A DNA stretch of 64,000 bases from Rhodospirillaceae bacterium (GTDB lineage Bacteria; Pseudomonadota; Alphaproteobacteria; UBA6615). The notes under the pieces were generated by a model that saw only the letters and a list, made by a program, of their open reading frames with translations, did not search any database and was not told the origin of the DNA. Of this stretch, positions 1 to 64,000 are shown one piece after another. The DNA is taken from positions 80,425 through 144,424 of the forward strand of contig JABIVD010000007.1 of NCBI GenBank assembly GCA_018667335.1. Direction: 5' to 3'. A program made the translations under genes and the position numbers. How positions within the stretch are numbered: position 1 is the stretch's first letter; every line of letters begins with the position of its first letter.

Positions 1-163
1 TGATCGTGGCCGGCGGCGGCGAATAGGGCGACTTCTCTACGCCCGCGACATCTCGTGGTTTGAGACATCCCCTGACCGACAATCTTGACTTGGCTCGGAC
101 AGATTCCAGTTTAGTCAGCGCGACTGGCTTGAATCTGTCGAATAGACATAAATCAAGATGTCG

Positions 164-228
164 TCGAAAATGTATCGGCAATGTGGGTCGACCCGGGCTT
201 GCCCGGTTCGAGAAAGCCGATTTCGAAA
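164..228 (+). other. nested inverted repeats (candidate structured 5' leader) upstream of the MAPEG gene
   Basis: Outer arms TCGAAAATGTATCGGC / GCCGATTTCGAAA enclose an inner hairpin GTCGACCCGGGC-TT-GCCCGGTTCGAG. Ends 45 nt before the ATG. Confidence 0.2.
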
Positions 229-271
229 CAGGGGTCACGCAATCCGTTGGCTCCGAATTGAGGGGGTAATC

Positions 272-688
272 ATGGAAAATATCGCAGCAGTAGCACCAAT
301 CATTACGCTGTTCGTCTCATCCTTGCTGGTGTTGATGAAGCTCGTTCTCGGCCTTCGGGTCAGCATGTATCGCAACAAGTCCAACATATCCTGGGGCGAC
401 AACGGCGACGACCAGCTTATTCGCCGCATCCGTGCGCATGCCAACCATTCGGAATGGGTCCCCGCGACCATGATTATTCTGGGGCTGGTCGAAATGGTCG
501 GCGTGCACCCCATTATTGTCGGTGTGCTCGGTGCGATCGTCGTGATCGCGCGCAGCCTTCACGCCATTGGCCTGATGGGCAATGCCGAGAGCTTCAACCG
601 TGCCGCGGGTATCGCAATGAACTGGATCGTCCTGTTGCTGGCATCGATCATCGGCATCACCGAGTTTTTCGCGCCCGGCAGCTTCTAA
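272..688 (+). CDS. MAPEG-family small membrane protein
   Basis: Internal ATG of ORF 158..688 with a strong SD (GAGGGGGTAATC-ATG). The product MENIAAVAPIITLFVSS... is about 138 aa with 3-4 hydrophobic helices. Family assignment is from memory of the MAPEG fold. Confidence 0.55.
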   Translation: MENIAAVAPIITLFVSSLLVLMKLVLGLRVSMYRNKSNISWGDNGDDQLIRRIRAHANHSEWVPATMIILGLVEMVGVHPIIVGVLGAIVVIARSLHAIGLMGNAESFNRAAGIAMNWIVLLLASIIGITEFFAPGSF

Positions 689-743
689 CCGGAGCTCCAC
701 CGCGCCGAGCAAAAGGCAGGCGGCTGCGCGCCGGAGGCCGACT

Positions 744-1289
744 TCAGACGCGCAGCGGCGCCGGCTCGTCGGCCGGCGGATCGACCTCGAAGGCGTTCGC
801 CGTGCAACAAGTCATGACGAACTGGCCCGAGGCCGCGACCAGACCGATAAGATCGGTCTCGCCCATCACGCCCTCTGCCGCGGCGTAGGCCCCGTCGCCG
901 AGCTTGTTTGATTCCATGAGCTCGCGGGCGACCTCGTAGCAGGTGCGCTCGCGGGCATCGGCCAGGTCGGGAACGTCGCGGGCATTGATCGCATCGACGA
1001 TCTCCCGGTCGATACCGACCTTCAGCGCATTGCGCGACTGGGCGAACCACGGGTAACGGGCGTTCCAGTGGCGGGCGACGACCATGAACACGATCAACCG
1101 TTCGCGCTCACTGAGCGGCCCGGCGCCGAGGCTGTCGCGCATGTCCTGGGCCTTTTGAAACAGGTCGGGAATGCGGATATAGGCGTAGAACGGCCCACCG
1201 ACGGGACCACCGCTTTCCTTGGCGGCGTCATGGACCTTGGCCTGCTCGGCATTCATGTCCGCCCGGTCGATAATCTCGATACGCGTCAT
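744..1289 (-). CDS. carboxymuconolactone decarboxylase (CMD/AhpD-like) family protein
   Basis: ORF 744..1367 trimmed to the ATG at 1289, which has a GGAGGA SD 8 nt upstream on the minus strand. The sequence MTRIEIIDRADMNAEQAKVHD... is CMD-like. Confidence 0.6.
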   Translation of the reverse strand: MTRIEIIDRADMNAEQAKVHDAAKESGGPVGGPFYAYIRIPDLFQKAQDMRDSLGAGPLSERERLIVFMVVARHWNARYPWFAQSRNALKVGIDREIVDAINARDVPDLADARERTCYEVARELMESNKLGDGAYAAAEGVMGETDLIGLVAASGQFVMTCCTANAFEVDPPADEPAPLRV

Positions 1290-1339
1290 ATCTGTTTTTC
1301 CTCCACGACGGCTTCTGCACCACGGCGGCGCGGTCGGGT

Positions 1340-2176
1340 TCACCCGCCCTTGCGCACGACCATCCACATATTGTCACTCAGCGGGAACCGGTCGAAGAAT
1401 CCGAACCCGACTGTGCTGAACCCCGCGTCCGCGACCATCGCGCGCAGGCTCGCAGGGGTGAAATGATTGACATGCCCGGGGAACCGAAAGCCGCACCAGC
1501 GCGACCCCATGACCCGCCGATTGATGCTTGAGAAGTTCGGCACCTTGATGATCGCCACGCCACCCGACTTGAGCACGCGCGCCGCATGCGACAGCAACTC
1601 GACGGGCTTGTGTTCATGTTCGAGGAAGGAGCGCATGAGAACGCCGCTTGCGGTAGCGGCCTCGTAACTCGCAAGGCCTTCGACCGCGGGCAGGTTGATG
1701 ATGCTGCCGCCACGGGCTGCCAGCAGGCCCTGCGCCTCTTCCGCCAGCGCCTTGGAGATTTCGATCCCGCTGGTTTCATAGTGCGTGGGCAACGACAGCA
1801 AACGATCCGCGTTGCCGCAGCCGACATCGATCACCAGGCCCGGCGGCACCCACTTGTTGATGCGTTTGACCAGCTTGTCCGGCTTGCGGACGGCCCAGCG
1901 ATAGAATTTCCGCCAGGCGCGCGAAATCGCGTAGGCCAGGGGATACTCCTTGCGCATCCGAACCTTGCGGTCGCCATGGTTCTTCTCCCAGGCGAACGCC
2001 ACCTTGAAATCCGCGTAATCCGGGGGGTTTTCAAGATAAACGAACCCGCAAGCGCCGCATTTACGGAGCTTCCAGTCCTGCCATGAATAGCCGAGCGCAG
2101 GCCGGCTCGAATTGTCGGTTTCGCAATTCGGGCAGTTCCTGTGTAGAAGTTCGCCAAGATTCTCGGCTGCGGACAT
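1340..2176 (-). CDS. class I SAM-dependent methyltransferase
   Basis: Contains motif I VIDVGCGNADRL. There is an N-terminal Cys-rich CPNC...CGAC zinc-ribbon-like segment. Co-directional with, and 50 nt upstream of, the CMD gene. Confidence 0.7.
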   Translation of the reverse strand: MSAAENLGELLHRNCPNCETDNSSRPALGYSWQDWKLRKCGACGFVYLENPPDYADFKVAFAWEKNHGDRKVRMRKEYPLAYAISRAWRKFYRWAVRKPDKLVKRINKWVPPGLVIDVGCGNADRLLSLPTHYETSGIEISKALAEEAQGLLAARGGSIINLPAVEGLASYEAATASGVLMRSFLEHEHKPVELLSHAARVLKSGGVAIIKVPNFSSINRRVMGSRWCGFRFPGHVNHFTPASLRAMVADAGFSTVGFGFFDRFPLSDNMWMVVRKGG

Positions 2177-2358
2177 GGATTCCCTCGCTGATCGCACCCT
2201 TCGCAATCACGCTAGCATTACCATCGCAGCAAGAATCGCAACAGACTTGTCTGGTACGGGCCGACGCACAGTGAATTGAGCCATGTTAAGCTTGCATCGA
2301 CAACGGCGCATATGGCTCGATTCGGCGCGCGATCAACGGAGGCGGCGTTAACCGCAAC

Positions 2359-4179
2359 ATGCAGGATTCCCCGCAGATTTCCCGAACGGACAGCACTGGC
2401 CACCTGATCGGCCGGATGTGGCGCGACTGGATGAGCGCCTACAAGCCCCGGGTCGCCATGGCAGTGGCGCTGATGATCGTCGTGGCCGCCGCATCCGCCG
2501 CCTATCCCAAACTGATCGAAACCTCCGTCGATATGCTGGAGGCCAAGAACGCGAATGTGGTCTGGATGATGCCGCTGGCGATCATCCTGGTGACATTCAT
2601 CAAGGGGATTGCATCGTACGGACAAAGCGTCCTGAGCCAGTCGGTGGCCTTGCGGGTCATCAACGCGATCCAGAAGGCCATGTTTGCCCACCTGATGGCG
2701 GCCGACTTGCAGGCCCATCATGAGACATCGACCGGCAAGCTCATCTCGCGCTTCACCAACGATGTGAACCTGATGCGCGACGCGCTGTCGCGAACGCTGA
2801 CGGCCATGGCGCGCGATTTCGTCACCGCCGCTGCACTGATCGGGATGATGTTCTATCTCGACTGGCTGCTCGCCATCATCGTTCTCGTTACCTTCCCGCT
2901 GGCTGGCCGGCCGATCATCCGTATCGGACGACGCCTGCGCCGAGCGTCTTCCAATGCCCAGACGGGCATGGGTGATCTGACATCCAACCTGGAGCAGGCA
3001 TTTTCGGGCATTCGCCTGATCAAGTCATATCGGATGGAGGAATACGAGCGCGCGCGCGCGAATGATCTCTTCGACCATATCTACTACCTGGTCATGAAAA
3101 CGGTGAAGGGCCGCGCCCGCACCTATCCGTTCCTCGAGACGATCGGCGGCTCCTCGGTCGCCGCCGTCCTGGCCTATGGGGGGTGGCGGATTTTGTCCGG
3201 CACCGGCACGCTGGGTGAGTTCGTTGGCTTCCTGGCGGCCGTGATTTTGGCCTACCAGCCGATCCGTAGCCTCGGAAACCTCAACTCTGCGCTGCAAGAA
3301 GGTTTGGCGGCCGTCCAGCGCAGCTTCGATCTGCTCGACAGCCATGCCCGTATCGTCGACGCTCCCAACGCACGCGACCTCGTCCTGAAGGGCGGCAGCG
3401 TGTCCTTCGAGAAGGTGACCTTTGCTTACGCGCGGGACAAAACGGCCCTCAACGCGGTGGACTTGCGGATCCCGGCAGGCCAGAGCGTGGCACTGGTTGG
3501 CCCCAGCGGCGCCGGCAAGTCCACGGTCATGAACCTGCTGCTCCGCTTCAACGACGTCGACTCCGGTACCGTCGCCATCGACGGACAGGATGTGCGCACC
3601 CTGACAATGGCCAGCCTGCGCGACAGCATCGCGCTCGTCAGCCAGGACATTACCCTGTTCAACGATACCGTCGCCGCCAACATCCGCTTCGGTCGGCCTG
3701 ACGCCACCGACGCGCAAGTGATCGCAGCCGCCCGCGACGCTGCGGCCCATGATTTCGTCTCGGCGCTGCCGGATGGCTACGACACAATGGTGGGGAATCG
3801 CGGCTCGTCCCTGTCCGGCGGCGAACGCCAACGCATCGCCATCGCGCGCGCGATGCTCAAGGACGCGCCCATTCTCCTGCTCGACGAAGCAACGAGCGCG
3901 CTGGATGCGGAGTCCGAACAGCAGGTGCAGATTGCGCTCGAGCGGCTGACTGCAAACCGGACGACCCTGGTTGTTGCCCACCGCCTCGCAACAGTCATGA
4001 ACGCAGACCAGATTCTGGTGATGGACGATGGGCGGGTCGTGGAAACCGGCACGCATGGCGAACTCCAGGAACGAGATGGCCTCTATGCAAGGCTGAGCCG
4101 GCTTCAGTTTCGTGAGCCCGGCGCCATATCAACCAAGGACGACGGCACCGCGGCGGACGCCGAACGCGCGCACGGATGA
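2359..4179 (+). CDS. msbA: ABC transporter permease/ATPase, lipid A export MsbA-like
   Basis: Six-TM N-terminal half. Walker A GPSGAGKST, ABC signature LSGGERQR, Walker B ILLLDEATSALD. Followed by waaA and lpxK with ATGA overlaps. Confidence 0.85.
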   Translation: MQDSPQISRTDSTGHLIGRMWRDWMSAYKPRVAMAVALMIVVAAASAAYPKLIETSVDMLEAKNANVVWMMPLAIILVTFIKGIASYGQSVLSQSVALRVINAIQKAMFAHLMAADLQAHHETSTGKLISRFTNDVNLMRDALSRTLTAMARDFVTAAALIGMMFYLDWLLAIIVLVTFPLAGRPIIRIGRRLRRASSNAQTGMGDLTSNLEQAFSGIRLIKSYRMEEYERARANDLFDHIYYLVMKTVKGRARTYPFLETIGGSSVAAVLAYGGWRILSGTGTLGEFVGFLAAVILAYQPIRSLGNLNSALQEGLAAVQRSFDLLDSHARIVDAPNARDLVLKGGSVSFEKVTFAYARDKTALNAVDLRIPAGQSVALVGPSGAGKSTVMNLLLRFNDVDSGTVAIDGQDVRTLTMASLRDSIALVSQDITLFNDTVAANIRFGRPDATDAQVIAAARDAAAHDFVSALPDGYDTMVGNRGSSLSGGERQRIAIARAMLKDAPILLLDEATSALDAESEQQVQIALERLTANRTTLVVAHRLATVMNADQILVMDDGRVVETGTHGELQERDGLYARLSRLQFREPGAISTKDDGTAADAERAHG

Positions 4180-5498
4180 TTGCGGACAATCCGCCCGCGA
4201 ACAGGGGCAACGCCACGTTTGCCAGCAGCCTGTATCGCGGCGTCACCACCGTGGGACTGCCGCTGGTCGAGCTTCTGCTCCAACGCCGCCTGATGCGCGG
4301 CAAGGAGGAGCCGTCACGCATCGACGAGCGCCGCGGAATTCCCTCGATCCAGCGACCGAGCGGGCCCATCGTCTGGATCCACGCCGCCAGCATTGGCGAG
4401 GCACAGTCGGTCCTGGTCCTCATCGAGCGAATCCTTCGGATCGCACCCGAGCTGAACATTCTGATGACCACCGGCACCATCACGTCGGCCCGCATCATGA
4501 GCGAACGGCTTCCACCTCGGGCGATCCACCAGTATGTGCCTGTCGATCGGGTCGCTTGGGTACGCCGTTTTCTGGAATACTGGCGTCCCGCAGCCGCGCT
4601 CTGGGTTGAATCCGAGCTCTGGCCCAACCTCCTGCTCGAATCGCGACGCGCGGGCATCCCCATGGCGCTGGTCAACGCGCGCATGTCGGAACGTTCGCGT
4701 ACCAGTTGGGGCCGCGCACCAAGGGTCGCAGGCGAGCTCCTGTCCTGCTTCAGCACCATCCTGGCGCAGGACCAGGAAATCGCCACAAGGCTCGAAGCGC
4801 TGGGCGCGCGGAACGTCTCGGTGACGGGGAACCTGAAACTGGCCGCCGCGCCACTACCGGCAACTGCCGCATCGTTGATCGAGCTCCAGGATGCGATTGG
4901 CGGCCGTCCGACATGGGTCGCGGCCAGCACTCATCGCGGCGAGGAAGACACTGTCGGCAACGTGCATGCCGGCCTCGCAGGTCGTTACCCCGACCTTCTG
5001 ACCCTGTTGGCCCCGCGCCACCCGCAACGGGGTGACGAGGTCGAACTGGCCCTGACCAAATCCGGCCTGTCGGTTGCGCGCTGGTCGCGCGGTGACGCGA
5101 TCACGCCTGACACGAACATCTATCTGGCCGATGGCACGGGATTGCTGGGCCAACTCTATCGGGTGGCACCCATCGCTTTCATCGGCGGATCGCTGATCCC
5201 CCATGGCGGACAAAACATTCTTGAGGCGGCGCTCCTGCGCTGCGCCGTTCTCTACGGACCCCATATCGATAATTTCCGCTCCATCGCAAACGAGCTGCAA
5301 GCTGCCGGTGCGGGCCGGGAAGTTGTGGACGGAGAGGATCTTCAACGCGCCGTCGGCGAGCTGCTCGGGTCGCCGGAACGCACAACTGCAATGGCCGACG
5401 CCGCGGCCGGGGCCGCGAGCCGCAAGCAGGAGGTCATCGACTTGGTGATGCGCCGCCTGCAGCCTTTGATCGCAAATGCCGTCACGAGCACGTCATGA
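4176..5498 (+). CDS. waaA: 3-deoxy-D-manno-octulosonic acid (Kdo) transferase
   Basis: VWIHAASIGEAQSVLVLIERI is the Kdo-transferase N-terminal glycosyltransferase signature. Its ATG overlaps the msbA TGA (ATGA). Confidence 0.85.
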   Translation: MIADNPPANRGNATFASSLYRGVTTVGLPLVELLLQRRLMRGKEEPSRIDERRGIPSIQRPSGPIVWIHAASIGEAQSVLVLIERILRIAPELNILMTTGTITSARIMSERLPPRAIHQYVPVDRVAWVRRFLEYWRPAAALWVESELWPNLLLESRRAGIPMALVNARMSERSRTSWGRAPRVAGELLSCFSTILAQDQEIATRLEALGARNVSVTGNLKLAAAPLPATAASLIELQDAIGGRPTWVAASTHRGEEDTVGNVHAGLAGRYPDLLTLLAPRHPQRGDEVELALTKSGLSVARWSRGDAITPDTNIYLADGTGLLGQLYRVAPIAFIGGSLIPHGGQNILEAALLRCAVLYGPHIDNFRSIANELQAAGAGREVVDGEDLQRAVGELLGSPERTTAMADAAAGAASRKQEVIDLVMRRLQPLIANAVTSTS

Positions 5499-6472
5499 AG
5501 GCGCCTAAATTCTGGTCACAACCCGGCTCGCCACTGGGCAAACTCCTCAGCCCGCTGGGTTGCGCCTACAGGGTTGCGGGTTCAATCAAACGATCCTCCG
5601 TCAGACCCGCACACGTCAATGCCAGGGTCATTTGCGTTGGAAACCTTGTCGCCGGCGGCACCGGCAAGACGCCGGTCTCTTTGGCGATTGCCGCATGTCT
5701 ACAACGCGAAGATCTGGCATTCCTGACCCGCGGCTATGGTGGCCGGCTGGCCGGCCCGGTGCGCGTCGCACGCGACACCCACACGCCAGCCGAGGTCGGA
5801 GACGAAGCATTCTTGCTGGCCCGTGCGGCACCGGTCTGGGTCGCCCGCGATCGCGTGGCCGGCGCCGAGGCGGCCATCAACGCCGGGAGCCGGCTGATCG
5901 TGATGGATGACGGATTTCAGAACCCGTCCCTCGCCAAGAATGTCGGCATCATCGTCATCGATGGCGAGACCGGATTTGGCAATGGGCAACTCATCCCCGC
6001 CGGGCCGCTCCGCGAGCCGGTCGCAACCGGGCTGGCACGTGCCGATGCGGTCGTCATCGTCGGACACGACCACGCCGACATCGCAAACAAACTACCGCCG
6101 TCGCTGCCGGTTTTCACCGGCCGGATTCAGCCGACAACGAGCAGGGATACCTGGGCCGGGCGACGTGTCGTCGCCTTTGCCGGGATCGGCCGGCCTGGAA
6201 AGTTCTTCGACACGCTCGCCACGCTTGGATGCGAAATCGTCGCCACCCACAGCTTCGCCGACCACCATCCGTTCACGGACAGGGAGATCGCGCAGATATG
6301 TGCCCGGGCGAACGCCCTCGACGCGGTTCCCGTGACGACGGAAAAGGACGCCGTGCGTCTGCCCGACGCCGCCCGCGATAAGGTCGAAACGCTGCCGGTG
6401 GCATTCGTGTGGGACGATGTGCCTGCAATCACGGTATTCCTGGACAATCTAACCCGCCGGGAAACCGGCTAG
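5495..6472 (+). CDS. lpxK: tetraacyldisaccharide 4'-kinase
   Basis: P-loop ICVGNLVAGGTGKTPV. ATGA overlap with waaA. Classic msbA-waaA-lpxK order. Confidence 0.85.
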   Translation: MKAPKFWSQPGSPLGKLLSPLGCAYRVAGSIKRSSVRPAHVNARVICVGNLVAGGTGKTPVSLAIAACLQREDLAFLTRGYGGRLAGPVRVARDTHTPAEVGDEAFLLARAAPVWVARDRVAGAEAAINAGSRLIVMDDGFQNPSLAKNVGIIVIDGETGFGNGQLIPAGPLREPVATGLARADAVVIVGHDHADIANKLPPSLPVFTGRIQPTTSRDTWAGRRVVAFAGIGRPGKFFDTLATLGCEIVATHSFADHHPFTDREIAQICARANALDAVPVTTEKDAVRLPDAARDKVETLPVAFVWDDVPAITVFLDNLTRRETG

Positions 6473-7317
6473 CGCACAGCGTGTTTTGGTCCGGTGCGCA
6501 TTGGCCCCGCTATCAATTCCGGATCCAGCCGCACGTCGAACCAGTTGATCCGCCAATCAAGATGCGGCCCCGTCGAGCGACCGGTTGATCCGACCGTTCC
6601 GACCTGCACCCCGGCCGCAACCATCTGCCCGTGCGCAACATCGACACGTTCGAGATGCGAGTAGATCGTTGTCAGCCCATGGCCGTGATCCACCACCACG
6701 GTGCCCCCGGTATAGAACAGGTCGGTTTCGGCGAGGGCCACGGTGCCAGGCGCCGAAGCCAAAACAGGTGTCCCGCGCGGGGCGGCGATATCCACTCCGA
6801 GATGGGGCCGCCGCGGCTCACCATTGAGGATACGCTGGTTGCCATAGCGGCCGCTGATCCGACCCGACACCGGCCAGTCGAACCCGGTCTCGAAACGCGG
6901 CGACGCGCTGTCGCGGGCCCGCGCCGCAGAGATCAGACGCGCCTCGCGTCGGATACGTTCCAGATCATTCGTGTTGGGGGACACCTTGCGGGGCGGCAGG
7001 CCATCGATCCGCTCGATGGCATAGTCGCGCACGCGCACCGGAAGTCGCCGGGTCTCACGGCGCCCGTCTCGATAAGTGACCTGCAACGAAAACGGCTCGG
7101 TTCGGTCGCGGTCGACCCCGAACACGAAAATTCCGCTGGCGTCATCGACGCGCAACGGTTTGCCGTCGAGGGCAACCGCAGCGCCGGGTTCCGCCGTCCC
7201 GATCACCAGGGCGCCCTGAACGAATTCGACCGGCAGATCGAGCGCCCAACCCGGCCCGGACATTGCGACCAACACGAAGAACGCCGCGACCCAGCGACGC
7301 GCGAGGCAAACCGTCAC
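6469..7317 (-). CDS. M23 family metallopeptidase (LysM/peptidoglycan hydrolase-like)
   Basis: GTG start with a signal peptide MTVCLARRWVAAFFVLVAMSGPGWA. M23 motifs HLDWR and GTVVVDHGHGLTTIYSHL. Its start overlaps the xseA stop (GTGA). Confidence 0.8.
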   Translation of the reverse strand: MTVCLARRWVAAFFVLVAMSGPGWALDLPVEFVQGALVIGTAEPGAAVALDGKPLRVDDASGIFVFGVDRDRTEPFSLQVTYRDGRRETRRLPVRVRDYAIERIDGLPPRKVSPNTNDLERIRREARLISAARARDSASPRFETGFDWPVSGRISGRYGNQRILNGEPRRPHLGVDIAAPRGTPVLASAPGTVALAETDLFYTGGTVVVDHGHGLTTIYSHLERVDVAHGQMVAAGVQVGTVGSTGRSTGPHLDWRINWFDVRLDPELIAGPMRTGPKHAVR

Positions 7318-8879
7318 AAGAGCGTCCCCTGCGGATCGTCCGGGGAGGTTTTCTTCTTGGGTTTGCCAGCCGTCTTCGGCGCCCTTGGTTTCGCCGCCTT
7401 CGCGGCAGGCATGTCCCCACCGACGCTGTCGACCGTCGCGCCGACGATCCCCTCATCGCGGAAGCTGAGAGAAATTCCATCACCCGGCGCAAGTGCGTCT
7501 GCCGCCAGCACCGGTGCACCGCTTGCGTCGCGCACCAGAACAAACCCGCGCTCCAGCACACCCTTGTAGGAGTAGCTCTCAAGCAGGCTTTCGAACGACG
7601 CAAGCTTTTGCCCCGCATCCGCCAGCATCCGACCTGCCGCCTGATCAAGTCGTTGGCCAAACGAATGCGTGTCACGCAGATCGCGCTCAATTTTTCCGTC
7701 CCCGGCAGATTTCACCGCCGCCAGGCGCGCCACCATGGACGCCAGGTCCCGGCGCTTGGCATCCACATACTGGTCCGGCTGAACGAGCTGGCGGCCTTGC
7801 GCAGCGACCGCCTCGTCTTTCGATCGCAACACCCGCGTCAGCGCCGGGCGGAGCCGCTCGGCCCAGTCATCGACCCGCTGCATGGCGCCCTCGAGGATAC
7901 GCCGTGGTGCGGGAAGGCCACGTCCCAACGCGGTGACTTCCTGATTGCGCGAGCGCACCAGCCGGGTGATCGCGCCGGTCAGACGTGCGCCGTCTTCCCC
8001 GACCTGGGCAATCAAGTCGCTGCGCACGGGCACCGCCATCTCTGCCGCCGCCGTCGGTGTGGGTGCGCGTTTGTCCGATGCGAAATCGATCAATGTCGTG
8101 TCGGTCTCGTGCCCGACCGCGGAAATCAGCGGAATGTCGCTCGCCGCCGCGGCGCGGACCACATTCTCCTCGTTGAATGCCATCAAATCCTCGAGCGACC
8201 CACCGCCGCGTGCGACGATCAGCAGATCCGGTCGCGGCACCGGCCCGTCCGGGCCCAACCGGTTGAAGCCCTCGATCGCCGCGGTGATCTGGGCCGCGGC
8301 ATTGTCGCCCTGCACCAACACCGGCCAGACCAACACCTGACGCGGGAAACGATCCGCCAGCCGATGCAGGATGTCCCGGATGACGGCACCCGTCGGCGAC
8401 GTGACGACACCGATCACTTCGGGCAGATAGGGAATGTCCGCCTTGCGCTCGATCTCGAAAAGGCCCTCGGCTGCAAGCCGCTTGCGCCGTTCCTCGATCA
8501 TCTTGAGGAGAGCACCCTCGCCGGCCACTTCCAGCCGCTCGATCACAAGCTGATATTTGGAGCGTGCCGGGTATGTCGTCACCCGACCGGTCGCGATGAC
8601 CTCCAGCCCATCCTCTGGCTGCACTTCCAGCCGCCCCGCGGAGCCGCGCCAGCAAACACCGTCGATCATCGCGTCGGCGTCTTTAAGCGTCATATAGAGA
8701 TGGCCCGATGCGGCGCGCTTGAACCCGGACACCTCGCCGCGCACGCGCACATAGCCGAAGCTGTCCTCGACCGTGCGTTTGACGGCACCGGACAGCTCGC
8801 CGACCGACAGCACGGGCGGCTGATTGTCGCCGGGTGTCTGGTCCAGCGTGTCGGGGGTATCGGGGGGCGTCTGGTTCAT
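7314..8879 (-). CDS. xseA: exodeoxyribonuclease VII large subunit
   Basis: N-terminal OB-fold segment VSGFKRAASGHLYMTLKD aligns to E. coli XseA. Start chosen at the in-frame ATG 8879 with a GGGGGTGA SD. The ORF itself begins at TTG 8900. Confidence 0.85.
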   Translation of the reverse strand: MNQTPPDTPDTLDQTPGDNQPPVLSVGELSGAVKRTVEDSFGYVRVRGEVSGFKRAASGHLYMTLKDADAMIDGVCWRGSAGRLEVQPEDGLEVIATGRVTTYPARSKYQLVIERLEVAGEGALLKMIEERRKRLAAEGLFEIERKADIPYLPEVIGVVTSPTGAVIRDILHRLADRFPRQVLVWPVLVQGDNAAAQITAAIEGFNRLGPDGPVPRPDLLIVARGGGSLEDLMAFNEENVVRAAAASDIPLISAVGHETDTTLIDFASDKRAPTPTAAAEMAVPVRSDLIAQVGEDGARLTGAITRLVRSRNQEVTALGRGLPAPRRILEGAMQRVDDWAERLRPALTRVLRSKDEAVAAQGRQLVQPDQYVDAKRRDLASMVARLAAVKSAGDGKIERDLRDTHSFGQRLDQAAGRMLADAGQKLASFESLLESYSYKGVLERGFVLVRDASGAPVLAADALAPGDGISLSFRDEGIVGATVDSVGGDMPAAKAAKPRAPKTAGKPKKKTSPDDPQGTLL

Positions 8880-8943
8880 CGAATCACCCCCATGATACAA
8901 ACTGCCGGCCTCGAAACGAAGGACGCAAAGAAGGATCGCGGAA

Positions 8944-10218
8944 ATGCGAATTTTGGTCGTCGGCGGTGGCGGGCGCGAACACGCGCTGTGCTGGGCAATC
9001 GCCGCCTCTCCGCTGTGCGATGCGCTTTACTGCGCACCCGGAAATGCAGGCATCGCGCAGGATGCCGAATGCGTCCCGATCGTCGCAGACGATGTGGATG
9101 GGCTTGTCAAATTCGCCACCGATCAGGCCATCGACCTCGTCGTGGTCGGCCCGGAGGGCCCGCTGGTCCTGGGCCTGGTCGATCGGCTCGACGAGATTGG
9201 CATCAAGGCCTTCGGCCCGCGCGCCGACGCCGCGATGCTCGAAGGCTCCAAGGGCTTCATGAAGGATTTATGTGCCCGGCACGGCATTCCGACCGCCGGC
9301 TACGGACGCTTTACGGACGCAGTGGAGGCCAAGGCCTATATCCGTGCGCAAGGCGCGCCGATCGTGGTCAAGGCGGACGGCCTCGCCGCCGGCAAGGGCG
9401 TGACGGTCGCACAATCCGTGGACGAGGCGCTCGACGCGGTGGACCAGGCGATGGGCGACAAGGCGTTCGGCGATGCCGGCGCCGAGCTCGTCATCGAGGA
9501 ATTCCTCCCCGGCGAGGAGCTGTCATTCTTTGTGCTCGTGGATGGCGAGAACGCCCTGCCACTGGCCGGCGCCCAGGACCACAAGGCCGTCGGCGACGGC
9601 GACACCGGCCCCAACACCGGCGGCATGGGTGCCTACTCCCCCGCCCCGTCCCTGACCCCGGCGCTCGAGGCCGAGGTGATGGAGACTATTATTCTGCCGA
9701 CGGTGCGCGGCATGGCCGCCGACGGCTACCCCTATCGCGGCGTCCTGTATGCCGGGCTGATGCTCGACGGCGGTCGGCCGAAACTGCTCGAATACAATGT
9801 CCGGTTCGGCGACCCCGAATGCCAGGTGCTGATGATGCGGCTGCGCTCGGACATCGTGCCGGCGCTGATCGCGGCATGCGACGGTGCCCTCAAGACCTTC
9901 GATCTGCGCTGGTCGAACGACGCCGCGCTGACCGTGGTGCTCGCCGCGAACGGCTATCCGGGAGCCTATGAAAAAGGCACCGAAATCCGCGGGCTCGATG
10001 CCGCCGCGGCAACCGGCGCCACCGTCTTCCACGCCGGGACGACTGCCGATGGAGACCGCATCCTGGCAACCGGCGGACGGGTCCTGAACGTGACGGCCGG
10101 CGGCACCGACATCACCACGGCACAGGCGAACGCCTATGCGGCGGTCGATACCATCGACTGGCCGGACGGCTTCTGCCGCCGCGATATCGGCTGGCGCGCC
10201 GTGGCCCGCGAGAGCTAG
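8944..10218 (+). CDS. purD: phosphoribosylamine--glycine ligase
   Basis: [20 protein letters not shown] is the canonical PurD N-terminus, followed by an ATP-grasp region. AAGGA SD upstream. Confidence 0.9.
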
Positions 10219-10242
10219 CGCCAAACGCGCGCGACCCACGGA

Positions 10243-10695
10243 TTAGCGAAGCGCGGCGAAAAACTCTTTCAATAGCCCGGCGCATTCGCCTTCTTCCAGG
10301 CCGCCGACGACCTCCGGCGCGTGGTTGCAGGTGGGTTGGGTGAAGATGCGCGCGCCATGCTCGACGCCACCGCCCTTCGGATCATAGGCGCCGAAGAACA
10401 GCCGCCGGATCCGCGCAAACGCAATCGCCTGGGCGCACATGGCGCACGGCTCCAGCGTGACATACAGATCGCAGTCGGAAAGCCGTGTTTCCGACAATTC
10501 CCGCGCCGCCATCCGGATCGCCAGCAACTCCGCATGGGCGGTTGGGTCGCGGTCCTGCTCGACACGGTTGCCCGCAACAGCCACGACCCGCGACGAGGCC
10601 CGATCGACGATCACGGCGCCGACAGGCACATCCCCGGCCATCGCGGCTTCCCGGGCCGCGTTGAGGGCCTGCTGCATGTGTCGTGCGTCTTCCAT
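10243..10695 (-). CDS. tadA: tRNA adenosine(34) deaminase
   Basis: CDA zinc motifs HAE...PCAMC. The sequence VPVGAVIV aligns to E. coli TadA. Start trimmed to the ATG at 10695 (MEDARHMQQAL). Confidence 0.85.
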   Translation of the reverse strand: MEDARHMQQALNAAREAAMAGDVPVGAVIVDRASSRVVAVAGNRVEQDRDPTAHAELLAIRMAARELSETRLSDCDLYVTLEPCAMCAQAIAFARIRRLFFGAYDPKGGGVEHGARIFTQPTCNHAPEVVGGLEEGECAGLLKEFFAALR

Positions 10696-10762
10696 ACGGC
10701 GGACGGTGCCCGCGAAAGCGCGAAATTGCAACGATGCGAAGGCGCCGCGTAGAGTGCGCGGC

Positions 10763-11476
10763 ATGACCAAACCCGTGATCGGCATAACGTTAGATTCCGA
10801 AGACCCAGGCAGTTACTCGAACATGCCCTGGTACGCCCTGCGTCAGAACTACGCTGACGCGGTGGTCGAGGCTGGCGGTATCCCATTACCATTGCCACAC
10901 GAGCCGGATCAGGCGGAGGATTATCTCGATATCATCGACGGTCTGGTCATCACCGGCGGCGCATTCGACGTCGACCCCGCGATTTTCGGTGCCGGTGAAC
11001 GGCACCCGAGCGTTGTCACCAAGGATCGCCGCACGGCATTCGAACTCGCCACCACCCGCGGCGCGCTGGAGCGCGATATGCCGTTGTTAGGCATCTGCGG
11101 GGGCCAGCAGCTTCTCCATGTGGCCCTTGGCGGCACCCTGATCCAGCACATCCCCGACGAAGTCCCGGACGCCCTCGCCCACGAGCAGCCCAACCCGCGC
11201 GACGAACCGGGGCACAGCGTATCGGTGTTGCCCGGAACATTGCTGCACCGGATCGTCAACACCGACTCACTCGAGGTGAACAGCGCCCACCACCAGGCCG
11301 CCAAGGAAGCGTCCGATCGGCTCATCATCAACGCCGTGGCACCCGACGGGGTGATCGAGGGCATCGAGGCCATCGACAAACGTTTCTGCCTAGGGGTCCA
11401 GTGGCATCCGGAGTACAAGGTCTCCGCAGGTGACGGCGCTATTTTTCAGGCCTTCACTGACGCGTGCGGTCACTAG
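10763..11476 (+). CDS. class I glutamine amidotransferase-like gamma-glutamyl hydrolase (peptidase C26 / PuuD-like)
   Basis: Internal ATG at 10763 of ORF 10439..11476 (the upstream part is antisense to tadA). Catalytic GICGGQQ Cys plus the downstream His of the GATase1 triad. Confidence 0.7.
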   Translation: MTKPVIGITLDSEDPGSYSNMPWYALRQNYADAVVEAGGIPLPLPHEPDQAEDYLDIIDGLVITGGAFDVDPAIFGAGERHPSVVTKDRRTAFELATTRGALERDMPLLGICGGQQLLHVALGGTLIQHIPDEVPDALAHEQPNPRDEPGHSVSVLPGTLLHRIVNTDSLEVNSAHHQAAKEASDRLIINAVAPDGVIEGIEAIDKRFCLGVQWHPEYKVSAGDGAIFQAFTDACGH

Positions 11477-11506
11477 ACCGAAGACAGGCACAATCGGCGG
11501 CAGGGC

Positions 11507-12238
11507 ATGAATTCCGACGTACCAAAAGGCGAACGCATCGCCAAGGTCATTGCACGGGCCGGCGTGTCCTCGCGCCGCGAGGCCGAACGCTGGATCGCCG
11601 ACGGCCGAGTTACGCTCGACGGCAAGCCCGTCGATTCCCCGGCGCTGAATGTGGCCGTCGATGCCGATATCCGAATCGATGGGAAACCCCTGCCCGCGCG
11701 CGACGTGGCCCGCCTGTGGCGCTACCACAAGCCCCAGGGGCGGCTGACCACCCACCGCGACCCCGAGGGCCGGCCCACTATCTTTGACGCACTCCCGCCC
11801 GAGCTCGCCAACACCAAGCCGGTGGGCCGCCTGGACATGAATTCAGAGGGCCTGCTGCTGCTGACCAACGACGGTGAACTCGCCCGGCGCCTGGAATTGC
11901 CCTCGACCGGGTGGCTGCGCCAATACCGCGTGCGGGTGTATGGGCGCATCGAAGACAAGACGCTCGCCCGGCTGGAGCGCGGTGTGGAGATCGACGGGAC
12001 CCATTTCCGTCCCGCACAAGCCAAGCTTGAACGGCAAGTGGGCAGCAATGCCTGGCTGACCATTTCCATCCGCGAAGGCAAGAACCGCGAGGTGCGCCGG
12101 CTGATGGAACATCTCGGTTACACGGTGAACCGGCTGATCCGCACCGGCTATGGCCCCTTCCAGCTCGGCAAGCTGCCGCGCGGACATGTCCAGGAAGTTC
12201 CGGCCAAGGTCATCGCCGAACAGGTGCCCCGGGAGTGA
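11507..12238 (+). CDS. 23S rRNA pseudouridine synthase (RluB/RsuA family) with S4 domain
   Basis: S4 RNA-binding N-terminus IAKVIARAGVSSRREAERWIADGRV, followed by a pseudouridine synthase core. Confidence 0.75.
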   Translation: MNSDVPKGERIAKVIARAGVSSRREAERWIADGRVTLDGKPVDSPALNVAVDADIRIDGKPLPARDVARLWRYHKPQGRLTTHRDPEGRPTIFDALPPELANTKPVGRLDMNSEGLLLLTNDGELARRLELPSTGWLRQYRVRVYGRIEDKTLARLERGVEIDGTHFRPAQAKLERQVGSNAWLTISIREGKNREVRRLMEHLGYTVNRLIRTGYGPFQLGKLPRGHVQEVPAKVIAEQVPRE

Positions 12239-12810
12239 GATCACAGCCCGGCAGACTCCGCATTATTGGCGGTACCCACGGCGGCCGCCGGATCGAGATC
12301 CCGCCCGGCTCGGACGCGCGACCGACCGGCGACCGTGTCCGTGAAGCCCTGTTCAGTATTCTCGCCAGCGGGATCGGTGACACACAGGGCCTCGACGACG
12401 CACGGGTGCTCGATGCCTGCGCCGGATCGGGCGCGCTGGGCATCGAGGCATTGTCTCGCGGTGCCGCACATGCCGTGTTTTTCGATATAGATCGCCCGGC
12501 GCGGGTGCAGATTGGCGCCAATCTGGACGCGCTGGGGCTCAGCGAGCGCGCCGACGTGCAACGGATGGACGCGACCAAACCGCCGGCCGGCACAGCATGC
12601 GACATCGTCTTTCTGGACCCACCCTATGACAGCGAGGTCGCACAGGCGGCACCGGCCGCGCTGGCCGAAAACGGTTGGATCGCGCCGGGTGGGTTGATCG
12701 TGATCGAGACGCGGCGCGGCAAGGAGATCGACTGCGGCCCCGGTTTCGAGACCATCGACACGCGCAGCTACGGCGACACGTCGCTGCATTTCGTGACCTG
12801 GAATAATTAA
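12235..12810 (+). CDS. rsmD: 16S rRNA (guanine966-N2)-methyltransferase
   Basis: RIIGGTHGGRRIEIPPGSDARPTGDRVREALFSIL is the RsmD signature. ATGA-type overlap with the upstream gene. Confidence 0.8.
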   Translation: MRSQPGRLRIIGGTHGGRRIEIPPGSDARPTGDRVREALFSILASGIGDTQGLDDARVLDACAGSGALGIEALSRGAAHAVFFDIDRPARVQIGANLDALGLSERADVQRMDATKPPAGTACDIVFLDPPYDSEVAQAAPAALAENGWIAPGGLIVIETRRGKEIDCGPGFETIDTRSYGDTSLHFVTWNN

Positions 12811-12811
12811 C

Positions 12812-14659
12812 TCAGCGGCGCCCGAACAGCCGTTCGATGTCGGCCAGGTTCAGCTCAACAAAGGTCGGGCGCCCGTGATTGCACTGCCCCGCATGGGGTG
12901 TCACTTCCATCTCACGCAGCAGCGCGTTCATCTCGTCACGATTGAGCCGGCGCCCCGCCCGCACACTGCCATGGCAGGCCATGGTGCCGCAGACATCGTC
13001 GAGCCGTTCCTTGAGGGTGTGGGCCGCGCCGATCTCCGACAAATCGTCGGCCAGATCGCGAATCAATCCGGCAACATCCGATTGCCCCAGGAGCGCCGGG
13101 ACTTCGCGCACGACCACGGCGCCCGTGCCGAATTTCTCCAGGACCAGTCCAAGTTCCGCAAACTCGTCCGCCCGCGCCGCAAGCCGATCCGCCGCAGCCT
13201 CGTCCATGTCGATGACCTCGGGTAGCAGCAGCCCCTGGCGCGCGACCTCGCCATTCGCGAGCGCGGCCTTCATGCGTTCATAGACCAGCCGTTCATGGGC
13301 CGCGTGCTGATCCACGATCACCAGGCCATTGTTGGTCTGGGACACGATATAGGTTTCATGGAGCTGCGCCTGGGCCGCACCCAGCGGATAGTCCGCGTCG
13401 GGAGACGCGACATCGGGCCCGAGCGCCACCGCGGCCGGTGCCGAATCGAGCCCGGGGATCGCCGTACCGTCCGCGTTCTCCTGGGGTGCGAAATACTGGG
13501 CGGCCGCCTCGGCCAGCCCCTGCGGGACCCGACTGCTGCCAAATCCGCGCCCGGCGCCACCGCCATATCCGCCCCCGCTGCCAAATCCAGACGGGGGCAC
13601 GCTGCCGGGCCGGAAAGCACCCAACGCCGCATCGGCCACCGTGGTCGACGCCCGGTGACCGGCCGCCGCCAGCGCGTGCCGCAGCCCGCCGACAATGAGA
13701 CCCCGGACAACACCGGGATCGCGAAACCGGACCTCGGCCTTCGCCGGATGAACATTCACATCGACGAGTTCCGGGTCGATCTCCACGAACAGCGCCACCA
13801 GCGGGTGCCGGCCGCGTGCCAGGAAATCCTGATACGCGCCGCGCACCGCGCCCGTCAGCAACCGGTCGCGCACCGGCCGGCCGTTGACGAAGAGATACTG
13901 ATGCTTGGTCGTGTTGCGGTTGAGGGTTGGAAGCCCGGCATGGCCGGTCAGGCGGACACCGTCCCGCTCCGCGTCGATCGTGAGGGCGTTGTCGGCGAAA
14001 TCACGCCCCATCACGTCCGACAACCGGCGCAAAAGCGCATCCTCGCTGCCGCCGAGATCCGCCGTGGCGGCGCTGGCGAAGCGTTCACGTTCGCCGTCAC
14101 CGACCGTGAAGCTGATCGCCGGGTGGGCCATCGCGAGCCGCTGCACGGTATCGACGGCGTGGTCCATCTCCGTACGCTCTGTTTTCAGGAACTTCAGACG
14201 TGCGGGCGTCGCGTAGAAAAGATCCCGCACCTCGACCCGGGTACCGGTGGTCAGCGGCGTGGGCTGAACCTCATGCACACGGCCACCCTCGACACGGATT
14301 TGCCAACCATCAGATCCGGCAATGCGCGATGCGATCGACAGCCGGCTGACCGAACCAATCGACGGCAGCGCCTCGCCGCGGAATCCCAGCGTCGCGATAT
14401 GGGTCAGATCGTTGTCCGGCAGCTTCGATGTCGCGTGGCGCTCGACCGCAAGGCCGAGCTCGTCCGGCGTCATGCCGCTGCCGTCATCGGTGACCGCAAT
14501 CAACGTGCGGCCGCCATCACGCAACACCACGTCTATGCGGTGCGCGCCGGCATCGATGGCGTTTTCGACCAGCTCCTTCACGGCGGAAGCCGGGCGCTCA
14601 ATCACCTCGCCCGCCGCGATCTGGTTGACGATCGTCTCCGGCAGCCGCCGAATGGTCAT
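12812..14659 (-). CDS. mutL: DNA mismatch repair protein MutL
   Basis: GHKL ATPase N-terminus [39 protein letters not shown]. Confidence 0.9.
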
Positions 14660-15960
14660 GTTACCGCCGCTCCGCTCGCATCGGCGAGCCGCTTTCGCGT
14701 GCGTGCCTTGCCGTCTTCAACGGCCGGCTGATCGAAAGGGTCGACCCCCATCATGAACGCCGCCGTCACCGTCTCAAGCATGAAGTGGGCCATCAACGCA
14801 CCGATCGCGGCCTCGTCGACACGCGCAACATCGATCCGCCGGACCGGGCGGCCATGGGCGCACAGGCTTTCGATCGTCGCCTCCTGCTCCGCCGCCAGCA
14901 AATCACCCGTCGTCTGCCCGGCCAGATAGTCGGCGCCGGCAAGGACCGCCAGGTCCGGCGGCACGCGATCACCGCGCCCGGCCAACTGCTGGGTCACAAT
15001 CGTGAACATCTTATCGGTCGGGCCATCGAGATAGAGTTGGAGCTGACTGTGCTGATCCACGGAGCCAAGTGCATCGATGGGCGTGGTGCCATGGCCGTTC
15101 TTGCCCACGCTCTCCGCCCAAAGCTGGCGATACCAACGGGCGAACGGTGCGAGCGCATCAGCATAGGGCATCAGCACACTCATGCGCGCACCCTGGCTTT
15201 GCAGAAGTGCCAGCGAAACCGCCGCACCGAGCGCCGCCGGTACGTCCTCGATGGTCTCTCCGGCCAGGTTGAGTTCAAGCGCCTCGGCGGCGCCGGCGCG
15301 CACGGCGTCGATATCCAGCCCGGCGAGTGCGGCGGGCAAAAGCCCGACGGCGCTGAGTGCGGAATACCGGCCACCGATATCGACGGGATGATCGATGACG
15401 GGCACATCCCACTGCGCAGCCAATCGGCGCAACGGGCTGTCACCCGGCTCAGCGATTGCAACGCTGTAGTCCGCGACGGCATCGCCGGCGCGGCTGTCAG
15501 TCAAGGCCGGCATGAGTGTCATCGCGAGCACCAGAGTTTCCGCCGTGCCCCCGGACTTCGACACCATGACCAGACCCGCGCGCGACACATCAACGGATGC
15601 GATGTACCGCGCCACGGTTTCGGGATCGGGGTTGTTCAGAAACCGGACATCCACTTTCGGGGCCAGGGCCAGGGCGCACAGGGCCTCCGCACCGAGGCTG
15701 GATCCACCAACGCCGAGCACGGCAACGGTGTCACAATGTGTCGACAGACGTGCGGCCGCGTCACGGACTGCGGCGAGATCTTCGGATTGCTGCGCGATGG
15801 AGATCGCCGGGAATCCGTCTTCGGCAATATCGGTGCGCATCGCGCTCCAGACGTCCCACGCCGCCGCGCGCGCCGACTCCAATGCGTCGCCGGTCAGGCC
15901 GTCATCGCCGATCATTTCGGCCATGCAGCCGCTGACATTCTGGGTATAGATTTTTGGCAT
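14656..15960 (-). CDS. pgi: glucose-6-phosphate isomerase (short form)
   Basis: PGI signatures [14 protein letters not shown] and VDQHSQLQL. Start trimmed to ATG 15960 (MPKIYTQNV). Confidence 0.75.
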
Positions 15961-16063
15961 TCGGGTTCCGTGTCCACGCCCGGACCGGCAGTTTGGATCG
16001 TCCGCCGGGCCGACGGCAATGCCGCATATTGTGGACAAATCTGGCGAGTCGGAGAACGCCCGA

Positions 16064-17416
16064 CTAACCGCCGTCAGTCACGGTCCGCGTTGCCGCGAGT
16101 CCCTCTGGCTTGCCAACCACGACAACGGTCAAGGCGGCCGGATCGAGAATTCGCTCTGCGACACGCCGCACATCGTCGAGCGTGACGGCATCGATCAAGT
16201 CATTGCGCCGATTGAGGTAATTGATCCCGAGATCGCGAAACTGCACCGCCACGAGGGTCCCTGCGATCGACGACGTATTGTCGAACCGCAATCCGAATGA
16301 GCCAATCAGATTGGCCTTGGCCCGGTCCAGCTCATCCTGGGAGATCGCAAATTCCTGCACATTTGCCCACTGGCCGCGGATCAAATCGATCGATTGCGCC
16401 ACGGCACCATTTTCCGTGCCGGCACCACCCATCCAGAGTGCGGCGTTCTCGAGCGGCAGCAAATAGCTGAAGACCGAGTAGGCCAACCCGCGTTTCTCGC
16501 GCACTTCGTCATAGAGCCGGGATGTGAAACTGCCGCCACCCAGCACATGGTTCAGCACCAGCGCCGCGTAATAGTCCGGGTCATCCCGCGACACGCCGCG
16601 ATGGCCAAACACAACACGGCTTTGTGGGTTATCACGCTCGACGACGATCACCTCCCCGGCACCGCCGGGCACTGCCTGCGGGATTGTGAACGCCTCCGCC
16701 CGCTCCGGCAGATCACCGAATGTGGTGTCGAGAAGCGCGCCCAATTCGGCCGCCGTCACGTCACCAACAACGCCAACAATAAGCGCGCTGCGTGCGAGCC
16801 GGCGCGTGACGAATATCTGCAGGTCCATCTCGGTGATTGCGGCGACGCTCTCGGCTGTCCCGGTCACCGGTCGGCTATAGGGATGATCACCGAACACGGC
16901 CTCGCGGAACGTTTGTTGCGCAATGCGGTTGGGGTTGTTCGCGCCCGCCGCAAGTCCGGTTTGAATTTGGGCCCGAATGCGGTCCACGGCCGGCGCATCG
17001 AAGCGCGGCTCGGTCACTGCCAGGCGCAGCAGACCGAACGCTTCCTCACGGTTTCGGGTCAGGGCCTTCATACGGCCGGAAAATCCGTCCAGCGATGCCG
17101 AGAAAGACAGGGAGATCGACTGATCTGCCAGCCGACCCTGAAAGGCCTGGGAATCGAGTTCGCCGGCGCCCTCATCGAGCAACCCGGACACCATATTGGC
17201 CAGGCCTTCCTTGCCCGCCGGGTCCGTCGCAGCGCCGCCGGGAAACAGGAACCGCGCAGAGACGATGGGCAGCGAATGATCTTCCACCAGCCAGGCCTCG
17301 ATTCCTCCGGGGCTGATTACCCGCTGGATCTCGAAGGCCTTTGCCGCGGCAGGGGCAAAAATCAGTGCAACAGCAAGCAGCGCCGCACCGGGCGCACGCG
17401 TCAGAACGGACATCAT
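16064..17416 (-). CDS. M16 family peptidase, non-catalytic partner subunit (no HxxEH)
   Basis: Signal peptide. Pitrilysin fold without the inverted zinc motif. ATGA overlap with the upstream M16 gene. Confidence 0.75.
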   Translation of the reverse strand: MMSVLTRAPGAALLAVALIFAPAAAKAFEIQRVISPGGIEAWLVEDHSLPIVSARFLFPGGAATDPAGKEGLANMVSGLLDEGAGELDSQAFQGRLADQSISLSFSASLDGFSGRMKALTRNREEAFGLLRLAVTEPRFDAPAVDRIRAQIQTGLAAGANNPNRIAQQTFREAVFGDHPYSRPVTGTAESVAAITEMDLQIFVTRRLARSALIVGVVGDVTAAELGALLDTTFGDLPERAEAFTIPQAVPGGAGEVIVVERDNPQSRVVFGHRGVSRDDPDYYAALVLNHVLGGGSFTSRLYDEVREKRGLAYSVFSYLLPLENAALWMGGAGTENGAVAQSIDLIRGQWANVQEFAISQDELDRAKANLIGSFGLRFDNTSSIAGTLVAVQFRDLGINYLNRRNDLIDAVTLDDVRRVAERILDPAALTVVVVGKPEGLAATRTVTDGG

Positions 17417-18777
17417 GTTCGGCTGTCTCCTTCGGCCGGCAGCAACACGCCGGTTGTGGATCGGTTCACGTTGAACACCTCGCGGGCGGCAGCATCGACC
17501 TGTTCGACCGTCACCGCGCGAATTCTGTCGGGCCAGGCCTCGACATCAGCCACCGTCTGCCCCGAGGAGAGGGCCGCACCCAACACACGCGCAGGACCGC
17601 TGACGCTGTCACGGGCAAATATCGCGCTGTCGATCAGGCGCAGCTTCGCGCGCTCGAGCTCATCAGCGGTGATCCCGTCCTTGATCAGGTTCGCGATCTG
17701 CGCGTCGAGCGCATCACGCACCGTATCGACCGGAACGCCTGGCCGCGGACTAAACCAAACGCCAAATGTCGTGAGGTCGAGGTTGCCCGGCGAATACCAG
17801 GCGCCGGCGGAAGCCGCCAACGACTGGTCAACAACGATCGACCGATAGATCCGCCCCGTCGTACCGCTCCCGATGATTTCCGCGAGCAGTTCGAGCGCAT
17901 AGGCATGCTCGGCATCTCCCGCGGCATAGCTGGGGGCGAGATAGCGGCGCGACCAGGCCGGTTGATCGACCCGCGCATCACGCATCACCACTTCGCGCGG
18001 CGCAAGCTGCGGCGGCTCGACCGGACGCAGGCGCGCCGGCAGGGCTTTGGCCTCGATCTTCCCGTAGGTTTCACGCGCCAGCCGCAAGACCTCCGCCGGA
18101 TCGACATCACCCGAGACGACCAGGACCGCGTTGTTGGGCGCGTACCAGGTCTCGTAGAAGGTTTCGAGATCCACGCGCGACAGGCCCTCGATCTCATGCG
18201 CCCAGCCGATCACCGGCAGGCGGTAGGGATGGTTCAGATAGGTCGCCGCCGCGACCTGTTCGGAAAGAAGTGAACGGGGGTTGTTTTCCGTTCGCGACCG
18301 GCGCTCCTCGAGGATCACCCGCCGCTCAGGCTCGATGATCTCATCCGTCAAAATCAGGCCGGTCATACGGTCCGCTTCGAGCTCCATCATCAATGGAAGA
18401 TGCCGGGGGGCGATGGTCTGGAAGTAACCGGTGTAGTCGTGCGACGTGAACGCGTTTTCGCGGCCACCCAAATCCGCGATGATCTGCGAGAATTCACCGG
18501 GCGCGCGGGTGTCCGTCCCCTTGAACATCAGGTGCTCAAGATAGTGGGCGATCCCTGACTTGCCCGCCGGCTCATCGGCCGCGCCGACCTTGTACCAGAC
18601 CATGTGGGTGACGACGGGCGCGCGATGATTTTCGATCACGACGATCTGCATGCCGTTGTCGAGCTCGAAGGTCGTCGGATCGAAGACCTGCGCATGCGCT
18701 GTACTTGCAAACGGCAACAGGAAGGCCGCCGGCAACAGCAAGGCACGAACGGCTCGCGAACACAGGTTCCACGTCAT
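17413..18777 (-). CDS. M16 family zinc peptidase (HxxEH subunit)
   Basis: HYLEHLMFKGT inverted zinc-binding motif. Signal peptide MTWNLCSRAVRALLLPAAFLLPFASTAHA. ATG 18777 has a GAGGA SD. The ORF itself starts at GTG 18792. Confidence 0.8.
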   Translation of the reverse strand: MTWNLCSRAVRALLLPAAFLLPFASTAHAQVFDPTTFELDNGMQIVVIENHRAPVVTHMVWYKVGAADEPAGKSGIAHYLEHLMFKGTDTRAPGEFSQIIADLGGRENAFTSHDYTGYFQTIAPRHLPLMMELEADRMTGLILTDEIIEPERRVILEERRSRTENNPRSLLSEQVAAATYLNHPYRLPVIGWAHEIEGLSRVDLETFYETWYAPNNAVLVVSGDVDPAEVLRLARETYGKIEAKALPARLRPVEPPQLAPREVVMRDARVDQPAWSRRYLAPSYAAGDAEHAYALELLAEIIGSGTTGRIYRSIVVDQSLAASAGAWYSPGNLDLTTFGVWFSPRPGVPVDTVRDALDAQIANLIKDGITADELERAKLRLIDSAIFARDSVSGPARVLGAALSSGQTVADVEAWPDRIRAVTVEQVDAAAREVFNVNRSTTGVLLPAEGDSRT

Positions 18778-18909
18778 CAATTTCGTCCTCACTGGTCACG
18801 CCTTTGGTTCGACAACTGATATGGCGCAGGTTTTCACGCCTGCAACGCCGAAATCCGGCGGTGCAGTCACAATACCGCGACATTTGGCGTAATTAGGGCG
18901 AAGCGTTGC

Positions 18910-19554
18910 CTAGAGTATGTCGAACAGGCCTTTTCGCGTGCGCGATATGGTCGGTGTTTTACCGTCCGCGGCCGGAACGCCCAGCGCCTGATTCTCACGC
19001 AGCCGACGCGCTTCAGCGGCGGCATCGATCTCTTCGTCGATCGAATCCTGCTCCAGACCAAGCAATTTGCGGATGAAGTTCTGATTTTCATCCGCCAGAA
19101 TTGAGCTCTCGCGGTCGATTTGCGAACGGACCAGAGGATCGGTTTCCAGCGCACCCGCACGAGACAGGAAGGCCGCCTCGCCGGTCGTCGAACGCGCGAC
19201 ATCCGTGCGCGGTGCGGGCTGCGCGGCCGGTCCGCTATTGGTGCCCGGTGCGCGCGCGTCGTCACCACGGAATACGGCCTGGCGCGCCTGCTCCCGGCTC
19301 GAAACCGTTGTCAGATCCTCGGCGCCGGGTCGCGGCGGACGCAAGCGAAAGTCAGGCGGCTGGGACAGCGGCGCGCGCGGGGCAACTGCAAATTCGTCCG
19401 GCGCTGTGCGCTGGAGCCCGAGTGCCCGTTTCGTTGAATCACCGCATGCCGCGAGCGTGAGGGCGGCAACCACGAGCAAAACAAGCCCGCGCGACGTACG
19501 GGCGGGACCGCCAGGGTGCGCAGAAGTGTCAGTCATGCCAGTCATATGCATCAA
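18910..19554 (-). CDS. DUF3035-like lipoprotein
   Basis: Lipobox LTLAAC after a positively charged N-region, then a Pro/Arg-rich low-complexity body. Sits immediately downstream of lspA, as commonly seen in alphaproteobacteria (from memory). Confidence 0.5.
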   Translation of the reverse strand: MMHMTGMTDTSAHPGGPARTSRGLVLLVVAALTLAACGDSTKRALGLQRTAPDEFAVAPRAPLSQPPDFRLRPPRPGAEDLTTVSSREQARQAVFRGDDARAPGTNSGPAAQPAPRTDVARSTTGEAAFLSRAGALETDPLVRSQIDRESSILADENQNFIRKLLGLEQDSIDEEIDAAAEARRLRENQALGVPAADGKTPTISRTRKGLFDIL

Positions 19555-19602
19555 ACCATTGCCTGGGTCACAGTGCGTTCGAGTATGCGTCGAAACCTAG
19601 CA

Positions 19603-20070
19603 CTATTTTAGCGAACGCGGAGAACCGAACAAGCCATCGTACAACAACATCGCTGTCCCGAAGACAATGGCCATGTCTGCCACATTGAACGCAGGCCAGT
19701 GCCAACCAAACGCATGGATATCGATAAAATCGACGACCGCGCCATAAACCACACGGTCGACAACATTGCTCAACGCGCCACCAATCACCAGAACCAGCGC
19801 GAATTGGACAATCCCCTGGCTCGATCGTGCCAGCCAGATAACCAGAAACACGATGATCACGAGGGCGAGTGCCACCAGAATCCAGCGTGAGGTCTCGGCG
19901 CCGCCGAGCAGCCCGAAACTGATGCCCCGATTCCAGACCGGCACCAGATTGAAGAATGACGTCACCTGGATGATCGATGGTGGATCAAAGACGAGACCCA
20001 GCATCACGCGTTTGGATATTTGATCGACGGCGATCAGCACAACGACAAAGAGCAAAGCCCATCGCGGCAT
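19603..20070 (-). CDS. lspA: signal peptidase II (lipoprotein signal peptidase)
   Basis: MPRWALLFVVVLIAVDQISK aligns to the E. coli LspA N-terminus. Lies 15 nt downstream of ileS. Confidence 0.85.
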   Translation of the reverse strand: MPRWALLFVVVLIAVDQISKRVMLGLVFDPPSIIQVTSFFNLVPVWNRGISFGLLGGAETSRWILVALALVIIVFLVIWLARSSQGIVQFALVLVIGGALSNVVDRVVYGAVVDFIDIHAFGWHWPAFNVADMAIVFGTAMLLYDGLFGSPRSLK

Positions 20071-20085
20071 CACAAACTCACCCGC

Positions 20086-22926
20086 CTACTCGGCGGCCTC
20101 CTGTCGCCGGTCGACAGCGGCCGCACAGCGGCCGCAAACATCCGGATGCGCATGCGTACCCACATCCGGCAGGACCTGCCAGCAACGCGCACATTTCTCA
20201 CCGTCGGCGAGACCCGGCTCGATGCCGATCGTATCCACTTCGGGCAAACGGAAGGCCGCAGCCGGCACCTCGCCCTCGACCAGTGTCCCGCCCGATGTGA
20301 TGGAAATTTCCGCCAGATCGAGCCCCGCCATCGCGGCGACGGTCTCGGCGTCGGCATAGACGGTCGGGGCGGCCTGCAGGCTCGAACCAATTCGCTTCTC
20401 GGCCCGCTCAATTTCAAGCGCGCCGGTCACAACACGACGCAGACCCCTGATTTTCTCCCACTTCGCCGCAAGCGCATCGTCGCGCCAATCGGCCGGCACT
20501 GCCGGGAACGTCCGCAGATGAACGGATTCTGCATCGCCTTCACCCCGTCGCGACAACCAGGCCTCTTCCGCCGTGAAGCACAGGATCGGCGCCAGCCACG
20601 CGGTTAAATGAGAGAACAGCGCATCCAGCACGGTGCGCGCCGCGCGGCGGCGCAGACTGTCACTGGCATCGCAATAGAGCGCGTCCTTGCGAATATCGAA
20701 ATAGAGCGCCGATAGCTCGACGGCACAAAAATTATGCAGCGCCGTCCACTGGGTGTGAAATTCGAAATCGTCGGTCGTCTGCCGCACCAGCGCATCCATC
20801 TCATGGATGCGATGGAGGACCCAGCGCTCCAGCTCGGGCATCTCGGCGGTGGGCACGCGCTCGGCTTCGTCGAAGCCATCCAGGTTGCCCAGCAGGAACC
20901 GCAGCGTGTTGCGGATGCGCCGGTACAGGTCGGCCTGATGCTTGAGGATTTCCGGGCCCACACGCAAATCTTCGGAATAGTCGGAACTGACGACCCAGAT
21001 GCGCAGGATGTCCGCGCCGAGACTATCCACGGTGTCCTGCGGCGAGACGTCGGTGCCACGCGATTTCGACATCTTGCGGCCGTCCTCGGCCATCACAAAG
21101 CCATGGGTCAGCACCGCGTCATAGGGTGCACGGCCACGGGTGCCACAGGATTCCAGCAACGACGAATGGAACCAGCCGCGATGCTGATCGGACCCTTCGA
21201 GATACAGGGACGCCGGCCATTCGAGGTCATCGCGATCCTCAAGCACGAACGCATGGGTCGAGCCCGAATCAAACCAGACATCGACGATGTCGCGGACCTG
21301 TTCATAGTCCTCTGCATCGTATTCACTGCCGAGGAAACGCGACGGTTCGCTCGCGAACCACGCGTCACCGCCTTCGATCTCGAAGGCTTCGGCGACACGG
21401 TCGAACACCGCCTGGTCGCGCAACAATTCGCCGGTCTGTTTGTGCACAAACACCGGAATCGGCACGCCCCAAGCGCGCTGGCGCGAGATGCACCAGTCGG
21501 GCCGGCTCTCGATCATCGAGCGCAGACGTGTTTGCCCCGCCGTCGGAACAAACCGGGTCTCGCTGATCGCCGTCAGCGCCTTGTCGCGCAGGTCATTCGT
21601 CTCCATGGAGATGAACCATTGGGACGTGTTGCGGAAAATCAGTGGCGCCTTGGAGCGCCATGAATGGGGATAGGAATGCTCCAGCCGGCGGCGGCCGAGC
21701 AACGCATTCTCGCCTTCGAGCACGCTCATGACCGCGCCGTTGGCCTCTCCTTCTTCACCATCGGAAGTCAGGACCGCCATGCCCGCGAACAGCGGAACAT
21801 GAGCAAAGTAGCAACCGGCCTCATCGACCATATCGGGTACGGCCAGGCCGTGCGCACGGCCCAGATGGAAATCATCCTCGCCATGGCTTGGCGCAATATG
21901 GACAAAGCCGGTGCCCTGTTCGGTCGTGACAAAATCAGCCTCGTAGACCGGCACGTCATGGTCGAACCCCTTCGTGTGCAACGGATGGGCACACACGCTC
22001 CCGACGATCGCGCTGCCCTCAATGCGGGCTATCTCCTCAGACGCCTCGATGCCCATTTGCTTGGACGCGGTTTCGCGTAAGGCGTCGGCCATAACCAGTT
22101 CGTCGCCGATCCGGACACGGCTCTTCTCCGTCACAGCCGTGACCCGGAGACGCAGATAGTCGAGACCGGCACCCACCGCGATTGCCCGGTTGCCGGGGAT
22201 GGTCCAGGGGGTCGTCGTCCAGATCACGATCGCAGCACCGTCGAGCGCAGGGTCCGACGGCGACGTCACCGGGAAGCGCACATAGATCGACGGTGAGGTG
22301 TGGTCCTCATACTCGACCTCGGCATCCGCGAGTGCGGTTTTCTCGACCACCGACCAAAGCACCGGGCGCGCACCGCGGTACAGACCGCCATTCATCGCGA
22401 ATTTCGAGATTTCACGGGCGATCTGGGCCTCGGCCTTGAAGGCCATGGTCGTATAGGGCTGGTCCCAGTTGCCAATCACACCGAGCCGCTGGAATTCCTC
22501 TGACTGGATGCCGACCCAGTTCTGCGCAAACTCACGACATTCGTTGCGGAATTCGAGGATCGGCACATCGTCCTTGTTCCGGCCGTCCGCGCGATACTTT
22601 TCCTCGATCTTCCATTCGATCGGCAGGCCGTGACAGTCCCAGCCGGGCACATAGTTCGAATCCTTGCCCATCATCTGCTGGGAACGGCTGATGACGTCTT
22701 TCAGGATCTTGTTAAGCGCATGGCCGATATGCAGATGGCCATTCGCATACGGCGGGCCGTCATGCAGAACGAACGTGGGACGCCCGGCCGATTCTGCGCG
22801 CTGGCGTGCGAACAGGTCGAGCTCGGCCCAACGGGCGAGCAGCTCGGGTTCCTTCTTCGGCAACCCGGCGCGCATCGGAAATTCGGTCTTCGGTAGGAAG
22901 ACAGTATCCTTGTAATCAATGGCCAT
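20086..22926 (-). CDS. ileS: isoleucine--tRNA ligase
   Basis: HIGH motif PYANGHLHIGHALNK and KMSKS motif GRKMSKSRGT, with a C-terminal zinc CxxC. Start at ATG 22926 (MAIDYKD). Confidence 0.9.
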   Translation of the reverse strand: MAIDYKDTVFLPKTEFPMRAGLPKKEPELLARWAELDLFARQRAESAGRPTFVLHDGPPYANGHLHIGHALNKILKDVISRSQQMMGKDSNYVPGWDCHGLPIEWKIEEKYRADGRNKDDVPILEFRNECREFAQNWVGIQSEEFQRLGVIGNWDQPYTTMAFKAEAQIAREISKFAMNGGLYRGARPVLWSVVEKTALADAEVEYEDHTSPSIYVRFPVTSPSDPALDGAAIVIWTTTPWTIPGNRAIAVGAGLDYLRLRVTAVTEKSRVRIGDELVMADALRETASKQMGIEASEEIARIEGSAIVGSVCAHPLHTKGFDHDVPVYEADFVTTEQGTGFVHIAPSHGEDDFHLGRAHGLAVPDMVDEAGCYFAHVPLFAGMAVLTSDGEEGEANGAVMSVLEGENALLGRRRLEHSYPHSWRSKAPLIFRNTSQWFISMETNDLRDKALTAISETRFVPTAGQTRLRSMIESRPDWCISRQRAWGVPIPVFVHKQTGELLRDQAVFDRVAEAFEIEGGDAWFASEPSRFLGSEYDAEDYEQVRDIVDVWFDSGSTHAFVLEDRDDLEWPASLYLEGSDQHRGWFHSSLLESCGTRGRAPYDAVLTHGFVMAEDGRKMSKSRGTDVSPQDTVDSLGADILRIWVVSSDYSEDLRVGPEILKHQADLYRRIRNTLRFLLGNLDGFDEAERVPTAEMPELERWVLHRIHEMDALVRQTTDDFEFHTQWTALHNFCAVELSALYFDIRKDALYCDASDSLRRRAARTVLDALFSHLTAWLAPILCFTAEEAWLSRRGEGDAESVHLRTFPAVPADWRDDALAAKWEKIRGLRRVVTGALEIERAEKRIGSSLQAAPTVYADAETVAAMAGLDLAEISITSGGTLVEGEVPAAAFRLPEVDTIGIEPGLADGEKCARCWQVLPDVGTHAHPDVCGRCAAAVDRRQEAAE

Positions 22927-22999
22927 GTTTTGTTCCCAGGCGACCGGGCGGCTTATAGAGCCGCACACACATGACGGCAACAGCCGGACATCCGGTGTT

Positions 23000-23977
23000 T
23001 TACATATCCTCGCCGATAAAATCACCCGCGCCGAGCGCGCGCGCCAGCAACAGCTCGCGTGCCTGGCGTGAATCTTCGGCGATCTGCGTCTTTAAAGCAT
23101 CAATTCCATCGAATTTTTGTTCCGCCCGCAGGAAGTCCACAAAAGCCACGCGGAGATACCGACCGTAGATATCTTGATCAAAATCGAACAGATGCGCTTC
23201 GAGGATCAACGTCTCGCCATCAACTGTCGGCCGCACGCCGACATTCGCAACCCCGTCATACCAGCGGATGGTCTCGCCATCGCGAACCCCGCCGCGGATC
23301 GAATACACACCGCGCGCTGGGCGAATTGCCTCCCCCAGATCGACATTCGCCGTGGGGAACCCGATCGTCCGGCCAAGCTGGCGGCCTTTGCCGACCCGGC
23401 CCTCGACCTCCCAGAGATGCCCCAACAGCGCGGCGGCACGCTGGGGCTGCCCATTCGTCAGATACTTCCGGATCAATGTGGACGAATAGACTTCATTCAC
23501 TTCATCGCGGGCCGGCTCGACACAGGTGACTTCAAAGCCGAGTTCCTTGCCGCGCGCCGCGAGCAGATCAAAATCACCATCCCGCCCTGAGCCGTATTTG
23601 AAGTTGTAACCGACGACGACATGGGCAGGCGCAACTCCCGTATGCAGGATGTCCGACAGGAATTCCTCGGCCGTGCGTTGCGACAACGCGGTGTTGAACC
23701 GGAGCGCGAACAGCAGTTCGACGCCCAGCGCCTGGAACTCACGCACCTTGATTCGAAAAGGTGTCAGACGAAACGGCTCATCCGCCCGGCCAAAAAAAGC
23801 ACGCGGGTGCGGCTCGAACGTCAGCACGCCAAACTTCCGTGATTGCGTGCGCGCAATATCGCGCGCCGTCGCGATCACCTGCTGGTGGCCGCGGTGTAAC
23901 CCGTCGAAATTGCCGATGGCGACGACCGCCCCCTTGGCGGAGTCCGGAAGATCGCCCTCATGTCTGAAAATCCGCAT
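23000..23977 (-). CDS. ribF: bifunctional riboflavin kinase / FMN adenylyltransferase
   Basis: AIGNFDGLHRGHQ FAD-synthetase motif. Conserved ribF-ileS-lspA synteny. Confidence 0.85.
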   Translation of the reverse strand: MRIFRHEGDLPDSAKGAVVAIGNFDGLHRGHQQVIATARDIARTQSRKFGVLTFEPHPRAFFGRADEPFRLTPFRIKVREFQALGVELLFALRFNTALSQRTAEEFLSDILHTGVAPAHVVVGYNFKYGSGRDGDFDLLAARGKELGFEVTCVEPARDEVNEVYSSTLIRKYLTNGQPQRAAALLGHLWEVEGRVGKGRQLGRTIGFPTANVDLGEAIRPARGVYSIRGGVRDGETIRWYDGVANVGVRPTVDGETLILEAHLFDFDQDIYGRYLRVAFVDFLRAEQKFDGIDALKTQIAEDSRQARELLLARALGAGDFIGEDM

Positions 23978-24068
23978 CCGCGGGCTTTACGCGCCGACCG
24001 GGCGTCGATCAAGAGTCGATAAACTCATGGTCGCCCACCCGGGTTGCGCGTGATGTCAACGTCAGGGG

Positions 24069-24569
24069 TCAGGCGCCGTTCTTGTTCCGGCGCGGAACCA
24101 GCACTTCCGCTTCGCCCGAGATCACAATTGTGCCCCCGACCGTGCAGATGGTTTCAAGCGTGACGCGGGCTTTTTCCGGGTTCAGATCGACCACGGTTGC
24201 CCGCGCCGTCACGGTGTCTCCGGGGCGGACCGGCGCCTTGAACTTGAGCGTCTGGCTGATGTAGACGCAGCCCGGCCCCGGCAGACGGGTCCCGACGACG
24301 GTGGAAATGAAGCTTGAACACAGCATGCCATGGGCGATCGTGCCCTTGAACATCGTGCGCTCCGCATATTCCTCGTTCAGGTGCATCGGATTGGTATCAC
24401 CCGATATTCCGGCAAACATGACCAGGTCGGCCGGGCCGATCGTGCGCGCATAAGCGGCGGTCATACCCGGTTCCAGATCCTCGAAAAAGTACCCGCTCAG
24501 CTCCTCGATCGGGTCAACGGCCACCGGATTCTGCGGCTTCGCGACCGGCTCAATAACATCAACCGACAT
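24069..24569 (-). CDS. MaoC-like (R)-specific enoyl-CoA hydratase/dehydratase, hotdog fold
   Basis: FAGISGDTNPMHLNEEYAERTMFKGTIAHGML MaoC signature. Start trimmed to ATG 24569. Confidence 0.75.
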   Translation of the reverse strand: MSVDVIEPVAKPQNPVAVDPIEELSGYFFEDLEPGMTAAYARTIGPADLVMFAGISGDTNPMHLNEEYAERTMFKGTIAHGMLCSSFISTVVGTRLPGPGCVYISQTLKFKAPVRPGDTVTARATVVDLNPEKARVTLETICTVGGTIVISGEAEVLVPRRNKNGA

Positions 24570-24765
24570 GTGGGAATTCCCTGAAATAATTGTGCAACGC
24601 AACACATGTTGCGCCGCACTATTCCGAAACGCAAGACTTCGGCCCAAAAAACATAAACCGTTGTTATTGAATATTTTTTTGTTCTTCTCAGAAACGAAAT
24701 CCCGACTCAGAGCAATGCTTCACCGCAATAAATAGTTATGTGCCCCGCAACATGCGGCGGCCCGA

Positions 24766-26190
24766 TCAGGCCGCTCCCGGCCGGGGATCGATGGGCAACT
24801 GGCCGCTGAGTCCGAAGATTTCCTCGGCCGACGCGGCCATCGAGAGCAGCCCGGCCTCGCCGCGCGGCTGCCCGACGAGTTGCAGTCCGACCGGCAACCC
24901 GCTCGACGTAAACCCACACGGAACCGAGATGGCCGGACGGCCGGTCAGCGTGATGGCGGCGACGATGTAGAGCCAGTCCACATAGTTGTCGAAGGCGTGG
25001 TCCCCGACACGCTCGACATAGCGGATGTCCACATCGAACGGCGGCACGATCGCGACCGGACAGGCAAGCACGTCGAAGTTGTCGAACCATTGCGTGACCC
25101 GCTCGCACAGACCCGCCCGTTCAACCTGGGCGCGGCCGATTTCTCCGGCGGTCAACTTCATGCCTTTCTCGATGTTCCAGATCATCTCCGGCTTGAGCGC
25201 TTCGCGATGCTCCTCGAGCAGCGTCTGGCGACCGGTCACAAACAGTGCGGCGCGCAGAACCTGGAAGATATCGAGCGCACCCGTGAAATCGGGGCAGGAG
25301 TCCTCGACCGACGCCCCTGCCGCAGAGAGTTTCTCCGCCGCAGCACGGCAGATATCCACCACTTCCGTATCGACGGGCCCGATACCGAGATCGGGTGAAA
25401 AGCCGACGCGGCCCGGTAGTTTCGGGCTCAGGGCGGCGGATACGAATGACGTGTCCGGTGCCGGCATCGACATCGGATAGGAAGGGTCGACCCCGACTTC
25501 GGCATCGAGCAACAACGCCATATCGGCCACGTCGCGCCCCATCGGCCCGTTCACGGACAATGTCTGGAACGGATCGCTGCCCGGCCCCATCGCGACACGC
25601 CCCGGCGTCGGCCGCATCCCCACGACCGAGCAAAAGCTCGCAGGCGTCCGCAAAGAACCACCGAGATCAGATCCGGTCGCGAGCCAGGTCATGCCCGTCG
25701 CGAGTGCCACCGCCGAACCACCCGACGACCCGCCGCAGGTCATGTCGGTGTTCCACGGATTGCGGGTCTTGCCGAACACCTCATTGAACGTGTTCGCGCC
25801 GGCACCGAATTCGGGCGTGTTGGTCTTGCCCATAACAATCGCGCCGTTGCGCTTGAGCCGGGCAACCATGAGATCATCCTTGTCGGGCACATGGTCGGCA
25901 AAAATGGGTGAGCCATATGTTGTTCGGACCCCGGCGACATCACTCAGATCCTTGACCAGGATCGGCAATCCCGCCAGCCAGCCCGGTCCGGGCGCCTCCG
26001 GCGGACTGATGTTCTCGGCCGCTTCGTACGCCTGTTCCAGGCACAGCGTCGGCACCGCATTGACCGCCGGGTCGACGGCCGCAATTCTGTCTGCGGCGGC
26101 GTCAATCAGTTCGCGGGGCGACACGTCTCCGCGCCGCAGCAATCCCACCGCGTCACGTGCGCTCAGCGATATCAGGTCCGAAGATGTCAT
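24766..26190 (-). CDS. amidase signature (AS) family amidase
   Basis: GGSSGGSAVALA and Ser-cisSer-Lys region. AGGAG SD before ATG 26190. Confidence 0.8.
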   Translation of the reverse strand: MTSSDLISLSARDAVGLLRRGDVSPRELIDAAADRIAAVDPAVNAVPTLCLEQAYEAAENISPPEAPGPGWLAGLPILVKDLSDVAGVRTTYGSPIFADHVPDKDDLMVARLKRNGAIVMGKTNTPEFGAGANTFNEVFGKTRNPWNTDMTCGGSSGGSAVALATGMTWLATGSDLGGSLRTPASFCSVVGMRPTPGRVAMGPGSDPFQTLSVNGPMGRDVADMALLLDAEVGVDPSYPMSMPAPDTSFVSAALSPKLPGRVGFSPDLGIGPVDTEVVDICRAAAEKLSAAGASVEDSCPDFTGALDIFQVLRAALFVTGRQTLLEEHREALKPEMIWNIEKGMKLTAGEIGRAQVERAGLCERVTQWFDNFDVLACPVAIVPPFDVDIRYVERVGDHAFDNYVDWLYIVAAITLTGRPAISVPCGFTSSGLPVGLQLVGQPRGEAGLLSMAASAEEIFGLSGQLPIDPRPGAA

Positions 26191-26343
26191 TCACCACTCC
26201 TAAACAATTATCGATGCATACTAGCAAAGGCTTGCGGGCAATGGGCCCGAACCGTGTGACGGATAAAATAGATGGCAGTTCGCTTCCCGAAGATTCCCAA
26301 GGTGCGTGTCCGCGCCGACCTAAAGCTGCAAGGCGGGTCGGGG

Positions 26344-26490
26344 ATGAGCGGACAGGTGTTCGTCGAGGCGACTTCGCGTATCCAGGATCTCCTGAATGCG
26401 CCGGAACCGTTTTTCCCATTCGTCGACGAGACCGGGATCGTTCATCTGATCAACAAAAGTTCCGTGGTCCAGATCACGCCGCACGACTAG
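26344..26490 (+). CDS. hypothetical small protein (48 aa)
   Basis: ATG with AAGGCGGG SD. Sits 25 nt upstream of the alpha/beta hydrolase gene. No family recognised. Confidence 0.3.
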   Translation: MSGQVFVEATSRIQDLLNAPEPFFPFVDETGIVHLINKSSVVQITPHD

Positions 26491-26515
26491 TTACCTTCCG
26501 GAATGTGACTCCAGA

Positions 26516-27142
26516 ATGCTGATCGACGGTCCCGCCGCCCCTCGGGCCCGATACCTGTTCGCCCATGGTGCGGGCGCCCCCATGGACACGCCGTTCATGA
26601 ATGCAATCGCTGAAGGTCTGTCCGCCAACAAAATCCAGGTCATCCGCTTCGAGTTCGCCTATATGGCCAAGCGGCGCGACGACGGCAAACGCCGCGGGCC
26701 CGACCGCATGCCGGTTCTGCTTGAGGCCTGGCGCACGGCGCTCGACGGGCTTTCGTCGCTGGACGTGCCAACCCTGATCGGCGGCAAATCGATGGGAGGC
26801 CGCGCGGCGGCGACATATGCGGCCGAACCGGACGGCGCCAGCCTGATTGATGGCGTGATATGCCTCGGCTATCCGTTTCACCCACCGGCAAAACCTGAAA
26901 AGACCCGCCTCGAACCGCTCCGGGGCGCACAGCGGTCAACCCTGATCGTCCAGGGCGAGCGCGACCGGTTTGGCACGCCCGAGGATGTGATCTCCTATGC
27001 GCTGAAGCCACCTGTCGAGGTCGTCTGGATTCCGGACGGCGATCACTCCTTCGTGCCGCGCAAATCATCCGGGCTGACGGAACGCGAGAATATCGACACC
27101 GCTGTGCACCACGTCACAGCATTCATCGAACGCATGATCTAG
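26516..27142 (+). CDS. alpha/beta-fold hydrolase (COG3571-like predicted hydrolase)
   Basis: FAHGAGAPMDTPFM N-terminus and GGKSMGGR nucleophile elbow (GxSxG). Confidence 0.6.
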   Translation: MLIDGPAAPRARYLFAHGAGAPMDTPFMNAIAEGLSANKIQVIRFEFAYMAKRRDDGKRRGPDRMPVLLEAWRTALDGLSSLDVPTLIGGKSMGGRAAATYAAEPDGASLIDGVICLGYPFHPPAKPEKTRLEPLRGAQRSTLIVQGERDRFGTPEDVISYALKPPVEVVWIPDGDHSFVPRKSSGLTERENIDTAVHHVTAFIERMI

Positions 27143-27260
27143 ATCATGTGATCGAATTGCAGATTCGGCGAAAGTTGGACTTCAACCTGTCTGCCGATGC
27201 TGTAACATCGGCGAAATATTGATGCGGTATCATAACACCGCGTTTGGGAAAGTGTTTTTG

Positions 27261-28286
27261 ATGGGCCATATGGTTCCTTTTGGCCGAACGCGTGGCGCCG
27301 CGGCAGCGATAGTCATTCTGGCTTCACTGATTCTGTCCGGACCGGCAGCCGCCGGATTCGGAGAGGCATTCGAACTCTATGTTGCCGAAGAATTCGACAA
27401 GGCCCGCCGGCTGGTCGAGCCGGACGCCGAACGGGGCAACCCAGCTGCGCAGTGGCTGCTGGGCACGATGTATTTGCTCGGCCGGGGCACCGACGAAAAC
27501 CCCAAAGCCGCGCGCGCGTGGCTGGAGAAGTCCGCATCATCGAATTACCCACCCGCACAGGCTGTCCTCGGGCGTATGTACGAGCAGGGCATCGGCGGAG
27601 ATCGGGACGCGGAGGAGGCACACATCCTCTACCGGATGTCGGCCGAACAGGGTTACGCCGACGCAGCCTATCTCCTCGGCCGGCAATATTACCGCGGCGA
27701 AGGAGTCCGCAAGGACGGCAAGCAGGCCATCAGATGGCTGACCATCGCCGCAGATGACGGCAACGCCGATGCACAATATCTGGGCGCCCGCATCCTGCTC
27801 ACCGACGAAATCGTCCGCAGCAATCCCGAGCAGGCGGCAACATGGCTGGCCGACGCGGCACGCACAGGCCACGCCGCCGCCCAGCTCCTGTACGGCAACA
27901 CGCTGATGCTCGGTCTCGCCGGCGATTATGACCCAACCGCCGCACTCGATTGGATCGAAAAGGCCGCCAACACCGGCCTGGCGGAGGCCCAGCTGCGGCT
28001 CGGCGACCTCTACAATATCGGGTTCCAGAGCAAGCCAGATTTTAAACAGGCCTATGCTGCGGCCCAGCTCCGGTTGGCGCGGGCCCACTCCAAGGGTGCG
28101 GGCACCAAGGAAGACCCGATCGCGGCCTATGTCTGGGCCTCATTGTCCGCATTGCAGGGCAACGAAGATGCGTTCGAGTTGCGCAAACGCATCCTGTCGC
28201 GCCTGACACCCGAGGAAATCGAAAAGGCCGACCGCATGGTCGAGAGTCGTTTCAAGGGCCGCGCAAATGCCGGCGGCGAGAGCTAG
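27261..28286 (+). CDS. Sel1-repeat (TPR-like) periplasmic protein
   Basis: Signal peptide plus at least 7 Sel1 repeats (AAQWLLGTMYLLGRG..., AQAVLGRMYEQG...). Start is ambiguous between 27219 (TTG), 27222 and 27261. 27261 has a GGGAAAG SD. Confidence 0.7.
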   Translation: MGHMVPFGRTRGAAAAIVILASLILSGPAAAGFGEAFELYVAEEFDKARRLVEPDAERGNPAAQWLLGTMYLLGRGTDENPKAARAWLEKSASSNYPPAQAVLGRMYEQGIGGDRDAEEAHILYRMSAEQGYADAAYLLGRQYYRGEGVRKDGKQAIRWLTIAADDGNADAQYLGARILLTDEIVRSNPEQAATWLADAARTGHAAAQLLYGNTLMLGLAGDYDPTAALDWIEKAANTGLAEAQLRLGDLYNIGFQSKPDFKQAYAAAQLRLARAHSKGAGTKEDPIAAYVWASLSALQGNEDAFELRKRILSRLTPEEIEKADRMVESRFKGRANAGGES

Positions 28287-28318
28287 CCCCGCACTTCACA
28301 CGAACTTCTTTTGCGTGT

Positions 28319-29431
28319 TTGCTCTTCTCCGGACCGGCGTTCTGGGTTAGCTTCCGCGCCGTTTTGGGCACCATTCATCAGATCAGCAATCTCGCCTTGC
28401 GGATGTTCCCGACGGAGACCGGACACGGTCTCGCGTTGCGCGGGCTGGCCGGTGGATTCGGGCCGCGCGAAACCGCCGACGATTTTCCGGTCCTCGATCA
28501 GACCCTGTTCGGGCATCGCTTTGCGAACCCGGTCGGCGTCTCGGCCGGTTTCGACAAGAACGCCGTCGCCATCGCCGGTGTCGCGCGCCTCGGCGGCGGT
28601 TTCGTCGAGGTCGGCGGCGTCACGCCGTTGGCCCAGGCAGGCAATCCACGGCCACGTCTGTTTCGCCTGACGCCCGACCATGCCGCGATCAATCGCATGG
28701 GCTTCAACAATGATGGCGCCGACGCCGTCCTGCAGCGCCTCACCCGGTATCGCAGGGAGGCCGATACGGGACACCCGATCGGCGTCAACATGGCGGCCAA
28801 TGCCACGAGCGGTGATCCGGCACAGGATTTCGTTGATCTCGTGACCGCGTTTGCACCGGCCGTCGATTACCTGACGATCGACGTCTCCTGCCCCAACACG
28901 GAAAACGGCCAGGTCTTCCTTGAGCCCCGCGCGCTGGAGAATTTGCTCGGCCGCCTGAACACCGCCCGGGATGAGACGGGCGCGCACCCGGCGATGGTGG
29001 CGAAGCTCGCGCCGGACCTGGAGGCCGCGCACCTGACGGAGCTGATCGAGATCATCACCGCGGCCGGTATCGACGCGATCACGCTGTGCAACACGACGAC
29101 CGCCCGACCGGCAACGTTGCGCAGCCCCCATGCGGGCCAACGCGGCGGCCTGTCCGGCGCACCTCTGTTCGAGATGTCCAACGAGATGCTGCGGACGGTC
29201 TATCAGCAGACCAGCGGCAATGTGCCTCTGATAGGGGTCGGCGGCATCCAGACCGGTGCGGACGCCTATACAAAGATCCGCGCGGGCGCGAGCCTGGTGC
29301 AGGTCTACACGGGCCTGGTCTATGCCGGGCCGGGCCTGATCCAGGACATCAAGCGGGACCTGGCAGCATTCCTGGCGCGGGACGGGTTCGCGAATATCGC
29401 CGAAGCTGTCGGCAGTGAACACCGATCATGA
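28319..29431 (+). CDS. pyrD: dihydroorotate dehydrogenase (quinone), class 2
   Basis: MGFNNDGADAV, the GVNMAAN/FMN-binding region, and an N-terminal membrane-association extension. Start is uncertain: TTG 28319 or ATG 28403. Confidence 0.85.
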   Translation: MLFSGPAFWVSFRAVLGTIHQISNLALRMFPTETGHGLALRGLAGGFGPRETADDFPVLDQTLFGHRFANPVGVSAGFDKNAVAIAGVARLGGGFVEVGGVTPLAQAGNPRPRLFRLTPDHAAINRMGFNNDGADAVLQRLTRYRREADTGHPIGVNMAANATSGDPAQDFVDLVTAFAPAVDYLTIDVSCPNTENGQVFLEPRALENLLGRLNTARDETGAHPAMVAKLAPDLEAAHLTELIEIITAAGIDAITLCNTTTARPATLRSPHAGQRGGLSGAPLFEMSNEMLRTVYQQTSGNVPLIGVGGIQTGADAYTKIRAGASLVQVYTGLVYAGPGLIQDIKRDLAAFLARDGFANIAEAVGSEHRS

Positions 29432-29485
29432 CGAGCGGGATATGATAATCTGGGCACATACGCCGAACCTGGCGCGTGGCAGAGA

Positions 29486-29944
29486 ATGCGAGACGGCTTG
29501 ATGCTGAAGAAACGACGAGAAATTCTGATCATCGCATTCATCGCCGCCCTCGTGGTCATCGGCGGTCGCTTCTTCGCCGCCGAGAACGCCGCCTCTGTGG
29601 ACGCGGAGGCGTCGAACACGCCATTCCCCACAATCAACCAGCGCGCAGAACCTGAAGAACGCGGCGGTGATGCAATCGTCGTGGCCCTGAATGGTTCCGC
29701 GCCGAGCAGGCCCGTCCGCGTGGGCAGCAACCAGTGCCTGCAATGGTGGGGGGAACGCCCGGATGCCTACCGGGTCGAGGTCGCCGGGATCGACGGCGAC
29801 GACTGGCAGGCGAACGAGGCATTCCTGGCAAAGAAGGAAGCGGGCAACCCCGAGTATAATTTCCCGGCCTGGTATCGCTTCATCGGCGCCGGTAGCGGGG
29901 CCACGCAAATCTCCTATCAGGTGCTGCGCGGACTTTGCCAATAG
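29486..29944 (+). CDS. hypothetical membrane-anchored/secreted protein
   Basis: N-terminal TM or signal segment ILIIAFIAALVVIGG. No family recognised. Confidence 0.4.
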   Translation: MRDGLMLKKRREILIIAFIAALVVIGGRFFAAENAASVDAEASNTPFPTINQRAEPEERGGDAIVVALNGSAPSRPVRVGSNQCLQWWGERPDAYRVEVAGIDGDDWQANEAFLAKKEAGNPEYNFPAWYRFIGAGSGATQISYQVLRGLCQ

Positions 29945-30164
29945 GCATGTCCGGCGGCGATTGCCCGCACCCGCACCAAACCCCGACTTTCGAGACCAAA
30001 ACTTGTGCCGCGTAATGCAGGCCCAGCGCGGGGCGCCGCGTTGACTCGCCCCGGGCTGTTACCTAAAGTCCGCGCGAATTTGGCCGGGGTATGTTCCGGG
30101 CTTTTTTCAGACCCATAACAACCGTCCGGCGCACTGAAACAGGGCGCGCGAGGAGGCACAAAAT

Positions 30165-31391
30165 ATGACCGATACACCGTGGAAAACAGACGACTGGTTC
30201 ACCAGCCCCTGGAACTTCGCACCCGAAGTGACCAAGGACTGGAAGTTCCCCGACAACATCCGCATCCATGACGTCACCCTGCGTGACGGCGAGCAGCAGG
30301 CCGGCCTTGCGTTCGATTATGACGACAAGATCCGGATTGCCGAGGGCCTCGCAGAAGTCGGCGTCCAGCGCATCGAAGCCGGCATGCCGGTGGTGTCCAA
30401 GGACGATGCCCGCGTGGTCCAGGATCTCGCCAAGCGCGACTTCGGCCCGGACATTTACGCCTTCGCCCGCTGCATGGTCGAAGACGTTCAGCGCGCGGTC
30501 GATTCCGGCGTCAACGGCGTCATCATGGAAGTCCCGGCCAGCCCCCATCTGATCCAGTATGGCTACAAGTGGGACCTCGAGCGGGCCATCGATCTTTCGA
30601 TCGAATCCACGACATTCGCCCATGACAACGGCCTCGAGGTCGTGTTCTTCCCGATCGATTTCACCCGTTCCGATCTGAAGTGGGTCATCGACCTGATCGA
30701 CCGGGTCGGCAAGGAAGGCCACATGGACGGTCTGGCCCTCGTCGATACGATGGGCGCCACCTCGATCCACGCGATGCAGTATTTCGTGCGCTCGATGAAG
30801 GAACGCTTCCCGGACATCCCCATGGAAGCCCATTTCCACATGGATTACGGCATGGGCGTGGCGAACACGATCATGGCCCTGTCCGAGGGTGTCGAAGTCA
30901 TTCAGTCCACCGTCCTGGGTGTCGGCGAACGCGCCGGCAACGTCCCCATGGAAGAGACCGTGATGGCGCTGCGCACGCTCTATGACATCGACATCGGCAT
31001 CAAGCTCGACAAGCTGAAGTGGCTGGCCGACATGGTCCGCGACGTCACCGGCGTCGTGGTTCCGTCGAACCGCCCGATCGTCGGCGACGACCTGTTCAAG
31101 GTCGAGTCCGGCATCATCGCCACCTGGCTGCTGAACTGCGGCGACGAGTTCCAGACCGAGGTTATGCCGTTCCGTCCGCGTATGGTCGGCCAGGCCGAGC
31201 CGGAGACGGTCATGGGCAAGGGTTCGGGCATCGACACGGTCAAGCAGTGGCTCGAGCGCAACCAGATCATCGTCCCGGAAACCAAGGCCATGGAAATCCT
31301 GTTGGCCGTCAAGGACTGGGCGCTGATCCACAAGCGCCTGATGACCGAAGACGAGTTCAAGGCCCTCGCCGAGAGCCTTCTCGACAGCTAA
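30165..31391 (+). CDS. LeuA/NifV-family (DRE-TIM, HMGL-like) 2-oxoacid:acetyl-CoA condensing enzyme or aldolase
   Basis: VTLRDGEQQ and AHFHMDYGMGVAN correspond to the LRDGxQ and HxHxDxGxxxAN motifs. Strong GAGGAGG SD. Has an unusual Trp-rich 30-aa N-terminal extension. Confidence 0.7.
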   Translation: MTDTPWKTDDWFTSPWNFAPEVTKDWKFPDNIRIHDVTLRDGEQQAGLAFDYDDKIRIAEGLAEVGVQRIEAGMPVVSKDDARVVQDLAKRDFGPDIYAFARCMVEDVQRAVDSGVNGVIMEVPASPHLIQYGYKWDLERAIDLSIESTTFAHDNGLEVVFFPIDFTRSDLKWVIDLIDRVGKEGHMDGLALVDTMGATSIHAMQYFVRSMKERFPDIPMEAHFHMDYGMGVANTIMALSEGVEVIQSTVLGVGERAGNVPMEETVMALRTLYDIDIGIKLDKLKWLADMVRDVTGVVVPSNRPIVGDDLFKVESGIIATWLLNCGDEFQTEVMPFRPRMVGQAEPETVMGKGSGIDTVKQWLERNQIIVPETKAMEILLAVKDWALIHKRLMTEDEFKALAESLLDS

Positions 31392-31421
31392 AGCCTGCGT
31401 ATCTCAACGTAAGTTGCGGAA

Positions 31422-31450
31422 CCCCTCCCCTCGCGGGAGGGGTTTTCGTT
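31422..31450 (+). terminator. rho-independent terminator (CCCCTCCC-loop-GGGAGGGG + TTTTCGTTT)
   Basis: Perfect 8-bp GC-rich stem with a 5-nt loop, followed by a T-run. Begins 30 nt after the stop of the LeuA-family gene. Confidence 0.65.
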
Positions 31451-31466
31451 TGCGCGGTCAGTCGGC

Positions 31467-32447
31467 CTAGCGGTCGAACTCGACGACCAGCGCGCCGGTC
31501 GTCATACGCGAGTCCAGCGCCGCATGGGCCTTTGCGATGTCTGCCAACTCGTAGGTGCCGGTGATGTTCGACTTCACCGTGCCGTCGGAGATCGCGGCCA
31601 CGACCTCCGCCATCATCGCGGCCTTCTCTTCCGGCGTGCGGGTGTAGTCCTTCATCGACGCCTTGGTGAAGATCAGGGACTTCTGGTTGAGCTCCAGCGC
31701 GTCGATCGGCGGCGGGCCGGACGCATGGCCGTAGTTCACGAACCAGCCCCGCGGCGCCAGCGCGCGCAAATTACCTTCGTAGGTGTCGGCGCCGACCGCG
31801 TCGTAGACCACGGGCACGCCCTCGCCGCCGGTGATGTCCAGCACCTGGTCGGCGAAGTCTTCCTTGGTGTAGTCGATCACATGGGCGCAGCCATTCTCGT
31901 CGGCGGCCAGGAACTTGTCGGGTGAGCTCACGGTGCCGATGACCTTCGCACCGACGCTCGTCGCCCACTGGGTCAGCAGGCTGCCCATGCCGCCCGCCGC
32001 CGAATGCACCAGGATCGTCTCGCCGGCCTGCACCGGGTACAGGCGCCGCAGCAGATACTGGGCCGTCATGGTGCGCACGAAGGCCGCCACAACGGTTGCA
32101 TCATCGAGCTCTGCTGGCGGCGTAAAGAGCTCACTGGCCGGCACGATCCGCGCATCGGCATAGGCGCCGACGTTGAACAGATAGGCCGCCCGGTCGCCTT
32201 CCTTGTAGTCCTCGACCCCGTCGCCGACGGCCGCGATCGTCCCGACGCCTTCCAGCCCGAGCACCGTCGGCAGGGGCGGCTTCAGGAAGTAACGGCCCTG
32301 GCGCATGTAGGAATCGGCGAAATGGATCGCCGCGGCGTTCTGCTTGAGGATGACCTCGCCCGGCCCGGGCGCCGGCAGGGTATCGATCTCGATCTTGATG
32401 ACGTCGGGGTCACCATATTCGTGAATGCGCGCAACGCGGGTTTCCAT
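31467..32447 (-). CDS. NADPH:quinone oxidoreductase (MDR/zinc-ADH superfamily)
   Basis: METRVARIHEYGDPDVIKIE N-terminus and Rossmann motif AAGGMGS. Start trimmed to ATG 32447. Confidence 0.75.
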   Translation of the reverse strand: METRVARIHEYGDPDVIKIEIDTLPAPGPGEVILKQNAAAIHFADSYMRQGRYFLKPPLPTVLGLEGVGTIAAVGDGVEDYKEGDRAAYLFNVGAYADARIVPASELFTPPAELDDATVVAAFVRTMTAQYLLRRLYPVQAGETILVHSAAGGMGSLLTQWATSVGAKVIGTVSSPDKFLAADENGCAHVIDYTKEDFADQVLDITGGEGVPVVYDAVGADTYEGNLRALAPRGWFVNYGHASGPPPIDALELNQKSLIFTKASMKDYTRTPEEKAAMMAEVVAAISDGTVKSNITGTYELADIAKAHAALDSRMTTGALVVEFDR

Positions 32448-32478
32448 GTGCTTTTCCTTTGTTTCGGCGTGAACGGGC

Positions 32479-33471
32479 TCAACCGGCCAAAGCGATGATG
32501 ACGGTGCCCGTCGACTGGCCGGATTCGAGAAACTCGTGGGCGGCGGCCGTTTCGTCGAGTGGGAAGATGCGACCGACCAGATGTTCCGACGGTCCGGCGG
32601 CAAGCCAGGTCGAGATATCGTCGAACGCCTGAATGACCGCAGCGTCGGGAATTTTGTACATAAATACCCAGCGCAACTGCGCGTTCTTCATCATCATCGG
32701 ATAGAAGGGCAATTCCGGCGTCGGCGCGTTGTCCGACGCATAAGTCGCCACCACACCATTGTCCTTCAGCACCGCAACCGTCGTCGACAGATTGACGCCG
32801 AACGCCACCTCGACAATCCGGTCCACGCCGTCCCCATCGGTCGCGGCCATGACCTCGGCGACAACATCGGCCTCACGATAGTTGATGACATGGTCCGCAC
32901 CGGCCTTGGCCGCGAGCGCTGCCTTTTCGGGCGAACTCACTGTCGCGATCACCTTTGCCGCACCACCCCATTTCGCCAGCTGAATGGCGTAATTGCCGAC
33001 CGCGCCGGCCCCGCCGGTGACCAGCACGTTCTGGCCCGTGACGGGGCCATCGGCGAACACGGCGTAATGGGCGGTGACCGCCGGTATGCCCAGGCACGCG
33101 CCAGAGACGAGGTCGACCCCGTCCGGCAGGGCAATCGCGTAGTCGGCCCGGATGGCGATGTACTCCGCCGCGGTGCCCAGCGCCCGCTGCCACTGGCCGC
33201 AATAGATCCAGACCCGTTCACCGACCCGGGCCCCATCGACACCCGTGCCGACCTGATCGATCACCCCCGCGCCGTCGCTGTGGGGGACGATCTGCGGGAA
33301 GGCATGCGGCTGCCCGCCGAAGCCGGTGCGGCGCTTGGTGTCCGACGGGTTCACACCGGAATGAGACAGCTTGACCCGCACCTCGCCCGGGCCGGGCTCC
33401 GGTGTCGGCATCTCGCCGGATCGGATGACATCCCGAGCCGGACCCTGTTCCTCGTACCAGGCTGCACGCAT
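32479..33471 (-). CDS. NADPH:quinone oxidoreductase (MDR superfamily), second paralog
   Basis: MRAAWYEEQGPARDVI and GGAGAVGNYAIQLAK. Lies in tandem with the previous gene. Confidence 0.75.
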   Translation of the reverse strand: MRAAWYEEQGPARDVIRSGEMPTPEPGPGEVRVKLSHSGVNPSDTKRRTGFGGQPHAFPQIVPHSDGAGVIDQVGTGVDGARVGERVWIYCGQWQRALGTAAEYIAIRADYAIALPDGVDLVSGACLGIPAVTAHYAVFADGPVTGQNVLVTGGAGAVGNYAIQLAKWGGAAKVIATVSSPEKAALAAKAGADHVINYREADVVAEVMAATDGDGVDRIVEVAFGVNLSTTVAVLKDNGVVATYASDNAPTPELPFYPMMMKNAQLRWVFMYKIPDAAVIQAFDDISTWLAAGPSEHLVGRIFPLDETAAAHEFLESGQSTGTVIIALAG

Positions 33472-33532
33472 TTTCAGTTACTCCTGTTCCAGTCTGCCGG
33501 ACCGTGGCGTCTCCGTCGGCTGCCGGAATCGC

Positions 33533-33853
33533 TCAGCCCATTGTCGCAAGCTTCTTCTTCATACCTTCCAGGCGCGGCCCCAGATCCGAGAAATACGGGT
33601 GAATTTCCTGGGTGACATGGACGGCCTTGTGCAAGGGATCATTGTGGCAAATCTCCAGCGCCTCTTCGACCGTCTCTACGTCGATGAGGTCCATGCCCCC
33701 TGACCCGTCGGCGAACCCCCCGGCAATCACCACCTTTCCCGCCTCCTGCAGGCCTTTCATGTATGCCACATGGTCGGCGAGAGCCTGCAGATGGGGTTTC
33801 GAGTTCATGGTCAGATCGGGACGGATTGCACGGTTGATGACGACGAATTGCAT
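33533..33853 (-). CDS. YciI-like (Dabb/DGPF) small protein
   Basis: 106 aa from the in-frame ATG 33853 (MQFVVINRAIRPDL...), with a GGGGAA SD. The ORF upstream extension was discarded. Confidence 0.55.
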   Translation of the reverse strand: MQFVVINRAIRPDLTMNSKPHLQALADHVAYMKGLQEAGKVVIAGGFADGSGGMDLIDVETVEEALEICHNDPLHKAVHVTQEIHPYFSDLGPRLEGMKKKLATMG

Positions 33854-33953
33854 GGCGGCATTCCCCATTGAGAAACTGGAAAGCTTTCGCTTGATTTCTG
33901 AACCAATCAGTACATTAATAGCTTGAGGAGTCAACTTTTATGTACCGATCAGT

Positions 33954-34589
33954 ATGAATAACCAAACCCCCAGGCCACGTGGTCGTCCCCTTAAGTTCGA
34001 CCGAGACAAGGTTCTCGACCGTGCAGTCGATACATTCTGGGCGAACGGTTACACCGCCACATCTCTCGAAGACCTCACCACCAACATGGGGATCAATCGG
34101 CCCAGCCTCTATGCGGCGTTCGGCAACAAGCATGATTTGTTTATGAAAACGATCGACCGTTACGCCGAGACGATCGGCCGTCAGCCGCTCGATGCCTTCC
34201 TGGAAGAACCCGATATTCGACGCGCGGTCGAAGCGTATTTCCAAACCACCATTCAGTGTGTGACGTCCCGGAACCGGCCACGGGGATGCCTGATCATGAA
34301 TGTCGCGGGCGAACGCGCCGCCAATGACGCCGAGGTCCGCGGATGCATGTCCGACGCCTACGACACCAGGGTCGCCACGATCGCGGAACGGCTTGGAACG
34401 GCGCGCAACGACGGCCAGCTGCCGGTCGATGCGGACCCGGAAAGTCTCGCGCGCATGATCACATCTGTAATGCACAGCCTGGCCGCACGGGCGCGGGCGG
34501 GCGGCAGCCGCAAGGAATTGTCCGCCCTGGCGCAGAATTTTCTGAACCTGCTGATTCCCGACGACGCCAGGACTTCGGCACTCAAATGA
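33954..34589 (+). CDS. TetR/AcrR family transcriptional regulator
   Basis: HTH segment VLDRAVDTFWANGYTATSLEDLTTNMGINRPSLYAAFGNKHDLF. Confidence 0.8.
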   Translation: MNNQTPRPRGRPLKFDRDKVLDRAVDTFWANGYTATSLEDLTTNMGINRPSLYAAFGNKHDLFMKTIDRYAETIGRQPLDAFLEEPDIRRAVEAYFQTTIQCVTSRNRPRGCLIMNVAGERAANDAEVRGCMSDAYDTRVATIAERLGTARNDGQLPVDADPESLARMITSVMHSLAARARAGGSRKELSALAQNFLNLLIPDDARTSALK

Positions 34590-35347
34590 CCGACCTCACA
34601 TCGATCAGGGATCGTGTCGCCGTCGTCACCGGCGGCGCGGCGGGTATCGGCCTCGCTTGCGCCCGGCGATTCGCCGCCGAAGGCGCCCATGTGGCCATTC
34701 TCGACCGCGACGAGGACACGGGTGCGCAGATCGCCCGCGACATCATCGCCGGGGGCGGCGAGGCAATCTCGATCGGCGCGGAATGCACGTCGGACGATGA
34801 GATGGATGCCGCGATTGCGACGATCACGGAAAAATGGGGCCGTGTGGACATCCTTGCCGGTTGCGCCGGTGGATTTCACGATTCCCCCGCGCTCGAAGAC
34901 CTCGACGCAGAGACATGGCGCGCCGGCATCGATTGGAACCTGTCGGGCGTTTATTTCCCCATTCGGTCGGTCGTGCCGGCAATGAAGGCAAATGGCTACG
35001 GCCGTATCGTGAACATAGGATCCCAGGCCGGGCGGACCGGCGTGCCGACCGCAGCAATCGACTATTCAGCGGCCAAGGCCGCCGTCGCGGGGCTGTCGCG
35101 GCGCCTGGCGGCAGAACTCGCGCCCTCGGGGATCACGGTCAACACCGTCATGCCGGGGCCGGTCCTGACTCCGAGATTCGCCGGCATGCACAAGGAGCGC
35201 ATGGAGATGCTCGAGCGCGCCGTTCCCGTGGGCCGTTTGGGCACGCCGGAGGAAATCGCGCATGCCGTCTGGTTCCTGTCGACACCGGGCGCCGCCTTCA
35301 CAACCGGCGCCACGCTCGACGTCAACGGCGGCGGCTGGACGGGCTGA
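34586..35347 (+). CDS. SDR family oxidoreductase
   Basis: VTGGAAGIGLA (TGxxxGxG) and YSAAKAA (YxxxK). Its ATG overlaps the TetR stop (ATGA). The N-terminal part of ORF 34343.. was discarded. Confidence 0.8.
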   Translation: MTDLTSIRDRVAVVTGGAAGIGLACARRFAAEGAHVAILDRDEDTGAQIARDIIAGGGEAISIGAECTSDDEMDAAIATITEKWGRVDILAGCAGGFHDSPALEDLDAETWRAGIDWNLSGVYFPIRSVVPAMKANGYGRIVNIGSQAGRTGVPTAAIDYSAAKAAVAGLSRRLAAELAPSGITVNTVMPGPVLTPRFAGMHKERMEMLERAVPVGRLGTPEEIAHAVWFLSTPGAAFTTGATLDVNGGGWTG

Positions 35348-35354
35348 AGAGGCC

Positions 35355-36338
35355 CTACGCCACCCGCAGATAGTGCAACGAGAACAGATTGTTGGCGTCC
35401 GTCCAGTGGCGGAAGGCGCGCCAGCCGGCCTTGGCGGCGAGCGCGTGGAACTCCTCCACGTCGTATTTGTGGGAATCCTCGGTGTGGATCGATTCCCCGG
35501 CGGCGAACTTGAAGCTGTGGCCATCAATCCGGACGTCCTGGTCCCAGTCGCTCACCAGATGCATCTCGATGCGGCCCTGATCCGCGATCCAGCGGGCATC
35601 ATGGGTGAAGCCATCCAGATTGAAATCGCCGCCGAGCTCGTCATTCACCCGGCGCAGGACGTTGAGATTGAATTCCGCCGTCACGCCGGCCGCGTCGTTG
35701 TAGGCCGCATGCAGAATGCTCATATCCTTGCGCAGATCGACGCCGATCAGGAGGCCGTTGTCGGTCCCGAGATCCGTCGCCGCGGCGCGCAGGAAATCCA
35801 CCGCCGCCGGCCGCGTGAAGTTGCCGATGGTCGAGCCCGGGAAAAATCCGATCCGCGCTTCGCCGCCCGCGATCTCCGGCAATTCAAACGGCTGGGTGTA
35901 GTCGGCCGCAATCGGCACAACCGGCAGATCGGGATAGGCGCCGGCGAGTGCCTTGGCCGATTCCAGCAGATGCTCGCGCGAGATATCGACGGGGATATAG
36001 GCCGCCGGGGTCTCGAGCGCGTCGAGCAGGATGCGGATCTTGGTGCTCGAACCGCTGCCGAACTCGACCACGCTGGCGTTGGCGCCGATCAGCTCGGCGA
36101 ATTCCGCGGCATGGGCCTGCAGCAATCCCATCTCGGTGCGCGTCGGATAATACTCCGGCAGTTCGCAGATCGCATCGAACAGCTTGGAGCCGCGTTCATC
36201 GTAGAAATACTTGCTGGAGAGCTTCTTCTGCGACAGCGCAAGCCCCTCCAGAACATCATCCAGGAAGCTGTCCGCCGCATGGTCGTACTCCACATAGTCG
36301 TGGAGTGGACCCAAGCTCACCGCCGTGGCCCCGCTCAT
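35355..36338 (-). CDS. egtD: L-histidine N-alpha-methyltransferase (ergothioneine biosynthesis)
   Basis: YFYDERGSKLFDAICELPEYYPTRTE and EFGSGSSTK match the EgtD (DUF2260) signature. Overlaps the egtB stop. Confidence 0.8.
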   Translation of the reverse strand: MSGATAVSLGPLHDYVEYDHAADSFLDDVLEGLALSQKKLSSKYFYDERGSKLFDAICELPEYYPTRTEMGLLQAHAAEFAELIGANASVVEFGSGSSTKIRILLDALETPAAYIPVDISREHLLESAKALAGAYPDLPVVPIAADYTQPFELPEIAGGEARIGFFPGSTIGNFTRPAAVDFLRAAATDLGTDNGLLIGVDLRKDMSILHAAYNDAAGVTAEFNLNVLRRVNDELGGDFNLDGFTHDARWIADQGRIEMHLVSDWDQDVRIDGHSFKFAAGESIHTEDSHKYDVEEFHALAAKAGWRAFRHWTDANNLFSLHYLRVA

Positions 36339-37708
36339 GTTGCTACTCCATCGTCGGCATCAGCGGCCAACCGCACACCGGCGAACACCCAGCGCATCGC
36401 GGGATAGAAGAAGTTCCGGTAGGTGGCACGGGTGTGCCCCTCGGGGGTCACACAAGCGCCACCGCGCAATACAAACTGATTGGCCATGAATTTTCCGTTG
36501 TACTCACCGACAGCGCCCGACACGGGCTTGAACCCCGGATATGGGACATATGGGCTCTGGGTCCACTCCCAGACATCGCCAAACATCTGTTCCGGCTGAT
36601 CGGGCGTCTCGCCCGTCGCCGGTGCCGTACGCAGCAGGCCGGACCCGACGAAGTTGCCCGCCACGGGCTGCTCACGGGCGAACACTTCCCACTCACCCTC
36701 GCGCGGCAGGCGCTTGCCCGCCCAGCGCGCATACGCGTCGGCCTCGTAGAGGCTCACATGGCAAACCGGCGCCTGATCGTTGACCTGCTGCAGTCCCGAC
36801 AGGGACATCGCGCACCATTCGTCGTCGACGGTCTGCCAATAAAGCGGCGCGTCCCAACCTTCAGCACCCACAGCAGCCCAGCCGTCGGACAACCACAGTT
36901 CAGGGCGGCCATAGCCGTTGTCGGCCATGAATTCCTTCCACTCGCCGTTGGTCACCAGCCGCGACGCCAGCCGGAACGGCGCCAGATGGACGCTGTGACG
37001 CGGCCCTTCATTGTCGAAGGCGAACTCGGATCCCTCATGACCGATCTCGACCAGCCCGCCATCATGATCGAACCAGCGCAGTTCGGGGGTCTTGCGGGCC
37101 GGTGAGGCGCGATAGGCCTGATAAGCCGGCGCGACGCTGTTAAACGAGAACGCGTGGAGAATATCCATCAGGATCAATTCCTGATGCTGCTGCTCGTGGT
37201 GCAGCCCCAGCGCAATCAACGGCGCGATCTTGTCCCATGTCGCCTCGTCAGCACCCGCGATGAGGCTCCGCATCGCGTCGTCGACATGGGCACGATAGGC
37301 CTTCACCTGGTCGGCGGTCGGGCGGGTCAGCAGCCCGCGCTCCGGGCGCGGATGGCGCGCGCCGACGGCGTCGTAATAGGAATTGAACAGAAACAGGTAG
37401 TGCGGATCGAGCGGCGCATAGCCGGGTGCGAAATCCCGCAGGATCATGGTCTCGAAGAACCAGGTGATATGGGCGCGGTGCCATTTGGTCGGGCTGGCGT
37501 CGGGCATCGACTGCACGACCTGATCTTCGGCCGACAATGGTGCTGCCAGGCGCTCGGTCTCGCCGCGCACCCAGTTGAAATGATCGAGAACCTGATCCCG
37601 GTCGCGCGGATGCGCGTCGAGGATCGCCGGCTCGGACCCCAAGGATGTCACGGCGCTTCTCCTGTTGGCGCCCGCGTCCCGCATGACCGCCTGTCCGGGA
37701 CACTTCAT
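36335..37708 (-). CDS. egtB: hercynine oxygenase / sulfoxide synthase (ergothioneine biosynthesis)
   Basis: DinB_2-like N-domain (HFNWVRGETERL...) followed by an FGE-sulfatase-like C-domain. Start is ambiguous among 37720 (TTG), 37708 and 37684. Confidence 0.8.
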   Translation of the reverse strand: MKCPGQAVMRDAGANRRSAVTSLGSEPAILDAHPRDRDQVLDHFNWVRGETERLAAPLSAEDQVVQSMPDASPTKWHRAHITWFFETMILRDFAPGYAPLDPHYLFLFNSYYDAVGARHPRPERGLLTRPTADQVKAYRAHVDDAMRSLIAGADEATWDKIAPLIALGLHHEQQHQELILMDILHAFSFNSVAPAYQAYRASPARKTPELRWFDHDGGLVEIGHEGSEFAFDNEGPRHSVHLAPFRLASRLVTNGEWKEFMADNGYGRPELWLSDGWAAVGAEGWDAPLYWQTVDDEWCAMSLSGLQQVNDQAPVCHVSLYEADAYARWAGKRLPREGEWEVFAREQPVAGNFVGSGLLRTAPATGETPDQPEQMFGDVWEWTQSPYVPYPGFKPVSGAVGEYNGKFMANQFVLRGGACVTPEGHTRATYRNFFYPAMRWVFAGVRLAADADDGVAT

Positions 37709-37887
37709 TCCGTAGCGCAATCATGAGCCACGGATCGAAGACCGTCCGACACATGGGCCGGACGTGGCAGTCGAGCGCGAGTAAACCAAGCCCGCTCACG
37801 CGCCGTCAACCGAAAGCCCCGAGAATTTGAGGGTTTGAACATTCGCCCTGACATTGACGGGCCGGATGGTCCGACTATGTTGGGCGC

Positions 37888-38283
37888 ATGGACACAAAAT
37901 CACCGACACCTGCCCCGCCCCGCACCCCGACAGCTGAAGGCTTCCACGCCCACGTCTACTACGACGCCGAGAGCAAGTCCGACGCAGAGGCACTGCGGGC
38001 CGAAATCGACGCGCGCTATGATGTCGTGCTGGGCCGCTGGCACGACAAGCCGGTGGGGCCACACCCGTTCTGGAGCTACCAGGTCGCCTTCGCGCCCGCG
38101 CTGTTCGGGACGATCGTGCCCTGGCTCTCCATGAACCGCCGGGACCTGACGATCCTGGTGCATCCCGAGACCGGCGACGACCTGACCGATCATTCGGACT
38201 ACGCCATGTGGCTCGGCGACAGCGCCACCCTCGACCTGAAACGGTTCCGAGAACGCGCGGCCGAACGTGCCGCCAAAGGCTGA
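37888..38283 (+). CDS. DOPA 4,5-dioxygenase family protein (YgiD-like)
   Basis: HAHVYYD and LTILVHPETGDDLTDH correspond to the His ligands of the DOPA-dioxygenase family (from memory). Confidence 0.6.
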   Translation: MDTKSPTPAPPRTPTAEGFHAHVYYDAESKSDAEALRAEIDARYDVVLGRWHDKPVGPHPFWSYQVAFAPALFGTIVPWLSMNRRDLTILVHPETGDDLTDHSDYAMWLGDSATLDLKRFRERAAERAAKG

Positions 38284-38415
38284 TCCCTCGGAACGGATCA
38301 GGGCAAACGAACGGTTTTCAAGCCCCGCCCGGACCGCTACAACACGCGCAAGCCATTCAATGACCCGGCCGTATTCACGCGCCGAAGCCAATCAACATCA
38401 GGGGGGAACCCAATT

Positions 38416-39258
38416 ATGAAACTCGTACGCTTTGGCCCACGTGGCAAAGAAAAACCCGGCCTTATTGATGCCGACGGCAAGCTCCGCGACCTGTCCAAGG
38501 TCGTTGACGACATCAACGCCGAAACCCTTTCGCCCATGGGCCTCGCGGCCATTCGCAAGCGCGACCCCAAGCGCCTGCCCCTGGTCAAGGGCAACCCGCG
38601 CTTCGGCCCGCCGGTTGTCGAGCGCCGGGTCTTCGCCATCGCGCTGAACTACAAGGAACATGCCGAGGAAGCCAACGCAGCGATCCCGACGGAGCCCTTC
38701 GTCTTCACCAAGACCTGCCCGCCCACCGGCCACCGCGACAACATCGTGATCCCGAAGGGTGCCAAGAAGACCGACTGGGAAGTCGAGCTTTGCCTGATCA
38801 TGGGGCGCAAGGCGCAGCATGTGTCGAAGAAGGACGCCCTCAAATATGTGGCCGGCTACTTCGCGGGCAATGAAGTGTCCGAGCGCGAATTCCTGATCGA
38901 ACGCGGCGGCCTGCAGTGGATCAAGGGCAAGAGCCCCGACACCTTCGCGCCGATCGGCCCGTGGCTGTTGACCGCCGATGAGGTGCCGAATCCGAACAAC
39001 CTGCACATGTGGCTTGAGGTGAATGGCGTCCGCAAACAGGACAACAACACCAAGGACATGATCTACAACTGCGCAACGATCATCTCGAACCTGAGCAAGA
39101 CGCTCACGCTCTATCCCGGTGACATCATCTTCACCGGCACGCCCCAGGGCGTGGCCTATGGCGAGAAGAACCCGAAATACCTCCGGGCCGGCGACGTCGT
39201 CACCATGGGCATCGAGGGTCTCGGCGAGCAGCGCAACAAGTGCGTGGCCTACAAGTAA
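38416..39258 (+). CDS. fumarylacetoacetate hydrolase (FAH) family protein
   Basis: MKLVRFGPRGKEKPGLIDADGKLRDL N-terminus and FAH-fold motifs (GNEVSERE..., TGTPQGV). GGGGGGA SD. Confidence 0.8.
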   Translation: MKLVRFGPRGKEKPGLIDADGKLRDLSKVVDDINAETLSPMGLAAIRKRDPKRLPLVKGNPRFGPPVVERRVFAIALNYKEHAEEANAAIPTEPFVFTKTCPPTGHRDNIVIPKGAKKTDWEVELCLIMGRKAQHVSKKDALKYVAGYFAGNEVSEREFLIERGGLQWIKGKSPDTFAPIGPWLLTADEVPNPNNLHMWLEVNGVRKQDNNTKDMIYNCATIISNLSKTLTLYPGDIIFTGTPQGVAYGEKNPKYLRAGDVVTMGIEGLGEQRNKCVAYK

Positions 39259-39340
39259 CCGACCGCACATCTGCGAAATGCAGCGGGCCGCGCTATCCAG
39301 CGCGGCCCGTTTGCGTTTGGCAGCCCCGAACCGGACACGT

Positions 39341-40345
39341 CTATTCCAGCGCCGGCATGACCTCATCACGGAAGACGCGCAAGGAGTCCCGCGACCCCGT
39401 GACGTCAATCAGCAGGACATATTCGATGCCGCCCGCGCGCATGCGCTGAAGCCGCTCGACGATCTCCTCGGGCGGGCCGATCAACGCGCCTTCTTCCGTG
39501 GCCAACCGCGTGTCGTTGTATTGCAGCATCGTCGACTGGGGGCCGCCGCCCTCGCGGATCCGCGACAGGCGCGAAATCCCGCTCAGAAGCCGCGCACGCT
39601 GCTGGTGCGCCTGCTCGCGCTCGGCCTCGCTGTGGGTGATGTAGAGCGCCCGGGCGACGGCCACATTCATCGGGTCGAACACCCGGCCCGCGCCTTCCAC
39701 CGCGTCGCGATAGGTCGTGAACCGCTCCTGGATCACCTCGAACGAGGCGATCTGGTCGAGCAACAGGTTGAAATTGTTCTCCGCCGCCCAGCGCAGACCA
39801 CCGGGGCTGCCCGCCGCCAGCCACAGGGGCGGGTGCGGCCGCTGGATCGGCGGCGGTTCGACGACGATGTCCTGGAACGTCCAGTGTTTGCCGATATGGG
39901 TGAACCGTTCCTCGGACGTCCAGGCCCGCCGGATCACCTCGAGGGATTCCTCAAACAGTTCCTGCGCATCCGCCGGCGCGACATTGAAGCCGTTGAACTC
40001 GTTGGCGCGGTAGCCCTTGCCGACGCCGAACTCCAGCCGCCCGCCCGACAGAAGGTCGACGGTCGCCGCCTGCTCGGCCAGCAGGACGGGGTTGTGCCAG
40101 GGCAGGACGACCACGGCCGTGCCCAGGCGCATCCGCGTCGTGCGGGCCGCGAGATACGTCAGCAGGTTGAGCGAAGCCGACACCTGGCCGAAGCCGGTGA
40201 AGTGATGCTCGACCAGGAACACCGAGTGATAATCGAGCTCCTCGGCCTCCTCGACATAGCCGATGAAGTCCCGGTAGCCCTGGGTGCTGTCGCGTGCGAC
40301 CCCGCCGCGCCGCGACGAGGCGCCGCCAAACAGTCCGAACTTCAT
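39341..40345 (-). CDS. LLM-class (luciferase-like) flavin-dependent oxidoreductase
   Basis: MKFGLFGG...DYHSVFLVEHHFTGFG, a typical LLM N-terminus. Confidence 0.75.
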   Translation of the reverse strand: MKFGLFGGASSRRGGVARDSTQGYRDFIGYVEEAEELDYHSVFLVEHHFTGFGQVSASLNLLTYLAARTTRMRLGTAVVVLPWHNPVLLAEQAATVDLLSGGRLEFGVGKGYRANEFNGFNVAPADAQELFEESLEVIRRAWTSEERFTHIGKHWTFQDIVVEPPPIQRPHPPLWLAAGSPGGLRWAAENNFNLLLDQIASFEVIQERFTTYRDAVEGAGRVFDPMNVAVARALYITHSEAEREQAHQQRARLLSGISRLSRIREGGGPQSTMLQYNDTRLATEEGALIGPPEEIVERLQRMRAGGIEYVLLIDVTGSRDSLRVFRDEVMPALE

Positions 40346-40394
40346 CCGATCATCATTCCTGCGGTCACCATTTCCGGCCGTGCCATCTCGAACG

Positions 40395-41396
40395 CTAGTT
40401 GCGCACCCGCTCGCGCTTGCCGCTCTTGGCGGATTTCACCAGCGCCTCGAGCACTGCGACGTTGCCGATGCGCTCGACGTCGGTGAACATGTACTCCTTC
40501 TTGCCGGCCACGGCGTCGGCCCAGGCCTCGAAGTTCATCTTCACCGTGTCGCGCGGCTTGTAGACCTTGCGCGTGCGCTTCTTGCCCGCGATGGAGATGT
40601 CCATGTAGGTGTCATCCCAGTCTTCCGGGTGCGCGACATCGTGGATCTCGACCCAGCCCTTGCTGCCGAACACCGCGAAACGGGCGTAGTAGGGCGTCTT
40701 CGAGACGACGTTGATGGTGCCCAGCGTGCGATCCTTGAACTGGAACTGTGTGGTCACGACATCGCCGCTGGGCAGGTCGAGAACCCGGCGGTCCGACGCC
40801 GCGTTGATCCACTGGATCGGCCCGAACATGGAGATCATCATGTCGGTCAGATGCACGCCCATGCCGGTCCAGCCGGCGGCGGGCGCATCCTTGGGGTTGC
40901 CGCGCCAATTGTCCTTCTTGAGGGGCGTGAACTTGTCGTGGGAGTTGTTGGCCTCGACCGCGATGATGGTGCCGAGTTCCTTCTTGGCGACCATCTCGGC
41001 CATCTTCATCCAGGCCGGCTCGTAGCGGCGCTCATGGCCGAGCCCGAGCACCAGGCCCCGGTCGCGGCACGCCTTGACCATCTTCTTGGCACTCGCCGAC
41101 GTCAGCGACAGCGGTTTTTCACAGAAGATCTGCTTGTTCGCCCGGGCCGCCTGCATCAGCAGCGCCTCATGGGTCGTGTGCGGGGTGGTCAGGATGACGC
41201 CGTCCACGTTGGGGTCCTTGAGCGCCTCGGCATAGTCGCTCGTCAGCTCGAAGCCGCAGTTCTTGGCGAGCTTGCGCGTGGCCGCTGTGGGGTTGAGCTC
41301 GACGCCGCGCACGACACGCAGCTTGCGGTTTCCCTGCAGGGCGTTGGCAACATGGCTGCCCCACCAACCCAGCCCGATGACGGCGACGTTCAACAT
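40395..41396 (-). CDS. Gfo/Idh/MocA family oxidoreductase
   Basis: MLNVAVIGLGWWGSHV Rossmann N-terminus. AGGAG SD. Confidence 0.8.
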   Translation of the reverse strand: MLNVAVIGLGWWGSHVANALQGNRKLRVVRGVELNPTAATRKLAKNCGFELTSDYAEALKDPNVDGVILTTPHTTHEALLMQAARANKQIFCEKPLSLTSASAKKMVKACRDRGLVLGLGHERRYEPAWMKMAEMVAKKELGTIIAVEANNSHDKFTPLKKDNWRGNPKDAPAAGWTGMGVHLTDMMISMFGPIQWINAASDRRVLDLPSGDVVTTQFQFKDRTLGTINVVSKTPYYARFAVFGSKGWVEIHDVAHPEDWDDTYMDISIAGKKRTRKVYKPRDTVKMNFEAWADAVAGKKEYMFTDVERIGNVAVLEALVKSAKSGKRERVRN

Positions 41397-41599
41397 GCGG
41401 ATTCACTCCTGAATATTTGCTCTGGTTCTCGCCCCGAGCGGGGCTTTCTGATTTTCTTCCCTTGCGGGATCGCCAGAACCTAGCATGACGCCTATCGGCC
41501 CAAAAGCCGCTGCGCTAGTGCCTGCACTACAGAGCGGCGCGCAGCGGCGCACGTCTGCGCGGTTGCTTGCCGGACGAAGCAACAGCTTCTCAACGATCT

Positions 41600-41616
41600 G
41601 TAAGTCTGACGTAAGT
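41600..41616 (+). promoter_or_regulatory. direct repeat GTAAGT-CTGAC-GTAAGT (11-bp periodicity), candidate response-regulator binding site
   Basis: Lies 55 nt upstream of the GTG start of the first island gene. OmpR-family regulators bind ~10-11 bp-spaced direct repeats. Confidence 0.2.
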
Positions 41617-41671
41617 TTGGCCTGCAAAATTCTGACCCATTCGCGTTTCCACAAACCGAAAGGGTCTTACT

Positions 41672-42310
41672 GTGCTGAAAGTTTTTCCTGCCGCTCTCGG
41701 CGGTGCCTGCGTTGTCCTGTCCCTGCTGACCAGTGTCGCGATTGCCGATGACGGCCTTACCTTCACAGTCATGCGCAACGGAGACGAGATCGGGACCCAC
41801 GAGATCGAAATAACCTCGCGCGGAGATCGCATGGAGGTCGAGATCGAGACAGAAGTGGCCGTGAAGCTGGCCTTTATCACCGTCTACAACTTTGACCACG
41901 AAGGACATGAGGTCTGGCAGGGTGGTCGGCTCGTTTCCTATGAGTCCCGCACGGACGATGACGGGACCGAGAAGTCGCTGCGCGCCAGAGCGGCTGGAGA
42001 TCATCTGGCCGTAGATGGTTCGGCGGCAAAGCGGAATGCGCCCGCTTCGGTCATCCCGGGCAGTCTCTGGAATCAGGCAACCGTGGCCCAAAGCAAGCTC
42101 ATGAATTCGCTGGATGGCAGCGAAATGGCGATCGCCGTCGCAGATCTGGGTGATGAAGATGTTGTGGCCGGCGGGAAATCTCTTCGTGCGCGGCACTATT
42201 CCCTGACCGGCGACCTACAGCGCGAGGTTTGGTACGATTCTGCGGGTCGGCTGGTGAAGGTTCGGTTTTCCGGCTCCGACGGCTCTGATATCCAGTATCT
42301 TCTGAAATAG
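41672..42310 (+). CDS. secreted/periplasmic hypothetical protein (first gene of low-GC island)
   Basis: GTG start with signal peptide MLKVFPAALGGACVVLSLLTSVAIA. No family recognised. Lies 44 nt upstream of the response regulator gene. Confidence 0.45.
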   Translation: MLKVFPAALGGACVVLSLLTSVAIADDGLTFTVMRNGDEIGTHEIEITSRGDRMEVEIETEVAVKLAFITVYNFDHEGHEVWQGGRLVSYESRTDDDGTEKSLRARAAGDHLAVDGSAAKRNAPASVIPGSLWNQATVAQSKLMNSLDGSEMAIAVADLGDEDVVAGGKSLRARHYSLTGDLQREVWYDSAGRLVKVRFSGSDGSDIQYLLK

Positions 42311-42353
42311 CTGTTCGGCTGGTTCGTGCAACGAGAGGAATCAGGTTGTTGTC

Positions 42354-43052
42354 ATGCGGGTTTTGCTGATCGAGGACAATGTTCGGCTTGCCGGTTTCGT
42401 CGCCAAGGCGCTCGGTGCTGCGGGCTTCACGACAGATCATTGTGATTGCGCGGGTGACGGCGAGGCAGCGCTCGATACTGTGAGCTATGAGGCGCTGGTG
42501 CTTGATCTGGGTTTACCCGACGATGACGGGATGAACGTGCTCCGGCGGGTGCGGATGCAGAGGCCCGAGTTACCGGTTCTGATCCTGACCGCGCGCGATG
42601 GCGTTGAAGACAGGGTGGGTGGCCTGAATGCCGGAGCTGACGACTACCTGCTCAAGCCCTTTGCCATGGAAGAACTCATCGCGCGCCTCAATGCGCTGAT
42701 GCGTCGTCCCGGTAGCGCACTGGGTCGACGGCTGATGATCGGCAATCTGACATTTGATTCGGTGGGTCGGGAAGTCACCGTCGCGGAAACCGTTCTGAGA
42801 CTCACACGACGAGAAATGTCTGTCCTCGAATTGCTCATGCGGCGTGCGGGAAGGGTCGTACCCAAGGACGCACTGGCCGAAAGCGTCTATGGGTTCGACG
42901 AAAATTTTGGAGCGAACTCGATTGAGGTCGCCGTTCACCGTTTGCGCAAGCATCTGGAAGAGTCCGGTGCAGACTCTAAAATCCAGACGCTACGCGGGAT
43001 CGGTTATTTGCTTGTGGAGCCCCCAAACGAGATCAACGAGGCGGCCTCGTGA
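42354..43052 (+). CDS. OmpR/PhoB-family response regulator
   Basis: Receiver domain with acidic pocket and phospho-Asp (LVLDLGLPDDDG), plus a winged-helix C-terminus. GAGGAA SD. Confidence 0.85.
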   Translation: MRVLLIEDNVRLAGFVAKALGAAGFTTDHCDCAGDGEAALDTVSYEALVLDLGLPDDDGMNVLRRVRMQRPELPVLILTARDGVEDRVGGLNAGADDYLLKPFAMEELIARLNALMRRPGSALGRRLMIGNLTFDSVGREVTVAETVLRLTRREMSVLELLMRRAGRVVPKDALAESVYGFDENFGANSIEVAVHRLRKHLEESGADSKIQTLRGIGYLLVEPPNEINEAAS

Positions 43053-44431
43053 GGCGCTCCCTTCTCGGGCAACTGGTCGTGCGGCTTCTGGCCGTAACGC
43101 TTTTCTTCATTGCCTTATGTGTCGGAGCACTGCTGTTTCAGTTCGTCGAGCAGGTCGAGACCCTGCGTGACCGCGACCTGTCGGGACAAGCGCGCGATAT
43201 CGCCAACCATCTCGAAGTGACCCCGGATGGACGCGCATCCCTGCGCCTGCCGGATGCGCTGCGTGACGCTTATGATTCCAGCAACGGTATGTTTCTATTT
43301 GCGGTCCTCGACGACTCCGGAGCCGCGATCTTTACCTCGCGCGATGCAGGTGGTCCGATCGCGATCGGACCGGATGGCGGTCCGGCGCCGGACGAACCGT
43401 TTCAGGTGAGCCGCGTGATTGAGGGTGGATCGGACGTTTTCTATGGCATTACGGTGCCGGTCACCCGGGCGGAAAAGGCATTCTTCATTCAGGTCGCACA
43501 GGGACCCGGGCATTCGGATGCGCTGGCCGACGAGTTTCTCAACGAGCTCTGGGAATATGCGGGGTGGCTGCTCGCGATTCTTGTGATCCTGATTCTGGGT
43601 GTCGTCTATATAACCGTCCGGTCATCGCTGCGCCCGGTCACTGAAATATCGCGCCAGGCTGCTGCAATCACGCCGGCAACACTCCATGCCCGTTTAGGGG
43701 TGCGGGACCTCCCGCGCGAGCTCAGTCCTCTCGTTGAAGCTGTTAACAACGCCTTCGAGCGGATCGAGACCGCCTACCGTCAGCAGCGCGAGTTCACCGA
43801 CAATGCGGCGCACGAGATGCGCACACCTCTGGCTGTGCTTCGCGCGCATATAGAGAGCCTCAATCTCACTGATACTCTTTTGCCCGATGTTCTGCGGCTT
43901 GAACGGATTGTGGAGCAACTCTTGCGCTTGGCGCGGGCAGACAATCTGGCTCTGGCCAGCGATGCGCGGACTGACCTTAATCTTGTGGCCACTCAGGTGG
44001 CCGAGATGCTCGCGCCGGACGCCGTGCGTCGTGGTGTGGATTTTGGGCTGGAGCCGTCCGGTCAACCCGTCATCGTCCGCGGGGATGGTGACTATCTGTT
44101 TATTGCACTGCGTAATCTCGTGGAGAATGCCTTCAATGCTGCGGGACGGAGCGGGCGCGTGCAGATCATGGTGACCGATCCGGCAACAATCCGTGTCGTA
44201 GATTCGGGCCCGGGTATCCCGGTTGCCGACCGAGACCGGGTATTCGAGCGATTCTGGCGTGCCGATACCGCTTCTGATACAGGCGCGGGCTTGGGACTTT
44301 CCATCGTACGCCAGATAGTCGAGACCCATGGCGGATCCTGCACGGTCGGCGCAGATTCCGGGGGCGGTGCGGTTTTCACGATAAATCTACAGGCCGTTTC
44401 TCCTGCCCCGGAAAAAACTTCGGCCCTGTAA
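43049..44431 (+). CDS. sensor histidine kinase (TM - periplasmic - TM - HAMP - HisKA - HATPase_c)
   Basis: H-box AAHEMRTPLAVL and G-box GAGLGLSIV. Overlaps the RR stop. Confidence 0.85.
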   Translation: MRRSLLGQLVVRLLAVTLFFIALCVGALLFQFVEQVETLRDRDLSGQARDIANHLEVTPDGRASLRLPDALRDAYDSSNGMFLFAVLDDSGAAIFTSRDAGGPIAIGPDGGPAPDEPFQVSRVIEGGSDVFYGITVPVTRAEKAFFIQVAQGPGHSDALADEFLNELWEYAGWLLAILVILILGVVYITVRSSLRPVTEISRQAAAITPATLHARLGVRDLPRELSPLVEAVNNAFERIETAYRQQREFTDNAAHEMRTPLAVLRAHIESLNLTDTLLPDVLRLERIVEQLLRLARADNLALASDARTDLNLVATQVAEMLAPDAVRRGVDFGLEPSGQPVIVRGDGDYLFIALRNLVENAFNAAGRSGRVQIMVTDPATIRVVDSGPGIPVADRDRVFERFWRADTASDTGAGLGLSIVRQIVETHGGSCTVGADSGGGAVFTINLQAVSPAPEKTSAL

Positions 44432-44505
44432 GTTTGTTGTAAGCACCACACCGCATCTTTGCCCCAACGCTCACCTCCCGAGCGTTCCACCACAGCGGGC
44501 ATGTA

Positions 44506-45096
44506 ATGCATTTTTCAATCATCTCCACGCAGCACCCGGATCGCGCACGAGCTGAATCCGGTATCGAGGACGTTTATCAGCGCCGTTACGGATGCTCGGT
44601 TCCGTCATTCGCGCCGCATCTTGCCGTTCTATCTGGCGCTGATGGCAATGTTCTGTGCGCTGCAGGTGTGCGACTTGGCGGAGAGCAATTTTTCTCTGAA
44701 TCCTACTTTGACACGCCTGCTGAGACTTTGGCGGCGAGGGCGTTGGGCCGTCCTGTCGACAGGTTCGAGATCGTCGAGATATCCACCCTGGCTGCCGTAC
44801 GGAGTTGTGCAGCCGGTCCGTTCCTCAGTCAGCTCGTCAATCGCACACGAGAACTGGGAACCAGCATGCTGTTGTTCACGGCAACCGGACGACTGCGGAC
44901 CTACCTTCAACGTAATGGTGTTTCTCTCATTGAGCTTTGTCCCGCTGATCCGGCCCGGCTTTCCGGGCAGGATGGCTGGGGGACTTACTTCGATCATGAT
45001 CCGGTTGTCTGTCTGTCTCCCGATACAGTCGCGCGCCCCTTCACCCTTGCCCCACCGGCCAGTCTGGCAGGTCAGCGTTTACGGGTTGCCGCCTGA
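44506..45096 (+). CDS. small GNAT-fold candidate acyltransferase (T_hemolysin / LuxI / FeeM-like clan)
   Basis: 196 aa. Core EIVEISTLAAV resembles the LuxI/N-acyl-amino-acid synthase EL-S-R-F-A motif. Family assignment is from memory and unverified. Confidence 0.4.
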   Translation: MHFSIISTQHPDRARAESGIEDVYQRRYGCSVPSFAPHLAVLSGADGNVLCAAGVRLGGEQFFSESYFDTPAETLAARALGRPVDRFEIVEISTLAAVRSCAAGPFLSQLVNRTRELGTSMLLFTATGRLRTYLQRNGVSLIELCPADPARLSGQDGWGTYFDHDPVVCLSPDTVARPFTLAPPASLAGQRLRVAA

Positions 45097-46610
45097 TGTC
45101 GGTCACGATTGGTAACCTTCGGGAATGGGCGCGGACCCGCGCGCAGGAACCGGCCCTTAATGACGGTACGATCCGGATCACCTACGGAGAGCTTGCAACG
45201 CGTGTCGGTGGGTTTGCAGCGGCGGCAAAAACGTTCCCAAAGATTGTCGGTGTCCTCGGAGAAAATTCCGTGGATTGGGTGATTGCCGATCTTGGTCTCA
45301 TGGCAGCCGGACGCACATTTGTGCCGTTGCCGACGAGTTTCTCGAAGACTCAATTGCAGCACGTCATCGCCGATGCCCGGGTCGGACTGGTTCTGCATGA
45401 TGTCGACTCCGCGCAGAAGGCGGCAGAGTTGGATGGCCAAACGCGAGGACTGGATGACCTGACCCGGCGCAGCGCGCCCCTGCGCGACGCGTCTATCGCA
45501 TCTGGGCTGCCCAACCGGATTATCTATACGTCGGGCACGACTGGCGCGCCCAAGGGCGTGAAAATTGGGCAGCCACAAATCGACTTTATGGCCCGTGCGC
45601 TGGCAGATGCCATCGGTGCAGGTCCGCAGGACCGCTACATGTCCGTTCTGCCCTTTGCGCTCCTGCTGGAACAACTCTGCGGCATTCATGTCCCGGTTCT
45701 GGTGGGGGGTGAAAGTCGGCTGGTGCCGTCGGTGGCGATCGCGACAGCGCGCGGCCAGCCATCCGATCTTGCGGGGGCTGCATTGGAAGTCCGCCCCACG
45801 GTCAGCGTCATGGTACCGGCGTTGCTGGGGTTGTGGCTTGCAGGCCTCGACCCCGTGGCTGGGGCACCCGACAGCCTGCGTTATGTCGCGGTGGGCGGGG
45901 CGCCGGTTGCACCCTGGCTCGCCCAGGCAGCATGGGAGGCGGGTATTCCTGTCCACGAAGGCTACGGCCTGTCCGAATGCACTTCGGTTGTCGCTCTCAA
46001 TCGCTTTGGCGAACGGGTTGCGGGGACGGTTGGCCGACCATTGGACGGGATAGACGTCACGATCAGCGAGACCGGAGAAATCATCGTGTCAGGCCCGTCG
46101 ATTATGGACGGATATCTGGGAGGCAAGAATGCTTCGGCCAGTTTGTTGACGGGTGATTTGGGGGCGATCACGCCGGCGGGACATCTGGTTGTTCATGGTC
46201 GGTGCGACAATGTTCTGGTGACCGCATTCGGTCGCAATGTCAGTCCGGAATGGATTGAGCCCATGCTGATCGCTGATCCCCGCATAGAGCAGGCGGTCGT
46301 TCTTCTGGACAGTGAATTGAAACTGACGGCCCTGCTCGGCCTCAATGACGAAGGCATGGCGTGGGCGGCCCGGATGGCCCCGGACGAACTTACCCAGCAC
46401 GTAGTGGCGTTGTGCCGGGATGCCCCGGCTTATGCCCGCCCCGAACGAGTTGCGATCCGTCCGGTGAATGATCTTCTCACCAGCGGTGTTGTGGGGCCAG
46501 GCGGGCATATCGACCGCCGCTGCGCTGTGGACTGCCTGCCCGACATCGATGCCCGGTGCGTGACGAATCCTATGGATGAAACCCGGAACATGGAAAGTGA
46601 AACCGTATGA
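45096..46610 (+). CDS. ANL-superfamily adenylate-forming ligase (acyl/aryl-CoA ligase-like)
   Basis: A3 YTSGTTGAPKGV, A5 GYGLSECTS, A7 TGDLG and A8 GRCDNVLVTAFGRNVSPEWIE. The A10 Lys is apparently not conserved (see finding on the adenylation lysine). Start overlaps the upstream stop. Confidence 0.8.
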   Translation: MSVTIGNLREWARTRAQEPALNDGTIRITYGELATRVGGFAAAAKTFPKIVGVLGENSVDWVIADLGLMAAGRTFVPLPTSFSKTQLQHVIADARVGLVLHDVDSAQKAAELDGQTRGLDDLTRRSAPLRDASIASGLPNRIIYTSGTTGAPKGVKIGQPQIDFMARALADAIGAGPQDRYMSVLPFALLLEQLCGIHVPVLVGGESRLVPSVAIATARGQPSDLAGAALEVRPTVSVMVPALLGLWLAGLDPVAGAPDSLRYVAVGGAPVAPWLAQAAWEAGIPVHEGYGLSECTSVVALNRFGERVAGTVGRPLDGIDVTISETGEIIVSGPSIMDGYLGGKNASASLLTGDLGAITPAGHLVVHGRCDNVLVTAFGRNVSPEWIEPMLIADPRIEQAVVLLDSELKLTALLGLNDEGMAWAARMAPDELTQHVVALCRDAPAYARPERVAIRPVNDLLTSGVVGPGGHIDRRCAVDCLPDIDARCVTNPMDETRNMESETV

Positions 46611-47290
46611 GTTTTTTCGATCAGCTTGAATCTGAGACCAGTGAGGCTCGTGAGCGTTTCACCCGTATCCCTGTCATTTCACGCGCTCTGGCCGAGGGAG
46701 TCCCGATGGATCTGTACGTGTCCTATCTCGGGCAAGCCTATCACCATGTTCGCCACACCTGTCCGCTCCTCAGGGCGGCATTGGACAGATGTAATTCGGA
46801 AGACCGGGCGCTTGCCGGTGCCTTGCGCGAGTACATCCTTGAGGAAGAAGGCCACGAAGCCTGGATTCTCGATGACATCCGCGATCTCGTCGGACCCGCT
46901 ACGGTGGAGCACACCATCGAATACGAGGGCGATCCGCCCGTGCGTGCGCTGGTAGGCTTCATGTATGACGCCATCGCACGGCGTGGGCCCCATGCCATGC
47001 TCGGCATGGTCCATGTGCTTGAGGGTATGTCGGTCCAGCTGGCTGAAAAAGCAGCCGCGGCCATTGCCGGTCATATCGGCGAGACGCCGGACCAGGGGTT
47101 TCGATACATGATGTCTCACGGCAGTCTCGATCAGGAGCATGTCGTTTTCTTTCGAGACCTTGTTAACGACATATCGGACCCGGCCTCGCAGGCGCAGATC
47201 ATCGATACCGCGAACATGGTCTACTACCTTTGGGGCCGCATGTTCGACGAGCTTGACCAAAGCAATGAAGGTGCCTCCCGTGCCGCATGA
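46607..47290 (+). CDS. heme-oxygenase-like diiron oxidase (HDO; CADD/PqqC/TenA_C fold)
   Basis: Ligand-like pattern E...EEGH, then (56 aa) VLEG, then (32 aa) SHGSLDQEH, which is H-x3-D-x2-H. A Lys lies 9 residues after the second Glu. 4-nt overlap with the ligase gene. Confidence 0.5.
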   Translation: MSFFDQLESETSEARERFTRIPVISRALAEGVPMDLYVSYLGQAYHHVRHTCPLLRAALDRCNSEDRALAGALREYILEEEGHEAWILDDIRDLVGPATVEHTIEYEGDPPVRALVGFMYDAIARRGPHAMLGMVHVLEGMSVQLAEKAAAAIAGHIGETPDQGFRYMMSHGSLDQEHVVFFRDLVNDISDPASQAQIIDTANMVYYLWGRMFDELDQSNEGASRAA

Positions 47291-48065
47291 TCAGCCGGTG
47301 ATCGTCATTACGGGTGCGGGAAGCGGCATCGGACGTGAGTTGGCGCTAATGGCCGGACGGCGGGGTGCAAGGCTTGTTCTTATCGGACGGAGACATTCAG
47401 CACTTGAGGTCACGGCGGCTCAACTCTCAGGCCATCAAGTGGATACGTTCCAACTGGATGTCACCGACCCTTCGGGTTGCGCGCGCCTGGCGGAATTCCT
47501 CGAACCGAAATACGGTCGGGTTGATGTGCTGGTGAACAACGCGGGACGTATTCTCGTTGGCCCGGTCGGGGATATTGAACCGACAGACGTTTCGGCCATG
47601 CTTGAGACCAATGTTCTGGGTCCGATTCTATTGACGACGCGCCTGCTGCCGCTCCTACGTCGCAGCGATCAGGGCCATATCGTCAACGTTGGCTCGATGC
47701 TGGGCGATATTGCGATGCCCATGTTCGCGGCTTATGCCGCCAGCAAGTTCGGTCTGCGCGGATGGTCAGACGGCTTGCGGCGCGAGCTACGACATGAGGG
47801 CATAAAGGTGACCTACGCTGCGCCACGCGCAACGCAGACCTCTGCGGCGTCCGCTTTTGAACATCTGATTGAGCCGTTTGGGATGAAGGTGGACGTACCC
47901 GAAGCTGTTGCACTGCGCATCTGGCGTGATGTCCAGAAGGGCCGTGCAACAAGCTATCCATTCGGTGTCGAGCGGTTCGCACGTAGCCTTCAGGCATTCG
48001 TTCCGGGCGTGATTGACCGGGTGCTTTCCGGGCAGTTCAAGAAAACAGGGCCCGCAACTTTGTGA
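47265..48065 (+). CDS. SDR family oxidoreductase
   Basis: ITGAGSGIGRELA and YAASKFG. Start is ATG 47265 or GTG 47280; both overlap the HDO gene's 3' end. Confidence 0.8.
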   Translation: MKVPPVPHDQPVIVITGAGSGIGRELALMAGRRGARLVLIGRRHSALEVTAAQLSGHQVDTFQLDVTDPSGCARLAEFLEPKYGRVDVLVNNAGRILVGPVGDIEPTDVSAMLETNVLGPILLTTRLLPLLRRSDQGHIVNVGSMLGDIAMPMFAAYAASKFGLRGWSDGLRRELRHEGIKVTYAAPRATQTSAASAFEHLIEPFGMKVDVPEAVALRIWRDVQKGRATSYPFGVERFARSLQAFVPGVIDRVLSGQFKKTGPATL

Positions 48066-48139
48066 GTCGCGACACTGATCGCTGAAAGTGGGACAAAGAC
48101 AATCATGTTGCCTCACGAATTCTGCAATGAGCTCTCGAA

Positions 48140-64000: not shown

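Follow-up and report, generated by a model that had tools for sequence, protein, structure and literature searches.

Two neighbouring operons on the same strand make up the locus within the window, i.e. the whole 64,000-nucleotide stretch of DNA that was analysed (Table 1). The upstream operon codes for a DUF6134 protein, a response regulator and a histidine kinase, whereas the downstream one codes for four predicted enzymes: a T_hemolysin-family protein, an adenylate-forming ligase, a heme-oxygenase-like di-iron oxidase (HDO) and a short-chain dehydrogenase/reductase (SDR). The four biosynthetic genes overlap successively. The T_hemolysin stop codon and the ligase ATG share one base (TGATG), the HDO start overlaps the ligase stop at ATGA, and the SDR gene, for which TTG at 47253 and ATG at 47265 are both possible starts, overlaps the 3′ end of the HDO gene by 26–38 nt. 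An initial annotation had called the 196-aa gene, which runs from an ATG to a TGA codon, and an adenylate-forming ligase directly 3′ of it; both are borne out, and the TGATG overlap points to translational coupling. Its placement of the 196-aa gene at the head of the operon is reasonable because a regulator box of its own precedes the ATG by 63 nt. The gene begins 74 nt past the kinase gene, and at so short a distance read-through transcription from the latter into the T_hemolysin operon may occur. A scan for σ70 promoters and terminators yielded counts at or below shuffle expectation, and Rfam gave no match within the 64-kb window.

Table 1. Genes and predicted regulator boxes of the T_hemolysin locus (positions are those of the window)
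Feature	Position	Strand	Basis
Regulator box 1 (predicted), GTAAGTCTGACGTAAG	41600..41615	+	two GTAAG half-sites 11 bp apart
DUF6134 periplasmic protein	41672..42310	+	Pfam PF19630, signal peptide, all-beta EipB/LolA-like fold
OmpR/PmrA-type response regulator	42354..43052	+	Pfam Response_reg and Trans_reg_C
Sensor histidine kinase	43049..44431	+	2CSK_N periplasmic domain, HAMP, HisKA, HATPase_c
Regulator box 2 (predicted), GTAAGTTTGTTGTAAG	44428..44443	+	overlaps kinase stop codon
T_hemolysin-family protein, predicted cytoplasmic acyltransferase with LuxI/FeeM-like GNAT fold	44506..45096	+	Pfam, AF2, Foldseek
Adenylate-forming (ANL) ligase	45096..46610	+	Pfam AMP-binding, 3.9e-53
Heme-oxygenase-like di-iron oxidase (HDO)	46607..47290	+	Pfam Haem_oxygenas_2, 1.2e-18
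Classical short-chain dehydrogenase/reductase (SDR)	47253..48065	+	Pfam adh_short, 9.4e-49

The 196-aa protein belongs to Pfam family T_hemolysin (PF12261), as had been suggested (E = 6.5e-41; 140.5 bits at a cutoff of 27). The match spans residues 8–170 of the protein and positions 3–167 of the 174-position model. An identical copy is encoded in the Rhodospirillaceae MAG GCA_018663685.1, and clustering at 50% identity divides the family as a whole into about 2,000 clusters; no NCBIfam model covers this protein. Several long homologues that resemble T_hemolysin domain fusions (P0224, P0248 and others) were set aside as probable products of mis-called starts. In 53 T_hemolysin sequences, the window protein included, residues R13, E65, Y67, D69, R86, E91, F124-T-A-T127, R136, W158 and Y161 are invariant. 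No N-terminal signal sequence was found in the 196-aa protein.

The AF2 model of the protein (pLDDT 88) has the mixed α/β GNAT topology β1-α-β2-β3-(insert)-β4-α3-β5-α4-β6-β7. The enzymes to which it had been likened, AHL synthases and FeeM, were indeed its best PDB matches in Foldseek (TofI, MesI, LasI, RpaI, BjaI and the N-acyl amino acid synthase FeeM; E 6e-9 to 3e-5, TM 0.56–0.61). FeeM and ordinary GNATs score nearly as high as the AHL synthases, and of 213 PDB matches at E ≤ 1e-3 the best 50 are all GNAT-type acyltransferases or AHL/N-acyl synthases. By the predicted structure, the T_hemolysin protein thus has a GNAT superfamily fold. Neither of the two outcomes that would have spoken against the initial annotation, a want of significant hits to GNAT-clan families or a fold foreign to acyltransferases, was observed.

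This resemblance did not extend to sequence. The proposed motif likeness between DRFEIVEISTLAAVRS (residues 85–100) and WELSRFAI has no statistical backing; in the AF2 model the segment forms strand β4, and it contains the family-invariant residues R86 and E91. Neither Autoind_synth nor Acetyltransf_5, both considered in the initial annotation along with T_hemolysin, nor any other second GNAT family of Pfam matched any of the 53 members at E ≤ 10. Sequence searches of the PDB gave no match, either with the single protein or with the 53-sequence profile, and an hhalign comparison of the T_hemolysin profile with a LasI/TofI/BjaI alignment was not significant (probability 0.1%, E 0.49). Invariant in the latter alignment, whose LasI sequence was checked against 1ro5, are LasI residues R23, F27, W33, D44, D47, R70, E101, S103 and R104, none of which could be placed reliably on the window protein by alignment. 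In LuxI-type enzymes E101, S103 and R104 lie on β4; an equivalence of these residues to DRFEIVEISTLAAVRS would be topological only. The tie of T_hemolysin proteins to LuxI and FeeM, as judged from the model, is therefore one of fold, without detectable sequence or profile similarity.

The ligase matched fatty-acid-CoA ligase and MenE-type models of NCBIfam, every one below cutoff, and its substrate is probably a fatty or other carboxylic acid. A canonical A10 lysine is not evident in it; at this place the ligase of the window has GPGGHIDRR. The metal ligands of the HDO (E80-x2-H83, E139, H171-x3-D175-x2-H178) are invariant in 48 homologues and form the set of three histidines and three carboxylates that marks a di-iron oxidase. 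Profile matches of this protein include 3dde (5e-23) and CADD (1.7e-6) as well as MboA and AetD.

In the upstream operon, the AF2 model of the DUF6134 protein (pLDDT 89) is most similar to 6ntr (EipB/DUF1849; E 7e-6, TM 0.61) in Foldseek, with VioE and LolA as weaker matches. EipB is a LolA/LolB-like envelope-integrity protein and has a periplasmic TPR protein as its genetic interaction partner. The best NCBIfam model for the response regulator is PmrA (1.4e-61, below the curated cutoff), and its best PDB match is PmrA/BasR of K. pneumoniae (2e-49), of which the base-contacting N, V and H are conserved. The start of the kinase gene overlaps the regulator stop by 4 nt. A regulator and kinase of this type, and no LuxR-type receptor, are thus the neighbours of the T_hemolysin gene.

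Exact GTAAG-N6-GTAAG occurs twice in the 64 kb, where 0.01 occurrences are expected; both copies lie on the + strand, one per operon, and box 1 precedes the DUF6134 start by 57 nt. The position of box 1 is shared with distantly related alphaproteobacterial loci, and type A loci have retained box 2 in front of their T_hemolysin genes. GTAAG boxes are found at the same places even where T_hemolysin identity is only about 35%. Beta- and gammaproteobacterial loci, those of Vibrio, Salinivibrio and Photobacterium included, have a CTTAAG-type TTAAK-N6-TTAAK element about 60–65 nt upstream. This element agrees with the published PmrA box, in which 5 nt separate two XTTAAY hexamers (PMC10570014), and the window boxes, with TAA-core hexamers and a 5-nt spacer, fit the PmrA-type layout given by the same consensus. 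The recognition helix of the regulator changes together with the box from one locus type to the other.

Conservation of the cassette was scored in 60 loci from other genomes of alpha-, beta-, gamma- and zetaproteobacteria. The ligase and the SDR each follow the T_hemolysin gene in 59 of them, and an iron oxygenase is present in all 60, namely an HDO in 48 and TauD in 12, never together. A periplasmic partner, either DUF6134 or a TPR protein, accompanies the enzymes in 52 of the 60 loci. Its tie to them is closer than that of the regulator–kinase pair, which occurs in 24 of the 42 loci having 7 kb on both sides and is absent from about 40%. Besides T_hemolysin, ligase, HDO and SDR, the cassette of Salinivibrio, of Vibrio sp. 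HDW18 and of a plasmid of V. parahaemolyticus includes a TPR protein, a regulator and a kinase. A single 719-aa protein of Pseudoalteromonas joins the ligase to the HDO, and the cassette of this genus is followed by cupredoxin and iron-transporter genes. In Streptomyces, Pantoea and Acinetobacter variants, a T_hemolysin-ligase core is combined with TauD, AurF-like, methyltransferase, SnoaL-like, amidohydrolase and MFS transporter genes; the methyltransferases and MFS transporter of the Streptomyces and Pantoea versions indicate an exported small molecule. A 70-aa ORF between the T_hemolysin and ligase genes of Acinetobacter, considered as a carrier protein, is a ligase fragment. Hosts of T_hemolysin genes include free-living marine, freshwater, methylotrophic and iron-oxidising bacteria, and the cassette is also found in streamlined planktonic genomes such as that of Polynucleobacter. 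A search of the literature outside subscription journals found no paper on the cassette or on an enzymatic role of T_hemolysin.

The most likely role of the T_hemolysin protein is to synthesise a small acylated molecule and not to act as a toxin, because it combines the fold of signal and N-acyl synthases with a place in a conserved four-enzyme operon that has its own regulator. Tentatively, we regard it as the acyltransferase of a self-regulated four-enzyme pathway whose product is an oxidised acyl-amide, preferably a signal. For the substrates, the product, the binding of the boxes and the signal role, we infer the following scheme. The ligase would activate a carboxylic (probably fatty) acid to acyl-AMP or acyl-CoA, with which the T_hemolysin enzyme would acylate an amine, for instance that of an amino acid or of a SAM-like compound, giving an amide-linked amphiphile. 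The O2-dependent iron enzyme, i.e. the HDO here and TauD elsewhere, and the SDR may act as a tailoring pair, for example by introducing a hydroxyl group and then oxidising it to a ketone. On strong comparative evidence, the adjacent PmrA-like regulator is predicted to bind the tandem GTAAG half-sites; the module would then regulate itself, because the sensor and the biosynthetic operon are both preceded by such boxes. Handling of the product in the periplasm could fall to the LolA/EipB-like DUF6134 protein or, in other lineages, to the TPR protein. We favour a kinase that senses this product, which would result in autoinducer-like positive feedback of the kind in which a synthase gene lies next to a sensor kinase gene. 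The idea of an acylated signal, as put forward in the initial annotation, gains weight from the cognate two-component system, the conserved boxes and the periplasmic partner resembling a lipid carrier. The product may alternatively be an envelope lipid, a reading that seems to fit nearly as well.

In the latter case the enzymes would remodel the envelope by making an amide-linked aminolipid or lyso-aminolipid, comparable to the ornithine-lipid type and later hydroxylated, and the product would be the output of the PmrAB-like system and not its input. We consider this possible but doubtful. The same holds, with no greater assurance, for its details, by which an envelope or metal stimulus would switch on the PmrAB-like system and the DUF6134 or TPR protein would ferry the lipid. 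The affinity of the regulator to PmrA/BasR and of the boxes to the PmrA box is consistent with such a role since the known PmrA regulon is concerned with LPS modification and pmrCAB autoregulates (PMC10570014). The likeness of DUF6134 to EipB, with its genetic TPR partner, and the tight linkage of the periplasmic partner to the enzymes point in the same direction, and an amphiphilic product would account for haemolysis by cloned Vibrio genes. The cassette, however, encodes neither a second, O-acylating acyltransferase nor a flippase, and the nearest folds are those of signal synthases and not of membrane-lipid enzymes, FeeM-like N-acyl synthases being among them, though. Moreover, the versions of Streptomyces and Pantoea, with their MFS exporter, have the appearance of small-molecule clusters. 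These versions and that of Acinetobacter, together with the metal-related genes following the Pseudoalteromonas cassette, are in line with an exported bioactive secondary metabolite (a surfactant, an antibiotic or a metal-binding compound) whose production, but not sensing, involves the two-component system. Such a function is unlikely given that the proteobacterial cassette is small and highly uniform, occurs in the streamlined genome of Polynucleobacter and has retained a dedicated periplasmic partner and the regulator box.

A literal analogy to BjaI and RpaI would make the protein a true SAM-dependent acyl-homoserine lactone synthase fed with acyl-CoA by the adjacent ligase. The CoA-dependent enzymes MesI, RpaI and BjaI are among its top structural matches, and CoA-type LuxI genes can have linked genes for auxiliary enzymes (PMC10470506). 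Set against this are the failure of Autoind_synth to match, the lack of profile similarity, LuxI-invariant residues that could not be placed on the protein, the nearly equal match to FeeM and ordinary GNATs, and the want of a nearby LuxR-type receptor, which together render the analogy quite improbable. Least probable of all, to the point of being nearly dismissible, is a literal reading of the annotation, by which the protein would itself be secreted and damage membranes as a haemolysin. The family name derives from haemolytic clones (as cited by way of PMC12208996), and purified recombinant delta-VFH of V. fluvialis is reported to be secreted, to bind PS, PA and phosphoinositides, and to be cytotoxic by itself (PMC11033176). 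The protein nevertheless has no signal peptide, its compact globular GNAT fold is not a membrane-inserting architecture, and its invariant polar residues occupy enzyme-like positions. An obligate partnership with ligase, oxygenase and SDR in 59–60 of 60 loci and the many free-living hosts likewise disagree with a toxin, and the activity reported for delta-VFH might be explained by a co-purifying lipid product.

Our favoured reading of a signal pathway also has observations counting against it. These are the missing sequence link to LuxI and FeeM and a cassette in which no carrier protein, exporter or LuxR was found; the classical role of PmrA-type systems in envelope modification and the envelope-integrity function of EipB, the nearest structural relative of DUF6134; and, in addition, the well-flanked loci that have no regulator and kinase, the cytotoxicity reported for delta-VFH (PMC11033176) and the lack of an evident A10 lysine in the ligase.

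It is conceivable, though on balance doubtful, that the T_hemolysin cassette represents a widespread, unrecognised type of proteobacterial cell-to-cell signalling with an oxidised N-acyl signal, a periplasmic carrier, a PmrB-like sensor and PmrA-like feedback. If so, the 'delta-thermostable hemolysin' virulence gene of Vibrio and Aeromonas surveys would be a signal synthase gene. The label 'thermostable hemolysin' has been propagated to thousands of genome annotations and to virulence-gene surveys, and an enzyme of LuxI/FeeM-like fold encoded in a regulated ligase/oxygenase/reductase operon alters the meaning of this gene in pathogens and free-living bacteria alike. With its four enzymes and predicted box, the compact cassette is a candidate source of acylated signals or envelope lipids of a new class, and tractable hosts exist in Vibrio, Salinivibrio, Massilia and Xanthomonas.

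Among known proteins, the Vibrio delta-thermostable hemolysins are closest. Delta-VPH, Dth (VCA1111) and delta-VFH share with the window protein the Pfam family, the cassette and a PmrA-like box upstream, and in V. cholerae dth adjoins the gene of a ligase, DthC (PMC12208996). By contrast, they are called toxins in the literature, are only about 25–35% identical to the window protein, and have a CTTAAG instead of a GTAAG box; the window is also distinguished by the upstream position of the DUF6134, regulator and kinase genes. PmrA/PmrB (BasR/BasS), the closest solved regulator, resembles the window system in its tandem TAA-core hexamers with a 5-nt spacer and in the autoregulation of its own operon, whereas its known targets modify LPS and the window half-site is GTAAG, with a recognition helix altered to match. 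Brucella EipB (DUF1849) has the periplasmic beta fold predicted for DUF6134, and its genetic pairing with TtpA is echoed by the periplasmic TPR protein that replaces DUF6134 in the cassettes of other lineages. EipB belongs, however, to another Pfam family and has not been reported beside biosynthetic genes, which leaves a similarity at the level of fold only.

LuxI-type enzymes, of which BjaI, RpaI and MesI depend on acyl-CoA, are the best structural matches, are of similar size and use an activated acyl donor. They differ in having no detectable sequence or profile similarity to T_hemolysin proteins, whose cassette has no LuxR partner and includes an oxygenase and an SDR as obligatory members. 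FeeM and other long-chain N-acyl amino acid synthases share the GNAT/LuxI-like fold with the window protein (TM up to 0.61), and cloning of such a gene in E. coli yields amphiphilic, bioactive products. FeeM uses an acyl-ACP donor and is not known to have a dedicated ligase, oxygenase or SDR, and the HMM of its family matches no T_hemolysin member. In CqsA/CqsS, LqsA/LqsS and PhcB/PhcS-PhcR, finally, a signal-synthesis gene lies beside that of a membrane histidine kinase, and the signals are lipid-like. The chemistry of CqsA, LqsA and PhcB, which are PLP enzymes or a methyltransferase, is unrelated to that proposed for T_hemolysin, and their partner kinases are polytopic, whereas the window kinase, in contrast to CqsS, LqsS and PhcS, has a 2CSK_N periplasmic domain and an accompanying periplasmic partner protein.

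We conclude that the T_hemolysin protein is an enzyme, which would serve as acyltransferase in a pathway that regulates itself and yields a small, oxidised amphiphile of the acyl-amide type. Membership in the T_hemolysin family, which the initial annotation had raised, is confirmed by a Pfam match (PF12261, E 6.5e-41, nearly the full model). NCBIfam holds no model for the protein, and no signal sequence was seen at its N-terminus. An identical protein is on record in a marine Rhodospirillaceae MAG (GCA_018663685.1). At 50% identity and E<=1e-3, the family comprises 2,035 clusters.

An AlphaFold2 model based on 53 homologues is confident (pLDDT 88, pTM 0.83), with disorder confined to the last 15 residues. 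Foldseek searches of the PDB with this model returned the AHL synthases TofI (E 6e-9), MesI, LasI, RpaI and BjaI together with the N-acyl amino acid synthase FeeM (TM 0.56–0.61), followed, among the matches listed, by ordinary GNAT acetyltransferases (TM 0.45–0.52). Because AHL synthases, FeeM and GNATs are all found, the fold is not one unrelated to acyltransferases, and the acyltransferase-type fold proposed initially holds. The likeness of the segment DRFEIVEISTLAAVRS (residues 85–100) to WELSRFAI, proposed in the same annotation, found no support. Neither the protein nor the 53-sequence profile matched the PDB by sequence, a scan of the 53 members at E<=10 brought up neither Autoind_synth nor Acetyltransf_5 nor another family of the GNAT type, and hhalign against an alignment of LasI, TofI and BjaI gave a probability of 0.1%; the motif likeness is therefore no evidence. 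The segment forms strand β4 of the model and bears the family-invariant residues R86 and E91. In LuxI, E101, S103 and R104 lie on β4 as well, and the putative equivalence suggested by the model is topological only.

Features of the window and of related loci from other genomes (L-numbers; positions within the locus)
Feature	Position	Strand	Remark
Box 1	41600-41615	+	57 nt before DUF6134
DUF6134 protein, periplasmic	41672-42310	+	upstream of T_hemolysin gene
OmpR/PmrA-type response regulator	42354-43052	+	upstream of T_hemolysin gene
Histidine kinase	43049-44431	+	upstream of T_hemolysin gene
Box 2	44428-44443	+	63 nt before T_hemolysin ATG
T_hemolysin gene	44506-45096	+	ATG start, TGA stop, 196 aa
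Ligase gene	45096-46610	+	overlaps T_hemolysin gene at TGATG
HDO (heme-oxygenase-like di-iron oxidase) gene	46607-47290	+	overlaps ligase gene at ATGA
SDR (short-chain dehydrogenase/reductase) gene	47253 or 47265 to 48065	+	overlaps HDO 3' end
TauD/TfdA Fe(II)/2-oxoglutarate dioxygenase in place of HDO	L012 10876-11736; L021 6426-7292; L093, L094, L097
Third box	L010 10801-10816; L011 7388-7403; L016 6004-6019; L021 6371-6386

The adenylate-forming ligase noted initially does lie directly downstream, and the gene order recurs widely. We scored the ORFs of 80 loci from species-representative genomes with the window proteins and counted the cassette genes in the 60 loci with at least 4.5 kb of downstream sequence. 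Ligase and SDR genes each followed in 59 of the 60; a periplasmic partner was present in 52 and an O2-dependent iron enzyme in all. The latter was an HDO in 48 loci, a TauD/TfdA dioxygenase in the other 12, and never both. The dioxygenase takes the place of HDO in Roseobacter-group loci and in Streptomyces, Pantoea and Acinetobacter plasmids. This is a non-orthologous replacement with one enzyme always there, which argues that an oxidation step is obligatory. Ligase and HDO are naturally fused in Pseudoalteromonas donghaensis (L096 7561–9720; a 719-aa protein whose domains are AMP-binding, AMP-binding_C_3 and Haem_oxygenas_2) and likewise in Azonexus (L035 8521–10644). Alphaproteobacterial loci, the window included, have the order DUF6134, regulator, kinase, enzymes; in beta-, gamma- and zetaproteobacteria the enzymes are followed by a signal-peptide TPR protein and often by regulator and kinase. 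The latter two adjoin the cassette in 24 of 42 loci having 7 kb on both sides. Six loci of Methylophilaceae and relatives (L057, L068, L073, L079, L085, L088) carry the four enzymes without a TPR or DUF6134 partner; some 4–5 kb upstream, the opposite strand encodes a different regulator/kinase pair, in which the regulator ORF is larger.

Around residues 465–475, the ligase C-terminus reads GPGGHIDRR in the window, LT-x-NGR-x-x-R in homologues and AGTPDRR in Roseobacter versions. Only G470 and R474 are conserved in this stretch, and an obvious canonical A10 lysine was not found in the window ligase. The homologues' motif is reminiscent of ACSL/FAA1-type fatty-acid ligases. The HDO ligands E80, H83, E139, H171, D175 and H178 do not vary among 48 sequences. 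Of the solved structures, the closest relatives are 3dde (5e-23), which is uncharacterised, CADD (a 4-aminobenzoate synthase), MboA and AetD. The cassette HDO profile spans the full length of 3dde at that E-value. This structural-genomics entry, whose sole annotation is 'TENA/THI-4 protein, DUF with heme oxygenase-like fold', may be the HDO of such a cassette, in which case a solved structure would already exist.

Reading of the two intergenic regions revealed a common tandem repeat, GTAAG-N6-GTAAG, whose two copies are the only exact ones in the 64 kb (0.01 expected from shuffles). Related loci totalling 1.15 Mb contain 46 exact boxes, nearly all of which are coding-strand copies immediately upstream of DUF6134 and of T_hemolysin. 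This placement is kept in Roseovarius, Pseudophaeobacter, Hyphomicrobium, Rhodomicrobium and others, where T_hemolysin is only about 35% identical. Some Roseovarius-type loci have a third, conserved box (GTAAGCAAGrCGTAAG) at the SDR 3' end, just upstream of TauD. Upstream of T_hemolysin, beta- and gammaproteobacterial loci carry TTAA(G/T)-N6-TTAA(G/T), and its distance from the gene is constant. At about -62 to -66, Salinivibrio, Vibrio sp. HDW18, Pseudoalteromonas and Photobacterium have CTTAAG-N5-CTTAAG, which has the form of the PmrA box described in the literature, a pair of XTTAAY hexamers with a 5-nt spacer that overlaps the -35 region (PMC10570014). The best solved relative of the window regulator is K. 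pneumoniae PmrA/BasR (2e-49), and the DNA-contacting residues N188, V192 and H195 are retained. Between the two locus types there is a systematic difference in the recognition helix (SNT-EVHIH(H/N) versus PNAIEVA-HR), in parallel with the box. From these sequence patterns we infer that the adjoining regulator directly controls its own and the biosynthetic operon via the predicted boxes. Between box 2 and the start of T_hemolysin, the leader (44453–44509) is predicted to form a stable hairpin (-19.9 kcal/mol, z = -3.3), in which 44466–44472 pair with 44480–44486 as core stem and the start codon is paired by the outer stem. The hairpin could mark the end of the kinase transcript or act in the control of translation.

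Next to the cassette, the segment 48140–50923 encodes a 421-aa SulP-family transporter, in which no STAS domain was matched, followed by a class III nucleotidyl cyclase. Its GC content is 0.54 versus about 0.63 elsewhere, and in the metagenome variant L004 an integrase fragment directly follows the transporter; it is probably a strain-variable insertion. On the minus strand, at about 35355–37684 (L001 850–3179), a Methyltransf_33 gene adjoins a DinB_2/FGE-sulfatase gene, a domain pair typical of EgtD and EgtB of ergothioneine synthesis.

The Vibrio genes that gave the family its name belong to this cassette too. In Salinivibrio kushneri and Vibrio sp. HDW18 the order is thermostable hemolysin, AMP-binding, iron-containing redox enzyme, SDR, TPR, regulator and kinase, a V. 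parahaemolyticus plasmid has the first five of these, and V. cholerae dth adjoins the ligase DthC (VCA1110; PMC12208996). The T_hemolysin–ligase pair is retained in Streptomyces, Pantoea and Acinetobacter, joined there with TauD, an AurF-like protein, methyltransferases and an MFS transporter. On a Photobacterium damselae plasmid (L095 6917–7510), a solitary T_hemolysin gene without ligase, oxygenase or SDR adjoins a gamma-mobile-trio gene and keeps a perfect CTTAAG-N5-CTTAAG box at -63.

Taken jointly, we consider it highly probable that the protein acts as an enzyme and not as a toxin, that it belongs to a four-enzyme pathway and that the regulator controls it. The toxin reading goes back to one report, which describes recombinant delta-VFH as secreted, lipid-binding and cytotoxic (PMC11033176). 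A role as toxin is hard to reconcile with fold, operon and ecology, and a co-purifying product could explain that report. In the proposed pathway, the ligase would supply an activated acyl donor, the T_hemolysin acyltransferase would make the acyl-amide, and oxygenase and SDR would tailor the molecule, which would reach the periplasm and there meet DUF6134.

As to its fate, we tentatively favour a signal that would be sensed by the kinase, because of the signal-synthase fold, the synthase-next-to-sensor arrangement, the double autoregulatory boxes and the exporter-bearing variants; the chain as a whole is plausible at best. Nearly as good, if itself rather doubtful, is an envelope aminolipid produced on command of a PmrAB-like stress system. 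It agrees with the PmrA type of the regulator, with the EipB-like partner and with the finding that the enzymes are linked more tightly to the periplasmic partner than to the kinase. DUF6134 has a signal peptide and a confident all-beta model (pLDDT 89) that best matches Brucella EipB/DUF1849 (6ntr; E 7e-6, TM 0.61) and, more weakly, VioE and LolA.

The family itself is known from Pfam, and the initial annotation places it in the acyl-CoA N-acyltransferase (GNAT) clan; outside subscription journals, we found no paper that assigns it an enzymatic role or describes the cassette, the regulator box or the partner in the periplasm. EipB, a LolA/LolB-like beta-spiral of the periplasm, is required for envelope integrity and shows synthetic lethality with TtpA, a periplasmic TPR protein (bioRxiv 10.1101/551135). 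The cassette forms a striking parallel to this pair: one position in it is filled by an EipB-like protein in some loci and by a TPR protein in others. In contrast to LuxI systems, the putative acyl-amide synthase of LuxI/FeeM fold would here be wired not to LuxR but to a PmrA-type two-component system.

Follow-up and report, generated by a model that had tools for sequence, protein, structure and literature searches.

A probable heme-oxygenase-like dimetal oxidase encoded with an ANL ligase, a 'thermostable hemolysin' and an SDR in a conserved proteobacterial operon

The window analysed here, by which we mean the whole 64-kb stretch of DNA, contains an open reading frame for a 227-aa protein that automatic annotation has named 'PQQ biosynthesis protein C' (JGI) and 'TenA family transcriptional regulator' (JGI/NCBI labels). 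[quoted passage not shown] We asked what kind of enzyme the gene encodes and in what pathway this enzyme might act. The open reading frame and its translation were confirmed, and the gene and its predicted ligand codons are as follows.

46607-47290, + strand: HDO gene, 227 aa, third gene of a four-gene unit
46844-46858, + strand: codons of E80-E81-G82-H83-E84, with the core helix-1 ligand pair E80/H83 and a possible extra carboxylate, E84
47021-47023, + strand: codon of E139, the core helix-2 carboxylate ligand, which aligns to Glu143 of MboA and Glu142 of CADD
47117-47140, + strand: codons of H171-x3-D175-x2-H178, the core helix-3 ligands

The start codon is supported by the overlap of its ATG with the stop codon of the upstream ligase gene (ATGA) and by residues L7, T11, R15, F18 and P22, which are kept in orthologues. 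On the same grounds, two metagenome gene calls that begin at M34 (194 aa) are probably too short.

The protein matched PF14518 (iron-containing redox enzyme) with E=1.2e-18 and 68 bits, against a gathering cut-off of 28.9, and carries a complete set of three His and three carboxylate residues on core helices 1-3 (E..H / E / H-x3-D/E-x2-4-H). The motifs on which the sequence-only reading had relied were found at residues 78-86 (LEEEGHEAW), 137-140 (VLEG) and 170-178 (SHGSLDQEH), and the distances it gave, 56 residues from H83 to E139 and 32 from E139 to H171, were correct. All six residues (E80, H83, E139, H171, D175 and H178) were 100% invariant in an alignment of 80 orthologues with 41-83% identity, so that the loss of E/H/D positions that we looked for was seen in none (80/80). 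G82 was also invariant in this set, and E84 was 91% conserved, with Asp in 6 orthologues. In a six-frame translation of the whole window, the pattern E..H-(50-62)-E-(28-36)-H...[DE]..H had a single occurrence, in the HDO reading frame, and the same E..H/E/H...[DE]..H ligand pattern arose in 164 of 200,000 shuffles of the protein. Given the Pfam match, the single occurrence in 64 kb, the shuffling result and the invariance among orthologues, the ligand pattern exceeds chance.

Searches of the PDB with the family profile returned 3DDE (7.6e-15), CtCADD (2e-5), MboA (3.5e-3) and a second pABA synthase (1e-2), and detected no sequence-level similarity to UndA. The six residues map one to one onto the crystallographic Fe ligands of MboA, Glu86/His89/Glu143/His172/Asp176/His181 (PMC13185094), and four of them map onto CtCADD. 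On helix 1, E80, H83 and E84 align to Glu86, His89 and Asp90 of MboA, which makes E84 a possible candidate for an exchangeable seventh ligand. On helix 3, H171/D175/H178 align to H174/D178/H181 of CADD and to H172/D176/H181 of MboA. The predicted fold is the seven-helix heme-oxygenase-like bundle. In fold searches heme oxygenases and TenA thiaminases scored almost as high as HDOs; since fold alone does not separate these groups, the assignment rests on the ligand motif. The AlphaFold2 model had lower confidence (pLDDT 73-80) over residues 141-180, which matches the lability of alpha3 described for HDOs (PMC13108848). With the PF14518 threshold passed and the six ligands complete and invariant, the HDO-type assignment was borne out: the protein is very probably an O2-activating enzyme of the HDO kind with two iron ions. 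It belongs to a branch that has not been studied before and that shares its partner enzymes across many proteobacteria.

The automatic labels imply a different enzyme, a metal-free protein of the heme oxygenase fold such as a TenA thiaminase II or a PqqC-like protein, and a true heme oxygenase would share the same fold. Profile and fold searches for this outcome did not give ligand-less TenA or PqqC proteins as best matches. There was no Pfam match to TENA_THI-4 (PF03070), PqqC or Heme_oxygenase at E<=0.01, and PqqC models gave no match in either Pfam or NCBIfam. Near the conserved helix-2 motif the one Cys is C52, which just 30/80 orthologues possess, and no pqq or thiamine genes adjoin the HDO gene. 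TenA, PqqC and heme oxygenase were rejected on the missing family matches together with the invariance of the six metal-ligand residues, and we regard a reading of this type as very improbable.

A closer relationship to CADD had also been suggested, on the basis of ligand spacing, a Lys at the position of the self-sacrificing residue and N-terminal Tyr residues. If this were so, the protein would be a para-aminobenzoate synthase of the CADD/NePabS type that cleaves its own Tyr and Lys side chains. By sequence, CtCADD is indeed the closest relative with a characterised function (E=2e-5), and it is among the best fold matches; it shares the HO-like fold and the 3His/3carboxylate site, and E139/H171/D175/H178 correspond to its E142/H174/D178/H181. 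The likeness in spacing is only approximate, as helix 1 carries an E-x2-H pair like that of MboA and 3DDE where CADD has E81...H88. UndA has the E-x2-H arrangement at helix 1 too. K148, nine residues after E139, and Y37/Y40/Y45 are present as described; the proposed equivalence of K148 to the self-sacrificing Lys of CADD did not hold. K148 occurs in only 22/80 orthologues, and Lys152 of CADD aligns to A149, which is Ala in 63/80 orthologues and Lys in none. No conserved Tyr lies in residues 1-36 of the orthologues, that is, upstream of residue 37, and the Tyr27 region of CADD falls outside the HMM alignment. As for the relay tyrosines, Tyr170 of CADD aligns to the invariant Y167, a point in favour of the pABA-synthase function, whereas Tyr141 aligns to the invariant Leu138. 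The roles of Lys152, Tyr27 and the Tyr relay in CADD are those given in PMC13108848. The NCBIfam model for CADD, TIGR04305, scored 17.1 bits against a cut-off of 200. CtCADD and NePabS stand alone for folate supply, whereas the HDO gene lies in an acyl-activation operon and is often fused to the ligase. A CADD-type pABA synthase was rejected on the TIGR04305 score and on the replacement of Lys152 by Ala149 and of Tyr141 by Leu138, and we consider this function scarcely credible for the protein.

As the sequence-only reading had noted, an ANL ligase is encoded upstream of the HDO gene and an SDR downstream. A further gene, the first of the operon, completes the unit:

44506-45096, + strand: 'thermostable hemolysin' (T_hemolysin) family protein, 196 aa; PF12261, E=6.5e-41
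45096-46610, + strand: ANL (AMP-binding) ligase, 504 aa; PF00501, E=3.9e-53
47265-48065, + strand: SDR oxidoreductase, 266 aa; PF00106, E=6e-49; alternative TTG start at 47253; overlaps the 3' end of the HDO gene

Start and stop codons overlap between the operon genes in the window, and the four-gene unit T_hemolysin-ANL-HDO-SDR is translationally coupled. A scan for promoters and terminators gave no more sites than in shuffled sequence. The gene order was kept in approximately 73 of 74-79 loci from Alpha-, Beta- and Gammaproteobacteria, with the ligase upstream of HDO in 73/74, T_hemolysin upstream in 71/74 and the SDR directly downstream in 73/79. ANL-HDO fusion proteins of 680-750 aa are common among homologues and occur in many species, with types from Xanthobacter and Azospirillum among them, and the two appear fused in 9/80 loci; one fusion of an enoyl-CoA hydratase to HDO (ECH-HDO) was also found. 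The setting between a ligase and an SDR, which had been put forward as a new context for an HDO, is thus strongly conserved, and we found no characterised counterpart and no paper in the literature that characterises the T_hemolysin-ANL-HDO-SDR operon. No carrier protein is encoded in the operon, and the conserved unit lacks beta-oxidation enzymes (acyl-CoA dehydrogenase, thiolase). In the ligase, the canonical A10 lysine motif was not recognised and the C-terminal subdomain is poorly conserved; for this reason CoA-thioester formation is an assumption.

We then considered the 'thermostable hemolysin'. Its family profile found no relative by sequence in the PDB, and PF12261 was the only match, with none to Autoind_synth or Acetyltransf_5. 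The AlphaFold2 model (pLDDT 89) gave as top Foldseek matches the AHL synthases TofI (5.6e-9), MesI, LasI, RpaI, BjaI and EsaI and the N-acyl amino acid synthase FeeM. The TM scores of these matches were 0.53-0.61; the likeness to LuxI and FeeM, with TM scores of 0.57-0.61 at 11-18% identity, is structural only. On the basis of this model the protein is predicted to be a GNAT acyltransferase that resembles the LuxI and FeeM families and is not a member of them, and by the same modelling the family name is a misnomer for an acyltransferase. The operon therefore offers a testable explanation of the 'thermostable hemolysin' family as an enzyme and not a toxin. A member of the family, delta-VPH, has been reported to have haemolytic activity in lysates and supernatants and has no signal peptide (PMC4046660).

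Immediately upstream of the unit lie genes for a sensor system:

41672-42310, + strand: secreted DUF6134 protein, a probable periplasmic sensor accessory; PF19630, E=3e-57; the N-terminus reads as a signal peptide
42354-43052, + strand: OmpR-family response regulator (Response_reg and Trans_reg_C)
43049-44431, + strand: sensor histidine kinase (2CSK_N, HAMP, HisKA and HATPase_c)

The 2CSK_N sensor domain is typical of kinases of the PmrB/QseC type. Of the 52 loci whose flanks were complete, 37 had a response regulator and a histidine kinase within 6 kb, as detected by tblastn with generic domains, so that some may be unrelated systems. The DUF6134 protein, present in 11 of the 52, is the alphaproteobacterial version; in Beta- and Gammaproteobacteria its place is taken by a secreted TPR protein that carries a signal peptide. 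The order T_hemolysin-ANL-HDO-SDR-TPR-RR-HK is contiguous in Aromatoleum EbN1 and P. plecoglossicida. The HDO operon thus usually adjoins a two-component system of the OmpR type and a secreted accessory protein.

Clusters that appear to be related, as judged from published annotations and gene order, have been encountered in three other bacteria. In P. alcaligenes AVO110, fungal exudates strongly raised the expression of A9179_RS08440-08460, a cluster of the same annotated gene order, by 38- to 389-fold along with that of its response regulator, and growth in the exudates reportedly depended on the 'fadD' of the cluster; the authors proposed a role in fatty-acid degradation or catabolism (PMC8304167). 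An analysis of protein-interaction networks in V. parahaemolyticus connected VP1729 (thermostable hemolysin) with VP1731 (iron-containing redox enzyme) and VP1735 (a two-component system gene) (PMC10469919). Serratia 39006 encodes a T_hemolysin homologue, an ANL ligase, a TauD dioxygenase and an efflux pump in a single operon, whose genes rank among those most strongly regulated by RsmA (PMC4046660). By analogy, the Serratia variant suggests that the ligase and the acyltransferase form a core whose oxygenase can be exchanged.

Starting from what is established, namely the fold, the ligand set with its conservation, the operon, the fusions and the acyltransferase fold, we propose, with a probability of roughly 0.6, that HDO is an O2-dependent tailoring oxidase in a four-enzyme pathway of acyl activation and acyl transfer that makes a small lipid-like molecule. 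The following account of metal content, substrate, type of reaction, sequence of steps and connection to the sensor is inferred. Judging from their positions on three core helices, the six invariant residues would bind two metal ions, most likely a diiron centre, that activate O2. The ANL ligase is assumed to activate a carboxylic acid, probably as acyl-CoA because the operon encodes no carrier protein, and the acyltransferase would transfer it onto an amine, for which an amino acid or a SAM-like donor could serve. A carboxylate-bearing intermediate would bind Fe1 of HDO, as the substrate carboxylate does in UndA, AetD, HrmI, PolF and MboA (MboA: PMC13185094), and oxidation by O2 might then be a hydroxylation, a desaturation or an oxidative decarboxylation. 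The SDR may adjust the resulting alcohol or ketone. The product, a small lipid-like molecule, would be either a signal for the neighbouring sensor kinase or a compound made under control of the kinase.

The same genes could instead form an inducible route for the catabolism or detoxification of exogenous fatty or aromatic acids, in which the two-component system senses the compound, the ligase activates it, HDO acts like UndA by oxidative decarboxylation or desaturation, and the SDR and acyltransferase process or conjugate the products, with no signal or secondary metabolite. The induction of the P. alcaligenes AVO110 cluster by fungal exudates, the need for 'fadD' and the interpretation of those authors (PMC8304167) fit such a route, as does the ECH-HDO fusion. 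We nevertheless judge it unlikely, as the conserved unit contains neither acyl-CoA dehydrogenase nor thiolase, HDO has no similarity to UndA at the sequence level, LuxI/FeeM-like acyltransferases are a biosynthetic and not a catabolic type of enzyme, and the efflux pump and RsmA control of the Serratia variant are typical of secreted products (PMC4046660). Remodelling of the cell envelope is less probable still. Here the operon would make or modify an aminolipid of the membrane or a substituent of lipid A, with HDO as the enzyme that hydroxylates or desaturates the lipid and a PmrAB/QseBC-like two-component system in control. The 2CSK_N domain of the kinase would suit this role, FeeM-like enzymes make N-acyl amino acids, and in Tepidicaulis the genes after the operon encode an outer-membrane beta-barrel protein, cytochrome b561 and the EptA phosphoethanolamine transferase. 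Haemolysis by delta-VPH without a signal peptide would likewise fit a membrane-active lipid (PMC4046660). However, only a single locus showed the EptA neighbourhood, no membrane-spanning segments are predicted in the four enzymes as far as Pfam matches show, and neither an O-acyltransferase nor a flippase is kept alongside the unit.

Within the biosynthetic proposal, we tentatively raise a more specific and rather doubtful possibility. The seven genes for T_hemolysin, ligase, HDO, SDR, secreted accessory protein, response regulator and kinase might form an unrecognised small-molecule signalling circuit, widespread in proteobacteria and present also in Vibrio and Pseudomonas, in which the cell would produce and export an N-acyl compound oxidised by HDO and the cognate kinase would detect it in the periplasm. 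If so, the decades-old 'hemolysin' activity of delta-VPH would arise incidentally from a membrane-active lipid product, and the reaction of HDO on an acyl-CoA or N-acyl substrate would be new to the superfamily. The operon hints at a possible new signal/sensor pair in many proteobacteria. A reaction is known for only approximately a dozen of the more than 10,000 HDOs predicted, and those solved so far have each shown unusual O2 chemistry (PMC13108848). The present clade is a good target for functional work owing to its fixed partners (ligase, acyltransferase and SDR) and natural ligase-HDO fusions. It occurs in the genetically tractable hosts Vibrio parahaemolyticus, Aromatoleum and the Pseudomonas putida group, and at least one published condition induces a cluster of the same annotated gene order several hundred-fold.

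Among known systems, the closest solved relative of HDO is Sden_3740 of Shewanella denitrificans (PDB 3DDE), at an identity of only 17%. It is a structural-genomics entry described as a 'TENA/THI-4 domain of unknown function with a heme oxygenase-like fold', and it shares the helix-1 E-x2-H pair. MboA, the HDO acetylenase of mangotoxin biosynthesis (PDB 9YPI/9YPL/9YPM), aligns at all six Fe ligands; its exchangeable carboxylate Asp90 corresponds to E84, and its proposed base Tyr82 to the invariant Y76. The relationship is weak (E=3.5e-3), MboA has H-x3-D-x4-H on helix 3, its substrate is a tripeptide made by ATP-grasp ligases and it needs the redox partner MboB, whereas the HDO operon has neither an ATP-grasp nor an MboB-like gene. 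UndA, a fatty-acid oxidative decarboxylase, works on its own, with no requirement for a ligase, an acyltransferase or an SDR.

For the acyltransferase, the best structural matches are FeeM and the CoA-dependent LuxI-type AHL synthases BjaI, RpaI and MesI. T_hemolysin would be expected to take an activated acyl group as these enzymes do, and a dedicated ligase is encoded beside it. Unlike LuxI systems, the operon has a two-component system and no LuxR-type receptor, and AHL synthesis has no counterpart to oxidative tailoring by an HDO and an SDR. Genes or1352-or1355 of Serratia sp. ATCC 39006 (TauD dioxygenase, ANL, delta-VPH homologue and Bcr/CflA exporter) combine the same pair of ligase and T_hemolysin with an O2-dependent iron oxygenase. 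By the published annotation (PMC4046660), the oxygenase is of the Fe/2-oxoglutarate type, unlike HDO, and an exporter replaces the SDR and the two-component system.

The 227-residue open reading frame at 46607-47290 (+), which the sequence-only reading had proposed as a heme-oxygenase-like dimetal oxidase (HDO), was present as described, with its motifs at the expected spacings (LEEEGHEAW, residues 78-86; VLEG, 137-140; SHGSLDQEH, 170-178) and K148, Y37, Y40 and Y45 all found. Its ATG overlaps the stop codon of the AMP-binding (ANL) ligase gene (ATGA), and conservation in the orthologue alignment extends over the first 33 residues; we therefore preferred the 227-aa form to calls of 194 aa. Callers begin the protein at Met34 (194 aa) in two metagenome assemblies of the same organism (L082, 12201-12785; L083, 9950-10534), and the start of the SDR oxidoreductase is also called about 60 residues late there; N-terminal conservation among orthologues argues for longer forms in both.

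The protein matched Pfam PF14518 ('iron-containing redox enzyme'; E=1.2e-18, 68 bits, cut-off 28.9). When all six frames of the whole window were translated, a regular expression for the six putative ligand residues matched once, within this ORF; among 200,000 shuffled versions of the protein, 164 contained the pattern. Because of the Pfam match, the uniqueness in the window and the rarity in shuffles, we do not attribute the ligand pattern to chance.

A database search returned more than 1,700 homologues, the best mostly alphaproteobacterial, and 31 aligned homologues (48-83% identity) showed no variation at the six candidate ligands. E80, H83, E139, H171, D175 and H178 were each present in 80/80 orthologues from Alpha-, Beta- and Gammaproteobacteria genomes (41-83% identity), with no loss of any Glu, His or Asp position. 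Y37, Y45, H47, Y76, W86 and Y167 were likewise invariant, and E84 was 91% conserved. The protein thus has a complete 3His/3carboxylate set in sequence, along with a heme-oxygenase-like fold. An AlphaFold2 model built from the alignment is confident (pLDDT 89.8); it is weakest at residues 141-180, core helix 3, a helix called labile in HDOs by a 2026 review (PMC13108848).

The family profile was searched against all PDB sequences, and ligand correspondences were obtained by counting residues through the printed profile alignments. Matches were 3DDE (Sden_3740 of Shewanella denitrificans, function unknown; E=7.6e-15), 1RCW / 8VA9 (CtCADD, the self-sacrificing pABA synthase of Chlamydia; E=2e-5), 9YPI (MboA, the acetylenase of mangotoxin biosynthesis; E=3.5e-3) and 9PJ4 (a second pABA synthase; E=1e-2), with no further solved HDO in that search. 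The crystallographic Fe ligands of MboA, Glu86, His89, Glu143, His172, Asp176 and His181 (PMC13185094), match E80, H83, E139, H171, D175 and H178 one to one. MboA Asp90, an extra, partially occupied ligand, aligns with E84, and Tyr82, its proposed catalytic base, with invariant Y76. The invariant ligand set, PF14518 and the MboA correspondence bear out the HDO assignment. Judged by its predicted ligands the protein is a canonical HDO, and hence no new kind of enzyme, in a clade that is remote from all characterised HDOs (best characterised match CADD, 27 bits). This call alone would not surprise a specialist; databases already say 'iron-containing redox enzyme'.

The proposed likeness to CADD, with K148 as a self-sacrificing lysine, did not hold. 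In CtCADD the enzyme's own Tyr27 and Lys152 are turned into pABA, with a relay including Y141 and Y170 (PMC13108848). The NCBIfam CADD model, whose cut-off is 200 bits, gave 17. At A149, the position aligned with Lys152, 63/80 orthologues have Ala and none has Lys, and K148 occurs in only 22/80. Y141 aligns with invariant L138, Y170 alone of the relay is matched (by Y167), and no conserved Tyr precedes residue 37 in the orthologue alignments. The suggested CADD ligand spacing survived in part: CtCADD E142, H174, D178 and H181 correspond to E139, H171, D175 and H178, whereas the pair on helix 1 follows MboA and 3DDE (E-x2-H) rather than E81...H88. TenA, PqqC and heme oxygenase are likewise rejected: the protein matched none of these families in Pfam or NCBIfam, C52, which bears on the TenA reading, is not conserved (30/80 orthologues), and no thiamine or pqq genes lie nearby. 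The names 'PQQ biosynthesis protein C' and 'TenA family transcriptional regulator' are automatic database labels.

The gene lies in the following order of features.

Genes of the operon and the adjoining sensor system (window positions)
41672-42310, +, secreted DUF6134 protein
42354-43052, +, OmpR-type response regulator
43049-44431, +, histidine kinase
44506-45096, +, PF12261 'thermostable hemolysin' (T_hemolysin)
45096-46610, +, ANL ligase
46607-47290, +, HDO
47265-48065, +, SDR

The four enzyme genes abut or overlap each other. The placement of the HDO between ligase and SDR, already read from the sequence, recurred among the 80 loci examined: the ligase is directly upstream in 73/74, T_hemolysin upstream in 71/74 and the SDR directly downstream in 73/79, an obligate association in which the ligase is often fused to the HDO. 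Two Rhodobiaceae MAG loci (L002, L003) are the only ones of the 80 in which no SDR homologue was detected after the HDO. A two-component system and a periplasmic accessory protein often accompany the enzyme unit: of 52 loci with full flanks, 37 have a response regulator and a kinase within 6 kb. Aromatoleum aromaticum EbN1 and Pseudomonas plecoglossicida carry a contiguous T_hemolysin-ANL-HDO-SDR-TPR-regulator-kinase block, whose TPR proteins bear signal peptides and seem to replace the DUF6134 protein of the alphaproteobacterial version.

Downstream, 75 nt past the SDR, lies a 421-aa SulP/DauA-like permease without a STAS domain match (48140-49405, +); no counterpart turned up in the other loci where neighbouring genes were viewed. 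Next comes an adenylate/guanylate cyclase whose N-terminal region is long (49460-50923, +); in a Terasakiella MAG this operon likewise has a cyclase homologue, 41% identical, downstream (L029, 7477-8760). In Tepidicaulis marinus, genes for an outer-membrane beta-barrel protein, cytochrome b561 and an EptA-type phosphoethanolamine transferase come after the operon (L011, 7495-10748), which hints at an envelope-remodelling regulon in that species. Elsewhere in the window, at 35355-37720 (-), a Methyltransf_33 (EgtD-like histidine methyltransferase) gene adjoins a DinB_2 + FGE-sulfatase (EgtB-like) gene, probably an ergothioneine biosynthesis pair, and a 513-aa PPDK_N/PEP-utilizer protein (53630-55171, -) has between its domains a His/Asp-rich run, HEHDHDHAHKHSHDHDHDHDHDHDHDHDD, perhaps an inserted metal-binding segment.

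When 1.8 billion representative proteins were searched exhaustively with the profile, 1,003 relatives came up at E<=1e-10. Many of them have lengths of 680-750 residues and by Pfam consist of ANL (AMP-binding + AMP-binding_C_3) fused to HDO; consistent with this, the HDO frame is open for more than 900 nt upstream in 9/80 loci. Given fusion, conserved order and translational coupling, ligase and HDO act in one pathway. One 605-aa relative (P0284) joins an enoyl-CoA hydratase/isomerase domain to the HDO domain, which suggests that CoA thioesters are handled beside the HDO in at least some lineages.

The ligase carries the core motifs for adenylation; among solved structures, MenE and NRPS adenylation domains are closest to it. 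Across 64 orthologues its C-terminal subdomain (residues ~400-504) is weakly conserved, and we did not recognise the canonical A10 'GK' lysine motif there; some homologues match the variant domain AMP-binding_C_3. The operon lacks a carrier-protein gene, which makes CoA the likely recipient of the acyl group. By sequence, the T_hemolysin family has no relative in the PDB. Its AlphaFold2 model (pLDDT 89) most resembles the AHL synthases TofI, MesI, LasI, RpaI, BjaI and EsaI and the N-acyl amino acid synthase FeeM (Foldseek E down to 5.6e-9, TM 0.53-0.61), and general GNAT acetyltransferases rank below these. From the model we read it as an acyltransferase working like LuxI/FeeM, not a member of those families, and the name of the PF12261 family may describe a side effect of an enzyme product rather than a toxin.

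In the pathway we propose, the ligase would activate a carboxylic acid and the acyltransferase would join it to an amine. A carboxylate-bearing intermediate would then bind at Fe1 of the HDO, by likeness to UndA, AetD, HrmI, PolF and MboA, which bind the substrate carboxylate there, and be oxidised with O2. The SDR would interconvert the resulting alcohol and ketone, giving a lipid-like small molecule tied to the neighbouring sensor. We tentatively rank a signal above an envelope lipid and that above a detoxification conjugate. The conserved operon, the fusions and the reread 'thermostable hemolysin' family make new HDO chemistry, and possibly a new signalling system, accessible to concrete tests.

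No paper characterising the operon or this HDO clade was found in the open-access and bioRxiv literature, nor any described counterpart of the fixed partnership of HDO, ligase, LuxI/FeeM-like protein, SDR and sensor; three papers deal with related genes but do not identify such a unit. The main rival to the biosynthetic pathway is a catabolic role. In P. alcaligenes AVO110, A9179_RS08440-08460 are annotated as FadD/AMP-binding, iron-containing redox enzyme, SDR, TPR protein and response regulator (PMC8304167), by annotation and gene order like our Pseudomonas loci. Fungal exudates induce this cluster 38- to 389-fold and 'fadD' is required for growth there; the authors assumed beta-oxidation (PMC8304167). 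For the biosynthetic pathway, published annotations also place the Vibrio thermostable-hemolysin gene VP1729 near 'iron-containing redox enzyme' and two-component genes; if these are orthologues, it belongs to such an operon. V. cholerae delta-VPH is reported as haemolytic in lysates and supernatants though it lacks a signal peptide (PMC4046660). In Serratia sp. ATCC 39006 a delta-VPH homologue shares an operon with an ANL ligase, a TauD dioxygenase and an efflux pump, all four genes being among the most de-repressed in an rsmA mutant (PMC4046660). By published annotation, ligase and T_hemolysin homologue stand there beside TauD as the oxygenase, a variant in keeping with a core of ligase and acyltransferase whose oxygenase may be interchangeable.
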